Source: Mytilus trossulus
Lineage: Eukaryota
DNA length: 64,000 nt
Reading direction: 5' to 3'
Assembly (NCBI RefSeq): GCF_036588685.1
Contig: NC_086377.1
Coordinates: 11,718,001 to 11,782,000 of the forward strand
Position numbers and translations under genes: made by a program
The notes under the pieces: generated by a model
Told to the model about the DNA's origin: nothing
Databases searched by the model: none
What the model saw: the letters and a program-made list of their open reading frames with translations, nothing else
Shown: positions 1 to 64,000 of the stretch, piece after piece
Layout of the letters: each line of letters starts with the position of its first letter
Numbering within the stretch: position 1 is the stretch's first letter

Positions 1-867
1 ACCTTACGAAGTTACAAAATGAAGCATTCAATACTTATAATTACATTTCTTTTAGCTAGGATCATGAAAACACAGTTTTTATCAAGTTTTTTTTTAACTT
101 ACTTGTGCACTTTATTGTGGAACCTCGGCTTGTCATTATGCATGAGAAATTTTATTGTGTTATGAAGTTGATTAAGGAATAACGCGAGATTGCAATGTAG
201 CCAATCAAAATAACGTGTTATAATGAAACCTACATCTAGTGTAATTATATCTTCATGGCAATGGTTTAAACTTTGTTTTATATTATGTAAGATGTTGTAA
301 GATTGCCAATGACTAAATGTTATCCTCTGTATGTTGTCGCAAGGCCCTCAACAATGAGCCAGATTCATGTTTTGTTTCATAGTGAACATTTACGACACCC
401 CTGTTTGAAAGAGAGACATTTCAGAAGCAAAACCGATCCCAGAATTATTTTGCGATTTAAAAAAAAATAAAAAAAATTCAGATATCATTTTTGTACCAGA
501 AACAAAAGGAACCACGAAATGTTTAATTTTAATCTTTGACCAACCTGATGTTCCAAGTTTATTTTCCTCTATACTCCACAAAGAAATTATATTAAATGTG
601 AAAGAAGTGAAGAAAGTGTTTCGTGATTAATGTACTGACCCATTAAAGGGCATTTGAAGTATACAAATACGAGAAAGATATATTTGATTTGAATACCAAA
701 TATTCATCTCTCTTTCATTTATCTCTTTCTTATTTGTGTTACTTTTTATATAAATCATCACAGAAACAAGCTATTGGAACCATATTTAACGTATAACTCT
801 TATGAAAAAACTACACCTATTTGTCACTGCACGAACTCATTATTAAACTGAATTTTAATTTCAAGCA

Positions 868-987
868 CTGAGAAGGACTTCAATCTGTTATTTTTACGAA
901 TGTTTCTTTGATTTTGATTTAAACGTTCTGAGAAGGAATTCAATCTGTAATTTTTACGAATGTTTCCTTGAATTTGATTTAAACGTT
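868..987. repeat. Tandem duplication, 2 x 60 bp
   Basis: CTGAGAAGGA(C/A)TTCAATCTGT...GATTTAAACGTT occurs at 868-927 and 928-987 with few mismatches. Confidence 0.85.
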
Positions 988-1020
988 ATCCTGAAACACA
1001 AAAAGGCCATAAAAATGTGC

Positions 1021-1336
1021 TCCGGAATGTTCCGGACTGGATTGCAATTTCAAAATTGGGCATGGTAAGTGAGTCCGGAATATTCCGGAGTGGTCGGTGT
1101 CCGGAGCCCAGGTGACTCCGGAATATTCCGTACCAGTCCGGAATATTCCGGAGTAAGGGAATCGGGATTCATGTCCAGGTCCAGAATATTCCGGAGTGGT
1201 CCGGAATATTCCGGAGTGAGGGAATCGGGATTCACCTGGGTCCGGAATATTCCGGAGTGGTCCGGACAGATCCGGAGTGAGGGAACGGGGATTCAGTCGG
1301 AGGGAATCGGGATTCGGGCGGAGGGAGGATCCCCTG
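1021..1336. repeat. GC/CpG-rich array of the 16-bp palindrome TCCGGAATATTCCGGA with GGGAATCGGGATTC spacers
   Basis: About 8 perfect or near-perfect copies near 1021, 1074, 1117, 1137, 1180, 1200, 1241 and 1261. These account for the repetitive ORFs 1069-1746 and 1050-1235. Confidence 0.85.
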
Positions 1337-3631
1337 CAAAAAATTTAAGATTCAAGATTTTATTCATAACCTCAGACACATACTTGTGTACAAGAGGACA
1401 GTATATATACAAACATATTAAGATAATACATAACAAGACTGGACAAATGAAACACAAATACATAATATATTATAAAAAGACAATTGGTATAATTAGATTA
1501 AGTATTTTATACTTTTCTTTCGAAAAGAATCATTTATATACACAAGGAATTGTATATTTAAATATATATTATTCCTTGATATACCCAACCAATATACATG
1601 TATTGCATACATACAATGTAAATAGTATTAAAGTTTGTTTTTTCCGTAGCCTTTTTCAAAAGTATTGTCAAACATATTTCGCCGAGCGGAGCGAGGCAAA
1701 CATTTTTTTGAAGGGTTATGGAACCGCCGAAGGCCCAAGAAGTTAAAGACCTGCTGAGTTATTTATTTTCAATACATTACAAGTCAGGTAATTTATTTTC
1801 AAACTACCAAAGAACAAACCATTTATTTTTGTAATTATCAAGGCTAAGTTATTCATTTTCAAAATCCTCCTGGCCCCCCCCCCCCCCCCCCAGAATATCA
1901 AATGGTCGTCCCCTAAATAAGTACTAGGCATTTTTAAATAATGTTATAGTAATGTGCTGTCTATGCTGTCAATTTTCATTCAAAAGGTAGAAGAAATGCT
2001 TGTCTAATTTAAAACTGTTATATACAAAGACATATTTCTGAAGAGTGTATCATTCAATAATGTATACTTTTTGTATAATGAACTATTTTGTACATGCCTA
2101 CCCTTCCGGAGCACCTGATATAACCCCTAGTTTTTGGTGGGGTTCGTGTTGTTTATTCTTTAGTTTTCTGTGTTGTGTCATGTGTACTAATTTGACTGTC
2201 CCTTTGGTGTCTTTCGTCCCTCTTTTGTAACTACTAATGTAAATAATATGCTCCTGTTACGCAGTATTCTGCGGGTGAGTTTTCTTTAATAAACTAAACT
2301 AAACTTAGAAAAAGAGATAAAAATAACCAATTATGAACGAAACTATAGTGTGTAGCAGATATATTTTTTTTAGCAATCAACAGTAGTCATATATGTTTTA
2401 TTTTACATAAAAGTTGACGTGCTTTGTATTCGCGGTAGAATCCGCTACTCTTCTAGATGAGGGTACGGAATCGGCCGAGTAGAGACGAATTCTCTGAGCT
2501 GCGCCGGATAGAACTCGACCGAGATGCACGTAAACATAGCCAGTACTCCGGTACTGGAACAGGTCAGGACCACTACCTTATATGGAAATGCATAAATTAG
2601 CATACTTATGTTCTCGCACATGTAATTGTTTATTTACATGTGACGCAATTTATTTTTACCTAGGTTTTTGACCAATCCACTAAATGAGTCACAATGCATG
2701 ATGGACTACTACGTGTTTACAATCGACCAAGAACACGTGTTATTTACTGAAATACAACACATTTTTTCGTGCAATGCGGGATTCACAATTTCGCTTAGTT
2801 TTTCATTTTGTGTATCCTTATTTATAGTTCATGATATAAAGTATTACTTCCATACTCAGATTAACGAAGAGTTGTTTCTATGCGAAGAAAAAAGGGTTTG
2901 AATTACCCGATATATAGCCATTAACATGTTTGATGATGGCACAGATATTTCATGTATTTGTCCACCAGACAACAACGAAACAACAGCGAGAAAACACAAT
3001 TACCCATATGACAACTTACTAGTGTAAATAAAGTAAGCCGTCGATAACAGCCGGTGCTGATATTCATGGGTACAGCAATTTGTGTATAGATAATTGAAGG
3101 CTAATGTGTGATCCTTGAATTTTGTGTTCGTAAAAAAGGCGAAGAGGTATTTAAATACATCGCAGTGTTAACAAAATCTATAAGTATTTATTTTTTTCAC
3201 ATTTCAGTATATGGGACTTCCAAACTGTTCCCTTTGTTTTGAAGGTAGTAAAGGTCAGCAACTGTTGTTTCAGTTTGTTCGTTTTTTAACGGGCTCGGAC
3301 ATTTGCCAAACTGAATAAAATCATTACAGCTGATTTCTTATACCTGCAAAGTAAAACTTTGGTTGGCTTGCTTGCTTTGATTGTATAGTTGTTTATACAA
3401 GCTTTGAAAATAAGATCGACATCTTTAAACAATATACATGTATAGACATAGTTTAACTTGTATATTTTATATTTTGTACAATATACAAACAAAGCAAGCA
3501 AGCTAACCAAAGTTTTGCCCTACATGCATTAGGAAATAAGCTGTAATGGTGCTATCCATGTGTATGTGCGACAAGGTGGAAAATTTGATCTGTTTTGTGA
3601 AAATTGTAGCGTTGGCTCAATAATAAAATAA

Positions 3632-3888
3632 AAGAAGATGTGGTATGATTGCCAATGAAACAGCTTTCCACAGGAGACCAACATGACACAGAAACTAACA
3701 TTTATAGATCACCGTACGGCCTTCAACATGAGCAAAGCCCATACCGCATAGTCAGCTATAAAAGGCCCCGATATAACAATGTAAATCAATTCAAACGAGA
3801 AAACTAACGGCCTTAATTATATATAAAAAATGAACAAAAACAAATATGTAACACATAAACAAACGACAACCACTGAAATACAGGCTCA
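3632..3888 (+). mobile_element. Abundant interspersed repeat family (AAGAAGATGTGGTATGATTGCCAATGA... end)
   Basis: Homologous copies at about 3990-4110(-), 15950-16100(-), 20160-20440(+), 33590-33900(-), 35340-35805(-), 48455-48660(+), 54415-54830(+) and 61045-61330(-). Class not determined. Confidence 0.8.
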
Positions 3889-4276
3889 TATACAATTTAT
3901 TTTTTTATGGGATAGTTTTTTTCTCCTTTTATATATTTAAGTGGGCCATTTTGGTTTTTTTTTTTTTGTAAATTGTTTTACACAAGTAATTTTTGGGTCA
4001 TTTATGGCTTACTTTTCAGCATTGAACCTTTGACTGCTTACTTTACTAGATTATTTTTTTGTTGGAAAGATGTCTCATTTGGCACTCATACCTCATCTTC
4101 TTATTTCTATATACAAAGCACGTTTTAGAAGGAACAAAAATAGGTAATATGGCACCCACTATGATCCAGAGACTTTTAATATTGGAGATATTGTGTGATA
4201 AAACTAGCAACAAACGGATGTTATCGATTGTTGAAACTATAAAAAAAAATGTATTGAGCTATATACCGTACCCGCT

Positions 4277-4428
4277 CAGTGGCGTATCCAGGGGGCGGGG
4301 GTTCCGGGTTATGGACCCCACTTTTTTTGAAGGGTCAGTGCATTTGAATGGGGACATGTAGTTGGAACCCCCTCCCCTTTTGTCAAGGGTTAGGACCCGC
4401 CTTTTTGAAACGGCTGGATCCGCCCCTG
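4277..4428. mobile_element. Short GC-rich MITE
   Basis: Termini CAGTGGCGTATCCAG ... CTGGATCCGCCCCTG form imperfect inverted repeats. No clean TSD. Confidence 0.65.
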
Positions 4429-4760
4429 CCGATTTCATAACACCTATTTTTAGCATAATGAATATTATGATGTTCTTATTTTTAGTTCAGGTCTTGATAA
4501 AAAAAAAAATACACATTCAGTACAAAAAGAAGTGTTTCAATAAAAGTTTTCGTGTTTTTCTAGGCAGAAATGATTTTGGAATGACATAATATCGGTTTTA
4601 AAGATCTCAAATGATTTTCTTACTGGACAGTGGTCACTTCACTGGATATTTTACTGTTTCATGTCTTGAAATTAATGTAGGTTCAATTCATAACAATGCA
4701 CAAAACCGGTTCAACTACTTTTGCAAGGCGAAAAAGAACGTCGAATCGTGAAGCCAGTAA

Positions 4761-6171
4761 GGCCACACCAAATTAATTAGTAGTTCTTTGGAAAACCCGC
4801 ACCTAAATTGCCGAAATTAAAATAAAAAAATAAAAATAAATTTCCCGCACCTCACCTGCCAAAACCAAAAAATATAAATAAAAATAAAATTCCCGCACGT
4901 CGAAAATAAATCCGCATTTTCGACGAACTCGATTCCGGTATTAAAAAAACAACTTTATCAATTAAGCGTTTGAAAATATGCAGTGTTTGTCATTTGTCAA
5001 GCATATTTTTGATTCTGATCAAAAAAGTTGCAAAGATGGAAAACGTGCTGATTGTTTCTGTGGTGAAACATTCAGACAAAAATAACAACAAGGCATACAT
5101 ATTAAAAAATACGGCAACACAAACAAAATGTCGGACATTCAGGGAACTATATTAAGAAGCCATTGAACGATGTAGCGATGCACAAAGTGAGATTATTAAT
5201 ATTAAAACCATACAAATAAGTAAGTCGATCAGTTTCGATGATTCTAGTATCGAAATATCGGACGAAAATATGGTATGGTCAATATGTAATGACCTAAACT
5301 TTAAATATGTGCAGTTCACAATTGATGATGGATCTACTGCTACTAAAGATGCATCAAATTCAAAACCAAGTGGAATTGATGCATTTTCGGTACCTCATGA
5401 GCTCACAAAATGAGTTACACATGCCTGATAAACCTGTCCCCTTGTCTGGGAAACAGCTCACTGGGCCACAAAGACTTTACTCTGATATCATTGATTGGGC
5501 CTCAAACATTGACTCCATGATGCATCTGGTTGAAATCTTAGTTATAACATAGGCTTATAAATGTAGGTTATGTAGGTATTTCCATGTTGGTATGTTTTGG
5601 TGTAATTTATTTTCTGATATTTAATTGTAAAGTAGCACTAGCTAGAACCCCCAGTTTCCACTGTGCTATGATTGACTAGTTAGTGATCCATATGCTTAAA
5701 CACAAAACACACACCATGCAGTTATGTTACAAGAAGCTAGCTAGCATACTACAGAGGGTGTCTAAGGACCAGAAGGTGCATATACTACAGATGAAAGCAG
5801 TGCATATTAAAAGCAGATAGCCATATAAAGTTCATGCATAAAAAAATATGTTCAAAAGTGTATATTTGTGCAGTGTTAATTATACAAACAACAAAACAAA
5901 ATGAAAAAGAATGCAGAAAGTTGAAATACATATAAAAAGGGAGATAATTCAAATATATCAAATTATGTCCCCTTTCAATTAAGTGAGTTGAAAATTCAGT
6001 TGCATCTTTTAGGTAAAAGATATAAAAATTGAGAGAAAAAAAATATCGCTCGCTCCATATTTCTTCAAAATTTGAGGCGAAGAATTTAAAAATAAAAATC
6101 TAAATTTCGCTCGCTCGCCCCATTTTTTTTGGGTAAAATCTCAAAGAACCATTAATTAATTTGGTGTGGCC
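4761..6171. mobile_element. Non-autonomous PIF/Harbinger-like DNA transposon carrying a decayed ORF
   Basis: TIR GGCCACACCAAATTAATTA / TAATTAATTTGGTGTGGCC, flanked by TAA (4758-4760 and 6172-6174). A TWA TSD is typical of PIF/Harbinger. Confidence 0.8.
5036..5552 (+). pseudogene. Disrupted ~170-codon ORF inside the Harbinger-like element
   Basis: MENVLIVSVVK...FRELY, stop at 5153-5155, then EAIERCSD...GIDAFSV in the same frame, a +1 shift near 5393, then LMSSQNELHMPDKP...RLYSDIIDW. Confidence 0.55.
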
Positions 6172-6840
6172 TAAGCAATATTTTTTTAATCTGAGCATGC
6201 AAATTGAGGATTACGTTATATCTTTTACATTAAATATATTTGCAGAATAAACACATTGGTAATGAGAGTCCCAGACAATATATTAGTTGACTGTTTTCCC
6301 ACTAATTCCACGTGTTTTAAGTAGTAGTTTACTCGTAGTAGCCCACAATGCATTGTAGTTCATTGAGTCAATTGGTCAGTTTTTCAAGGCCATATTGGCC
6401 TTGTGTTTTGGAAATTACTATGCAAATATATTCTGACGTCAGAAAATCTAGAGTTCTCGACCTGTGGAATGAAAATACGGATTTTTTGTGTTATAAAATT
6501 TGCTGTTACAAAATATTAAAAAAAAAACATAATCAAGGATTGTATCTCCCTCATGCAAAGATCTGATTCCTTTCACAGATTTGGCAATACTTTTTGGAAC
6601 TTTTGGATTATAGCTCTTCATCTTTTAATATACGCTTTGGATTTTACATATTTTGGCCACGAGCATTATTGAAGAGACATGTATTGTCGAAATGCACATC
6701 TGGTGCAGAAAAGTTGGTACCGTTAATGTTATTACATACTTTGCATACATATTTTTCAAAAACAGATATATATAGCTTTTAACTTTGTTGTCATAACATC
6801 ACTGAAACACCGGTGTCACTACCCGCCAAAACCAGTGGCC

Positions 6841-7018
6841 ATGGCTCTATTAGTTCACATCTTTGCTGCAATTGTCGCTTTAAATCTTGTTGGACGAGCC
6901 GTTCTGGAAACGGACCAATCATATATATTTACTGATCTATTATGGGAGTTTGATAGTATGAAAAGGAGTTACCAGACTGTACAGTCTGATTTAGCAACAG
7001 TCAAATCGAGGCTTCAAA
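6841..7018 (+). CDS. C1q-domain-containing protein, exon 1 (signal peptide and short coiled coil)
   Basis: MALLVHIFAAIVALNLVGRA is a hydrophobic signal peptide followed by a heptad-like segment. A phase-1 GT donor at 7019 is compatible with the phase-1 acceptor at 8133-8134. The donor choice is inferred. Confidence 0.65.
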
Positions 7019-7669
7019 GTTTGCATCAACATATTTATATCGAAAGAGTATGGTATGATAAAAGACATAATTTGGTCGAACACAATTACTTTACCTTGAC
7101 AATAAGCTGCGAAAAATATTATTGGTGGGTTTGCCATATTTATATGATGTATGTAGTACCAAAACGTCACTTTGTGAAGTGTTAAAACATACTTATACAT
7201 TTCTACCTGAAGACGGATAAAAAGACCTCAAGAATAAAGATTTTTTTGTACGTTTTCTTTAAATTCTTTGAAAAACATGCAAATATTTGGACAACTAAAC
7301 CATTTGTTCAGCATGATATTTGAAATACTCATGTCCTATTAACGAGTTCAAGCGGTCAAATAAGTGGACTGATCATAACTTCTGTATTTTCTACACATTT
7401 CTTCTGGAACAGAATTCAAAGCAAAACTGTCCAATTTTATTTTGAAAACATGGGTTATCATTTATCTATGTCAGAAATATATGAATTTCTTATAGACTAT
7501 ATATCAAATCTCAGAAATTACAACATCAAAATATATTGATACTTAAGAAGACAAGGTCGGAATACAACATAAAATTTAATAAGTAAACATAATAAAAAGT
7601 TATCTATACAATATTTGTTGTAACCACCCATATGTAGATACACCACGTTATTTTTCACGGCTACTTTAA

Positions 7670-8063
7670 GGATGTACTTTTGGATTTTGGAATAAGTGTC
7701 AAATTTTCGAACTCCCAATCTTTTTCCATACGATACAAGGTAAAATATGTTGCCCTATAGCACCCATTTATCTTTTAACATAAGACGTAATTGCTCGTAA
7801 AAGGTCATTTGACAAAATTTAAGCAGATTCTCGATTTTCTTTCTTTTAAATTGAGACCCAAATTATACCAATGGAAATATAAGGTAAAGGTCCAAGTCAG
7901 CCGTTTCCCGCCATATTTTTTTAATCAAATATCTCGAACAGTAGCTCCAAGACCTATCCATACTTTAAGCTTATTTTGATCCTTAACTAATATTTCTCCT
8001 GCATAAAGTATCAATTTTGAATATTTGATCTATTTAATTACCTAAGATCAACTAAGTACATCC
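7670..8063. mobile_element. TTAA-type MITE in the C1q intron
   Basis: TIR GGATGTACTT / AAGTACATCC, flanked by TTAA and TAAA. Confidence 0.6.
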
Positions 8064-8134
8064 TAAATGTAAACTGACATGTATAGGCAGAGGAAAATAT
8101 GTCAAATGTCATTTTTATATTCTTTATGTTTTAG

Positions 8135-8531
8135 TTCCGGCCTTCTTAGCAGTGTGGACAGCAATTATTGATTATTTGAGGAGCAGTGATATAATCAAAT
8201 TTAACAAAGTTGTCACAAACATAGGCAATGATTATAGTCCCAGTACAGGAAAATTCAAAGCGCCAAAACAAGGTACCTACTTTTTTGGAGGTACAGTAAT
8301 GTCTGCTCCCCTAGTCCACTTAGTATGAAGTTGATGAAAAGTGGAACATCAATAATGAATCCCTATGCAAGCCAAACACAAGGAGATAGTTACACGTTTA
8401 CCGCCGTCTTGCAACTGAATGTAGGAGATACCGTTTATGTCGAGAAAGATAATAGACTGGGAGCGGAAAAGGCGTTTGGGCTTTCCCATTCTACATTATC
8501 TGGATTCATGATATCTGAACCTGAAAACTGA
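8135..8531 (+). pseudogene. C1q-domain-containing protein, exon 2 (gC1q domain) with a 1-bp frameshift (pseudogene or assembly error)
   Basis: After a TTTTAG acceptor it reads PAFLAV...IIKFNKVVTNIGNDYSPSTGKFKAPKQGTYFF (gC1q motif) and hits TGA at 8326. The domain resumes in another frame (SPLSMKLMKSG...LQLNVGDTVYV...STLSGFMI). Adding one C to the run at 8308-8311 restores the frame. Confidence 0.88.
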
Positions 8532-8681
8532 ACTGTCTGTACATAATATATTGGGATTTCCAAATGCAAATTATATTGCTTATTTCTACTGTAGCCAGTT
8601 ATAAGTTTAGTCAGTTAGTAAGTTTCCAGATAAACTGATGGCAAACTATCCAAAACTTCGAAACAAAAAATATTTAATAGT

Positions 8682-8910
8682 CACATGAGATAACAGACAT
8701 ATCAAAATACTACACATGAGATAACAGACATATCAAAATACTACACATGAGATAACAGAAGCATCAAATCACCACACATGAGATAACAGAAGTATCAAAT
8801 CACCACACATGAGATAACAGAAGTATCAAATCACCACAAATGAGATAACAGACATATCAAATCACCACACATGAGATAACAGAAGTATCAAATCACCACA
8901 CATGAGATAA
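8682..8910. repeat. 31-bp minisatellite, ~7 copies
   Basis: Unit CACATGAGATAACAGA(C/A)..ATCAAA.. starts at 8682, 8713, 8744 and onward. Confidence 0.9.
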
Positions 8911-10466
8911 TACCGAGTAAAAATATGTAAAGCATGTTATCTAGTCAGAAAATACTACATGTCCAATAAGCTAGAAGATCTGAACGGCATTTATTCATAT
9001 CGCAGTCTCTTTTCTAGCATTACATAAAATCATATTTTGCATATGAGTCCCCACAGCGCTCCCGTAACAAAACTTTTAACTAACGTTTAACGTTAGTAAT
9101 TTCTATGGTTTTTAAAGAAAACGAAGAAAAAAAAATAATTGTGCATTTTAAAACGGAGAAATGAAGCCAATATGATAAATTCCTAATAAAAAAGAAACGA
9201 AAGTATGCATTCGTTTGTATATTTGTCAATTCATTTCGATTACTAATGCGTTGGAAGGGTGTCTACCAAAATGTCACAAAAAGGCATCTTCAATTTTTTT
9301 CTAAAATGATAAAAACAAGTTGTTACAAATCTTTAGAAATAAGTGAAAACTGTATAATTAAGAACAAAATTTAAGCGATAATCGAAAATTCTCCAACCAA
9401 AGGAACATTTTAATATAAGTAGGATAAAGATTAATGTACAAATTATCAAAATACAGTGGTCACATGGTGGACTACCAAAATGTCACAGAGTCGCTTATTT
9501 GACGTTTTTGACGTTCACCATTACATGTAACCGTATTTTGCATTATGGCGTTTTTGAAATGTATTCGTTTTGTTATAAAAAACATCTAAAACTTAAATTC
9601 TGAATATACTTTTTCTTTCAAATGTTTTTTTTTCTTTCATGTCATTTTTTGTTAAAGCTAATGAAACAGAAACCCGACAACAACAAAATTATACATGTAT
9701 ATACAAAATTTAAATCTTCAGTGGAGATAACCGCCTCGAAGTACAACTAGCATATCATACATAATGGATATTCGTATCAATTAAAGTATTGAATATTGAA
9801 TTTGAACGTTGTGTATACATTATTGTGTTATTACATACATGTATACGAGTACAGACACACGGACACATCTCGATATGTAAACAATCAAATACGGAGATAT
9901 GTTATATACGTACAGCGAAATGGATATTAATATTTCCCAACATAGGTGTCTAGTATTTTTAAGTTGACTTGGTCACTAGTAAGACTTAAGTTCTAATGAC
10001 GAAGACAAATGCAATTATAGGTCATTGCATTGAAATCCTAGTAGAATCTGTTGCCGAATTTGGATATCAACAAATAATTATGAATTATTTTGAAAGTTGT
10101 CGTAGAAAGGGTCCACAGTATGCCGCAGGTGGACTTTTGAAAAATCAAGCAGATATTGCCGTTATATTCGCGGACAATTTCAGATATGTTCGGCTGTATA
10201 ACTGCTTTGATTCACGCAGTCACGATTAACAACACCATGGTCATATGCTTGCAAACTAAGAATTTCTAAATATGTAGAAGCCTTGAGCGTGACTATTGTT
10301 TATTTACTGATTCTAGTTGGCATTTCGTTGGAAGTCAAAGTAGACTGGTCAATTTTTTTTCAGTTTTATGTGATGATGAGGAAAATTGTCTATTCCTCCT
10401 TAAAACTACATCGGGGAGTCTATTATGTTATCAGGAGAAGAAACTAATGAGTAGGGGTCAACTTTC

Positions 10467-10643
10467 GGCATTCTTTTTCTTAAGGGGTCCCAACATTTAT
10501 TCTAGCATTACTAAACTATTTTAAACCCCAAATCTTTCCTTAACCCATACCTAACCCTAACCTAAAACATTCTCTTACCTAAACAATTACCATGAATGAA
10601 CCCTACCTCTAAAGTATAGGGACCCTTAAAGTAAAAAAAGGCC
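10467..10643. mobile_element. MITE with 8-bp TSD and internal telomere-like (CCTAAC)n
   Basis: TSD CAACTTTC at 10459-10466 and 10644-10651. Imperfect TIR GGC..TTTTT..TAAGGGGTCCC / GGGACCCTTAAAG..AAAAAGGCC. Internal CCTAACCCTAACCTAA. Confidence 0.7.
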
Positions 10644-11063
10644 CAACTTTCCCGGCCCTGAAGGAAGATCTGTAATAAATGGACATTATTTCATAAAAAA
10701 ACCATCACGGTTTACAAGACATTCTTTTGAAAAATCAAAAAAACAATTGCCCCAAGCGCTTCCGTATTGTATGTATGCCCAGACAATATTTTGAAAAGAA
10801 ATACGCTCGTTTGAACGGAAGAAGAGAATAAACATATTTTGAAATGTGTTAATTTATGTTAACTGCTTCATTAATATTCATTTGTCATTTATATTGTGTC
10901 ACGGCTTCGTAATGTATCACGGCACAGGATGAGAGCACTACATAGAACTTTCTCAATATTGATCCAATATTGTCCAAAGCAATAATATCTATTTAATACA
11001 TTGAAAAAAAATATTAATTAGAAATGTATGACGCGAGACGAGCTTTTTATACCAACCCCAATG

Positions 11064-11765
11064 TAGAAAAATAAACGCATAACAATATGCACATTAAAAT
11101 TCAGTTCAAGAGAAGTCCGAGTCTGATGTCAGAAGATGTAACTAAAGAAAATAAACAAAATGACAATAATACATAAATAACAACAGACTACTAGCAGTTA
11201 ACTGACATGCCAGCTCCAGACTTCAATTAAACTGACTGAAAGATTATGATTTCATCATATGAACATCAGGCACAATCCTTCCCGTTAGGGGTTTAGTATC
11301 ATACCATCATAACATATATGAGAAGAACATAACCCGTGTCATGCCAACAACTGTTTTTAGAATAAATGTCTTTAGTTCCGACGCAAAGACCTTATCAGTG
11401 ACTCAATATTAACGCCAAAATATGCAATCTTTAATGACTTGACAACAGTATCGTAATTATATCCCTTCTTAATCAGTCTATTTAAAGGTTTTGTAAGTTT
11501 CTGAGGTGAATACTGACACCTTTGTGCTTTATAAAGAATATTTCCATAAAAAATTGGATGTGAAATACCTGAACGTATAAAAAGTCTGCATGTTGAGCTA
11601 TATTTACGAATGATGTCTTTATACCGATGATAAAATTTAGTAAAAGTTTTGACTAGTTTGTGATATCGAAAACCCTGGTGTGATAATTTTTCAGTAATAC
11701 ACAAATTTCTCTCGTTAAAATCTAAAACATTGTTACAAACACGAGCGAATCGTACAAGTTGATAT
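11064..11765 (-). mobile_element. 5'-truncated Penelope-like retroelement (RT C-terminal region and 3' UTR)
   Basis: QLVRFARVCNNVLDFNERNLCITEKLSHQGFRYHKL resembles the 'SQLIRYARAC..DF..R...LT.KLL.QG' region found C-terminal to Penelope-type RTs (from family knowledge). Stop at 11372. The upstream part of the track ORF is unrelated sequence. Confidence 0.7.
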
Positions 11766-12081
11766 CCATTTGTTTGATGTGTTGACGCTTTTGTTATGCC
11801 ATTTGATTTCGACATTCTATTTTGAATTTTTATTTTTTCGCGGAGTTCGCTCCTTTTGTTATTAAGATTTTTCAAATTAACTTAATTTAATAATTCCGGA
11901 TGATCAACATCATCTAAAACATCAGGATTTTCACGTTATAGAGAATGCATGTTTAAGAGGTTTTTTTCGTAGAACACATCATGGGATGTCAGGATTGATC
12001 GAACGAAAGACCGACCGGAGGGAGGTATTTCTTAAGGCAATTCTGACAACCCGAAGTCTCTACTACGACTAGAAACACCTT

Positions 12082-12403
12082 AATAGTTATCAAAGGTACC
12101 AGGATTATAATTTACTACGCCAGACGCACGTTTCGTCTACATAAGAGTCATCAGTGACGCTCATATCAAAATACTTATAAAGCCGAAGTACAAAGTTGAA
12201 GAGCATTGAGGATCCAAATTCCAAAAAGTTGTGCCAAATACGGCTAAGGTAATCTTTGCCTGGAATAAGAAAATTTTTAGTTTTTGAAAAATTCAAAGTT
12301 TTGAAAACAGGAAATTTATAAAAATGACCACATTATTGATATTCATGTCAACACCGAAGTGTTAAATATGCATTGTCTAATCGTGGTACCTTTGATAACT
12401 ATT
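12082..12403 (-). mobile_element. Retrozyme-family copy with an inverted terminal fragment and a mutated hammerhead (12117-12160)
   Basis: Reverse complement of the 53323-53695 unit. The core reads CTGATGA-CTCT.TATGT.AGAC-GAAA (G10.1 changed to C). Perfect 20-bp inverted repeat at 12082-12101 and 12384-12403. Confidence 0.85.
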
Positions 12404-12671
12404 GATATATCGTAAAAAAATACGTTTAAAAAAAAATAAATATCATCAACAATGTTTTGCAGAATTACCATCCTATTTTACCGACCCCACAAAAGTGTTA
12501 TGTTCCTTTCTGATGTACTCAAGTTTAATACGCCCTTCGGCTCATTAAGATTGTGAAATACAAATATGTGTGTTTGTGTCGAGCAGTCTTTTCGATGTGA
12601 CAGAGCTATTAACAGTTTAGAAACTGTTGTGATACCGCTGAGAGATGTGGGTAGCTGTATTAACCGGTTCA

Positions 12672-12900
12672 AATAAAGGCAACAGTAGTATACCGCTGTT
12701 CGAAATGCATCAATCGTTAGAGAAAAAACAAATTCGAGCTACAAACTAAAACTGAGGGAACGCATCAAATATAGAAGAACTACGACACATCAGAAACACA
12801 ACATTAAAATGTAACACACAGAGAAACGAACTATAATATAACAATGGCCATTTCCCTGCCTTGGTACAGGGTGGCTTGAACCTGGTTTTGTGGCATGCCT
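12672..12900 (+). mobile_element. Interspersed repeat family (AATAAAGGCAACAGTAGTATACCGCTGTTC end)
   Basis: Homologues at 32692-33060(+), 49680-50028(-), 60230-60400(-) and 61648-61710(+). Confidence 0.8.
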
Positions 12901-14007
12901 TCAACACATCGCTGTTTTCCATTTGTACTTTTTTAAAATTTTGATTGATAAAGTCGACACGTTTCATTGATTTCAATCATTTTGTCTTAATTTGTCTTTA
13001 TACAAAAATGTATTCTATTTTGGGAGTTAAAGTCACTGAGATTCATTTCTACAATATGTATGTATTAAGGAATCTTCTTTTTGAGATAAATTTGTCAGCC
13101 GATTTGACCATCACTTCTTTTAAAAGAGTGCATATAAGGATTCCAGTTTCAACTCAGAGTCCAGCTTTCTTACCAATTCCAACCGCAGATCCAATTTGTT
13201 TCAACTGAATTGAAATAATGAAATTCCACAAAAGTATTACACACATAGGAAGTGGGAACACTGCTACAACTTGTCAATTCAAAAAACTAAAAACGTACTT
13301 ACTTCTTCAGAGGAACAATAATGCTTCATGCACCTGATTCACTTCGATTTATGAATAGTGGAGCAGCTTGAATAAATATATTGACCGGTAATGCAACTAA
13401 TAGTGTACAGATTTACCGCTGTCTTGAACACATTTACTGGGGATACGATTTTTTTTTTTAAGAAATACAATTCTATGGAAAATGCGTTGATAGTCGTTGA
13501 TATTCAACTGTTTTTTTCTGGTTTCATTACATAGTATCAATAAATTATAGATTTAATAGGCTATCTTTTATCTACAGGGCTATTGCAATGTGAAACATTT
13601 AATTTTACACAAGGGGGAAACTGTAACTGTTGGACGACAATTGTCGCCACTTGATAAACTAAACCTGATGAGTTTCGGAAAGTCTGTTTCCTTTGTTATT
13701 CGCCTAACAAACAAATTATATCCGCCTACAGGACAACATGTTTTCCTGTGTATATAATTGTAAATTTGTTATTAATATGTTATACTTTTGGTACAATGAC
13801 CATTTAATTTTCCATAGCGGGCTCGGTTATATTACACTATAAAGACAAAATATAGAATTAAAAACAAGGAGATGCGATAATTACCTTTAATCACTGATAT
13901 TAAAGAGATAATCGTAACTGCAATTACGATTATCCCAATATAGCAACGGTAGATATAGGTAAAATCTTTACACTCGTTTTTCTTAAATGTAGCATGTTTT
14001 TGTCAAT

Positions 14008-14358
14008 TAGTTTAAACATATTTATTTATAGTGGATTGAGAAACAAGTTTTGCAACTTATATTAATCCCTTTCCACTTTGCGGGTGCGAGTGCTGCCTAG
14101 TAGCGGCATTAGCCTACTCTTTTTCGAAATCTACAAGGGTGTCTTTAACGTGCAAGAGATATGAATCTCTCTTAACACGGGTCAGCCATTTATCGTCCCC
14201 TTCCGACGGACTATCATCGTTTCCTTAAGACCATACTCGCAAATGGTGTCATGGGAGAGCCGAAAATTGAGTTCCTGAAATTTTCATCCCAAACGGGAAT
14301 CGAACCAGGAACCTTTGTGTTAGTAGTCCAATGCAGTAAACACTACACCACGGCTCTC
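14008..14358 (-). mobile_element. tRNA-derived SINE with 11-bp TSD
   Basis: Head GCCGTGGTGTAGTG (A box) ... GGTTCGATTCCC (B box) on the minus strand. TSD TTTTTGTCAAT at 13997-14007 and 14359-14369. Confidence 0.9.
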
Positions 14359-15088
14359 TTTTTGTCAATAGTTACTCAGCTGCAAGGTTTATCTGTACCA
14401 TTTCATCATATTTGAATCGTAACGGTGCACTGGAATTGTCTAAGCGCTGTGAAAATAGCCGTTGAAAAATTCGGGATGATAATCGTAACTCGGAAAACAG
14501 ATAATCGTTATTATGGTATTTAAAAATAAAAAAGATAATCGTAACTGATATTGACACTAAAAACGTATATCTGATAGCATAGTATTATGAATTTATGGCG
14601 ATGAATTATTTACGAAACGTCCCAACATATTATGAAATTTCTTTTTATGCATATATAATTAATAGTTCTTACGAAAACAGCTACATACTAGTATATCATA
14701 AAATTGGAAGGGTGAACAAGCTTCAAGAAATTTGGAAATGGGAAAACACGAACTTTGTTAATATACAGAAATTTCCAAGAACTAAGTATGCCACAAAATA
14801 TGTGAATGAGCGATGGAAATTATGATACATGACAATAATTGTCAGGCGACACGCATGTGTCACCTTACATAAGATTTCTGATTAAGACAGTAAACAAATA
14901 TTAATTTATCCTGGAGTAAATAGTAAATATAGTTAATATTGTTTAGATTCATTTATTGCAGGTGGTTATATGTGCTATTTCTGCCCCCGGGAAGCCACTG
15001 TTGATTTAATTTTAGAACATACCCTATTATGCCATAACGAAGTAGGAAAGACATTAAGTATTCGTCAAAAACCGTTTGACGAGAAATT

Positions 15089-15836
15089 GGGAGAGATCCG
15101 TTTGCGCCAAAAATGTGTCCTTTTGCGCCACAACTTTGTTTCTCAAATGCTACGTTTGCGCCACATGTTTTAAAATTAGATGGTATCATTCGCGCCAAAA
15201 ATAAAACATACGATTGCGCCAGTTAAAATAAAAATTACTTCCTTACTCCTTTATTCGGACTTGGAACCGGTAGTGTGACACGGCACATGTTTCCTTTTCT
15301 GAAACATATGTTTTTCTTACTGTTGCTGCATGGGTACTTCCCAATTTAATGTATGTAGTAGCCTTTAACATCTATTTATTGTCCAAAAACACAGACATTA
15401 AAGGATGAAATCCATAAAATAGTTAATAATAGTTCATAATAATAATAAAGGTCATACGCATGGTTGGAACAGAGCTCTGTGTCATCAATATATGTGGCTA
15501 AAACATAATGAGCAAAAACTTCTATTTTCTATACTGGTATATCTTTGTAAAGCAAAGCAATAAGTTTTATTATCTCTCTGCACATTGACTGTCTAATGCT
15601 GCTTAAGTCATTTAACTCTCTTCAGAAACTCGTCTTTATGGTGAAATATCTAATACCTTTTGAGGCAAAAATAAGAACAAATATATAGTTATCATTAATA
15701 TTAATGATAGATATGTGTACAGGTAAATTGGCGCAAATGAGTTCCGAATATTGGCGCAATTGATACATTTTGAAAATAAAATTGGGCGCAAATGATACCC
15801 CTGAAAAACAGTAATTGGCGCAAAAGGATTGCTGCC
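15089..15836. mobile_element. Non-autonomous DNA transposon with 8-bp TSD and subterminal GCGCCA repeats
   Basis: TSD GAGAAATT (15081-15088 and 15837-15844). TIR GGGAGAGATCCGTTTGCGCCA vs GGCAGCAATCCTTTTGCGCCA. Confidence 0.75.
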
Positions 15837-16658
15837 GAGAAATTAGTGGCTACAGTTTTCGTGTCACTTCGATCATTTGTCATGGATGATATCACAACTT
15901 AAAAGTTATGATGAACAAGGGATAACTTTGAAAAGTGTTTTAAAGTGTCATTTCGGAGTCTTTTATAGCTGACTATACGGTATGGGCTTTGTTCATTGTT
16001 GATGACCGTACGGTGACCTATATTTGTTAATTTCGGAGTCATATTGGTCTCTTGTGGAAAGTTGTCTCATTGGCAAACATACCACATCTTCTTATTTATA
16101 TTATCTACTTCATGACTGTCACTGAAATTTCAATATCTCAGATATAAACTATAAACAACACAAATTTAATTTTGAATTATGATAATATGACATCCTTAAA
16201 ACATTCAATGCTATATAAGACTAGAGAAAGATTGGCCCTAAATGGGATTATTTGTGTATTATGAAATTAAGTAACGTGGAGTTCATTGACAAACATGGAT
16301 TTGTGTTCTTTTATAGTTTGGCCAAAAGCCCGAAAATCAAGAAATAAAATTAATGTAGCTTTAAATTTTTTAAATACTTATTCAAAGAATGACTGCAAAG
16401 TTGATAATAAAATAACGCATATTCCGCAAAATTAGAAACAAACTTATTGAAAATTCATAAATACTCGGCATATGAAAAGTATGCTGCATACATATGCATG
16501 GAAGATATTGTAGAGAAAAATATTGAAGGTACTAAACAAGGAACATTTTTGTATTTCCATACTTGTTATATAATAAGTACTTTTCTATCAAATGAAAACA
16601 CAAATTAGCCTTACCTAATTTTCATGCATTTTTCTGAAGCACAAAATATTTGTTTTAA

Positions 16659-16932
16659 GGTGGTACCCAACACTTTCACTAAAACTAATTTGGCTCGTTT
16701 AATTTTCATAAAATTTTGTCAAAGTATTTACTTTGACCCTTTAACAAAAATATATAAAATTTCAAGAAATTTGAACCAAGAGTTTTGTCAGAAAAATTAC
16801 ACTGGTTATATAACAGTTTGACAAACACCAATTTTGATCATTGAGAAGCTTAATATTCCCTTAAGAACACAACGTCATTAAAACGTTCTGCTGATTTTAC
16901 AGAGTTATCTCCCTGTAGTGTTAGGTACCACC
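16659..16932. mobile_element. TTAA MITE (Kolobok-like termini)
   Basis: TIR GGTGGTACC(C/T)AACACT with TTAA on both sides. Confidence 0.85.
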
Positions 16933-17557
16933 TTAAAATCTATAAAAATCTTTGTAATTAAACCAGTTCCGACTGTGATGATCTACATGTTATGCCCTTT
17001 GATGTAATTTATCAATATACATATTTGTGTTTTTTTTCGTCTGTCAAATGCTTCGTAAGACTGTAGGTAAGGCTAATAAAAACAAAAAAACCAAAAGTAA
17101 CAATAAATAAAAGTAACAATAAAAAAAAGTAACAAAACACAAAAGTGACAATAAACAATAGTAACAATAAACTGGTAACTATTCTAGATCTTAAAATCAT
17201 ATTATACTAGTATAAAATAGAAAAAAGTGAATCCAAGGGAAAAATATGTACGGCTGAATTTATTGAATTTTATATATATAAGGAAAAGGGAGATATGAAC
17301 ACTAAATTCGATAATGCAGTTATAAAGTTATTGACCGAAACTTTTGTTCATTTCGCACAGAATTTTAGTATAAACGTGATATAAGAGGCAAAACATATGA
17401 CTTATGAAAATGTGGTATACGTGACTTTCATTTTGAGCAATGAATTGAAAGGATTGCAGTTTTGGAATATGGGATATAGCTAATCCATCCTTTTTCTCAT
17501 CAAATAGAGATATATAGGTAAATTTATCCTAGATAATATGAGGCAGGCATAACCTGT

Positions 17558-18007
17558 GAATGGGGACGAAGTCTGTATGTATTTTTTTTTTTACCTTGTT
17601 GAAATAAGAAACCGAAATACCGTACGTAACGTTCCCGATTATGGTTCTGTTGTTAGGGAATTAGCTGTGACGTTTTTTAAGTTATGACGTCATATTCGAT
17701 GTAAACAAAGGAAACACTTTCATCAGGTTACGTTTTTTCATATCAAACAATTATTAAAATTGAAAATGTATTGAGATCCAATCTTATATTTAACTAGACT
17801 GATAAATATAATTTGTTTTTAAAGTCTCATGCAAACAAGACAGATATCTGCGCAAATGCGGGGAAAACCGGAACAGGAAGTAGATCTGAAAAAAAAGTTA
17901 ACGGTTTTGAGTTCATTAGTACAATGAAAAAATTCGGGAAATTTTCCCGATTTTTTTTTTTTTTTTTATTGATTTTTCTACCGTAATTGGGGACTTCGTC
18001 CCCATAT
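17558..18007. mobile_element. MITE
   Basis: TIR ATGGGGACGAAGTC / GACTTCGTCCCCAT. Flanking direct repeat TAACCTGT (17550-17557 and 18008-18015). Confidence 0.65.
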
Positions 18008-19281
18008 TAACCTGTAAGTTTCTTCATTTATTTTTATATGCGTGAATGTCATCGTTTAACTGGGCATTTACAATTTTAACACACAAAATACCATTGAAAC
18101 GCTGAAAGACACATTTATTGTGTTTCAATTACTATTATCCGATAAAGAAAATTACGATTATCAAAGACGAAAAATACCATAGAGTTACGATTATCATCCC
18201 GAATTTTTCAACGGCTATTTCCACAGCGCTTAGACAGTTCCAGTGCACCTTTACGATTCAAATACGATGTTATGGTATAGATAAACCTTGCAGCTGAGTA
18301 ACTATTGACAAAAACATGCTACATTTAATAAAAACAAGTGTAAAGATTTTACATATATCTACCGTCGCCATATTGGGATAATCGTAATTGCAGTTACGAT
18401 TATCTCTTTAATACCAGTGGTTAATGTTCACCAACAGTAGGTTAATGACCGAATGAAATAGAAGTTAACAAGTCCCGTATTGCCTGTTACGATTAGCAAA
18501 ACTTATACCACATAGTGAGCTATAAAACGCCCCGAAATTAGTAGTTATGTAAACTGATGCAACTTTTCCATTTATGTTAAACATCGTTTAGTTAAAGGAA
18601 GACAAAAATCAACTGCAATAGTAATACATCGTTCGAAAATCGAAACAATTGACTATCGTAAACAATTCATAATTGAAAGTGATGTTTTTTAAAAGACTTG
18701 TGAATATAATAGTAATATTATCACATACTTTTTCGAGGGTAGTATGTAAATCTACGTAAGCCTAACATTCTATATTGACTTATGCCCGTGTAATAAAAGC
18801 CAAAATTTAAAACAAAACTTTAAGATACAGAAAAAAAAGAAGAAGTAGTATCCATCGTTAACCTAAGTTGTCAATATTGATGGGTCCGTGCTCATAAAAT
18901 CATCAGAGAAGGCGGGAAATGTTTAACACAACCAACACAGTGATAACGCTGGGACAATGATTATTGTAATACGGTTTTTGTTTACCTTTTATAATTGTTC
19001 AAAATGTTATATCACTGTCATGTTTTTATGGTTATAAGACCCCCCCCCCTTTATGATTGTAGTGTCTAGGGAATTCTTGCAATCGACGATGAGCTATAGT
19101 CAACCAATGTACCCAACCGTTTCTCGGGTACAACTTTTCCTTTTATATGATGATCTCAAGTTGTAGATTCTAGTTGCTGATTTTGTCCATCTTTTTATTT
19201 ACTTTACAGTTTATCCTATATCTATCTTTGTACTATTATGTTCCTATTGGTCGTATAACTTATGACGTTACTTGGTATTTA

Positions 19282-20198
19282 TGCATCAACAACTAGCTAG
19301 TAAATATAAGAAGATGTGGTATTAGTGCATCAACAACTAGCTAGTAAATATAAGAAGATGTGGTATTAGTGCCAATGATCTTGTAAATATAAGAAGATGT
19401 GGTATTAGTGCTAATGATCTTGTAAATATAAGAAGATGTGGTATTAGTGCTAATGATCTAGTAAATATAAGAAGATGTGGTATTAGTGCTAATGATCTTG
19501 TAAATATAAGAAGATGTGGTATTAGTGCTAATGATCTTGTAAATATAAGAAGATGTGGTATTAGTGCCAATGATCTAGTAAATATAAGAAGATGTGGTAT
19601 TAGTGCTAATGATCTTGTAAATATAAGAAGATGTGGTATTAGTGCTAATGATCTAGTAAATATAAGAAGATGTGGTATTAGTGCTAATGATCTAGTAAAT
19701 ATAAGAAGATGTGGTATTAGTGCCAATGATCTAGTAAATATAAGAAGATGTGGTATTAGTGCTAATGATCTAGTAAATATAAGAAGATGTGGTATTAGTG
19801 CTAATGATCTAGTAAATATAAGAAGATGTGGTATTAGTGCCAATGATCTTGTAAATATAAGAAGATGTGGTATTAGTGCTAATGATCTTGTAAATATAAG
19901 AAGATGTGGTATTAGTGCTAATGATCTTGTAAATATAAGAAGATGTGGTATTAGTGCCAATGATCTTGTAAATATAAGAAGATGTGGTATTAGTGCTAAT
20001 GATCTTGTAAATATAAGAAGATGTGGTATTAGTGCTAATGATCTTGTAAATATAAGAAGATGTGGTATTAGTGCCAATGATCTAGTAAATATAAGAAGAT
20101 GTGGTATTAGTGCTAATGATCTAGTAAATATAAGAAGATGTGGTATTAGTGCTAATGATCTAGTAAATATAAGAAGATGTGGTATTAGTGCTAATGAT
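19282..20198. repeat. 39-bp minisatellite (~23 copies) amplified from the end of an interspersed repeat
   Basis: Unit GTAAATATAAGAAGATGTGGTATTAGTGC(T/C)AATGATCT(A/T). It runs directly into the rest of the element (GAGACAACTCTCC...) at 20200. It accounts for the 293-aa repetitive ORF. Confidence 0.95.
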
Positions 20199-20494
20199 CG
20201 AGACAACTCTCCATCCAAGTCATAATTTATAAAAGTAAACCATTATAGGTCAAGGTATGGTTTTCAACACGGAACTGTGGCTCACACCGAACAGCAAGTT
20301 ATAAAGGACCCCCCCCCCCAAAAAAAAATAACAAGTGTAAATATATTCCAACTGGAAAACCAACGCTATAGTCAATATAAAAAAGAAGAAACGAGGAACA
20401 CTTATGAACCACATTAACAAACGACAACTATTGAACAACAGCTGTATTTTTATGACAGATATATCATGTAAAACATTACTTATCTGGAAGTTGT

Positions 20495-20837
20495 TTTAGT
20501 TTAAACATATTTATTTAAAGTGGAGTGGGAAACAAGTCATTGTTACTTATATTAATCCCTTTCCATTTTGCGCGTGCGAGTGCTGCCTTGCTCTTTTTTT
20601 CGAAATCTACAAGGGTGTCTTTACGTGCAAAATATATTGCTCTCTCTCTTAACAAGTGTCAGTCATTTAGCGTCCTCTTCCGACAGACTATCATTGTTTC
20701 CTTGAGACCATACTTGCAAATGGTGTCAAGGGAGAGCCGAAAATTAAGTCCCTGAAATTTTCATCCCGGAACGGGAATCGAACCAGGAACCTTTGTGTTA
20801 GTAGTCCGATGCACTAACCACTACACCACGGCTGTCT
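20495..20837 (-). mobile_element. Second copy of the tRNA-derived SINE
   Basis: Homologous to 14008-14358, with intact A and B boxes (TGGTGTAGTGG, GGTTCGATTCC). TSD AAGTTGT. Confidence 0.88.
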
Positions 20838-21309
20838 AAGTTGTGTTACACATTTATAAATCAAGTATCAGGGTAAGAATATCCTTATAACTGATGGTGT
20901 CTGAGGTTGTGATAACTCAGGGTTAAAAAACAGTCAATTACAAATCTGAAATATTGTCTACTGTATTATCACTTAATAATTCAATTTTAGATGTAATGCG
21001 TCTTCTGATTGGCTGACGTTATTTTGATATCAGACCATAGAATAATTAAGTCATGTGACCGTGACGTCATCAACGTTTTTTTAAGGTTTTCTACGGTTTA
21101 AAATGGAATTTAGAACTAAATTATAAGAAATGACTGTAATATTTTTTCTGTCTATTTGAAATAACATAAAAAATGTGGTGCACACTGTTAAATAACCCGC
21201 TTCGCGCGTTATTCAGTGTGCACCAAATGTTTCATGTTATTTCTTCAAAGACAGAAAAAATATTACAGTCATTTATTAAATATAATCAAATAACGTATCT
21301 TACAGTAGT

Positions 21310-22400
21310 AACAAGAGTGCACACACTGAAATGTCTCGCCTTCTTTACTAATCATTGATACTTATCTTGATAGACCTAAATATAAAGCTTTATTACAACT
21401 GTCACATAAACTCAACATTAACCAAGAAAACGAAACATTGATCAATGAAACATGAAAATGAGGTCAAGGTCAGATGAACCATGCCAGGCAGACATGTACA
21501 GCTAACAATTCTTCAATACAACAAATATAGTTGACTTATTGCTTATAAATAAAGAAAAACAGACCAGAATACAAATACTTATCACTCAGCAATGGACCGT
21601 GAAAATGAGGTCAAGGTCAAATAAAACCTGCGTAACCGACATATAGATCAGAAAATATTTCCATACACCAAATATAGTTGACCTTATGCATAAAGTATTA
21701 GAAAAATAGACCAATACTAAAAAACTTAACTTTGACCACTGAACCATGAAAATGAGGTCAAGGTCAGATGACACCTGTCAGCTAGACATGTACACCTTAC
21801 AAGCATTTCATACACCAAGTATAGTAGACCTATTGCATATAGTACATGTATAAGAAAAACAGACCAAAACACAAAAACTTAAGTATAACGACTGAACCAT
21901 GAAAATGAGGTCAAGGTCAGATGACATCTGCCAGTTGGACATGTACACCTTACAGTCCTTCCTCACACCAAATATACTAGCCCTATTGCTTATAGTATCT
22001 GAGATATGGACTTGACCACGAAAACTTAACCTTGTTCACTGATCCATGAAATGAGGTCGAGGTCAAGTGAAATTAGTCTGACAGGCATGAGGACCTTGCA
22101 AGGTACGCACATACCAAATATAGTTATCCAATTACTTATAATTTAACATTACAAAAAATCTTAACTTTTTTTTCAAGTAGTCACTGAACAATGAAAATGA
22201 GGTCAAGGACATTGGACATGTGACTGACGGAAAATTTGTAACATGAGGCATCTATATACCAAGTATGAAGCATCCAGGTATTCTACCTTCTAAAATATAA
22301 AACTTTTAAGAAGTGAGCTAACACCGCCGCCGCCGTAGCCCCTGCCGGATCACTATCCCTATCTCGAGCTTTCTGCAACAAAAGTTGCAGGCTCGTCAAA
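21310..22400. mobile_element. Helentron-associated/pearl-like non-autonomous element with ~150-bp internal tandem repeats
   Basis: Starts AACAAGAG. About 6 internal units each carry CATGAAAATGAGGTCAAGGTCA. A (GCC)n tract and a terminal hairpin CTGCAAC-AAAA-GTTGCAG precede an A-run. Confidence 0.7.
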
Positions 22401-23169
22401 ACAATGAAAGTCACATGTGCAGTAGATTATAACAAACCTACCCGAGCTCCTGAGACCACCCTGGTTTTTGTGTGGTCGTGCTGCTAAGTCTGTGTTTGTT
22501 ATGTTGTGTTCTATGTACTGCTGTTTGTCTTTTAGTCGCTTTCTGTTTTTCGCCATGACATTGTCAGTTTGTATTCAACTTGTGTGTTTGACTATTCCTA
22601 TGATATCTATCGGCTCAGATTTATTTTATGATTTTTGTGAGCGGTTTTGAAGGCCGTTTATACTTCTAGTAGGCGAATGTCTCATAACTTGGTTGTGACA
22701 GTTTGGCTATAAAATCCTTTTCCCCTTTCGTACATTATACAATTACTGTCTATTGATTAGGAAACTTACATCACATTTTCCTATATCTAAATATGTAGTT
22801 TTATTGACTTTAAAAAAATTATATTCACTGAGGCCAATGGCCGAAGTGAAAATCATATTTTCAAAAGTCAATTTAACCACATACTTACCAAAACAAAAGA
22901 CAGTAATTTTGTTGTTCTATATTCCTAGAAAAATGTATGTAATGGCATTTTTTTAAAACCGAAATCACTTGTACATCAAACGTATCTTATCAAAATAATG
23001 CACGTAAAAGCACGCTACGTTTTGCGCTATGGTTATACTTTTTTTATACTAGGTGAATATGCTTATTTATTCACAATCTCATTCATATAAAAAAAACCTA
23101 CTTAAGTTTTATCAATATGGAATAAATATGTGTTAATATTGATATCTTCGCAATATACTAACTATACTC

Positions 23170-23567
23170 GAACGTGGTGTGATACTATAACTACACATTT
23201 AACGTGGTGTGATACTATTACTACACATTTAACGTGGTGTGATACTATTACTACACATTTAACGTGGTGTGATACTATTACTACACATTTAACGTGGTGA
23301 GATACTATTACTACACATTTAACGTGGTGTGATACTATTACTACACATTTAACGTGGTGTGATACTATTACTACACATTTAACGTGGTGTGATACTATTA
23401 CTACACATTTAACGTGGTGTGATACTATTACTACACATTTAACGTGGTGTGATACTATTACTACACATTTAACGTGGTGTGATACTATTACTACACATTT
23501 AACGTGGTGTGATACTATTACTACACATTTAAAGTGGTGTGATACTATTACTACACATTTAACGTGA
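23170..23567. repeat. 30-bp minisatellite, ~13 near-identical copies
   Basis: Unit AACGTGGTGTGATACTATTACTACACATTT. It accounts for the HHVKCVVIVS ORF. Confidence 0.95.
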
Positions 23568-23784
23568 TATTTAAAGCAGCTAGGCCAGCTAACGTTCAAA
23601 AGTAAAAGTTACGTAACACTACGTAGCCGCTACGATATTGAACGCACCCCTGTTAGTAATTCATAATTCGTGTATATGTCTTATTACACAGTCGTCATCT
23701 ATTCAACGTTTTAAATAGTTGAGTCACTTGTATCATATGAATCTAGTCTTTACAAGGAAATAAGACATTTATGCAGATATATAT

Positions 23785-23790
23785 TTTATT
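23785..23790 (-). terminator. Candidate polyadenylation signal of the large secreted-protein gene
   Basis: AATAAA on the minus strand about 750 nt downstream of the stop at 24542. Confidence 0.35.
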
Positions 23791-24541
23791 ACAGAAATAT
23801 AAATAATGTTCTAGCAAAGGATCCTATCTGAAACACGAGGCGTAGATTAATATTGTACATATTCTGTTTAAAGAAGTAAAATATACACATTTCAAAATAA
23901 TATTATGAGACACCAATGCAGTCTAAAAATGGATAGAAGATGGCTAACCTATTTACAATATATCAAAGCGAGTAACTTTTCCAAATCATTGTATGGTGTC
24001 TGAATGTTTCAGCTGTATGCATTTCCTATGCCACATAATCTAGATACAGTTTTTTCAGTTCTTTAACCGACGTTTTACCCAATTATTTTCCACATTAAAA
24101 CCATATAATAAACTACGCTTGCAATGCATGAAAGAATTTACTTTTCAAAAAGCTTCTTAATTGTTTTGTGACTGACTAACAAATCGTTATTATTACATAA
24201 AGTTATCGTTGATTTGTTGAAAAATATCTCCTTTCATTAATGATTTGTTGATTTTTGCCTTTGTGAAAACATTATTTGTCTCATTTCTTCCCAATTATGA
24301 TTAATTAAGAGTTACGTAGGGAAATGTACTCATAAGTAATAGGTTTCAGAGGAATTACATTAACTTTGAAGTAATTTTACCTAAAGATTTTTCTAAAAAC
24401 AGATACGAAAATCAAAATACAATTTTCCTGAATTGCACTGATTATGTTTGTCAACGTCTATACTTTTAAGCTAGTTCATTAAGAAAGTAGAAGATTTTGT
24501 AATAAATAAGACTTGAATCTATGCTGGAATCATGCGAACAT

Positions 24542-24816
24542 TTAAGGGGAAAAACTGGTTGTGCAATGAACGAATTTGATGTTTCCCGAAGTGGAACAGG
24601 CCGTTTTGTTTACACAGTTGTTTCTTGACGTAAGCGAGTCAACCTGGGATCCTTCCATCCAGGCACAAACACATGACGTCTGACCTAGTTGGCGCGCTTG
24701 ATTGAACAGTTGTGTCGATGCAATATTGGAACCATTCAGCTTGCAAAGATTGACCGCCTTATCATAGCTGAAGTTTTCAGTAATGCTACCAGAGAAACGT
24801 ATGTTGATGAGTTTGC
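24542..24816 (-). CDS. Large secreted protein, last coding exon (Link/C-type-lectin-like module)
   Basis: Acceptor TCTTTTTCAG, phase 1. FSYDKAVNLCKLNGSNIASTQLFNQARQLGQTSCVCAWMEG resembles the Link-module pattern (F.EA...C...G..LAS..QL..A...G...C..GW). Ends in TAA. Confidence 0.85.
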
Positions 24817-25280
24817 CTGAAAAAGAGTAAATAATTTCACTCCATGTAAGCATGAGTAAAACAACTATTGTGTAATACTATGACCATCTTTTTTAATTCT
24901 GGTCGATCATTTACGGTTTTTCAATAAAACAAATATTTGAAGGGAAAGAGTTCGTTTATTATAGTTTCAACAATAAGATAAACAGGTTAACATGTTCTAT
25001 GTCATAATAAAATGATGGAATGACAAACATGACATAAAAGGTTTTAATACAAAGAAGATATGAGAAGACCACATTTGTGGCCCATTGAGCTTAAACTATC
25101 AAATAAAATTCTACAGATGTTCATTAGACATATTTGCATAAGAACTTCAAACGTGTTATATTTAGAGCAAAACAGGAAAAGAAAACCAAAATGTCCCTTT
25201 AGTGTCTTTCACCTAGTTTTCAGGGAAGACATGCTACAGAAAATATAAGGATATATCATAATACCAAAGAACAAAGGAAA

Positions 25281-37506: not shown

Positions 37507-39659
37507 TTAAAAGGCTTATTAGAAAACATGGATTTAAAACACAAACGTTATGTTTTTGTTTAAATTCCTTGTATAATCCAATAAATCAAGTTTTCTTCGT
37601 ATTAATAAACAGTCTATCAATAGAATGAGATGTGTGCAAAAAATAGACTGATTGTGCACTGCAATAGTACAATCCAAGGTGTTGTACAAGGAATCTACAT
37701 TGAAGGTACTACATATTTTTTTTTTAAATTCCAATGCTTTGATTTCGGAGATAAAATAATCGGAAACCAATCATACTATGATTTTTTTTTATTAACTCTT
37801 GACATTATGCACAGTGCTAAAATAAGAAGGAATTTACGGCTGTTGAATAAGAACTTTTTTTTCCCTTTAGTCGTACATTGTCTTAACTATATGAAAATAA
37901 AATTGAGAATAGAAATGGGGAAAAAGTATACAAACAGGCAGTCGAAGGTTGAATTTTCTTAAACATGCTCTTTTTTTCTCCGTATTTGCCAAATTTAAAC
38001 AGCATCTGGCAAAATTCTTCATTTTCACTTTCAAATTTATAAATTGATGATGTTCTGTCAGTCATTAACTCATGTTATTGTCAACATAATGGAATTTTAT
38101 GCGACTGTCATATAGGTGAGAGGTTAAGCTAGCTATAAAATAAGATTCAGTCCCCCGTGTTTAACATGATTAAATGCGTGTACCATGCCAGGAATATGAA
38201 AGCTGTTTTCCAATAGTCTGATCTTTTGAGTTTCTGATTTTGCTATCTAATAAGGGACTTTCCGTTTTGAATTTCGACATTTCTGTTATTTTTCTTTTCA
38301 CGTTTCAATGAGTGCTACTATCTGATATTTCCAAATAAATTTAGAATAAGATAGATATTTTCATCGATATTGTCTTCGATATTGACTCAAATGGTCAACT
38401 TCAAACTAGAATCTGTAACATACACAGCGATAACACAAAAACTCAGCTAAAGAAACCAAATTAACATTCGGCCATTCCAGTTAATGCCTGCTAAAGGGTG
38501 ATGGATGGTCCTTTCTGAGGGGTGAATTTTTATATCTGATAGGTAGTTTTACATGATGTTTTTTCTGATATGTAATAAAATATCTTCCAATCCGTCGAAA
38601 CCTGTCAGAAATAAACTGGAATGGCCCATTCAAACTCATATGTCAAAAAACAACTGACAACGATATGGCAAAAACGGAAGACCAAAACGAAGCAAAAGAC
38701 AAACAATTGGTGCAAGACAATACACAGTAATTTAAAGAAACAGGCACACGATTCCTGGTTACCCAGAAGAGGACGAAGATTTTTCTCTATGTGTGGCAAC
38801 TGTTCCGTTTCTCATATAAGAACAAATCCGATAATTAGTCTTATTCGGTAGGACACATTCAGGGACAATTTCCAATTGTCAAGGTCCATCCTCAGCAATA
38901 GTAGACCCTCTATCGCACCTTTGGCGTTTAATGTCGCAGATTTAGAGTACTTACACTCAAGCATTTTCACACTTTACGAAATTTATTTACAGGGCGATCT
39001 TAAAAAAAGACTGCTACGACAAAGTAATGATTATAAGGAAGAACAACCGAAATTGACAATCACGTTACGCATCTGGTCTGTTTCCTTTGTACTTACTAAT
39101 TTTATTCGTAAAATAAAATGTAGGCAAATACTACATCCAACATACACATGTTACAGTGGCGGAACCTGGTGAGCGTATATACATCTCTGTTTATCACCAA
39201 AGCGAATATTATTTTCCTCACGATAAAAGGTCGTCAAAAAGTTGTATAATACAAAAGTGCTAAGTAATTTCGTTCCTTACACAACGCAGAACCCCCTGAC
39301 ATATATTTTAGTACTGAAATATTTAGAGACAGTCTTTAAGCAGTTGCATTTATATTGAGCAAGGAAAATGCTCTTTAGACAAGACTTTTAAATTCAATGT
39401 GTCTCTACAATTTTTTTTTTAAATCAAAGGACAAGATTAGTTCTTAATGGTATAAATGTATAAGAACCTATATGAATTATTTAAACAATAATTTTTAAAT
39501 TTCATTTTTTTTTACACAATTTGTTATGTAAGCTCAATGTTTCGTTTTAAGATTTAATGAAGGAATACCTTGAAGTTAGTTTCACATTGCAATCAAAAGC
39601 TGATTTTCTCAGGAGAACCAGTCTAACTTTTAAACTTAGAGAAAGTAGTACTATGATGA

Positions 39660-39815
39660 CACAACGTTTTGGAATTTTGGATCCTTAATGCTCTTCAACT
39701 TTGTACTTGTTTCGCTTTATAACCATTTTGATCTCAGCGTCACAGATGTGTCTTATGTAGCCGAAACGCGCGGCTGGCGTATGAAATTATGATCCTGGGA
39801 CTTTTGATGACTATT
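39660..39815 (+). mobile_element. Decayed retrozyme-family fragment
   Basis: GCGTCACAGATGTGTCTTATGTAGCCGAAACGCGCGGCTGGCGT (mutated hammerhead). Ends ...GACTATT like the other copies. Confidence 0.75.
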
Positions 39816-40456
39816 CTGATCCAGACCAATCTTATAATTACATATGGACTATTATAGTATGTATGCTTTAGATAAGAAACAGTTGTCGACTGTAAAATAT
39901 AGAAATTAAATAGAACTGATCCGGAAACTGTTTTGCTTTCAGAGTTATATATTTTAAAGCTAAAGATGTATTAGTAAAGACATACTTGAATGAACAAGTT
40001 TTTTGAAGAGGAACGTCTTTGATATATACGACAAAGACAACGATATTTCATGTGGGCGTGTTTTGAAATTGAAATCGTTTGTAAAGATATTTGGATTTTA
40101 CTCAACAGTAATCAGTGCTCCAGCTATAATTAAAAGGGACAGGATTCCAGTGGAGGGCAGGATACTTTTTATATAATAGAAAAGGTATCGCTCATTTCGT
40201 TTGTCTACGTTTCTGGGCATATCACTAGTTTTCATGCGTTTGTTAACTGTACATGTTGCTATTTTAGATGCATAAGTTGTTGTTTTGATTAATTATTTAT
40301 TCTATAAAATTTGCATTAGAACAGAAAATAAATTAATTACTGTAATTAATCTCGACAGTAAACAAGGGACAAGAAGGAATATCCGTCTCATAACAAACTA
40401 TGCCAATGAACAATAATAAAAGGTGTAATTATTTGAGTTAAATGTCGAGTTAATTG

Positions 40457-41407
40457 TAGTCCAGTCAATCTAGCATAAATTTGACCCTAACCCGAAAGTA
40501 ATTGCAACAGAAGATATTTAAGTTTTAATCTTTAGCACTATACCCCAAATATACACAGAAAAAAGTCCAATAAAATCTAGCTTGACAAAGATTAAAAAAA
40601 TTAACGATTTAAAATTCCTTTGGAGATTTGCATTGAAAAGGGAGGTACTTCTTGCAAAAAAGGCAGAAATATCACTAAAAATTTATACAAAATTATAACT
40701 TTACCGCTTCTGTTCATCAAAATGTATTAATTCTTGATATTTTAGCTGTCTTAAGAGTATAACAAACAACTCTAAAGGTGTTTTCATATATTTTATCAAG
40801 CTATAATCTAGATTTCATAATTCATTAGTCTACCATTTATTCAATTTTTCAACATGTTAATGTAAAGAATCTCAAATTTAATAAAAATAATTGAGCATGT
40901 ATTCTTCTTTTTGTTGTTTAAAGTTTCTTTAGATCAGGAAGTTGCTGAAAAAATATAATATACAGATATAAACAATACCAAATTTTCACATTATTTTTTT
41001 TCAAAATGGTTACAAAGCTTCAAATTTGCATTTTCTTCAATGAAAAATGTCCTGAAAAATAAAACTACCCATAACAATTTTGTTTTGTACATTTCATGAG
41101 CAGAAGATTATATAAGTTAGTCAAATAAAAACTTAAAACCCCATCACAGTATCATACTTTTCATAAATTTTAAGAAAAACAACCAAAAACTGACCAAAAA
41201 AGACTCATTTTTGTAAGAACTATCTCCCCTTACAATATATTTTTCTATAGGAAATTAAAAATACTGATTTTGAGTTTTCCTCAAGTTAGATTTTTAGATT
41301 TTATGGGACTTTTTTCTCTGTATATAAAGGGCATAATGCTATAGATTAGAACTAAAACATTTTCTGTTGCAATTAGTTTGAGGTTAAATCTTAGTTTGAC
41401 TGGACTA
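40457..41407. mobile_element. Non-autonomous DNA transposon with TAG termini and 3-bp TSD (Academ-like)
   Basis: TIR TAGTCCAGTCAA / TTGACTGGACTA extending imperfectly for more than 100 bp. TTG on both sides. Confidence 0.7.
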
Positions 41408-43729
41408 TTGAGCCCAAACTATGCATAGAAGATTTAGTTCAGACAAGGAACTAATGGGACTGATCAGATCAGATAATGGAATTTCTGGATTGCTCAGCTT
41501 TTGTTATGGAAAATTGTTCATTCCCCTTAACTGACTAACATGAGACCGTACGAGGACACAATGAAATGAAAATATAAATACAAAAGTCGTAGTTGTATTG
41601 AATCTGTTAAAAATAACTTAACCGATATGTCGGATTATTTCGATAGCGATTGTATAAGTCTTGGTTATTGCGATTTTTCATGGGTTGAACTATACCATTG
41701 ACTTTTTAGGATTCGCGTCATGTGAGGTAAACACTTTATTCATTAACAATTATATATTGAGATGTTACACCTTCGTTGCCAATCGTTGTAAATATTTAGA
41801 ACATGTTAAAAAACTTTATCAACAAAAATATCCGATGTTGGTGGGGTTCGTGTTGGTTATTGTTTAGTCTTATATGTTGTGTCATGTGTATTATTGTTTG
41901 TATGTATGTCTGTTTCATTTTCAGCCATGGCGTTGTCAGATTGTTTTCGATTTTTGCGTTTGTCTGTCCATATGGAATTTTTTTGTCCCTCTTTTACATA
42001 ACTGAGCTTCATGAAAAAAATTCCAGCGTGAGTGAAAGGTATATCTCGGTGTAAAAACTTCACTAGTCAATGTATGCTTATTAATCCAACTAATCATGAG
42101 TTTGTATGAAAGACAATATTAAAAAATCATCACTGAAAAAAACAAAAACGGAACAAAAAACATCTTTCTTTTCAGTCAAAATTCAGCGAAAATATCATAA
42201 CTTTTTAACGATTATTAAACAATCTAAACGACTATATTTTTATAAACAATAATGTAAACGCTCTAAAAAGACATCATTATATTATAAAACTTTCTTAATC
42301 AATCTTCCAAAGGAGCGATGAAGGATACCAAATCTACAGTCAGACTCATAGATCGAAAATAAACTGACAACATATTTGGTAAATAAGAAAAAGACAAATA
42401 GACAAAAAAAGTACACACGACACTTTTTCTATTGTCTATTCTGAGTCATTCCGGAAAGAGAAGTTAAGGTAACCAAATAATGATGAGACGATCAGTTGCC
42501 GAGACAAACAAGGGCGTTTTATCAATCAAAGTACTCCGATTTTCGTCTCTTCCTTTCTTCTTCATGTGGAGACTATTGAGATTGAACACAATCATATGTG
42601 AACTTTGGATGCAACTAGTTGTTAAATTTGTTCTCCCGGCATAGACAGATAAGTTGAAAGTAGAAAGACAACACGTCTCGCACTTGGTCCTCTGTGGGAC
42701 GATCGGTTGAATAAACCGTTTCTTTCTCGACAATTTACAATTCTGCAAACATCATTATTAGTTCACTTCTTCTAACCAACTAATAAGTGAAAGGTGAAAT
42801 GAAGAACGGGCTTGTCGGTATATTTATGAGTTAAGACTGACTGATGTATGGAATTATACCGAGTTCCATACGGAGTCCAACTTAGAGACCCCAGTAAATT
42901 AAATACTAGCAAATAACATTTTTTTGTGTTGTAATTTGACAAGGTTAACTGTAAGGTTCCTTTCCAAATATATATTAGTAAATTATACTATATAGGTATC
43001 TTAAACTTACATACTTTAAAACCCCTGCTTAGACATTTGGGGGGCATTGAAACCCAGCTTTTTTTCTATTTTTAACTTGTAAACAAATATTTTCTCCTCC
43101 TTTTGCTTTTAGAGTTAACCTTAACCACAATTAATATTTGAGTACTATCTTGATTGAAAAATGTATACAATGACCGTGCCCTACAACCAAAATTGCCCAA
43201 CTGGTAAAAAAAGAACACAGGGTTTTCTATAGAAGACTATAGGAAAAATGTCACAATGGTCACACCTTAAAAACTAGCTATTAGTTCACCTTTTCTTTCA
43301 GCATACGTATTTTGAGTGAAAGCCCCGCAGACCAGGTGTGTTAGTTGGGGTCAGGGAACCCCTACCCATTTTTTAAAAGGATGTACCATAACATTAAAGG
43401 CATTTCGGTATTATGCAGGCATTGTATTTTTGGTTAATTATTTAGCAGGCATTTATAAATGCATAAGTGCAGATGTTTAAACATGCTCTGCAAGACCGAA
43501 TAATTTGAGCAATTTTGCAAACGCATAATGGTATAAAGATGCTTTTGTCTCTAACCTCTCTGTTCATGTATCTGTTCGTCTGTTGAAATTCTATATAGTA
43601 TCTATTGTTTTGATTAATGTTTATTCTTGTCCATGTCAGTGTCAGTAAGTTTTTATCACATTTACTGTCAACACATAAGGTAAAAAGCACCGTGTTACCA
43701 CTATTAATATTATAACCGGCTATCTCTGC

Positions 43730-44073
43730 ATGCCACTGCTGGTGGATGTTTGTTCCCGAGGGTTTCGCCAGCCTAGTAGTCAGCTCTTCAGTGGTGACAT
43801 GAATATCATTATATGGTCAGTTTCTTTTTATGAATTTCCTGCTACAAATCTTAGATTTTTAAAAAAAAAACTACGAATTTTCTTATCCCACGAATAAATT
43901 AACTTAGCCGTAAATGGCACAACTCTTTGGAATTTTGGGTCATTAAAGCTCTTCAACTTTGTACTTGTTTTGCTTTTATACTTTTTTTGATGGGATCGTG
44001 ACTGATGAGGCTTAAGAAGACGAAACGCGCGTCGGATGTGTTAAATTATAATCCTGGTACATTTGATAACTAT
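43730..44073 (+). mobile_element. Diverged near-full retrozyme-family monomer
   Basis: Colinear with 53345-53695. Core CTGATGA-GGCT..AGAC-GAAA-CGCGCGTC is retained but stem I is degraded. Confidence 0.8.
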
Positions 44074-47000
44074 CTGCATAGTGAAGGGTAGACAACAACC
44101 ATTCAAATGAAGGTTGTCCTTTTCATTTTTAGCCATGGCGTTGTCAGTTTATTTTCGATTAATGAGCCTGTTTGATTATTTGTTAATTGTTTATCTACAT
44201 GATCTATAAACCTTATCACATAATTTTACTAAGCAATTAAGCAAAGCACCACAGTCATTAAGTGTTTAAGTATACCAAACTAACCAACATTCTTAAAGTC
44301 TACATATATTATCTGAAAGAAAGGAAAATTGTCACATGACTTGACATGCACAAGATAAATTAAACTAATTATTTCATAGTTCATCTTGCATTTGTAATTA
44401 TTCAAATAATTGCAGTCAAGACTAGGAATATTTGTGTTGAATTTTCCGTGCATATAAAAAATTATATAATTGAAGTACGCCAAACGCAAATACTATTAAA
44501 GAAGACGACGACAGACCAGTACTATATTATAGATCGTTACAAAATGCGTGGAGAAGATTTTATAATTGCTTCTTGTGATTGAAATTACAATCGAAACAAA
44601 CAGATTATACCATTTACTATATCAGAGTTTGACGTTGCTAAGCATACAAATTCAAGAAGAATATATAATGACGTCATTATTGTCCAATGAAAAATAAGCA
44701 TGAAAAAGTACGGGGTAATAATCTTTGAAACTATTGACTGGCATAGAGTCTGTGGAATGAAATAGCACAACTGTTTCATTATTTTTATATATAAAAAACA
44801 TACTGAGGTAATATAATACCATAATATGATAATTGTTGTTAGACTGCACAAGGGAGGACATACAAAGTGTAAAATAATCCGACTTTATAACGAAAAAAAC
44901 AAACTGACAACATAAAAACTAGCTGTAAAAATCAATTACAAACATTGTTACGAGTATTATAGTTCTACTATACTCATAGAAAATACACTCAGTTACTTAG
45001 AATATTAAATTACGACTTAATATTGCCAATACGTTTGTTAATGGTTACTCTAGTTTTACGGTTGATGTCTTTTGAAAATGAACCTCTAAATATTTGACAC
45101 TTTTATTCATGAATATATCTTCCACATATAAACATTGTGAATGAACATTAACAAAAGTTGTTAAGATGGTAGGTGAGTAGTAAATAAAAATGATAAAATG
45201 TGTACATCAGCATTTGCTCAGACGAAGAATGATATGTTCGAACATATACTAAAATGATAGCTAGGTCACCGAGCTGTTGTGGATAAATGACACAGTTTGT
45301 ATGGTTTATATAGAGCATCATAACGTGAATAGAAAGTAAACCAAATGGTAGAATTTTGAAATAGATTATGATAACATAGCTCATCTAAAATGCTTTCAGA
45401 ATATAGTAAGGAAATATATGGTAACTGTACGTTTTTTCTGCTTTAATATAAAATAGAAAGTTTTCATGAAGATATGCAATGTTTAAAAAATCAAAATCAA
45501 GCACATATATTGTACTTTAAATATAAGTAATTATAATACACAATGCTCCTTCACTTTGTACTTTTTTTGGATTTTTTAACGTTTTCAGATTCGAACCTCA
45601 CTGATGAGTCTTTTTTTTTTAGATGAAACAGGCATCGGGCGTACATATTAAATTAATCCTTGTATCTATGATGAGTTTTTATACAGTTCATATTCATTTG
45701 TTTAATAACATGAGAACTCTCACAAGTTACATTTCTTTCATCGAAAGGAGTAGGTCCAGTAAAACCACTTTTTGGCCCAAAAATATAGCAGTTCTACAAA
45801 ATTATTAAAATGTAACTTTTTAGTTATTTATTGGAAAGTAAAATGCTTCTGCTATATAAATATGGGCTATTTTTGACAATACAATGCCAATATATCAAGT
45901 ACTACCTCATTTAGTCTTGCTTAATTACTGAAATCGTCACAATTTTAGCATTTTAGTTAAATTTTAGACGTTTTTGTCTCAAATGAAATTGGTTGTATTT
46001 GTATTCATTCTTAATAATAAAATATAAAATTTACTTGAGAATATTACATAACATATATAAAGGTTTAGGATGTTCACAGATGCGATCACTTTCATTTTTG
46101 CCAAAAATCCTCTAAAAAGTGATATTTTTTGGCATATTTGATAGATTTTAAATATCAAAGCCTGAATCAGAGCGTTTTTTATGATTGAATCGGTTAAAAT
46201 CTTTCACATAAACTAAGTGAATTAACTTAAATAGACACTTCAGTGTTTAAAATGTGTTTAACATATTTCGTTAGATGAACTTGAAATTTGAGGCAAAAAT
46301 CGTCTCTTGCAAGGTAAAAAAAAACCCACCCGTACTACTTACCTATTAGTGTATTGATGAATGATTGTTTGGTTAATGTAGCATATACCACTTCTGATAA
46401 TTTGAATTCTGTTTCATTCCAATGGATTTTCAAGTAAGTGCTCCAAATGTGGAATATGATCATTATCATCATTATTGCTAGTATCATAATTATATATTCA
46501 ATTTAGTTAAATCCTTTTGATCTCACGCATATGTTTCTTGCATGAACATTGAAGATATGAAAGACTCTACAGCCACATGGTGAATCGAAATGTAAACACA
46601 GGCAACATAATTCTAACAGACTAATCTGATTCAAGTATAACATATATTTGTTGACATGCAAATCATATAAGAATCATTGAATTATAAGTGATTTACTTTT
46701 TAAGACTTTTGATGATATGATAAGAACATGAATGACATACTATTATTTCGATACTCATGCCATGTTCCTGAGCATATAAGACAACCACAAATCATGATCA
46801 GGTTTACTTCAATCAGTTTTCCAGAACGTCCTTTTCTTATAATACCCAATGTTTTATTTACATGTAGTTACATACAGCAGTGTTGGAGTACATGGAACAC
46901 ATGCATACTGAACATTCGGGAATAAAAACAAATTTAAGGATATAATTCGCCAATCAGACAAAGAACACACTCTAAATTATAGTATTTGTATGCATCAATT

Positions 47001-47731
47001 CCTGAAATGTTCATCATTCAGCAATTTCAATAAAATATCCAAGCAATAACTGAAATCTTTGTTTATAAATGATTTTTCCTGGAGTTGTTGTTTTCCTTCT
47101 GTCATGACTCAGTTTATGCTGCTGCTTGAAATGAAGCTTTTGAGCAGAATTATCCTAATCAATATGATGGACATCTGTCTTAAAAGGTTAACTGACGCGC
47201 TGTTGATAACGTTGACCGTTATGTAATCGTTTTGTGACATCAAACCATGCTTATGTTGCCAAGGTGAAGCCACAATACCGTGTTGTGTTCGCTAGTTACT
47301 AAAACAAAAACGTATCATTGAATCTTTATATTATGAACACCATGATAAATTTTTATGTTCACTATATGTTTCCCTGACAGATGTTTGTTATTTTTACCTT
47401 TGTATGATCCCTCCTAGTGAACAAACAAGACTGATGTTGAAGTCAGAAGCCCTACAAAATTATATTCTGGAGTTTTGATAGTGTATTTAAAACATTTGTT
47501 AGGCTTAAAACTCTATAAATGACTTTGATTATGATAAAACTACTCCTGACAGAAACAACATTTTAGTTAACATTTTGCAAAGATTATTTTATTTGTAGCT
47601 ATAATCATAAATTATATCAAATAAAAAAATGTGTATATACAAAAAAAAACCATGAGGATCATAAGTTAAGAAGGAAATACATTTCTACTCCTATTTCTTT
47701 GTCTGGTAAATGCTTGTTACAGACTGTCTCT

Positions 47732-47759
47732 TTAATGTTCTTTGATATAACTCATAAAT
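47732..47759 (-). CDS. Micro-exon gene, terminal coding exon ((G)FMSYIKEH*)
   Basis: CATTTTTTCAG acceptor, TAA at 47734-47732, and AATAAA at 47593-47588. Confidence 0.7.
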
Positions 47760-50700
47760 CTGAAAAAATGGACAAATATTATCATTGTAATGTATGCACC
47801 ATAATTACATTATATCAATCCAAAATACTCGTACAAGTATAAATTTGTTGTTTTTTGTACTCTATGCGATTTGATTGCAATTGGTTTATTCTTCATGAAA
47901 CTAAACAGTATGTATGTATGTTCTGCTAAAATATTGTGTCTCTCAGTCCTGGCGTGGTTTGATTAAGCTACCCTGGTTTATATACTTACTAAATCAGGAG
48001 AGACTGTTGTTTATGTTGGTTCCGTTGCTTGCTCTTGAATTTGGTCATGATTTGACTAGATAATAAGTAGGTTTTGATGTTGACATTCGGTTTTTATTGT
48101 ACAAACGTCATAGAAGTCAAAGCTTCCGATTTGTTGAATATCGTACTCTATTGTTCAAGTTGTATTTAAGACATTTTTTTAACAGTACATGTTAGCTCTG
48201 TATAATATTGATTTATTCAGCTTATATTTATACTTTATACGTTGAGATGTTCTTTGTTTGGTGAGTAAATATCAAGTATAATAGCTTACCAATTGTTTTA
48301 AATGAAAACACGTTATTTCAGGACAGTCATTAAAACTAACTAAACAATAAGACAAGTGTCCCTCTAAAGAATATATTTGTAAACATAACGTATGTCATCC
48401 ATCTTCTCTATGAAACGCAAGTGAAAAGATTGTCTGCAGCAAAAATAACATAGAATATGTGGTTTGATTTTTAACGAGACATTTCTCCAAGAGAAACCGA
48501 ACGACAGAAAAATTGACAATTATAGGTCACAAAACCTTCTCTAACAACGAGACCCGAAATGGCAAATGTAAAACAATTCAAAAAAGAAACTAACGGCCTA
48601 ATTTTTGTTCAAAACTAAAACAAAAATATGTGAATTACAGGCTGTTCACTTGTGATAGGCACATACTCATAATTACATTAAGTAATGCCTATCATATGCT
48701 AAATGGAAGAATAAAACAAAAATACGCATGTCATATTTAATTTAACTGATAAACTAAATAAATACTTTAATCTCTAGGTCGTTGTATGACGATTTCATAC
48801 TATGAACTGTCAAGTCATCGAAGAGCAATATGGATTGTAATTTTTATCTGCAGTACTTACCCGCCACATGAACATCTACAATGAGAAAAGACTTAATTAT
48901 ATAAAAACAAGTCGCTCGGACATCATTATTAAACTGTACGTTAATTGGTTCAACAGTTAAACAAAATGTATAACTATTTAATGATGAAACATAAGATATT
49001 CATTGGATTTAAAGCTTAATATATGAACGTTCTAATATAAGCCACAATACACAAGTATTGGAGAGACTTATGTAATATATGTAATCATCTCTTTCTGATG
49101 TTATTCTTAAAAAAACAGAATTCAAAATATCGCCTAGCTTCTTATAACATTAATAGAATAATGTCTTTTTTTTTAAACTGGCTTTATATTTTCCCATTCG
49201 TCAAAAACACCACTCACACCATTCACTATATGGTGTCCATTCATTCTTATGTTCTGTAAACGTATCACAATATACTTATCTGTTTGGTACATAACACTTA
49301 CTGACAACTGAAAAATATAAAATAAAGTTTGAAATATAAGGAAAAACTTCACAAAATCCAAATACATATAAAACATCTTCTCAAAACATCAGTTATCAAT
49401 TTGCTAATTTTAAATATTGCTTTAAATTGCTTGTTTGTTGCTTAGATGAAACTGTGTGAATATTGTCGCTATTCAAACGATGCTTAAATATAAAAAAAAT
49501 GACAAACCAAGTTGTTAACATAACTATCTCCCCCCAAAAAAGTAAATGACTGTTCAAACCGTTTATTTCTTTTGTATTCTGTACTTGTTTTGACTTTCAA
49601 ACTTTTTTCATCTGAGCATAGTTTTCTGAGGACGAAACGCGCGTCTGGCGTATACATTTATTTTAACCTGGTACCCTTTGTTTCTGTGTCCTTTTTTTCT
49701 TCGATTTATTTATTGTAGCCCTGTCGTGTAATGTTGTCATTTTAATGTTATTATTAACATTACCATTAAAGCGGGAGGTTTGATATGCCACAAAAACAGG
49801 TTTAATCCACCATTATTTCATAAAATGCCTTTTTACAAAGTCAGGAAAATGGCCATTGTTACTTTATAGTTCGTTTCTGTGTGTGTTACATTTTGGTGTT
49901 GAGTTTCTGTTGTAATGTAGTTCTCTTATATTTGATATGTTTCACTCAGCTTAAGTTTGTAACCCGGATTTTTTTTTCTTTATCGATTTATGAATTTCGA
50001 ACAGCAGTATACTATTGTTGCCTTTATTTGGAGACGAAACAATTCATAATAGCATCAACTTTTTCTGTATGTGTTTTGTTTCTATGATGCTTATTGTAAT
50101 CATATAGCAATCATATAGCAATCACATAGCAATCATATAGCAATCATATAGCAATCATATAGCAATCATAGTACTGTAGCAAAAAATCTTAACTAATTAT
50201 GTCTGACTTGTTTCGCTTCGTCAAGTGCACGTTACTTTTATCAACATAAGCGCTTCGGGCGTTTTGAATTTTTTAAAGTGTTTTGCTTTTTTTGATAGAC
50301 AGAATAATTATGGAAACACAAAACATACAGAATTGTCGACATTCTTTTCAACATATGTTTACAAAACACGGGCAGTACACATAAACAAACACATGGCTGA
50401 AGGTTTTAAAACTCAGTCCCGAATTTCAAATCATGTCTTATAACTTAATAAACAGTAAACTCAGAAAAAAACTCTGAGGAAATTTCAAAACGGAAGGACT
50501 CTAATCAATTTATTCTCATATTTGAAAAGCTGAGAGCTGTTATTTAAGTACAAACATGCTGTGATTTGACTTTTAATCTTTATAAAAGGGTTATTTGAAA
50601 AAAAAAACACAAATAATAGTTATCTACCAATCAATTTAAAAACACTTCTTAAATATTTATCTTCATAAAATGGTACTAGTATGTTTATTGTTAAATTTTA

Positions 50701-53700
50701 CTGCTTTACTAACGCCATTGTATAACTATCGTCATATTATAGATTGCATTTATAATTGTTTTTTTTATACTTATCTGTGTGCTACTTGACACTTACAGGC
50801 TGAAAAATAAAAAAAACCAACATTGAATACAGCATTATATTGAATTATAAGCATAACGACATGGCAAAATTAAAATACACAACTCATCAAAAATGAATGG
50901 ACAAGAATTGTCATATTCCTGACTTGGTACAGACATTTTTTAAATGTAAAAAATGGTGGAATAACATCTGGTTCTAAAGCGCTAACCCTCTCACTTTGAT
51001 AACAGTCTCATCAAATTCCGTTATATTTACAATGATGCGTTAACTAAACAAACATAATAAATAATATAATCAAAATATGGGAAAAGCAGGCATCATCGTG
51101 TACCAATTTTAAAAGGAACAAGTTAACAGAACACAAAAACATCTATCTACAAACACATTCATTCATTTGCGTGAAACTGTGTAAATGTTGTCGCTATTTA
51201 AACGATGCTTAAATATAAAAAAATGACAAACCAAATTGTGAGCATGAATATCTCCACAAAAGATGTAAATGACTGTTTAAAGCGTATTATAATCTCTTTA
51301 GTTTTGGCTTTCAAACGTTTTTCATCTGAGCATAGTTTTGTGTGGATGTAACTCACGTCTGGCGTATAATTTTATCCTGTTACCTTTTTATGGCCATTAT
51401 TCGTTTACTTTCTCCGATCTATTTATTGTAGCCCTGTCGTGTAATGTTGTCATTTTAATGTTTTAACTAACATTGCCACAAAACCAGGTTCAGCCCATCA
51501 TTATTTCATAAAACACTTCTAAAATATTTCTCTTCATAAAATGGTACTAGTATATTTTTTTGTTAAACTTTACTACTCTGCTTACGCCATTTTAGAACTA
51601 TCGTTATATTATAAATTGCATATATAATTGTTTTCTATACTTATGTGTTTTCTACTTGACACTTACTTGCTGAAAAAATAAAAAAAATAATCACTGAAGA
51701 CAGCATAATATTGAATTATAGTTCAAAAACGTTGACCTTGAGTTGATTTAACCATATGCATTTATGTTGATATGTTAATAAAGTTCTCCAAATGAATTTT
51801 TTTTTATACTTTTTGGCTTTCCCCATCTCTGCTTTCAGTGTCTCTTATGCAGTATAATCTATGAAAGAGGACTGAAAGGTACTAGAGGGAAAGTCAAACT
51901 CATAAACTGAAAATGTCTGATTTGTTCCGCTTTGCTATAAAACATGACTCAAAATACTGATTTTGTTTTTGTGTATACTGCTGTTTGTCATGGCATTGCC
52001 TCCTTGTAGACGTACCTGTCTGAGATACATCATTAAATTGACATGATTATTTATTAACTTAGTAGTCTACTACTACCATTATAACAAAACCTTATATTAT
52101 AAATTGCTTATGTCCATACCTATTTCCTTGCCTAACTTGACACTAAATTGAGGGAAAACTCATACAAATATAACCATAGAAAAAAGCATACAATTTAGCA
52201 ATGAGATTTACCATCGACAATAGAAGAATACCAAAGGTATTTTTGATAGTAGAATATTTTGAAGTGACGGCTTGTTGTGGCAGATTATTAAATTAGTATA
52301 TAAATCAAGTATGTCAAACATTGGAATGTGGTATACAGTATGTGGTTGACTTAAACGTGTCGCTTTATAGATTTAAAAATCATTTAAGAACTAAGGTTGT
52401 ACCACATAAAAGTAAAGTTGAACTGAGGTTGAGTAATCTTGTTTTGCTTATGTTTTTTATAGTCAACTATTTAAACTATTTCGGTTATCATATGTCATTG
52501 GCTTTAAACATTTCTGGTTATACCGTTTTAACGAAGCTATATCATCTGACTCTTATGTTGACGGATAGCACGTCTGTATGACATTATTTATATGGTATGT
52601 GTATTGTAGTGCCTATTCTTTTTACTAACAATATTACATCAAACAACTTCTATTATGAATTGCATAATTTTGTAAATGTAAGCTTTACTTATCTGTTTGC
52701 TACTTGTAACTTACTAGCTGAAAAATGCAAATAATAATTATACACTACAGCATACAATTCAGCAATGAAGTAAAACAACTTCAGTAGAATTACTTGAATA
52801 AGTATCAATATCATACATTTTAAAATGAATTGTGTTATTTCAGATGATTGAAAAGTTTAGTTTATATTGATGTCAATTATTGATACGTGATATTTATGTG
52901 ATTTTTGGATTGGTACATCAAGACTTTCGAAAGACACTTTGGTGTTTTCATCCTAAAAAAGTTGACGTAAGTTAGTTATAATCATATTGATGCATTTTTT
53001 CCATAGACACATACTTCAACAGGTTTGGTACCTTTGATAACTATTTACACCACTGGGTCGATGCCTCTGGTGGACGTTTCGTCCCCGAGGGTATCACCAG
53101 CCCAGGAGTCAGCACTTCGGTGTTGACATGAATATCAACTCAGGATTTTCTTATCCCAGGCATAGATTACATTAGCCGTATTTGGCACAACTTTTTTGAA
53201 ATTTTGGATCCTCAGTGCTCTTCAATTTTGTATTTGTTTGGTTTATAACTATTTTGATATGAGCGTCACTGATGAGTCTTATGTAGACGAAAAGCGCGTC
53301 TGGCGTACTAAATTATAATCCTGGTACCTTTGATAACTATTTACACCACTGGGTCGATGCCTCTGCTGGTGGACGTTTCGTCCCCGAGGGTATCACCAGC
53401 CCAGTAGTCAGCACTTCGGCGTTGACATGAATATCAATTATGTGGTCATTTATATAAATTTCCTGTTTACAAAACTTTGAATTTTTGAAAAACTAAGGAT
53501 TTTCTTATCCCAGGCATAGATAACCTTAGCCGTATTTGGCACAACTTTTTTCGAATTTTGGATCCTCAATGCTCCTCAACTTTGTATTTGTTTGGTTTAT
53601 AGGTATTTTGATATGAGCGTCACTGATGAGTCTTATGTAGACGAAACGCGCGTCTGGCGTACTAAATTATAATCCTGGTACCATTGATAACTATTGGCCA

Positions 53701-56700
53701 TTAAACGTAGAAATGTTAGATAGGAAAATTTAAAATCAAATTTAAGAACATTTTTTGTCCATTGTATATGTTTTCTATCTACGTTTTACCTATTTTGAAA
53801 GAATTCAATCAATAATATTTCAGGATTAGAAAACAGAAATGCATTTTTTTTCTATATTCAGTAATAAAAAACAACAAGCAAAACATGTATATCAAATTTC
53901 AACAATTGTGTTCACTAAATAGGTAAAACAAGAGTAAAGAAAACAAGGATGTCTTTTTACTGTAGAGCACACATGTAATGAGGTAATTACGCCTTTAGTA
54001 AATGCTTCATGTATGTCATGTCTTTAAAATGTTTCACAAACATATTTACATTTAATTGAAATAGATTTTAATTGCAAATATGGTACGCATTTTTTGTCTA
54101 TTGTATATGCTTTCTATCTAACGTTTTACCTTTTTTGAAGGAATTTAATCAGTAATATTTCAGAATTGGAATTAAAAAAAAAAACGAGGATGTATGAGTA
54201 CCGACACCGTATGACAAAAATACCTAAAATTGATAACTAAATTCATCTTAAGTCAACTTTGCAAGAGGGAGTGGAAACCGTAGTTTCTAAATCATTTCAA
54301 AATTTATAAATGGACAATTTTAGAAAAGTTTGTTATGTTAAGTTATGTCAGTAACTAAGTACTGACTATTTATCGACGTTGTCAGTGTATATTAGACTTA
54401 TAAAACTAAATAGATATAGGAAGATGTGGTATGAGTGTCAATGAGTCAATTCTCCATTCAAATAACAATTTATAAAAGTAAACCATTATAGGTCAAAGTA
54501 CGGCCTTCAACACGGAGCCTTGGCCCACACATAACAACAAGCAATAAAGAGCCTCAAAATTACTAGACGTATAACCATTCAAACGGGAAAAACAACGGTA
54601 TAATCTATATAAAAGAACGAGAAACGTAAAACACGTATACATTACATAAACAAATGACAACTACTGTACATCAGATTTCTGACTTAGGACAGGTACAAAC
54701 ATTTGCTGCGGGCTTAAACGTTTAAATGGTACCAAACCTTCCCCCCGTCTTTTTCTGAAACATTAGTATAACATCACAACAAAGACAAACACACGATAAA
54801 ATATCATTCGAAAGGATTAACTCAATCCAAAAACGTAAACTAACTGTATGTTTGGTATCGTTTGAAGACGGGACACACGTTTATCAACATAATTTTAATC
54901 CTGATATTTTGTTAATACGTCTTTGATTGTGTAATATGTTTGCACTGGTAGTGCATTGCTAATTTCATACAATATACTTATCTGTGTGGTACATTATACT
55001 TACATTTTACTGAAACAATAAAAAAAATTATTTTCTTTACTAAGGCAAACAAGTGTTAATAATTTAATACTTTCAACATGTTCAATATAGAAAAAAAGTC
55101 ATTTTTTTATACTAGTAGTTATATTAGGCCGCGTTCACACCAAACGCCGTGTACAGTAAACATGTTTACATTTGGTTTAATGTGATGTAAGCTATTTTCA
55201 CATTAAATTTGTTCACATCTATACACCTTGTTAGGCTACCTGAACACACGATTTGTTCACACTTGTAAACTAAATGTCATTTAAATGTTCATTACGTAGA
55301 ACCGAATTTAAATTTTCGAACATCTTTTCAAGCAGATAGGGAACGACCATTTGACTTTAAAAAAAAGGGGGATGGATTTTTCAACAATTAGATTAAAAAA
55401 CAATCGGGTCATTCAGATGATTAGAATGAACACATATTCTGAATCCAAAGTTTTCCCATACATTATAGTATTAAATATTGAATTGGTACCATCGAAAAAA
55501 TCCAACTAATTTTAAACTTTCGCGCCAGAAAGATTCTGACTCAGAACCCCGTCTTATTTTTGAGTAAAGTGGTTGCTCCTTTAAGAAAGTCATTTTGGAT
55601 GATTTGCAGTAGTTTAAAGATGTCTCGGTTGCGCATTTAAACGCAGGCTCGCTATCAGCGTGCTTACAGAAGAAGAAAAAGAATTGCGATGTTAAGGATC
55701 ACTATATTTATATCTTTTCTGTTTGTTTCAAATGGTATTTTTTCTCCAAGGAGTATTTAGCAAAGGGAGTGGGTTATGTTTTTTTTTTATTATTTCTAAT
55801 TGTATTTTAACGGATCTGAGATACTACACAAACAAACAATTAACTTCACCCTTTTTTCAGTAATGCATGTATGAGTGAATCGTTGTTTGACTATAAAGAC
55901 CAGTGGCAAATATTTCTGTCAGTGTGTACGTCCAACCGATTCAGGAAGACCTTTTCAACTGAATCATGTGTTCGGCAATTATAATGAATGAGTCTTGATT
56001 CGGGATTAATAAGGCTGCGTAAAGTGTTTTTATAACAAATAAATATATAAAATTTAGACAAATAGTTCTGCAAAGAACTTTATTTATAAGTGTCATAAAT
56101 ATCCATTTTATATGAAAAATGTTTCTTTTTGAAATATACATGAGAAAATTAAAGTTCTGAATGCCTAGATTTGTGTTCACTTAACCTATACAAGGCCTAC
56201 ATCGACTATCGACTGCATGTAGACAAAACATGATTTACACTACATGTAAACATTGAGTTTTATCAATGGGAACGTAGTTGTGTTTAGTTTATGTGTGAGT
56301 TACACTTACACAACACCGAGTTTAGGTCAATGTGAACACGGCCTTAGTTGAATATTTTGAAAGAAAAGAGTAAACGTCTCATATGTAATGTCCTTTATCA
56401 AATTCAAAACAATATATATTGAAAAACCATTTTTTTATCACACAGTTTAGATTTAATACATGCATTTTATAATTGCTTTATTGAAATGTGTTCTTTTTTC
56501 CTTTAGGATTCCAAAAAAAATTCAGGTTAAGAGGTTTTATGTCTGTAAAATAACATATCAGATCACCGACAATCTTAAATGGAAAGTACTTTATCAAATG
56601 GCAAATCAAAGACCTAAATGCATCAGCCAAATACATCCATTTGTCATATTCCTGACCAGGTATAGGGATTTCCTTTACGAAAATGAGGGATTAAACCTGG

Positions 56701-58871
56701 TTGTACAACTAACTTAACCGATAATCTGCATGACAGTCGCACATAATGTCATTATATGAGCAACAATGTGTGAGCGAAACAAATTTAATATGTTAAAAGG
56801 GGACTATGTTTTTTTCAATTCCAGTATAATAAATATCAATTGTTCATTTTCTCAAAGGATATTTTCAACAAGATACAATGGGCATTCGAAAATCATAAAA
56901 GACAATAAAAGCATTCATCTCCTTGACATAAAAAGACAGCACTTTTCAAACAAACCATGGACAACTCAGTTGTAACATTTGTCGTGTTGCTCATGTTAGA
57001 ATCTAGTTTTTTGGGGAGTAAAATAAAACAAATTGTTGTTCGGAAAAATGTCACATATCCATGGTTATTATCATAACAATATTTGATTCAACGTCCTCTG
57101 TGCTATCAATAATCCCCAATCAAGAAAATCACGAAAAGTTATAAATCGCTTAGTGAAATTAATAAATCAAATTGTTGAAATCTCAAAGACCTGGTAAAAC
57201 ACCTCATAAATTAAAAATCGTAAACATGATTAGCTTCAACAATTTCCAGCTGTTATCATAAATATCTTGTTTAAATATTGCAGCACGTATCTTATGGTCA
57301 GTGTTTAATAAATTATTCTTTTATTTAATGTGTAATAGCAAAACGATCATGTGAATCAGATACACAATATGTAAACCTTGTCTACAGTAGATGACTATTT
57401 TTATAATAGACGTAGATAATACTTACACATTAACTCTCTTTTCCTGTCTGAAAGATAAAACAGATGGTGTCAGTGGTACATGTTCACGCACAATTTGTCT
57501 AAACAAACATACTGAAAGATATGCTGCTGGTCAATGTAAAATTATGACGCGTTTTTATTATTGAGAACTGTGGTCAAGTTCTTCGATGTTGTTCTGGAAA
57601 TTTCAATCAAACGAAGCTGTAATATTTTACCAGGAAATGAGTATAGTATTGTTAGACAAATTTTAAGTCGTCCTCGCACCATACATGTTTCTCTTTAAGA
57701 ATGACATCTATATACAGTTGAGAATGGAAATGATGAATGTGTCAAAGAGACAAAAACCAGACTTCAGAGTAACAAAAGGACAACGACCACCAATGGATCT
57801 GTAACACAGCGATAAAGTCCTGCAAGTTCCGTGAAAATAAACGTCATTCATATCTCCAATCACATTAAAGAACTGAAATTAAAATTGAAAAGACAAACAA
57901 AGACCATTTTCCTGAATTCAGAAACACGCAAAAATGCGGTGGCGTCAGAGAAGTTTAGTGAGATCCCAACTTTCCATATGCTTACATATCAAAGTATTTA
58001 CAAGTTGAGATGTAGAATTCTGCTCTTAAACACTCTTTCTGTTTTTTTTCCATTGATGGGTTTAACAGATTGCTAAAACATTGCAAACATCTACAATGTA
58101 TGTGGCTTTGAATAAGAACAAATGACAAAAGTCGCATTTTCGAAGACAAAACATATTCTGCACTTCATTGAAATTATGGAATAAACATGTGTTGTCTTCA
58201 TAAATTTGATACGCCATATGATGTAAATATTCAATTTTGTGTCATGTCTATAGAAACAATAATAATGAACTTACCGACAGTTGATACATCTAAACAGGTT
58301 TTTCCCTTGCTCCTTTGGCATCACATCCTGTTTGTATTCACTGTAATAAGCAACACTATTGATTGACATACAATTTACTCTTTTCGAAGATGATATTAAA
58401 ATCCAACAAGCTCTTACTAACTGATACACATATAAACAGTGCAAAAATATCAAAAAGGCATTTGAAATATATACGAGAGTCATAAACCAAGTTAATGAAT
58501 CTCGAATTAGGTGAAATAATAATCTATAAGAAAATATAAATCCGCTCACACCCAGACAGAACTGCAATTGTGTTTAACAGAAAGATATATTGCTTAAATT
58601 CAAAGAGGTTTCCAATGGTTTGTCAATACGTTGCGTGCCTAATGTTTGACAAGACCTTTTAATTAACTTCGACTTTTTATTTAGCTGTAATAGTCTTATT
58701 GGTGTATGTCGTTCCTTTAAAACAAATCGGATGACATCACCAAAACAATATAAAAGATTACACCAACAAGGAAACAATTGATTAAAGTCATTCTTTTTTT
58801 TTATATGTTCTAAATCCTCATAGAATTATTCCTAATTTGCATACACTTTTCCCTCTCTTTCCCTGTCTGTC
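47732..58871 (-). CDS. Micro-exon gene encoding a small C4 zinc-ribbon-like protein (at least 10 exons; 5' end unresolved)
   Basis: Exons 58871-58845, 58340-58275, 57447-57427, 55009-55004, 52717-52715, 51669-51667, 50799-50797, 49307-49302, 48875-48861 and 47759-47732. All have a pyrimidine tract plus AG; donors are GTAAGT (one GTATGC); all introns are phase 2. Joined, they read ...TDREREGKVEYKQDVMPKEQGKNLFRCINCRQEKRVNVKIYNLCQCSCGGFMSYIKEH*. Confidence 0.8.
48861..48875 (-). CDS. 15-nt micro-exon ATGTTCATGTGGCGG (CSCGG)
   Basis: CTTTTCTCATTGTAG | exon | GTAAGT. Confidence 0.8.
49302..49307 (-). CDS. 6-nt micro-exon TTGTCA
   Basis: TTTTATATTTTTCAG | TTGTCA | GTAAGT. Confidence 0.8.
50098..50170. 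repeat. 11-bp tandem repeat (AATCATATAGC), ~6.5 copies
   Basis: Directly visible in the sequence. Confidence 0.9.
50797..50799 (-). CDS. 3-nt micro-exon CCT
   Basis: TTTTTTTATTTTTCAG | CCT | GTAAGT. Confidence 0.75.
51667..51669 (-). CDS. 3-nt micro-exon CAA
   Basis: TTTTTTATTTTTTCAG | CAA | GTAAGT. Confidence 0.75.
52715..52717 (-). CDS. 3-nt micro-exon CTA
   Basis: TTTGCATTTTTCAG | CTA | GTAAGT. Confidence 0.75.
53263..53306 (+). ncRNA. Minimal type I hammerhead ribozyme, stem III mismatch
   Basis: GCGTCA-CTGATGA-GTCT.TATGT.AGAC-GAAA-AGCGCG-TC^TGGCGT. Confidence 0.8.
53617..53660 (+). ncRNA. Minimal type I hammerhead ribozyme, intact
   Basis: Stem I GCGTCA/TGGCGT, core CTGATGA...GAAA, stem II GTCT/AGAC, and a minimal stem III with a palindromic GCGC loop. 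GUC cleavage is predicted after 53654. Confidence 0.92.
55004..55009 (-). CDS. 6-nt micro-exon TAAAAT
   Basis: TTTTTTATTGTTTCAG | TAAAAT | GTAAGT. Confidence 0.78.
55127..56343. mobile_element. Non-autonomous PIF/Harbinger-like element with a nested MITE (~55337-55583)
   Basis: TIR GGCCG(C/T)GTTCACA with a TTA TSD at 55124-55126 and 56344-56346. The nested element starts TAGGGAACGACCATTTGA, related to the end at about 1895-1915. Confidence 0.8.
57427..57447 (-). CDS. 21-nt micro-exon (QEKRVN)
   Basis: TGTTTTATCTTTCAG | ACAGGAAAAGAGAGTTAATGT | GTAAGT. Confidence 0.8.
58275..58340 (-). CDS. 66-nt exon of the micro-exon gene (EYKQDVMPKEQGKNLFRCINC), contains the candidate start ATG
   Basis: CTTATTACAG | exon | GTAAGT. 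Only the phase-2 frame is open. Confidence 0.8.
58845..58871 (-). CDS. 27-nt micro-exon (coding TDREREGK, or 5' UTR)
   Basis: TTTTTTATTGTTTGTAG | GACAGACAGGGAAAGAGAGGGAAAAGT | GTATGC. Confidence 0.6.
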
Positions 58872-59404
58872 CTACAAACAATAAAAAACTAAATGAAATG
58901 ACGAACTATTTTAATTGAACCATTCATAAAACAGCATATTTGTAATCTCGTTTCAACTTGTTGAAAAACTATATACGATTTCTCCAATCATTTTGTAATG
59001 ACTGATAGTTCTCAATTATACTATAAAATCGAAACCACTTGTACTAATTTTATGTGCATTTCGGGAATGTGACTGATTAAACCATTCACCCGTCAACAAA
59101 AGTCGATTGTGAAAGTGATTACTGGAATACTGGATTCGTTAATCTACAGTCTACTGTCAATGTGACTGCTGAATCGTTTACCATTTCATCAACAGTCGAT
59201 TGTAAATGTGAATGATCAAGTGGTTGAACTCCTCAAGACGACAGTCCATTGCGAATAACTTTGTGAATCGATAATATGTTAAAAAGAGTTAAAAATATCA
59301 CAAAGAGGACATTTCCATATGAGGAAAGATATGATATACGAAGACTATTTACAAAAGTACAGACTACACTTAACAAAACAGTATGACTTTGTTATTATTG
59401 TTGT

Positions 59405-59580
59405 AAAAGAAGAGGGACGAATGATACAAAAGGGACAGTCTAACTCATAAATCTAAAACAAACTGACATCGCCATGTCTAAAAATGAAACAGACAAACAG
59501 AAACGCAATAGTACACATGACACAACATAGAAAACTAAAGATTAAACAACACGAACCCCACCAAAAACTAGGGGTGATAT
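59405..59580 (+). mobile_element. Interspersed repeat family (GAAGAGGGACGAA.GATAC.AAAGGGACAGTC end)
   Basis: Homologues at about 2095-2228(-), 22440-22610(-), 41835-41995(-), 42310-42420(+) and 51865-51915(+). Confidence 0.75.
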
Positions 59581-62500
59581 GGCGTCTTTTGATTGCCTCA
59601 ATAGTTAAGATAACTGTGATGAATGACTTTTATATTTTGGTTATATCGTTTAAGTTTAAAGAGTTTCTAAATATTTCAACTAGATAAGCAGGCACGTTTT
59701 AACGAAAATTAAATGCAACAAAATCTTACCACTATTGAAAAGAATTTATGATACTAGTATGCGTTTGCATATCATAAAAAGACAAATTTACTTATATGTA
59801 ATCGTGCTCGAGCCAGTGTGTTCTAACGTACTTAGTGGAAAAACGCGGAGATACATAAACCATAGAGGCATTCTATAAGTATAAACAGGTTTTAAATATA
59901 TATTAACTAGACAAACTGGCACATTTTAACGAGCAGTATATTAACTGAAATTAGATGCAACAAAATCTAAACCCTATTGAAAAAATGTATGCTACTAGTA
60001 TGCGTGTGTATATCATAAGAAGACTTATTTTATTGTGTAATTCACTCAAACATTTGATAACAAGTTAACATTGTCAATTACGTAAATCTAAAAACTGTAA
60101 AATATACAAATATATTTCCCTACCTCTTGGGTGAAGGCAGTTCATGGTTTGTTGTGTACGCATTTCACTAATAAAAGACAACTGAAATTTTCACATTTTT
60201 TTTCAAAGGTTTTGTCAAGTGTCAGGAGTATAACAGTTGTTAACACATTTTCTTTGTATGTTGGCGTTTGTTTTTGTAGCAGTACTGTGTTAATGTTGTG
60301 CTGTTGCTTTTCACTTGTAGTTGATGGGTGTTTCCCTCAGTTTTGTTCTGATTTTTTCTCAGTTTAATCGACATATTACTACTATAAAGCGGTATACTTT
60401 TATCGTCGTTATTTCTTTTATAATATTGCATAAAATGCATGAAATTAGAATAACATATTTAAATAACGAGAAAAACAGATAAGTCTGTTCTTGTTTGAAA
60501 GCAAGTATTTTTGCATTTCAATATATGTTTACATATTGTCAAGATTGGTAAATGTACATGTATCAATACAACTTAAACTGTACACTGCCATTTATCTACT
60601 GGAGCACATTTTGAATCCATAAAATTGAACAATACATGTGTAATGAACACATACATGTATTTCATGAATTATCTCCCCTTCGACTGTCATATCATATCCA
60701 GACATAAGTTGATATTAAAAAAAAACTACTTATATGTGATTTTTCAAAAATACGTTTCTCATCTAAATACTATGGTTATATTAGAGCTTTCTTACAAATT
60801 TACGAAAGGTACGTATGCTTGACGAATCATACGCAAAACTCGTTTTAGGGAGCCTTTATTTTGACATATTTAAATAGTCCTGGGACTTTGAACAATTATC
60901 CTACATGCAATTACACTTATTAAACGGATTTTTTCTTGACAAGTACACAAAAACTGTCGCATTGGAAGAGAAAGCAGATTCTGCTCTACATGACAATGCA
61001 ATTCTGCTTACTCTTACATAACATACACCATTTGAAGATACATGTATGTGCCTGTTTCAAGTCAGGAGCCTATAATTCAGTGGTTGTCGTTTGTTAATAT
61101 GTTACATATTTGTTTTTCGATAAAAAAATAAATTATATAGATAAGGCAGATTGTTTTATCGTTTGAATTGTTTTATATTGTCATATCGGGGCCTTTTATA
61201 GCTGATTATGTATTATGAGCTTTCCTCCTTGTTGAAAGCCGTACGATGACCTATAGTTGTTTATGTCTGTGTCGTTTTAGTCTCTTGTGGACAGTTGTGT
61301 CATTGGCAATCATACCACATCTTCTTTTTTCTATGTCCTCTCTTCCAATATGAATGAGGGAAGAAAATAAATAAACACAAGAAACTTCAAAGTTAACCGT
61401 TGAATACCAACAAGAAATTGATATCGTTCATGTTTTCTCAAAACTAGTCCCAGTATTTTAAAGTATATTAAGCAAAAGAAAAGGCATGTTGGGACCTTTC
61501 AACATAACATTGACAAACAATCAAACAAAAACACAAATACATTATTTGTTTAACTTAATGTTTACTTACTGTTCTAAATCGATTTGTGAAATGAAGGATT
61601 ATTAGTGCAACAAAACAGAAATCAAAATATTACATCCCGTAAAAGAGATAAAGGCAACATAAGTATACCGCTGTTCAAAACTCATAAATCGTAAAAAATA
61701 ATCCTGGTTACAACGTAATGTAAAATGTAGCATATTAATCTATTGCAATAAAAATTCATAATTTCAAATAAAATTTGTAGATTTAGCTAACTAGTTCCTT
61801 ATATTAGTATAAAATAACATTCGTTTATAGTGGAACATTGTTTTAACAATGTATTAGCTACAATTAAAATTTGCTTGCTAGTCCCTCTCTGTGATCGCAA
61901 AAAGATAACTCTGACTCATTTCCCAATTCCCAGTGGAAGATACTAGCAGGCAAAATCGAGGGAATTGTGCAAATGATGATACAAGCATGAAAATTACCAC
62001 AAAGCATCATTATTACATACTTTTGAAGAAACAACTGCTGGCCATTAAAAAAAAATAAATTTCAAGATGGCCACCGCCGTTTTATCAAATGGCTGTTTTT
62101 TTCAGTTTAAAAATACTGATTTTTTTCTGGAAAACTTTTCGTTTACCTTCTTTTAGTGAAAAACAGCTGTCAGGTTTGGTAGCTTCCTTCTTAACATGTG
62201 AATAATTCACAAGACATGAGTATTTGACACATACAGGGTTTGCACATGCGCGAAAATGTAACAAAATTCATTAAAAAATATTTTAACTATTTACTATAAA
62301 ATAATTGATTTGGGATTTTCACTGATATTATGATTTGGTTTGATAACATTTTTCAAGGTTATGACTCGCATGATTTAACAAATTTGCGCATGCGCAAACT
62401 ATTTATAGACATAATGAGTGATTTGTATGCACTACCAGGGCAAACTGGTATAAATCGTAGTTCATCTCATTACGCGAAAAAGCAAGTATTACTAAAATAT

Positions 62501-64000
62501 ATGATTCCACTGTTTAAAAACAAGCCAATTCAGTTGCAATGATCAGGTATTGGATGGATAAGACGGAAAATGTGGATAAAACGAGAAAAAACATAAATAG
62601 TAACGGCAGATCAGCCACTTTTGGTAATGGATATTCTGTGGGAATTGCCTGATTTGTACAGAGAAGATAAGTTTATCGTCATGTAAGGTGGATTTCACAT
62701 TGAAATGACTTGTTATAAAATTCTGGGTGATATATTACGTGAAGGTAGATGGACACATGTGTCATGTGTCCTCACTAAAACCATTATTGCAACACCTAGA
62801 ACGGCATATTCTTGTACATGTTCAAATTTACCTAAGACTAGACACGCGCATCAGATAACTCCATGTGTTTTATCTTCAAAGGTATATATCGGCTTAAGAA
62901 AGCTAAACACAGAAATTATAATCATGTCATGACTCTGTGACGTTCAATGATTTGATAAACTGGCGTAGGAGAATATAGTCATCTCTATCACAGTTCAACT
63001 CCTGGCGTTCAATTATAAAATAAGAACTTCTTGTGAATTTGGTAGTATGCTTATTTCATGAGTCAGATTTTGTACAAACAGTCCATATAAAGCATGGTAT
63101 TGTATTCATTTAGGTCTTGATCGTGTAACATATTCTCGATCGCAACCGACCTTCTCCGAGATATGGCTTCCCTTCTTTTAAGTCACCCACAGGTGGCAAT
63201 TGATTTTGAAAATGATAATTTTATTGTACGTAAGACCAGAAAATAGTTTTCTTATAACACAATTGATCAGAAAAAAAACAGAATAATGCAATTGTAAAGG
63301 GCGATGTGTTGTCATAGGTTTAACCGAAGACCTCATTTAGACGTATTGATAGTAGCTAGACCAGAAGTCAGTAGACTATTAGATACATTTGCAAGATCTA
63401 GTGGTTTGAGGCATTCTATAAAAGATGAACGACTTAATGAACACACAAGGGTTTCTTTAAAAAGATCAAAGGCAAATAATTTGAAGATCGTTTGAAGCAA
63501 ACACAAAACGAAGGAGAACCGGTTTCTTATAACCAGATTAAAAATAACAACTCCTATTATGTCGGTAAAATAAAAGTGTAAACGTTTTTGTAAAAAACAA
63601 AGTTAGAGCTCTCAGATATCTTTTCTAGACTTTTATTTGTTGTCGCAGTGGACAAATTGATTTGGAACATTTCTTATGCCATAAAGACAAACTGCTTCTC
63701 CGTTTTTGTCTTCGGATGTCATTATAAACAGTGGTATTAAATCAGTGCAAATGTATAAACTTGAAACATTTTGTAATTTGCAGATCCAAATTCTGACGTA
63801 TTTATGATCGTTGATAGAGCAGCAATGGTTAATTCCAGGCCACTTTGTAGGTAATCAATATTCGATGATTTTGCAATTTTGTTATACGGCCTTAAATAAA
63901 ATTTTGCATCGATAAGTATTCAAGCGTAATTATTGTGATAGATTTACTAAATCAATCATTGAAAGGCTAGATGTGAGAAGACAAAAGTTGGGTTCTGGAG

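Follow-up and report, generated by a model that had tools for sequence, protein, structure and literature searches.

We found that a chain of 3- and 6-base exons on the minus strand of a stretch of Mytilus trossulus DNA (64,000 nucleotides, here called the window) is real and belongs to the tail module of a family of dozens of mussel B-box genes, which are inferred, from position and genomic sequence alone, to build a variable cysteine-knuckle tail from tiny exons. The copy in the window has lost the front of the gene. The preliminary description, made from the sequence alone, had proposed that these segments form a hidden, self-contained gene beginning with a 27-nt exon and encoding a zinc-ribbon loop assembled from micro-exons, comparable to the schistosome micro-exon genes (MEGs). 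The sequence features that it described are all present where it placed them, and its observation is therefore confirmed, whereas its interpretation is only partly supported. The features of the locus, including three that it did not describe, are as follows (window positions; D numbers label families of duplicated sequence).

60790..60869 (minus strand): remnant of the upstream (B-box/coiled-coil) exon, with 24 open codons ending in phase 2 at the donor TTT|GTAAGA (exon end 60796), an in-frame ATG at 60833-60831, and a stop at 60872-60870 that closes the frame upstream.
58880..58891 (minus strand): dead first cassette, reading tag-TTT-tttatt where paralogues read cag-TTT-gtaagt.
58845..58871 (minus strand): the 27-nt segment proposed as exon 1, donor GTATGC, judged not to be an exon but the downstream flank of the dead TTT cassette.
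58275..58340 (minus strand): exon 2 (66 nt), phase 2 to phase 2, encoding EYKQDVMPKEQGKNLFRCINC(R) with the first CxxC knuckle; the ATG at 58321-58319 is unique to this copy (ATA in 20 of 20 paralogues), and ATC-AAC between the Cys codons is also specific to it.
57427..57447 (minus strand): exon 3 (21 nt), encoding (R)QEKRVN; a homologous 21-nt exon is present in all 20 paralogues examined.
55004..55009 (minus strand): micro-exon TAAAAT (6 nt), with the pseudo-donor ATAAGT at 54981-54976; its flank is 78% identical to that of the TTGTCA cassette (D5).
52715..52717 (minus strand): micro-exon CTA (3 nt; D4), with the pseudo-donor at 52692-52687.
52116..52150 (minus strand): dead cassette, a duplicate of the upstream flank of the CTA cassette (D12), in which the flank is kept but the triplet and GTAAG are deleted.
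51667..51669 (minus strand): micro-exon CAA (3 nt), with the variant pseudo-donor CAC-ATAAGT at 51644-51639.
50797..50799 (minus strand): micro-exon CCT (3 nt), with the pseudo-donor at 50774-50769, lying in an 872-nt local duplicate of the CAA unit whose flanks are 85-92% identical (D6 and D10).
49302..49307 (minus strand): micro-exon TTGTCA (6 nt), with the pseudo-donor at 49279-49274; paralogues have TTATCA, TTATCG, TTTACA, CCATCA or TTCTCG at this position.
48861..48875 (minus strand): 15-nt exon ATGTTCATGTGGCGG, encoding the second knuckle, C-x-C-G-G.
47570..47759 (minus strand): terminal exon, encoding (G)FMSYIKEH, with the stop TAA at 47734-47732, a 3' UTR of about 140 nt and AATAAA at 47593-47588.

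Eight of the nine donors in the described chain are GTAAGT, and each acceptor has a pyrimidine tract followed by AG. To ask whether such a series could arise by chance, we scanned the whole window for a pyrimidine tract (at least 70% pyrimidines) followed by AG, 1-30 nt and GTAAGT, and found 8 hits on the minus strand, 7 of which were this chain, lying in a row and enclosing 3 to 21 nt, and 3 hits on the plus strand. The chain is not chance. Frame arithmetic on the joined exons reproduced the stop-free frame and a 43-aa open reading frame (ORF) starting from the ATG at 58321, and 30 of the 32 skipping combinations of the five micro-exons reached the normal stop.

The five 3- and 6-nt exons are paralogous duplicates of one another and are not a stand-alone oddity. 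Exon 2 has 39 matches in the genome including the window, with 89% DNA identity to the best paralogues, and 37 further copies lie in a 2.5-Mb cluster at 8.13-10.61 Mb of the same chromosome (C5); all 40 genomic matches to the CCT cassette are likewise on C5. Of these 37 copies, 29 have a B-box (PF00643) hit 2.3-14.5 kb upstream and 35 have the 15-nt exon downstream, on the same strand. The open frames at the B-box hits are about 240-300 aa long. A pattern search found a 23-mer, comprising the 15-nt exon and its splice sites, that is identical in the window and in about 20 paralogues, and about 50 cluster copies in all, in which the TGT codons are kept, the middle codon is variable and GGC and GGA are used synonymously (TGT-NNN-TGT-GG(C/A)-GG). 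About 25 genomic copies of the terminal exon are 81-89% identical to that of the window, and two paralogues differ by one base (His to Gln). The KQDV.PKEQGK..RC..C motif of exon 2 aligns with the paralogues, with both Cys invariant, and the cassettes share a conserved flank (pyrimidine tract, CAG, NNN, GTAAGTGTCAAGTAG.AAACAGATAAGTA), with five live cassettes and one dead one in the window and 116 cassettes in the paralogue loci and window together. By its exon 2, cassette chain, 15-nt exon and terminal exon the window copy belongs to this family, which comprises about 40-50 B-box genes.

Comparison of 20 paralogues supported the view that these segments are genuine coding micro-exons in the frame given by the preliminary description. 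That frame had 0 stops in 704 codons, against 62 and 32 in the other two frames. Both exon-2 Cys codons were TGT in 20 of 20 copies, whereas the codon between them had 10 variants, almost all NNC; its two variable sites had diversities of 0.65 and 0.77, and none of 574 intron sites reached 0.6. Cassette triplets had a diversity of about 0.70, against 0.12-0.18 in their flanks. The CGT cassette was invariant in 20 of 21 copies, and TTG was always followed by CGT, which spells TG|C, a Cys codon. Because the copies are related by recent duplication, these counts are not independent. Other tests were weaker: the overall pN/pS of exons 2 and 3 was 1.4 on about 15 synonymous sites, which taken alone cannot be told apart from neutrality; a shuffled-order null for the avoidance of stops by the order of cassettes was not significant (p = 0.15); and the idea that exon 2 is less diverged than its introns was rejected as unreliable once the intron was split into bins, and exon 2 of the window copy is no less diverged than the nearest upstream intron. 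The first Cys of the window's CQCSC is not conserved in paralogues, which have Tyr, Leu, His or Ser there.

The window copy is diverged and truncated at its 5' end. Homology to more than 30 paralogues starts at window positions 60,799-60,783 (query positions 902-919), right at the donor of the missing upstream exon, a point that in paralogues lies a modal 645 nt after a PF00643 hit. No B-box-like frame was found between 60.8 kb and the end of the window at 64 kb, a Pfam search of ten upstream frames and of exon 2 gave nothing, and an Rfam search at the gathering threshold gave nothing in 46-62 kb. The TTT cassette is dead: 15 of 17 paralogue copies have TTT with a perfect GTAAGT, whereas the window copy has 4 changes in the 9 splice-signal bases (1 in CAG and 3 in GTAAGT). 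The 27-nt segment is homologous to the intron flank “gtctgtagGAAAGACGGGG...” that follows this cassette in paralogues, of which one has a 9-nt deletion there and another a 1-nt deletion. In about 2 kb upstream of exon 2 in paralogues, no in-frame ATG was found, and a TATA-like box lies near 58,975 in the window. In contrast to the loss at the 5' end, the remaining tail shows 0 changes in about 66 splice-critical bases, despite roughly 5-20% divergence of the flanking introns from the paralogue consensus. The deleted cassette at 52,150 serves as an internal control for what an unconstrained cassette looks like. This copy is the most diverged of those examined, has its own set of cassettes (TAAAAT, CTA, CAA, CCT and TTGTCA) and lies 1.2 Mb from the main cluster on the opposite strand.

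Three protein searches with the exon-2 frame found no family member, although all three were underpowered. A profile search against 1.84 billion representatives returned one unrelated actinobacterial beta-trefoil repeat protein, but a 22-residue match would score below the threshold, so that this blank means little. Word-based searches with a 100-aa and a 41-aa open frame around exon 2 found nothing, but they covered only proteins of roughly 23-72 and 55-175 aa, a range that excludes full-length B-box proteins.

Taken together, these results led us to favor, with reasonable confidence, the view that the locus is a diverged, 5'-truncated member of a large tandem gene family. The chain and its frame, the duplication of the cassettes and the size and order of the family were shown directly, and the coding signature in paralogues and the truncation of the window copy support this view, whereas the structure of full-length members, the joining of the B-box exon to the tail in one transcript (from position only), the zinc-ribbon fold and metal binding, exon skipping and the expression of this copy are inferred, as is the suggestion in the preliminary description that standard gene finders would miss it. 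In full-length members, one large exon would carry a B-box, probably followed by a coiled coil, and would be followed by a 9-18 kb tail of symmetric, phase-2 exons: a TTT cassette, a 66-nt exon with a CxxC knuckle, a 21-nt exon, a variable number of 3- and 6-nt cassettes, a 15-nt exon encoding C-x-C-G-G and a short terminal exon. Because every exon starts with the third base of a codon and ends with two bases, each cassette would split two codons, so that cassettes could be duplicated, lost or skipped without a frameshift. In the commonest two-cassette module (variable triplet plus CGT), the products would be a codon of form NNC, which can never be a stop, and a GTN valine, so that the loop would grow in steps of “variable residue plus Val,” an alternation typical of a beta-strand. 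About 70% of cassettes carry an uncleavable donor look-alike (AG|ATAAGT), mostly exactly 22 nt after the real GTAAGT, which plausibly recruits U1 snRNP so that a 3-nt exon can be defined, although this is inferred. A reading in which this pseudo-donor is invariant was rejected, as it is exact in 81 of 116 cassettes and degenerate in the CGT cassettes. The window copy has lost the B-box exon and the TTT cassette but otherwise keeps every splice signal and an open frame and has gained an ATG. In our judgment it still gives a spliced transcript encoding a 43-aa tail-only peptide (or about 61 aa if the upstream remnant is used), but that step is unproven, without a demonstrated promoter or first exon, and only slightly more likely than a recently silenced relic; for this copy, the question is whether a detached tail can survive as a microprotein gene.

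The main alternative, which we regard as possible but somewhat less likely than not, is that the window copy is a transcriptionally silent pseudogene fragment, a partial duplicate of the tail that lost its promoter and B-box exon and whose intact signals reflect recent inactivation or gene conversion from paralogues, such that the micro-exon architecture is real in the family but does nothing here. Consistent with this, the truncation falls exactly at the upstream donor with a repeat-like stretch beyond it, the TTT cassette is dead, the copy lies away from the main cluster, no protein of 23-175 aa with its exon-2 peptide was found in the public protein collection, and the ATG could be a chance ATA-to-ATG change. 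On the other hand, all other splice-critical bases and the frame are intact while the introns have diverged and two unconstrained cassettes in the same locus have decayed, the 23-mer around the 15-nt exon is identical to that of about 20 paralogues, and local cassette duplications with changed triplets (CAA/CCT) continued in this lineage.

The model as originally proposed, a stand-alone zinc-ribbon microprotein gene beginning with the 27-nt exon and forming an independent bivalve analogue of the schistosome MEGs, seems unlikely. Although the frame is open through the 27-nt segment, the ATG in exon 2 has a purine at -3 and a polyadenylation signal follows the stop, that segment is cassette flank with indels in paralogues and a weak donor, the locus is clearly a piece of a B-box gene family, and no signal peptide or other start exon was found. 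Very unlikely is the possibility that the cassettes are noncoding intronic repeats, such as recursive-splice or decoy sites or a locus-restricted repeat that happens to carry AG-NNN-GTAAGT. AG next to GTAAGT does resemble a recursive splice site (YAG|GT; PMC5126111), and the units spread by duplication, so that their 3-nt length is inherited rather than independently selected. However, recursive sites have no bases between AG and GT, whereas here there are always 3 or 6 (103 of 104 cassette-type hits, and none of length 3 on the opposite strand), the triplets are either hypervariable or strictly fixed in a pattern that makes sense only as codons, the 704 codons contain no stops, and the cassettes occur only inside the C5 gene cluster and not genome-wide.

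The schistosome MEGs (PMC10526429) share with the mussel family runs of very short exons, mostly multiples of three, separated by 0.1-5 kb introns, with tandem duplication of the units, fast-changing exon content and the possibility of frame-neutral skipping. However, MEG proteins are secreted, a conserved N-terminal signal peptide is their only shared motif, most of their coding sequence is micro-exonic and their typical exon is 15 bp. Here the modal exon is 3 nt, every exon splits codons, and the N-terminal part is a B-box exon in paralogues (absent in this copy); symmetric micro-exons make up most of the 43-aa ORF of the window copy, which starts inside exon 2 with MPKEQGK, but only the C-terminal tail of the inferred full-length proteins. 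No sequence similarity to MEGs was shown, and, with no signal peptide seen, the locus is not a member of the MEG families. Isolated 1-3-nt micro-exons in animals and plants (PMC4674806, PMC8042270) show that spliceosomes can include exons of 3 nt or even 1 nt, but those are single exons within ordinary genes, whereas here up to eight or more 3-nt exons follow each other, each in a conserved cassette of about 60 nt. As in the recursive-splice (RS)-exon model (PMC5126111), where a downstream GT helps define the site, a strong acceptor sits directly beside a consensus GTAAGT with a second donor-like element downstream, but a recursive site leaves no bases in the mRNA, whereas these units would leave 3 or 6, and the downstream element starts with A and so cannot be cleaved. 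Zinc ribbons have two zinc knuckles, usually CxxC, on beta-hairpins that bind one zinc ion; here CxxC and CxC pairs, conserved at family level, are separated by a stretch with alternating hydrophobic residues, as in a knuckle-hairpin-knuckle layout, but the second pair is C-x-C and exon 2, searched on its own, had no Pfam match.

A more speculative reading, which we consider unlikely but not excluded, is that 40-50 mussel B-box genes use chains of codon-splitting 3-nt exons as a germline diversity generator that also works through splicing, in which stop-proof (NNC/GTN), frame-neutral cassettes, each helped by an uncleavable U1 landing site, would build a hypervariable beta-hairpin of adjustable length between two fixed Cys knuckles for recognition in innate defense. 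The window copy would then be a domesticated tail-only microprotein, for example a decoy or regulator of the full-length proteins.

If transcripts confirm it, this would be the most extreme run of consecutive 3-nt exons that we know of and the first micro-exon gene system found outside parasitic flatworms in the literature searched, in which no bivalve micro-exon gene was found. It would bear on the old question of how a spliceosome can define an exon far smaller than its own footprint, which becomes directly testable here because more than 100 natural cassette variants exist with and without the downstream pseudo-donor. It would also show a new way of making a hypervariable protein loop in an invertebrate gene family of a type (B-box) that is expanded in bivalves (PMC8382680).

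The observation made in the preliminary description was confirmed, as the minus strand of 47.7-58.9 kb contains exactly the segments listed there, of 27, 66, 21, 6, 3, 3, 3, 6, and 15 nt plus a terminal exon, each preceded by a pyrimidine tract and AG, with GTAAGT at eight of the nine donors. To ask how unusual this arrangement is, we scanned the whole window for a pyrimidine tract (at least 70% pyrimidines) followed by AG, 1-30 nt, and GTAAGT, and found eight hits on the minus strand, seven of which belong to this chain, and three on the plus strand. Joining the segments in silico reproduced the stop-free frame, which includes a 43-amino-acid open reading frame (ORF), and 30 of the 32 inclusion/skipping combinations of the five micro-exons still reach the normal stop. 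The features of the window that are referred to below, with the 3- and 6-nt exons named by their sequence, are as follows.

58321 to 47734-47732, minus strand: 43-amino-acid ORF, from its ATG to its TAA
47593-47588, minus strand: AATAAA following the stop codon
49587-49661 and 51301-51375: weaker relatives of the 75-nt block that also occurs in the hammerhead-like pair below
50081-50179: 11-nt microsatellite (TATAGCAATCA, about 7-9 copies) in the intron between the CCT and TTGTCA exons
52150-52116, minus strand: dead micro-exon cassette
53263-53306 and 53617-53660, plus strand: two hammerhead type-I-like ribozyme motifs 354 nt apart in the intron between the TAAAAT and CTA exons, antisense to the tail, scoring 22 and 33 bits, just under the Rfam gathering score of 34, which fits a retrozyme
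58319-58326, minus strand: start-stop upstream ORF, ATGTGATG
60,799-60,783: point at which homology to the paralogues ends
60,796, minus strand: exon end at the donor TTT|GTAAGA
61040-61400, minus strand: stretch upstream of this donor that resembles a common mussel interspersed repeat

The five 3- and 6-nt exons sit in paralogous cassettes, each consisting of a T-rich tract, CAG, the triplet or hexamer, and then GTAAGTGTCAAGTAGCAAACAGATAAGTAT. Their length in multiples of three is therefore inherited and does not represent five independent coincidences. A sixth cassette, at 52,150-52,116, keeps the conserved flank but has lost the triplet and GTAAG, and its pseudo-donor has decayed, making it useful as an internal neutral control.

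We next placed the window, which corresponds to positions 11,718,001-11,782,000 of chromosome C5, in the context of the 1.3-Gb genome. A search with exon 2 and its flanks gave 39 matches, of which 37 lie on the plus strand and 1 on the minus strand between 8.13 and 10.57 Mb, whereas the window copy is an outlier on the minus strand. The CCT cassette gave 40 matches, all on C5, and the terminal exon gave about 25 copies. A degenerate pattern for the 15-nt exon found about 50 copies in the cluster and also hit the window, two more minus-strand copies just beyond it, and a related exon in a second cluster on C11. The two copies beyond the window, at C5:11,802,202 and 11,848,500, encode C-S-C-G-G (with a synonymous TGC) and C-L-C-G-G; they lie on the same strand as the window copy and suggest a small distal subcluster, although no exon 2 homologue was detected near them. 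The C11 cluster (30.1-37.7 Mb, minus strand) is a second large B-box cluster, and its related 15-nt exon (xTGTTCTGGTTGTGG, C-S-G-C-G) has a perfect GTAAGT; the micro-exon tail may therefore be older than the C5 family.

A search of the genome with the Pfam B-box profile (PF00643) placed hits 2.3-14.5 kb upstream of 29 of the 37 plus-strand exon 2 copies, on the same strand, and the 15-nt exon lies 5-24 kb downstream of 35 of the 37. The full-length members are thus most likely B-box genes with a micro-exon tail, although that the B-box and the tail belong to one transcript is inferred from position only.

To address whether the cassettes are coding, we examined 10 kb from each of 20 paralogues; the 3′ halves of the paralogues and their B-box exons were seen only through coordinates and short pattern matches. 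Hits with 3 nt (90 hits) or 6 nt (14 hits) between AG and GTAAGT far outnumbered those of other lengths, which were mostly artefacts inside exon 2 or at a donor, and the opposite strand had no 3-nt hit. When the detected exons were joined, the frame proposed in the preliminary description had 0 stops in 704 codons, compared with 62 and 32 in the other two frames. In exon 2, both Cys codons are TGT in 20 of 20 copies and the KQDV.PKEQGK core is almost invariant, but the codon between the two Cys has ten variants, nearly all of the form NNC. The first two sites of this codon have nucleotide diversities of 0.65 and 0.77, whereas none of 574 flanking intron sites reaches 0.6. Similarly, cassette triplets show a diversity of about 0.70 inside flanks of 0.12-0.18. 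The CGT cassette, in contrast, is invariant in 20 of 21 copies, and TTG is followed by CGT in 6 of 6 cases, spelling TG|C, a Cys codon, across two exons. The 15-nt exon keeps TGT-NNN-TGT-GG(C/A)-GG, such that the middle codon varies and the Gly codon shows synonymous changes, and one neighbouring copy has a synonymous TGC.

Other tests were weaker. The overall pN/pS of exons 2 and 3 is 1.4 on few sites, and shuffling the order of the cassettes raised the number of stops only to 1.5 on average (P = 0.15); moreover, the copies are related, so these counts are not independent events. Protein searches returned no family member, but they were underpowered or restricted by a length filter. Fixed cysteines and valines mixed with hypervariable single residues make sense only as protein-level selection.

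Comparison with the paralogues also showed how the window copy differs from them. The 27-nt segment, taken as exon 1 in the preliminary description, is the flank of a first cassette: paralogues read cag-TTT-gtaagt-gtctgtag-GAAAGACGGGG there, whereas the window reads tag-TTT-tttatt-gtttgtag-GACAGACAGGG. This cassette is dead, and paralogues carry 9-nt and 1-nt deletions inside the supposed exon. Homology continues upstream, except for a dispersed repeat of about 1 kb that sits 1-2 kb upstream of exon 2 in the cluster paralogues (positions 1-1050 of one of them, locus L029, and the same position in others). Copies of this repeat are 85-89% identical on at least ten chromosomes and 93-98% identical among the cluster paralogues, and its absence from the window copy indicates that it was inserted after the window lineage split off. 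The homology then ends sharply at 60,799-60,783, beside the donor TTT|GTAAGA, which closes an open frame in phase 2, the phase that the tail needs.

In paralogues, that boundary lies a modal 645 nt after the start of the B-box hit. In the window, however, the frame is closed by a stop 24 codons upstream, and the 3.2 kb further up contain repeat-like sequence and no Pfam-detectable domain. The copy therefore lacks its B-box exon, at least in the expected place and within the DNA up to position 64,000. The repeat-like stretch at 61040-61400 (an initial homology search gave 15,818 candidates) may mark the event that removed the B-box exon. The ATG of the 43-amino-acid ORF is ATA in all 20 paralogues, and it is preceded by a one-codon upstream ORF whose TGA overlaps this ATG, a possible reinitiation arrangement.

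All of the remaining splice-critical bases of the window copy, about 66, are canonical, even though the flanking introns differ from the paralogue consensus by roughly 5-20% or more, depending on the segment. The TTT cassette, with 4 changes in its 9 signal bases, and the deleted cassette at 52,150 show what unconstrained units look like in the same locus. Under neutrality at 5-10%, the chance of no hit in 66 sites is about 0.03-0.001, although this is a rough figure because some cassettes are young local duplicates. We concluded that the tail was under selection for splicing for most of its history, which does not imply that it is still expressed.

The arrangement of the exons suggests how the tail might vary. 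All tail exons are phase 2 to phase 2, so that every cassette gives the third base of one codon and the first two bases of the next. The commonest module is a variable triplet followed about 550 nt later by CGT, which would yield one NNC codon, covering 15 amino acids and never a stop, and one GTN valine. Partial loops in paralogues read IMHVNVCV, KLTVCVR, KLHVCVG, and LFCVLG, and the window reads RVNVKIYNL. This alternation of a variable and a hydrophobic residue would suit a β-strand or hairpin between the two Cys knuckles, and such a hairpin would lengthen two residues at a time. In addition, 81 of 116 cassettes carry AG|ATAAGT, 75 of them exactly 22 nt after the true donor, and the invariant CGT cassettes have degenerate versions. 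The motif cannot be cleaved as a donor because it begins with A, but we hypothesize that it could still bind U1 and give the spliceosome an exon-definition handle, as the downstream GT does in the RS-exon model (PMC5126111).

Schistosome micro-exon genes (MEGs), with which the chain had been compared, share the short symmetric exons, long introns, and rapid exon change, but they are defined by a signal peptide and a mostly micro-exonic coding sequence, with 15-bp exons typical (PMC10526429). Neither holds here, so the present system is an analogue of the MEGs and not a member. Single 3-nt and even 1-nt exons are known (PMC4674806), but we found no report of long runs of them, and literature searches for micro-exons in bivalves, molluscs, or Mytilus found nothing relevant. 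B-box families are among the gene families expanded in bivalves (PMC8382680). The zinc ribbon proposed in the preliminary description remains a motif-level guess, with no Pfam hit.

Taken together, these results partly support the original interpretation. The chain and its frame, the cassette duplications, and the size and order of the family were observed directly, whereas the joining of B-box and tail in one transcript, the β-hairpin, the zinc ribbon, the role of U1, and expression of this copy are inferred or conjectural, there being no RNA evidence. The micro-exon architecture is real and unusual and belongs to a large B-box gene family, of which this locus, its expression unproven, is a truncated but still well-kept tail.

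What the first reader, a model, noticed from the sequence alone, without database searches (positions are those of the whole stretch)
49270..55030. Micro-exons arose by tandem duplication of an exon-plus-intron cassette; one dead copy remains
Seen: the five 3/6-nt exons share downstream intron sequence (GTAAGT-gtcaagtagcacacaG-ATAAGTA and variants), and larger blocks are duplicated (49449-49820 vs 51173-51510; 50640-50850 vs 51510-51720). Splice signals are conserved between copies while the exon bases all differ (CCT, CAA, CTA, TTGTCA, TAAAAT). A sixth copy at about 52090-52205 keeps the flanks (TAACTTGACAC; GCATACAATTTAGCAATG) but has lost both AG and GTAAGT. The 27-nt and 21-nt exons also resemble each other (ACAGG.AAAGAGAG). 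Inference: birth-and-death evolution of single-codon exons with exon divergence exceeding intron divergence, which suggests diversifying selection.
Basis: partly seen in the sequence, partly recalled or inferred. Interest (0 to 1): 0.8.

Follow-up and report, generated by a model that had tools for sequence, protein, structure and literature searches.

The report
Duplicated three-base exon cassettes in mussel
A mussel gene fragment carries five exons only three or six bases long, each inside the same conserved splice-signal cassette that was copied many times within a family of about 40 genes, which shows how a protein loop can grow, shrink and vary one or two amino acids at a time.

Summary
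Five minus-strand units share a pyrimidine tract-CAG, 3 or 6 exon bases, GTAAGT, a spacer and (CAG)ATAAGTA. A decayed sixth copy and the larger duplicated blocks are also present.

The cassette is not a genome-wide transposon. Every listed genomic match lies on one chromosome, at C5 8.1-10.6 Mb plus this locus. It belongs to a family of about 40 Mytilus B-box/coiled-coil (TRIM-like) genes.

In sister genes, one RefSeq protein tail maps to a single exon chain of 3, 3, 6, 3, 3, 6, 3, 6 and 15 nt built from these cassettes (0 of 200 shuffled tails map). All 78 cassettes with an acceptor have exons of 3, 6 or 9 nt.

Tandem duplication and death of cassettes are well supported across the family. 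The window's own cassettes, however, are positional orthologues inherited from an ancestor, not born here.

The window copy lacks the B-box exon and carries a 13-nt frameshift, so it is probably a tail-only relic.

"Exon faster than intron" is not shown for the window. Its exon bases are 67% identical to their orthologues, flanks 73% and the splice core 96%. It does hold elsewhere in the family.

No RNA run was listed, so splicing here stays unproven. The scan had already noted this family and the dead-donor motif 1.9 Mb away.

The parts
54968..55028 (-). Cassette 1: 6-nt micro-exon TAAAAT (55009-55004) with its pyrimidine tract-CAG, GTAAGT donor and distal CAGATAAGTA
   Evidence: the orthologous cassette in the sister gene at C5:9710589 has exon ATTAAT
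52670..52738 (-). Cassette 2: 3-nt micro-exon CTA (52717-52715)
   Evidence: groups with the CTA cassettes of two sister genes, support 100/99
51618..51693 (-). Cassette 3: 3-nt micro-exon CAA (51669-51667); distal motif CACATAAGTA
   Evidence: nearest relatives are type-E cassettes of other genes, support 96/99
50758..50822 (-). Cassette 4: 3-nt micro-exon CCT (50799-50797)
49264..49323 (-). Cassette 5: 6-nt micro-exon TTGTCA (49307-49302), the last cassette type ('F') of the family
   Evidence: core 31/31 identical to the sister gene's cassette
52040..52240 (-). Dead cassette (relic core about 52105-52145): AG, GT and distal motif all lost; orthologous to the 'type D' (CTT) cassettes
   Evidence: (D6, D13)
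49447..49825 (-). Block X, duplicated as X' at 51172-51513; includes a fragment that resembles the hammerhead-bearing repeat
   Evidence: D2, D8, D10, D16, D17, D19
50639..50850 (-). Block Y (holds cassette 4), duplicated as Y' at 51510-51720 (holds cassette 3)
   Evidence: D7, D11, D18
60124..60167 (-). 'Exon A' homologue: 44 nt here against 57 nt in sister genes, so a 13-nt deletion shifts the frame
58275..58340 (-). 66-nt exon encoding the CxxC knuckle; an internal coding exon in the family. The in-frame ATG is present only in this copy (1 of 40)
57427..57447 (-). 21-nt exon, phase 2-2
   Evidence: used in the RefSeq model P0004 of a sister gene
48861..48875 (-). 15-nt exon encoding the second Cys knuckle (C-S-C-G-G in the phase-2 frame)
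47588..47759 (-). Last exon: 25 coding nt plus stop (47759-47732), a conserved 3' UTR and AATAAA at 47593-47588
58845..58871 (-).

Best explanation
The five units are micro-exon cassettes in the C-terminal 'tail' part of a gene. That gene belongs to a Mytilus family of about 40 tandemly arrayed B-box/coiled-coil (RING-less, TRIM-like) genes.

Anatomy of a cassette: a pyrimidine tract plus CAG; then 3, 6 or 9 exon bases; then a consensus donor GTAAGT; then a spacer. It ends with a second, donor-like motif, (CAG)ATAAGTA(T), which begins 14-22 nt past the first base of the real donor. This motif is complementary to the 5' end of the genome's own U1 snRNA at 10 of 11 positions but has A where cleavage needs G.

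Role in sister genes: a chain of these phase-2 exons encodes the variable loop between a CxxCG knuckle (66-nt exon) and a CSCGG knuckle (15-nt exon).

Origin: the cassettes multiplied by tandem duplication of exon-plus-intron units, singly or in groups of three. This happened both before and during the expansion of the gene family. Copies die by losing the AG, the GT or the distal motif.

The window's copy inherited its five live cassettes and one dead one. It has lost the B-box/coiled-coil exon and carries a frameshift in the first tail exon, so it is most likely a tail-only relic.

Inferred, not shown: the distal motif binds U1 so that an exon too short for ordinary exon definition is recognised. 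The real GTAAGT is then used because the distal site cannot be cut.
For: Family and restriction to one locus.
- The pattern has 246 genomic matches against 2 for its reversed control. All 100 listed are on C5 between 8.14 and 11.80 Mb.
- A 116-nt cassette query gave 40 of 40 scored matches on C5.
- The 66-nt exon has 39 copies, the last exon 28 matches and exon A 38 copies, all on C5.

Coding constraints.
- The 66-nt exon is open in 38 of 40 copies. Two of its three indels are in frame, +3 and -6.
- Exon A has ATG in 15/15 copies and ends with two spare bases in 14/15, as the downstream frame requires.
- The last exon reaches a stop at codon 8-9 of that frame in 14/14 copies. Diversity is 0.263 in the 25 coding nt, against 0.069 in the intron and 0.066 in the UTR.
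- 78 of 78 cassettes with an acceptor have exons of 3 (66), 6 (10) or 9 (2) nt.

Use as exons.
- The 25 residues after CxxC in RefSeq protein P0007 map to exactly one chain in C5:8478283-8492770: exons of 3, 3, 6, 3, 3, 6, 3, 6 and 15 nt plus the last exon, all with GTAAGT donors.
- 0 of 200 shuffled tails gave a chain; the best partial match was 3 of 25.
- P0004 maps for 13 of 27 residues in the part of its gene that was fetched, again through cassettes.

Distal motif.
- Identity between 11 cassette types is 1.00 at +1..+6, 0.81 at +7..+19, 0.96 at +20..+29 and 0.33-0.41 beyond.
- 13 of 13 micro-exons used in the two mapped models have ATAAGTA downstream. The 5 of 5 skipped AG-CGT-GT units lack it.
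- The U1 gene starts ATACTTACCTGG.

Duplication and death.

Truncation of the window copy.
- There is no B-box/coiled-coil match in the window or in the 20 kb fetched upstream. The nearest such exons lie 41 and 58 kb upstream.
- Homology to a sister gene stops within about 40 nt of where the big exon would end.
- Exon A has a 13-nt deletion.
Against: - No RNA evidence. The look-up of sequencing runs listed no RNA run, so read laying could not be used.
- RefSeq models are predictions whose supporting evidence I could not see. Other models of the same family read the tail in other frames or stop early (P0006, P0017, P0021 and all M. californianus and M. coruscus models). Only 4 proteins in the database carry the full tail, all from this species' RefSeq.
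- The 13-versus-5 used/skipped contrast is essentially one cassette type (CGT) against the rest, so it is not 18 independent events.
- Skipping any micro-exon keeps the frame, so the frame alone does not prove inclusion.
- The window copy lacks a start in the family's frame. Its splice cores are nevertheless 96% conserved, which a long-dead relic would not easily explain.
- The tail has no Pfam match, and the AlphaFold model is unreliable there, with block-mean pLDDT 30-60. 'Zinc knuckle' is therefore only a reading of the Cys pattern.
Confidence: 0.75

Rival explanations
1. The differences among the window's micro-exon bases are ancient divergence between cassette types plus neutral drift in a dead, truncated gene copy. 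They are not the result of diversifying selection.
For: Against their nearest orthologues, the exon bases are 14/21 identical and the flanks 1198/1639 (p=0.47). The copy has no B-box exon, a 13-nt frameshift in exon A and one dead cassette. Several cassette types never vary across genes in the sample: CGT n=15 and TTG n=4, and CTA in all 3 copies seen.
Against: The five AG+29-nt cores are 149/155 identical to their orthologues, against 73% for the flanks. This points to constraint until recently or still. Elsewhere in the family, coding bases change faster than introns. Type B exons have diversity 0.333 against flanks of 0.03-0.075. Type A exons have 0.464 against 0.023-0.108. The last-exon coding stretch has 0.263 against 0.069. 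One residue inside CxxC takes at least 11 states in 40 copies.
Confidence: 0.5
2. The cassettes are not exons. They are a locus-restricted intronic repeat, for example splice-site decoys or recursive-splice-like sites, and the RefSeq tails that thread through them are annotation artefacts.
For: There is no RNA evidence here. RefSeq models of the family disagree with one another. No protein derived from a transcript assembly carries the tail.
Against: 78 of 78 exon lengths are multiples of three. The micro-exon bases have GC 0.41 against 0.26 in the flanks. The P0007 chain is unique, and 0 of 200 shuffled tails map. The frame set by the 66-nt exon agrees with exon A upstream and with the stop in the last exon downstream. 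An ab initio predictor has no reason to choose eight exons of 3-6 nt.
Confidence: 0.08
3. The distal ATAAGTA motif is conserved for a reason other than U1 binding. It could be the site of another splicing factor, part of a short structure, or a by-product of gene conversion between cassettes.
For: Nothing here tests binding. The middle of the core (AAGTAG) is also conserved (0.81). In two used 6-nt exons the motif lies closer to the donor and lacks the CAG.
Against: The motif matches the complement of the U1 5' end at 10 of 11 positions. It is 0.96 identical between types whose flanks are near random. Cassettes without it are skipped in the mapped models.
Confidence: 0.25
4. The cassette is a fragment of a genome-wide transposon that happens to carry AG-NNN-GTAAGT.
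For: Transposon debris is common in these introns, for example the hammerhead-bearing repeats at 53026-53695.
Against: All 100 listed pattern matches and all 40 scored 116-nt matches lie on C5 between 8.14 and 11.80 Mb. They are in register with the other exons of the family. 146 one-mismatch matches were not listed and so were not seen.
Confidence: 0.01

Closest known systems
Micro-exon genes (MEGs) of Schistosoma mansoni
   Same: Both have strings of very short exons, mostly multiples of three, separated by introns of 0.1-5 kb. Both families are clustered, grew by duplication and show elevated replacement change, and exon skipping keeps the frame. For MEGs this comes from PMC10526429 (passages read; abstract in the listing) and PMC4350168 (start of abstract only).
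   Different: In MEGs most of the coding region is built from micro-exons, typically 15 nt, and the products are secreted proteins with a signal peptide. Here only the C-terminal loop of a B-box/coiled-coil protein is built this way. The exons are mostly 3 nt. Each sits in a conserved cassette with a dead donor. There is no sequence relationship, and the host is a mollusc, not a flatworm.
Recursive splicing: RS-exons of vertebrates and ratchet points of Drosophila
   Same: A 3' splice site is followed almost at once by a strong GTAAGT donor. In vertebrates a downstream donor first defines an 'RS-exon' (PMC6224609, start of abstract seen in the listing; the Drosophila consensus is recalled).
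   Different: Recursive sites leave no bases in the mRNA, whereas here 3-9 bases stay. The downstream donor-like site here has A at +1, so, from recalled general knowledge, it should not be usable for splicing.
Intronic, non-productive U1 snRNP sites (ATM intronic splicing processing element) and the U1-linked factor PRP-40/PRPF40A in micro-exon splicing
   Same: U1-complementary intronic sequence that is not itself a splice site can steer the processing of neighbouring sites (PMC2790898). U1-associated PRP-40 is required for micro-exon inclusion (PMC8378409, PMC11648925). For all three papers only the start of the abstract in the listing was seen.
   Different: Those cases are single loci or trans-factors. 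Here a fixed cis motif at a fixed distance accompanies every very short exon of a gene family and is duplicated together with it.
TRIM / B-box-coiled-coil proteins with variable C-terminal recognition domains
   Same: Sister genes encode two B-boxes (PF00643, E about 1e-12) and a coiled coil with a weak TRIM_CC match. They are named TRIM71-like and similar in RefSeq. The variable part is C-terminal.
   Different: The Pfam scan found no RING. The tail is a Cys-containing piece of about 70 residues with no Pfam match, not a PRY-SPRY, NHL or filamin domain. The window copy has no B-box exon at all.

Membership tests
Schistosome-type micro-exon gene (MEG) | Most of the coding sequence is made of micro-exons whose lengths are multiples of three | tested here: not met
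   The lengths are multiples of three in 78/78 cassettes. However, only about 25 of 325 residues of the mapped sister protein come from exons of 15 nt or less; the rest comes from one exon of about 770 nt plus exons of 57 and 66 nt.
Schistosome-type micro-exon gene (MEG) | N-terminal signal peptide and a secreted product | tested here: inconclusive
   Sister proteins start directly with a B-box (Pfam positions 10-50 and 62-99). No signal-peptide predictor was available.
TRIM-like B-box/coiled-coil family of Mytilus (this family) | B-box and coiled-coil exon upstream of the tail | tested here: not met
   This holds for the window copy only. There was no match in the window, L043 or L042. The nearest B-box exons are at C5:11819365-11820096 and 11836165-11836896. 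Sister genes do have the exon about 0.7 kb upstream of exon A.
TRIM-like B-box/coiled-coil family of Mytilus (this family) | Tail exons in order: exon A, 66-nt CxxC exon, 21-nt exon, micro-exon cassettes, 15-nt exon, last exon | tested here: met
   All are present and colinear with sister genes at 78-88% identity. Exon A carries a 13-nt deletion.
Recursive splice site | The 3' and 5' splice sites abut (AG|GT), so no exon bases remain | tested here: not met
   3, 6 or 9 bases lie between the AG and the GT in 78/78 cassettes.
Known RNA families (Rfam) | Match of the cassette to a curated RNA family | tested here: not met
   Only two hammerhead type I matches were found in window 46500-60000, at 53263-53306 and 53617-53660, inside a repeat and not in a cassette.
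Zinc ribbon / zinc knuckle fold for the tail | Two Cys knuckles on beta hairpins that bind zinc | tested here: inconclusive
   The Cys pattern CxxCG ... C ... CSCGG is present. There is no Pfam hit in the tail. The AlphaFold2 model has 10-residue block-mean pLDDT of 30-60 over residues 251-325.

The most novel reading that the evidence does not exclude
The cassette is a portable, self-sufficient 'micro-exon module'. A dead donor acts as a U1 landing pad and lets the spliceosome accept exons of a single base triplet. Because every module is phase 2-2 and can be duplicated, lost or skipped without breaking the frame, a TRIM-like, possibly immune, gene family can tune the length and sequence of a recognition loop residue by residue. 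It would do so in the germ line by unequal crossing-over and perhaps in the soma by combinatorial skipping.
Probability: 0.3. Interest if true: 0.85.

Novelty: new variant of a known kind. Interest (0 to 1): 0.6.

Why it matters
Exons of 3 nt are usually isolated curiosities. Here, up to eight exons of 3-6 nt run in a row, and the arrangement recurs across about 40 genes with one conserved cis module.

This gives many natural replicates for asking how a spliceosome defines an exon shorter than its own footprint. It also offers a built-in natural contrast: cassettes that keep the AG and GT but lack the distal motif are left out of the annotated proteins.

It shows a way to make length and sequence variation in a protein loop by copying exon-plus-intron units.

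It is also a practical warning. Most annotated proteins of this family in other Mytilus species stop before the micro-exons, so such tails are easily missed.

I found no paper on micro-exon genes in molluscs. Searches listed none, though 89 of the 119 papers that mention 'micro-exon gene' were not listed.

Tried and rejected
- RNA evidence. The look-up of sequencing runs on window 46700-47800 (last exon and conserved 3' flank) listed no RNA run, so read laying was never called. Splicing of the window copy remains unchecked.
- Reading the 66-nt exon as the start of a 43-aa microprotein. Rejected for the family, because the in-frame ATG exists in 1 of 40 copies and a conserved upstream exon supplies the frame.
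- Phase-0 reading (one exon = one codon). It makes several differences synonymous, which was tempting. It was rejected for four reasons. The 21-nt exon has a phase-0 stop in the window and in the three sister copies I read in that frame from the sequences. One last exon and one 15-nt exon have phase-0 stops. The variable stretch of the last exon ends exactly at the phase-2 stop. RefSeq tails with CSCGG use phase 2.
- A type A' unit ('...AGAAAACAA|GTAGGT') as a 41-nt or 9-nt exon. Rejected: there is no pyrimidine tract (0.45-0.50), its upstream half has been replaced, and it is not used in the mapped models.
- A search for a signal-peptide exon upstream led nowhere.
- Rfam scan of 46500-60000: hammerheads only.
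- Pfam scan of the tail: nothing.
- Structure prediction of a sister protein. The tail had low confidence, so no fold search was run.
- Tail-only protein searches found nothing outside four RefSeq proteins of this species.
- A stop-avoidance test across micro-exon junctions was not run. The GC-rich exon bases leave it with little power.
- Related species could not be compared at the DNA level, because the genome collection holds no relatives.

Full report
1. WHAT IS IN THE WINDOW

The window is C5:11718001-11782000 of a 1.3-Gb genome. Database names for its proteins give Mytilus trossulus.

Read on the minus strand, five places share one plan. Each has a pyrimidine tract ending in CAG, then 3 or 6 bases, then GTAAGT, a 16-nt spacer and ATAAGTA. 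The exon bases are:
- TAAAAT at 55009-55004
- CTA at 52717-52715
- CAA at 51669-51667
- CCT at 50799-50797
- TTGTCA at 49307-49302

A degenerate 29-nt pattern matches five times, against 0.00 expected. A profile built from 50 cassettes of other genes, with the window excluded, finds exactly these five in 64 kb and nothing else at E<=10.

So is the decayed sixth copy. Window 52040-52240 aligns over about 170 nt with 'type D' cassettes of sister genes and has lost the AG, the GT and the distal motif.

2. NOT A TRANSPOSON: A GENE FAMILY

The pattern occurs 246 times in the genome at up to one mismatch, against 2 for its reversed control. All 100 listed places lie on C5 between 8.14 and 11.80 Mb; 146 were not listed. 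A 116-nt cassette query gave 40 scored matches out of 121 candidates, all on C5.

The other small exons of the window gene are repeated in step, all on C5:
- the 66-nt exon, 39 matches
- the last exon, 28 matches
- an upstream 'exon A', 38 matches

The window gene is colinear with sister genes, introns included, at 78-88% identity from about 60800 to 46760.

3. WHAT THE GENES ARE

I tested this.

About 0.7 kb upstream of exon A of one sister gene lies a 244-codon open frame with two B-boxes and a coiled coil. It finds 53 proteins, the best being RefSeq 'TRIM71-like [Mytilus trossulus]', with relatives in four other Mytilus species. Pfam gives zf-B_box at E about 1e-12 and a weak TRIM_CC match. 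It finds no RING and nothing in the last 70 residues.

Four RefSeq proteins of this species continue past the coiled coil through exon A and the CxxCG exon to a CSCGG motif and a short end. Most models in the other species stop at or just after CxxCG.

4. ARE THE TINY UNITS EXONS?

No RNA run was listed for the locus, so there is no direct proof. Four indirect lines agree.

(a) Lengths. Among 100 cassette cores in the fetched DNA, 78 have a pyrimidine-backed AG. Their exon lengths are 3 (66), 6 (10) or 9 (2) and never anything else.

(b) One frame fits everything.
- The 66-nt exon is open in 38 of 40 copies in a single frame and leaves two spare bases. Its indels are +3, -6 and one -1.
- Exon A has ATG in 15 of 15 copies and also ends with two spare bases in 14 of 15.
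- In that frame, the last exon stops at codon 8-9 in 14 of 14 copies.
- All introns are therefore phase 2. A 3-nt exon gives the last base of one codon and the first two bases of the next.

(c) Mapping a RefSeq tail. A search for any ordered exon chain that reproduces the 25 residues after CxxC of P0007 found exactly one chain in C5:8478283-8492770. The search required an AG with at least 12 pyrimidines in the 20 bases before it, a donor from a short list of donor hexamer starts (GTAAG/GTGAG and a few GTA variants) and introns of 6 kb or less. The chain has exons of 3, 3, 6, 3, 3, 6, 3, 6 and 15 nt plus the last exon, all with GTAAGT donors, and these are the cassettes. None of 200 shuffled tails gave a chain; the best partial match was 3 of 25. 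P0004 maps through a 21-nt exon and five cassettes for 13 of 27 residues. The rest of that gene was not fetched.

(d) Composition. Micro-exon bases have GC 0.41, against 0.26 in the flanks.

These are annotation-level and evolutionary arguments, not reads. Other RefSeq models of the family use other frames (P0006, P0017, P0021), so the annotation is not uniform.

5. THE CONSERVED CORE

Between 11 cassette types, with one representative each, mean pairwise identity is:
- 1.00 at +1..+6
- 0.81 at +7..+19
- 0.96 at +20..+29
- 0.33-0.41 beyond +30 and upstream of -20, which is near random for this base composition

The distal ten bases read ACAGATAAGTA. The genome's U1 genes begin ATACTTACCTGG. 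CAG-ATAAGTAT therefore pairs with U1 at 10 of 11 positions and fails only at the position that must be G for cleavage.

In the two mapped genes, all 13 micro-exons that RefSeq uses have ATAAGTA starting 14-22 nt past the first base of the donor. The 5 units that RefSeq skips have AG, a pyrimidine tract and GTAAGT (one has GTAACT) but carry AAATGTA, AAAAGTA or AAAAACA instead. All five skipped units are of the 'CGT' type, so this is close to a single evolutionary contrast.

The longer exons (66, 21 and 15 nt) do not have the motif at that distance.

My reading is inference. U1 bound at the dead site lets the 3' splice site of a 3-nt exon be recognised without a clash. The true donor is then used. 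The scan had proposed the same reading on other DNA (s1-823579). I reached it independently before seeing that note and only partly tested it.

6. DUPLICATION AND DEATH

Cassette types are positional orthologues across genes.

In a tree of 19 cassette regions of 340 nt:
- The window's CTA unit groups with the CTA units of two other genes (support 100/99).
- Its CAA unit groups with units of two other genes (96/99).
- Its CCT unit lies elsewhere in the same clade.

Recent births also exist. One sister gene has a 3.1-kb unit of three cassettes in three copies with branch lengths of about 0.006. Another repeats a unit of about 1.5 kb holding three cassettes.

Deaths are of several kinds:
- loss of the AG (aaccaCTT)
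- loss of the GT (GAAAGT)
- replacement of the upstream half (type A')
- loss of the distal motif (CGT type)
- loss of everything, as in the window's relic

7. SELECTION

Within orthologous types the picture is mixed.
- Type B (n=10) has exon diversity 0.333, against 0.03-0.075 in the flanks.
- Type A (n=8) has 0.464, against 0.023-0.108.
- CGT (n=15) and TTG (n=4) never vary.

The 25 coding bases of the last exon have diversity 0.263, against 0.069 and 0.066 on either side. The residue between the two Cys of CxxC is the most variable in the 66-nt exon. Coding change faster than intron change therefore exists in the family.

For the window's own five cassettes against their nearest orthologues:
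- exon bases 14/21 identical
- flanks 1198/1639 identical
- AG+29-nt cores 149/155 identical
- exon versus flank p=0.47; core versus flank p=4.5e-13

8. THE WINDOW COPY ITSELF

- It has no B-box/coiled-coil exon. There was no hit in the window or in the 20 kb fetched upstream. The genome search places the nearest such exons 41 and 58 kb upstream, and the nearer one has an internal stop.
- Homology to a sister gene ends within about 40 nt of where the big exon's donor would be.
- Exon A is 44 nt instead of 57, which shifts the frame.

The copy is most simply a tail-only relic. Yet its splice cores are nearly intact, which I cannot explain if it has been dead for long.

Supplementary files of papers were not consulted.

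9. COMPARISON WITH WHAT IS KNOWN

The nearest analogue is the micro-exon gene class of schistosomes. These have short symmetric exons, form clusters, grew by duplication and show fast replacement change (PMC10526429, passages read).

The present family is not a member of that class. It is a mollusc B-box protein, only its tail is made of micro-exons, those exons are mostly 3 nt, and each carries a conserved dead donor.

Four literature searches listed no mollusc micro-exon gene family. The listings were partial.

Noticed in passing
window 53026-53695 (+ strand): There are two hammerhead type I ribozyme matches (53263-53306, 22.3 bits; 53617-53660, 33 bits, gathering score 34). They lie inside a 354-nt direct repeat (53137-53341 vs 53491-53695, 94%) within an intron of the tail gene. 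Related fragments occur in blocks X and X'.
   Followed up: partly
window 50081-50179: An 11-nt tandem repeat (unit about ATCATATAGCA, 7 registered copies) lies in the stretch that separates blocks Y and X. This stretch is missing from the duplicate Y'X'.
   Followed up: no
G000:C14:50.05-50.22 Mb (L057-L059): U1 snRNA genes lie in a long tandem array with a period of about 1.3 kb. All 42 scored matches were over the Rfam cut-off, out of thousands of candidates.
   Followed up: no
G000:C11:28.9-37.7 Mb and C14:70-77 Mb: There are further large clusters of B-box/coiled-coil exons, 45-51% and 25-33% identical to the C5 family. The cassette pattern had no listed match there, so these clusters probably carry other kinds of tail.
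   Followed up: no
RefSeq proteins P0006, P0017, P0021 and the M. californianus / M. coruscus models: Models of the same family read the tail in other frames or end just after CxxCG. These are probably annotation errors caused by missed micro-exons.
   Followed up: partly
L102 (C5:9819201-9828800), 8138-8160 and 8885-8890: This sister copy has a stop right after the start (MAQAAS*) and another where other copies continue (…LFG*), so it is probably a pseudogene. Copy L083 has a stop and L080 a 1-nt deletion in the 66-nt exon. L038 has a stop in exon A.
   Followed up: partly
L042 (C5:11803422 and 11804933, minus strand): Two more cassettes (6-nt and 3-nt exons) lie 25-27 kb upstream of the window gene, in the same orientation. 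They probably belong to the neighbouring gene whose B-box exon is at C5:11819365-11820096 and has an internal TGA.
   Followed up: no
window 58310-58318 and all 40 copies of the 66-nt exon: An out-of-frame ATG followed at once by TGA (…GGATGTGA…) is kept in nearly all copies. In the window copy alone the TGA overlaps a second ATG (ATGTGATG).
   Followed up: no
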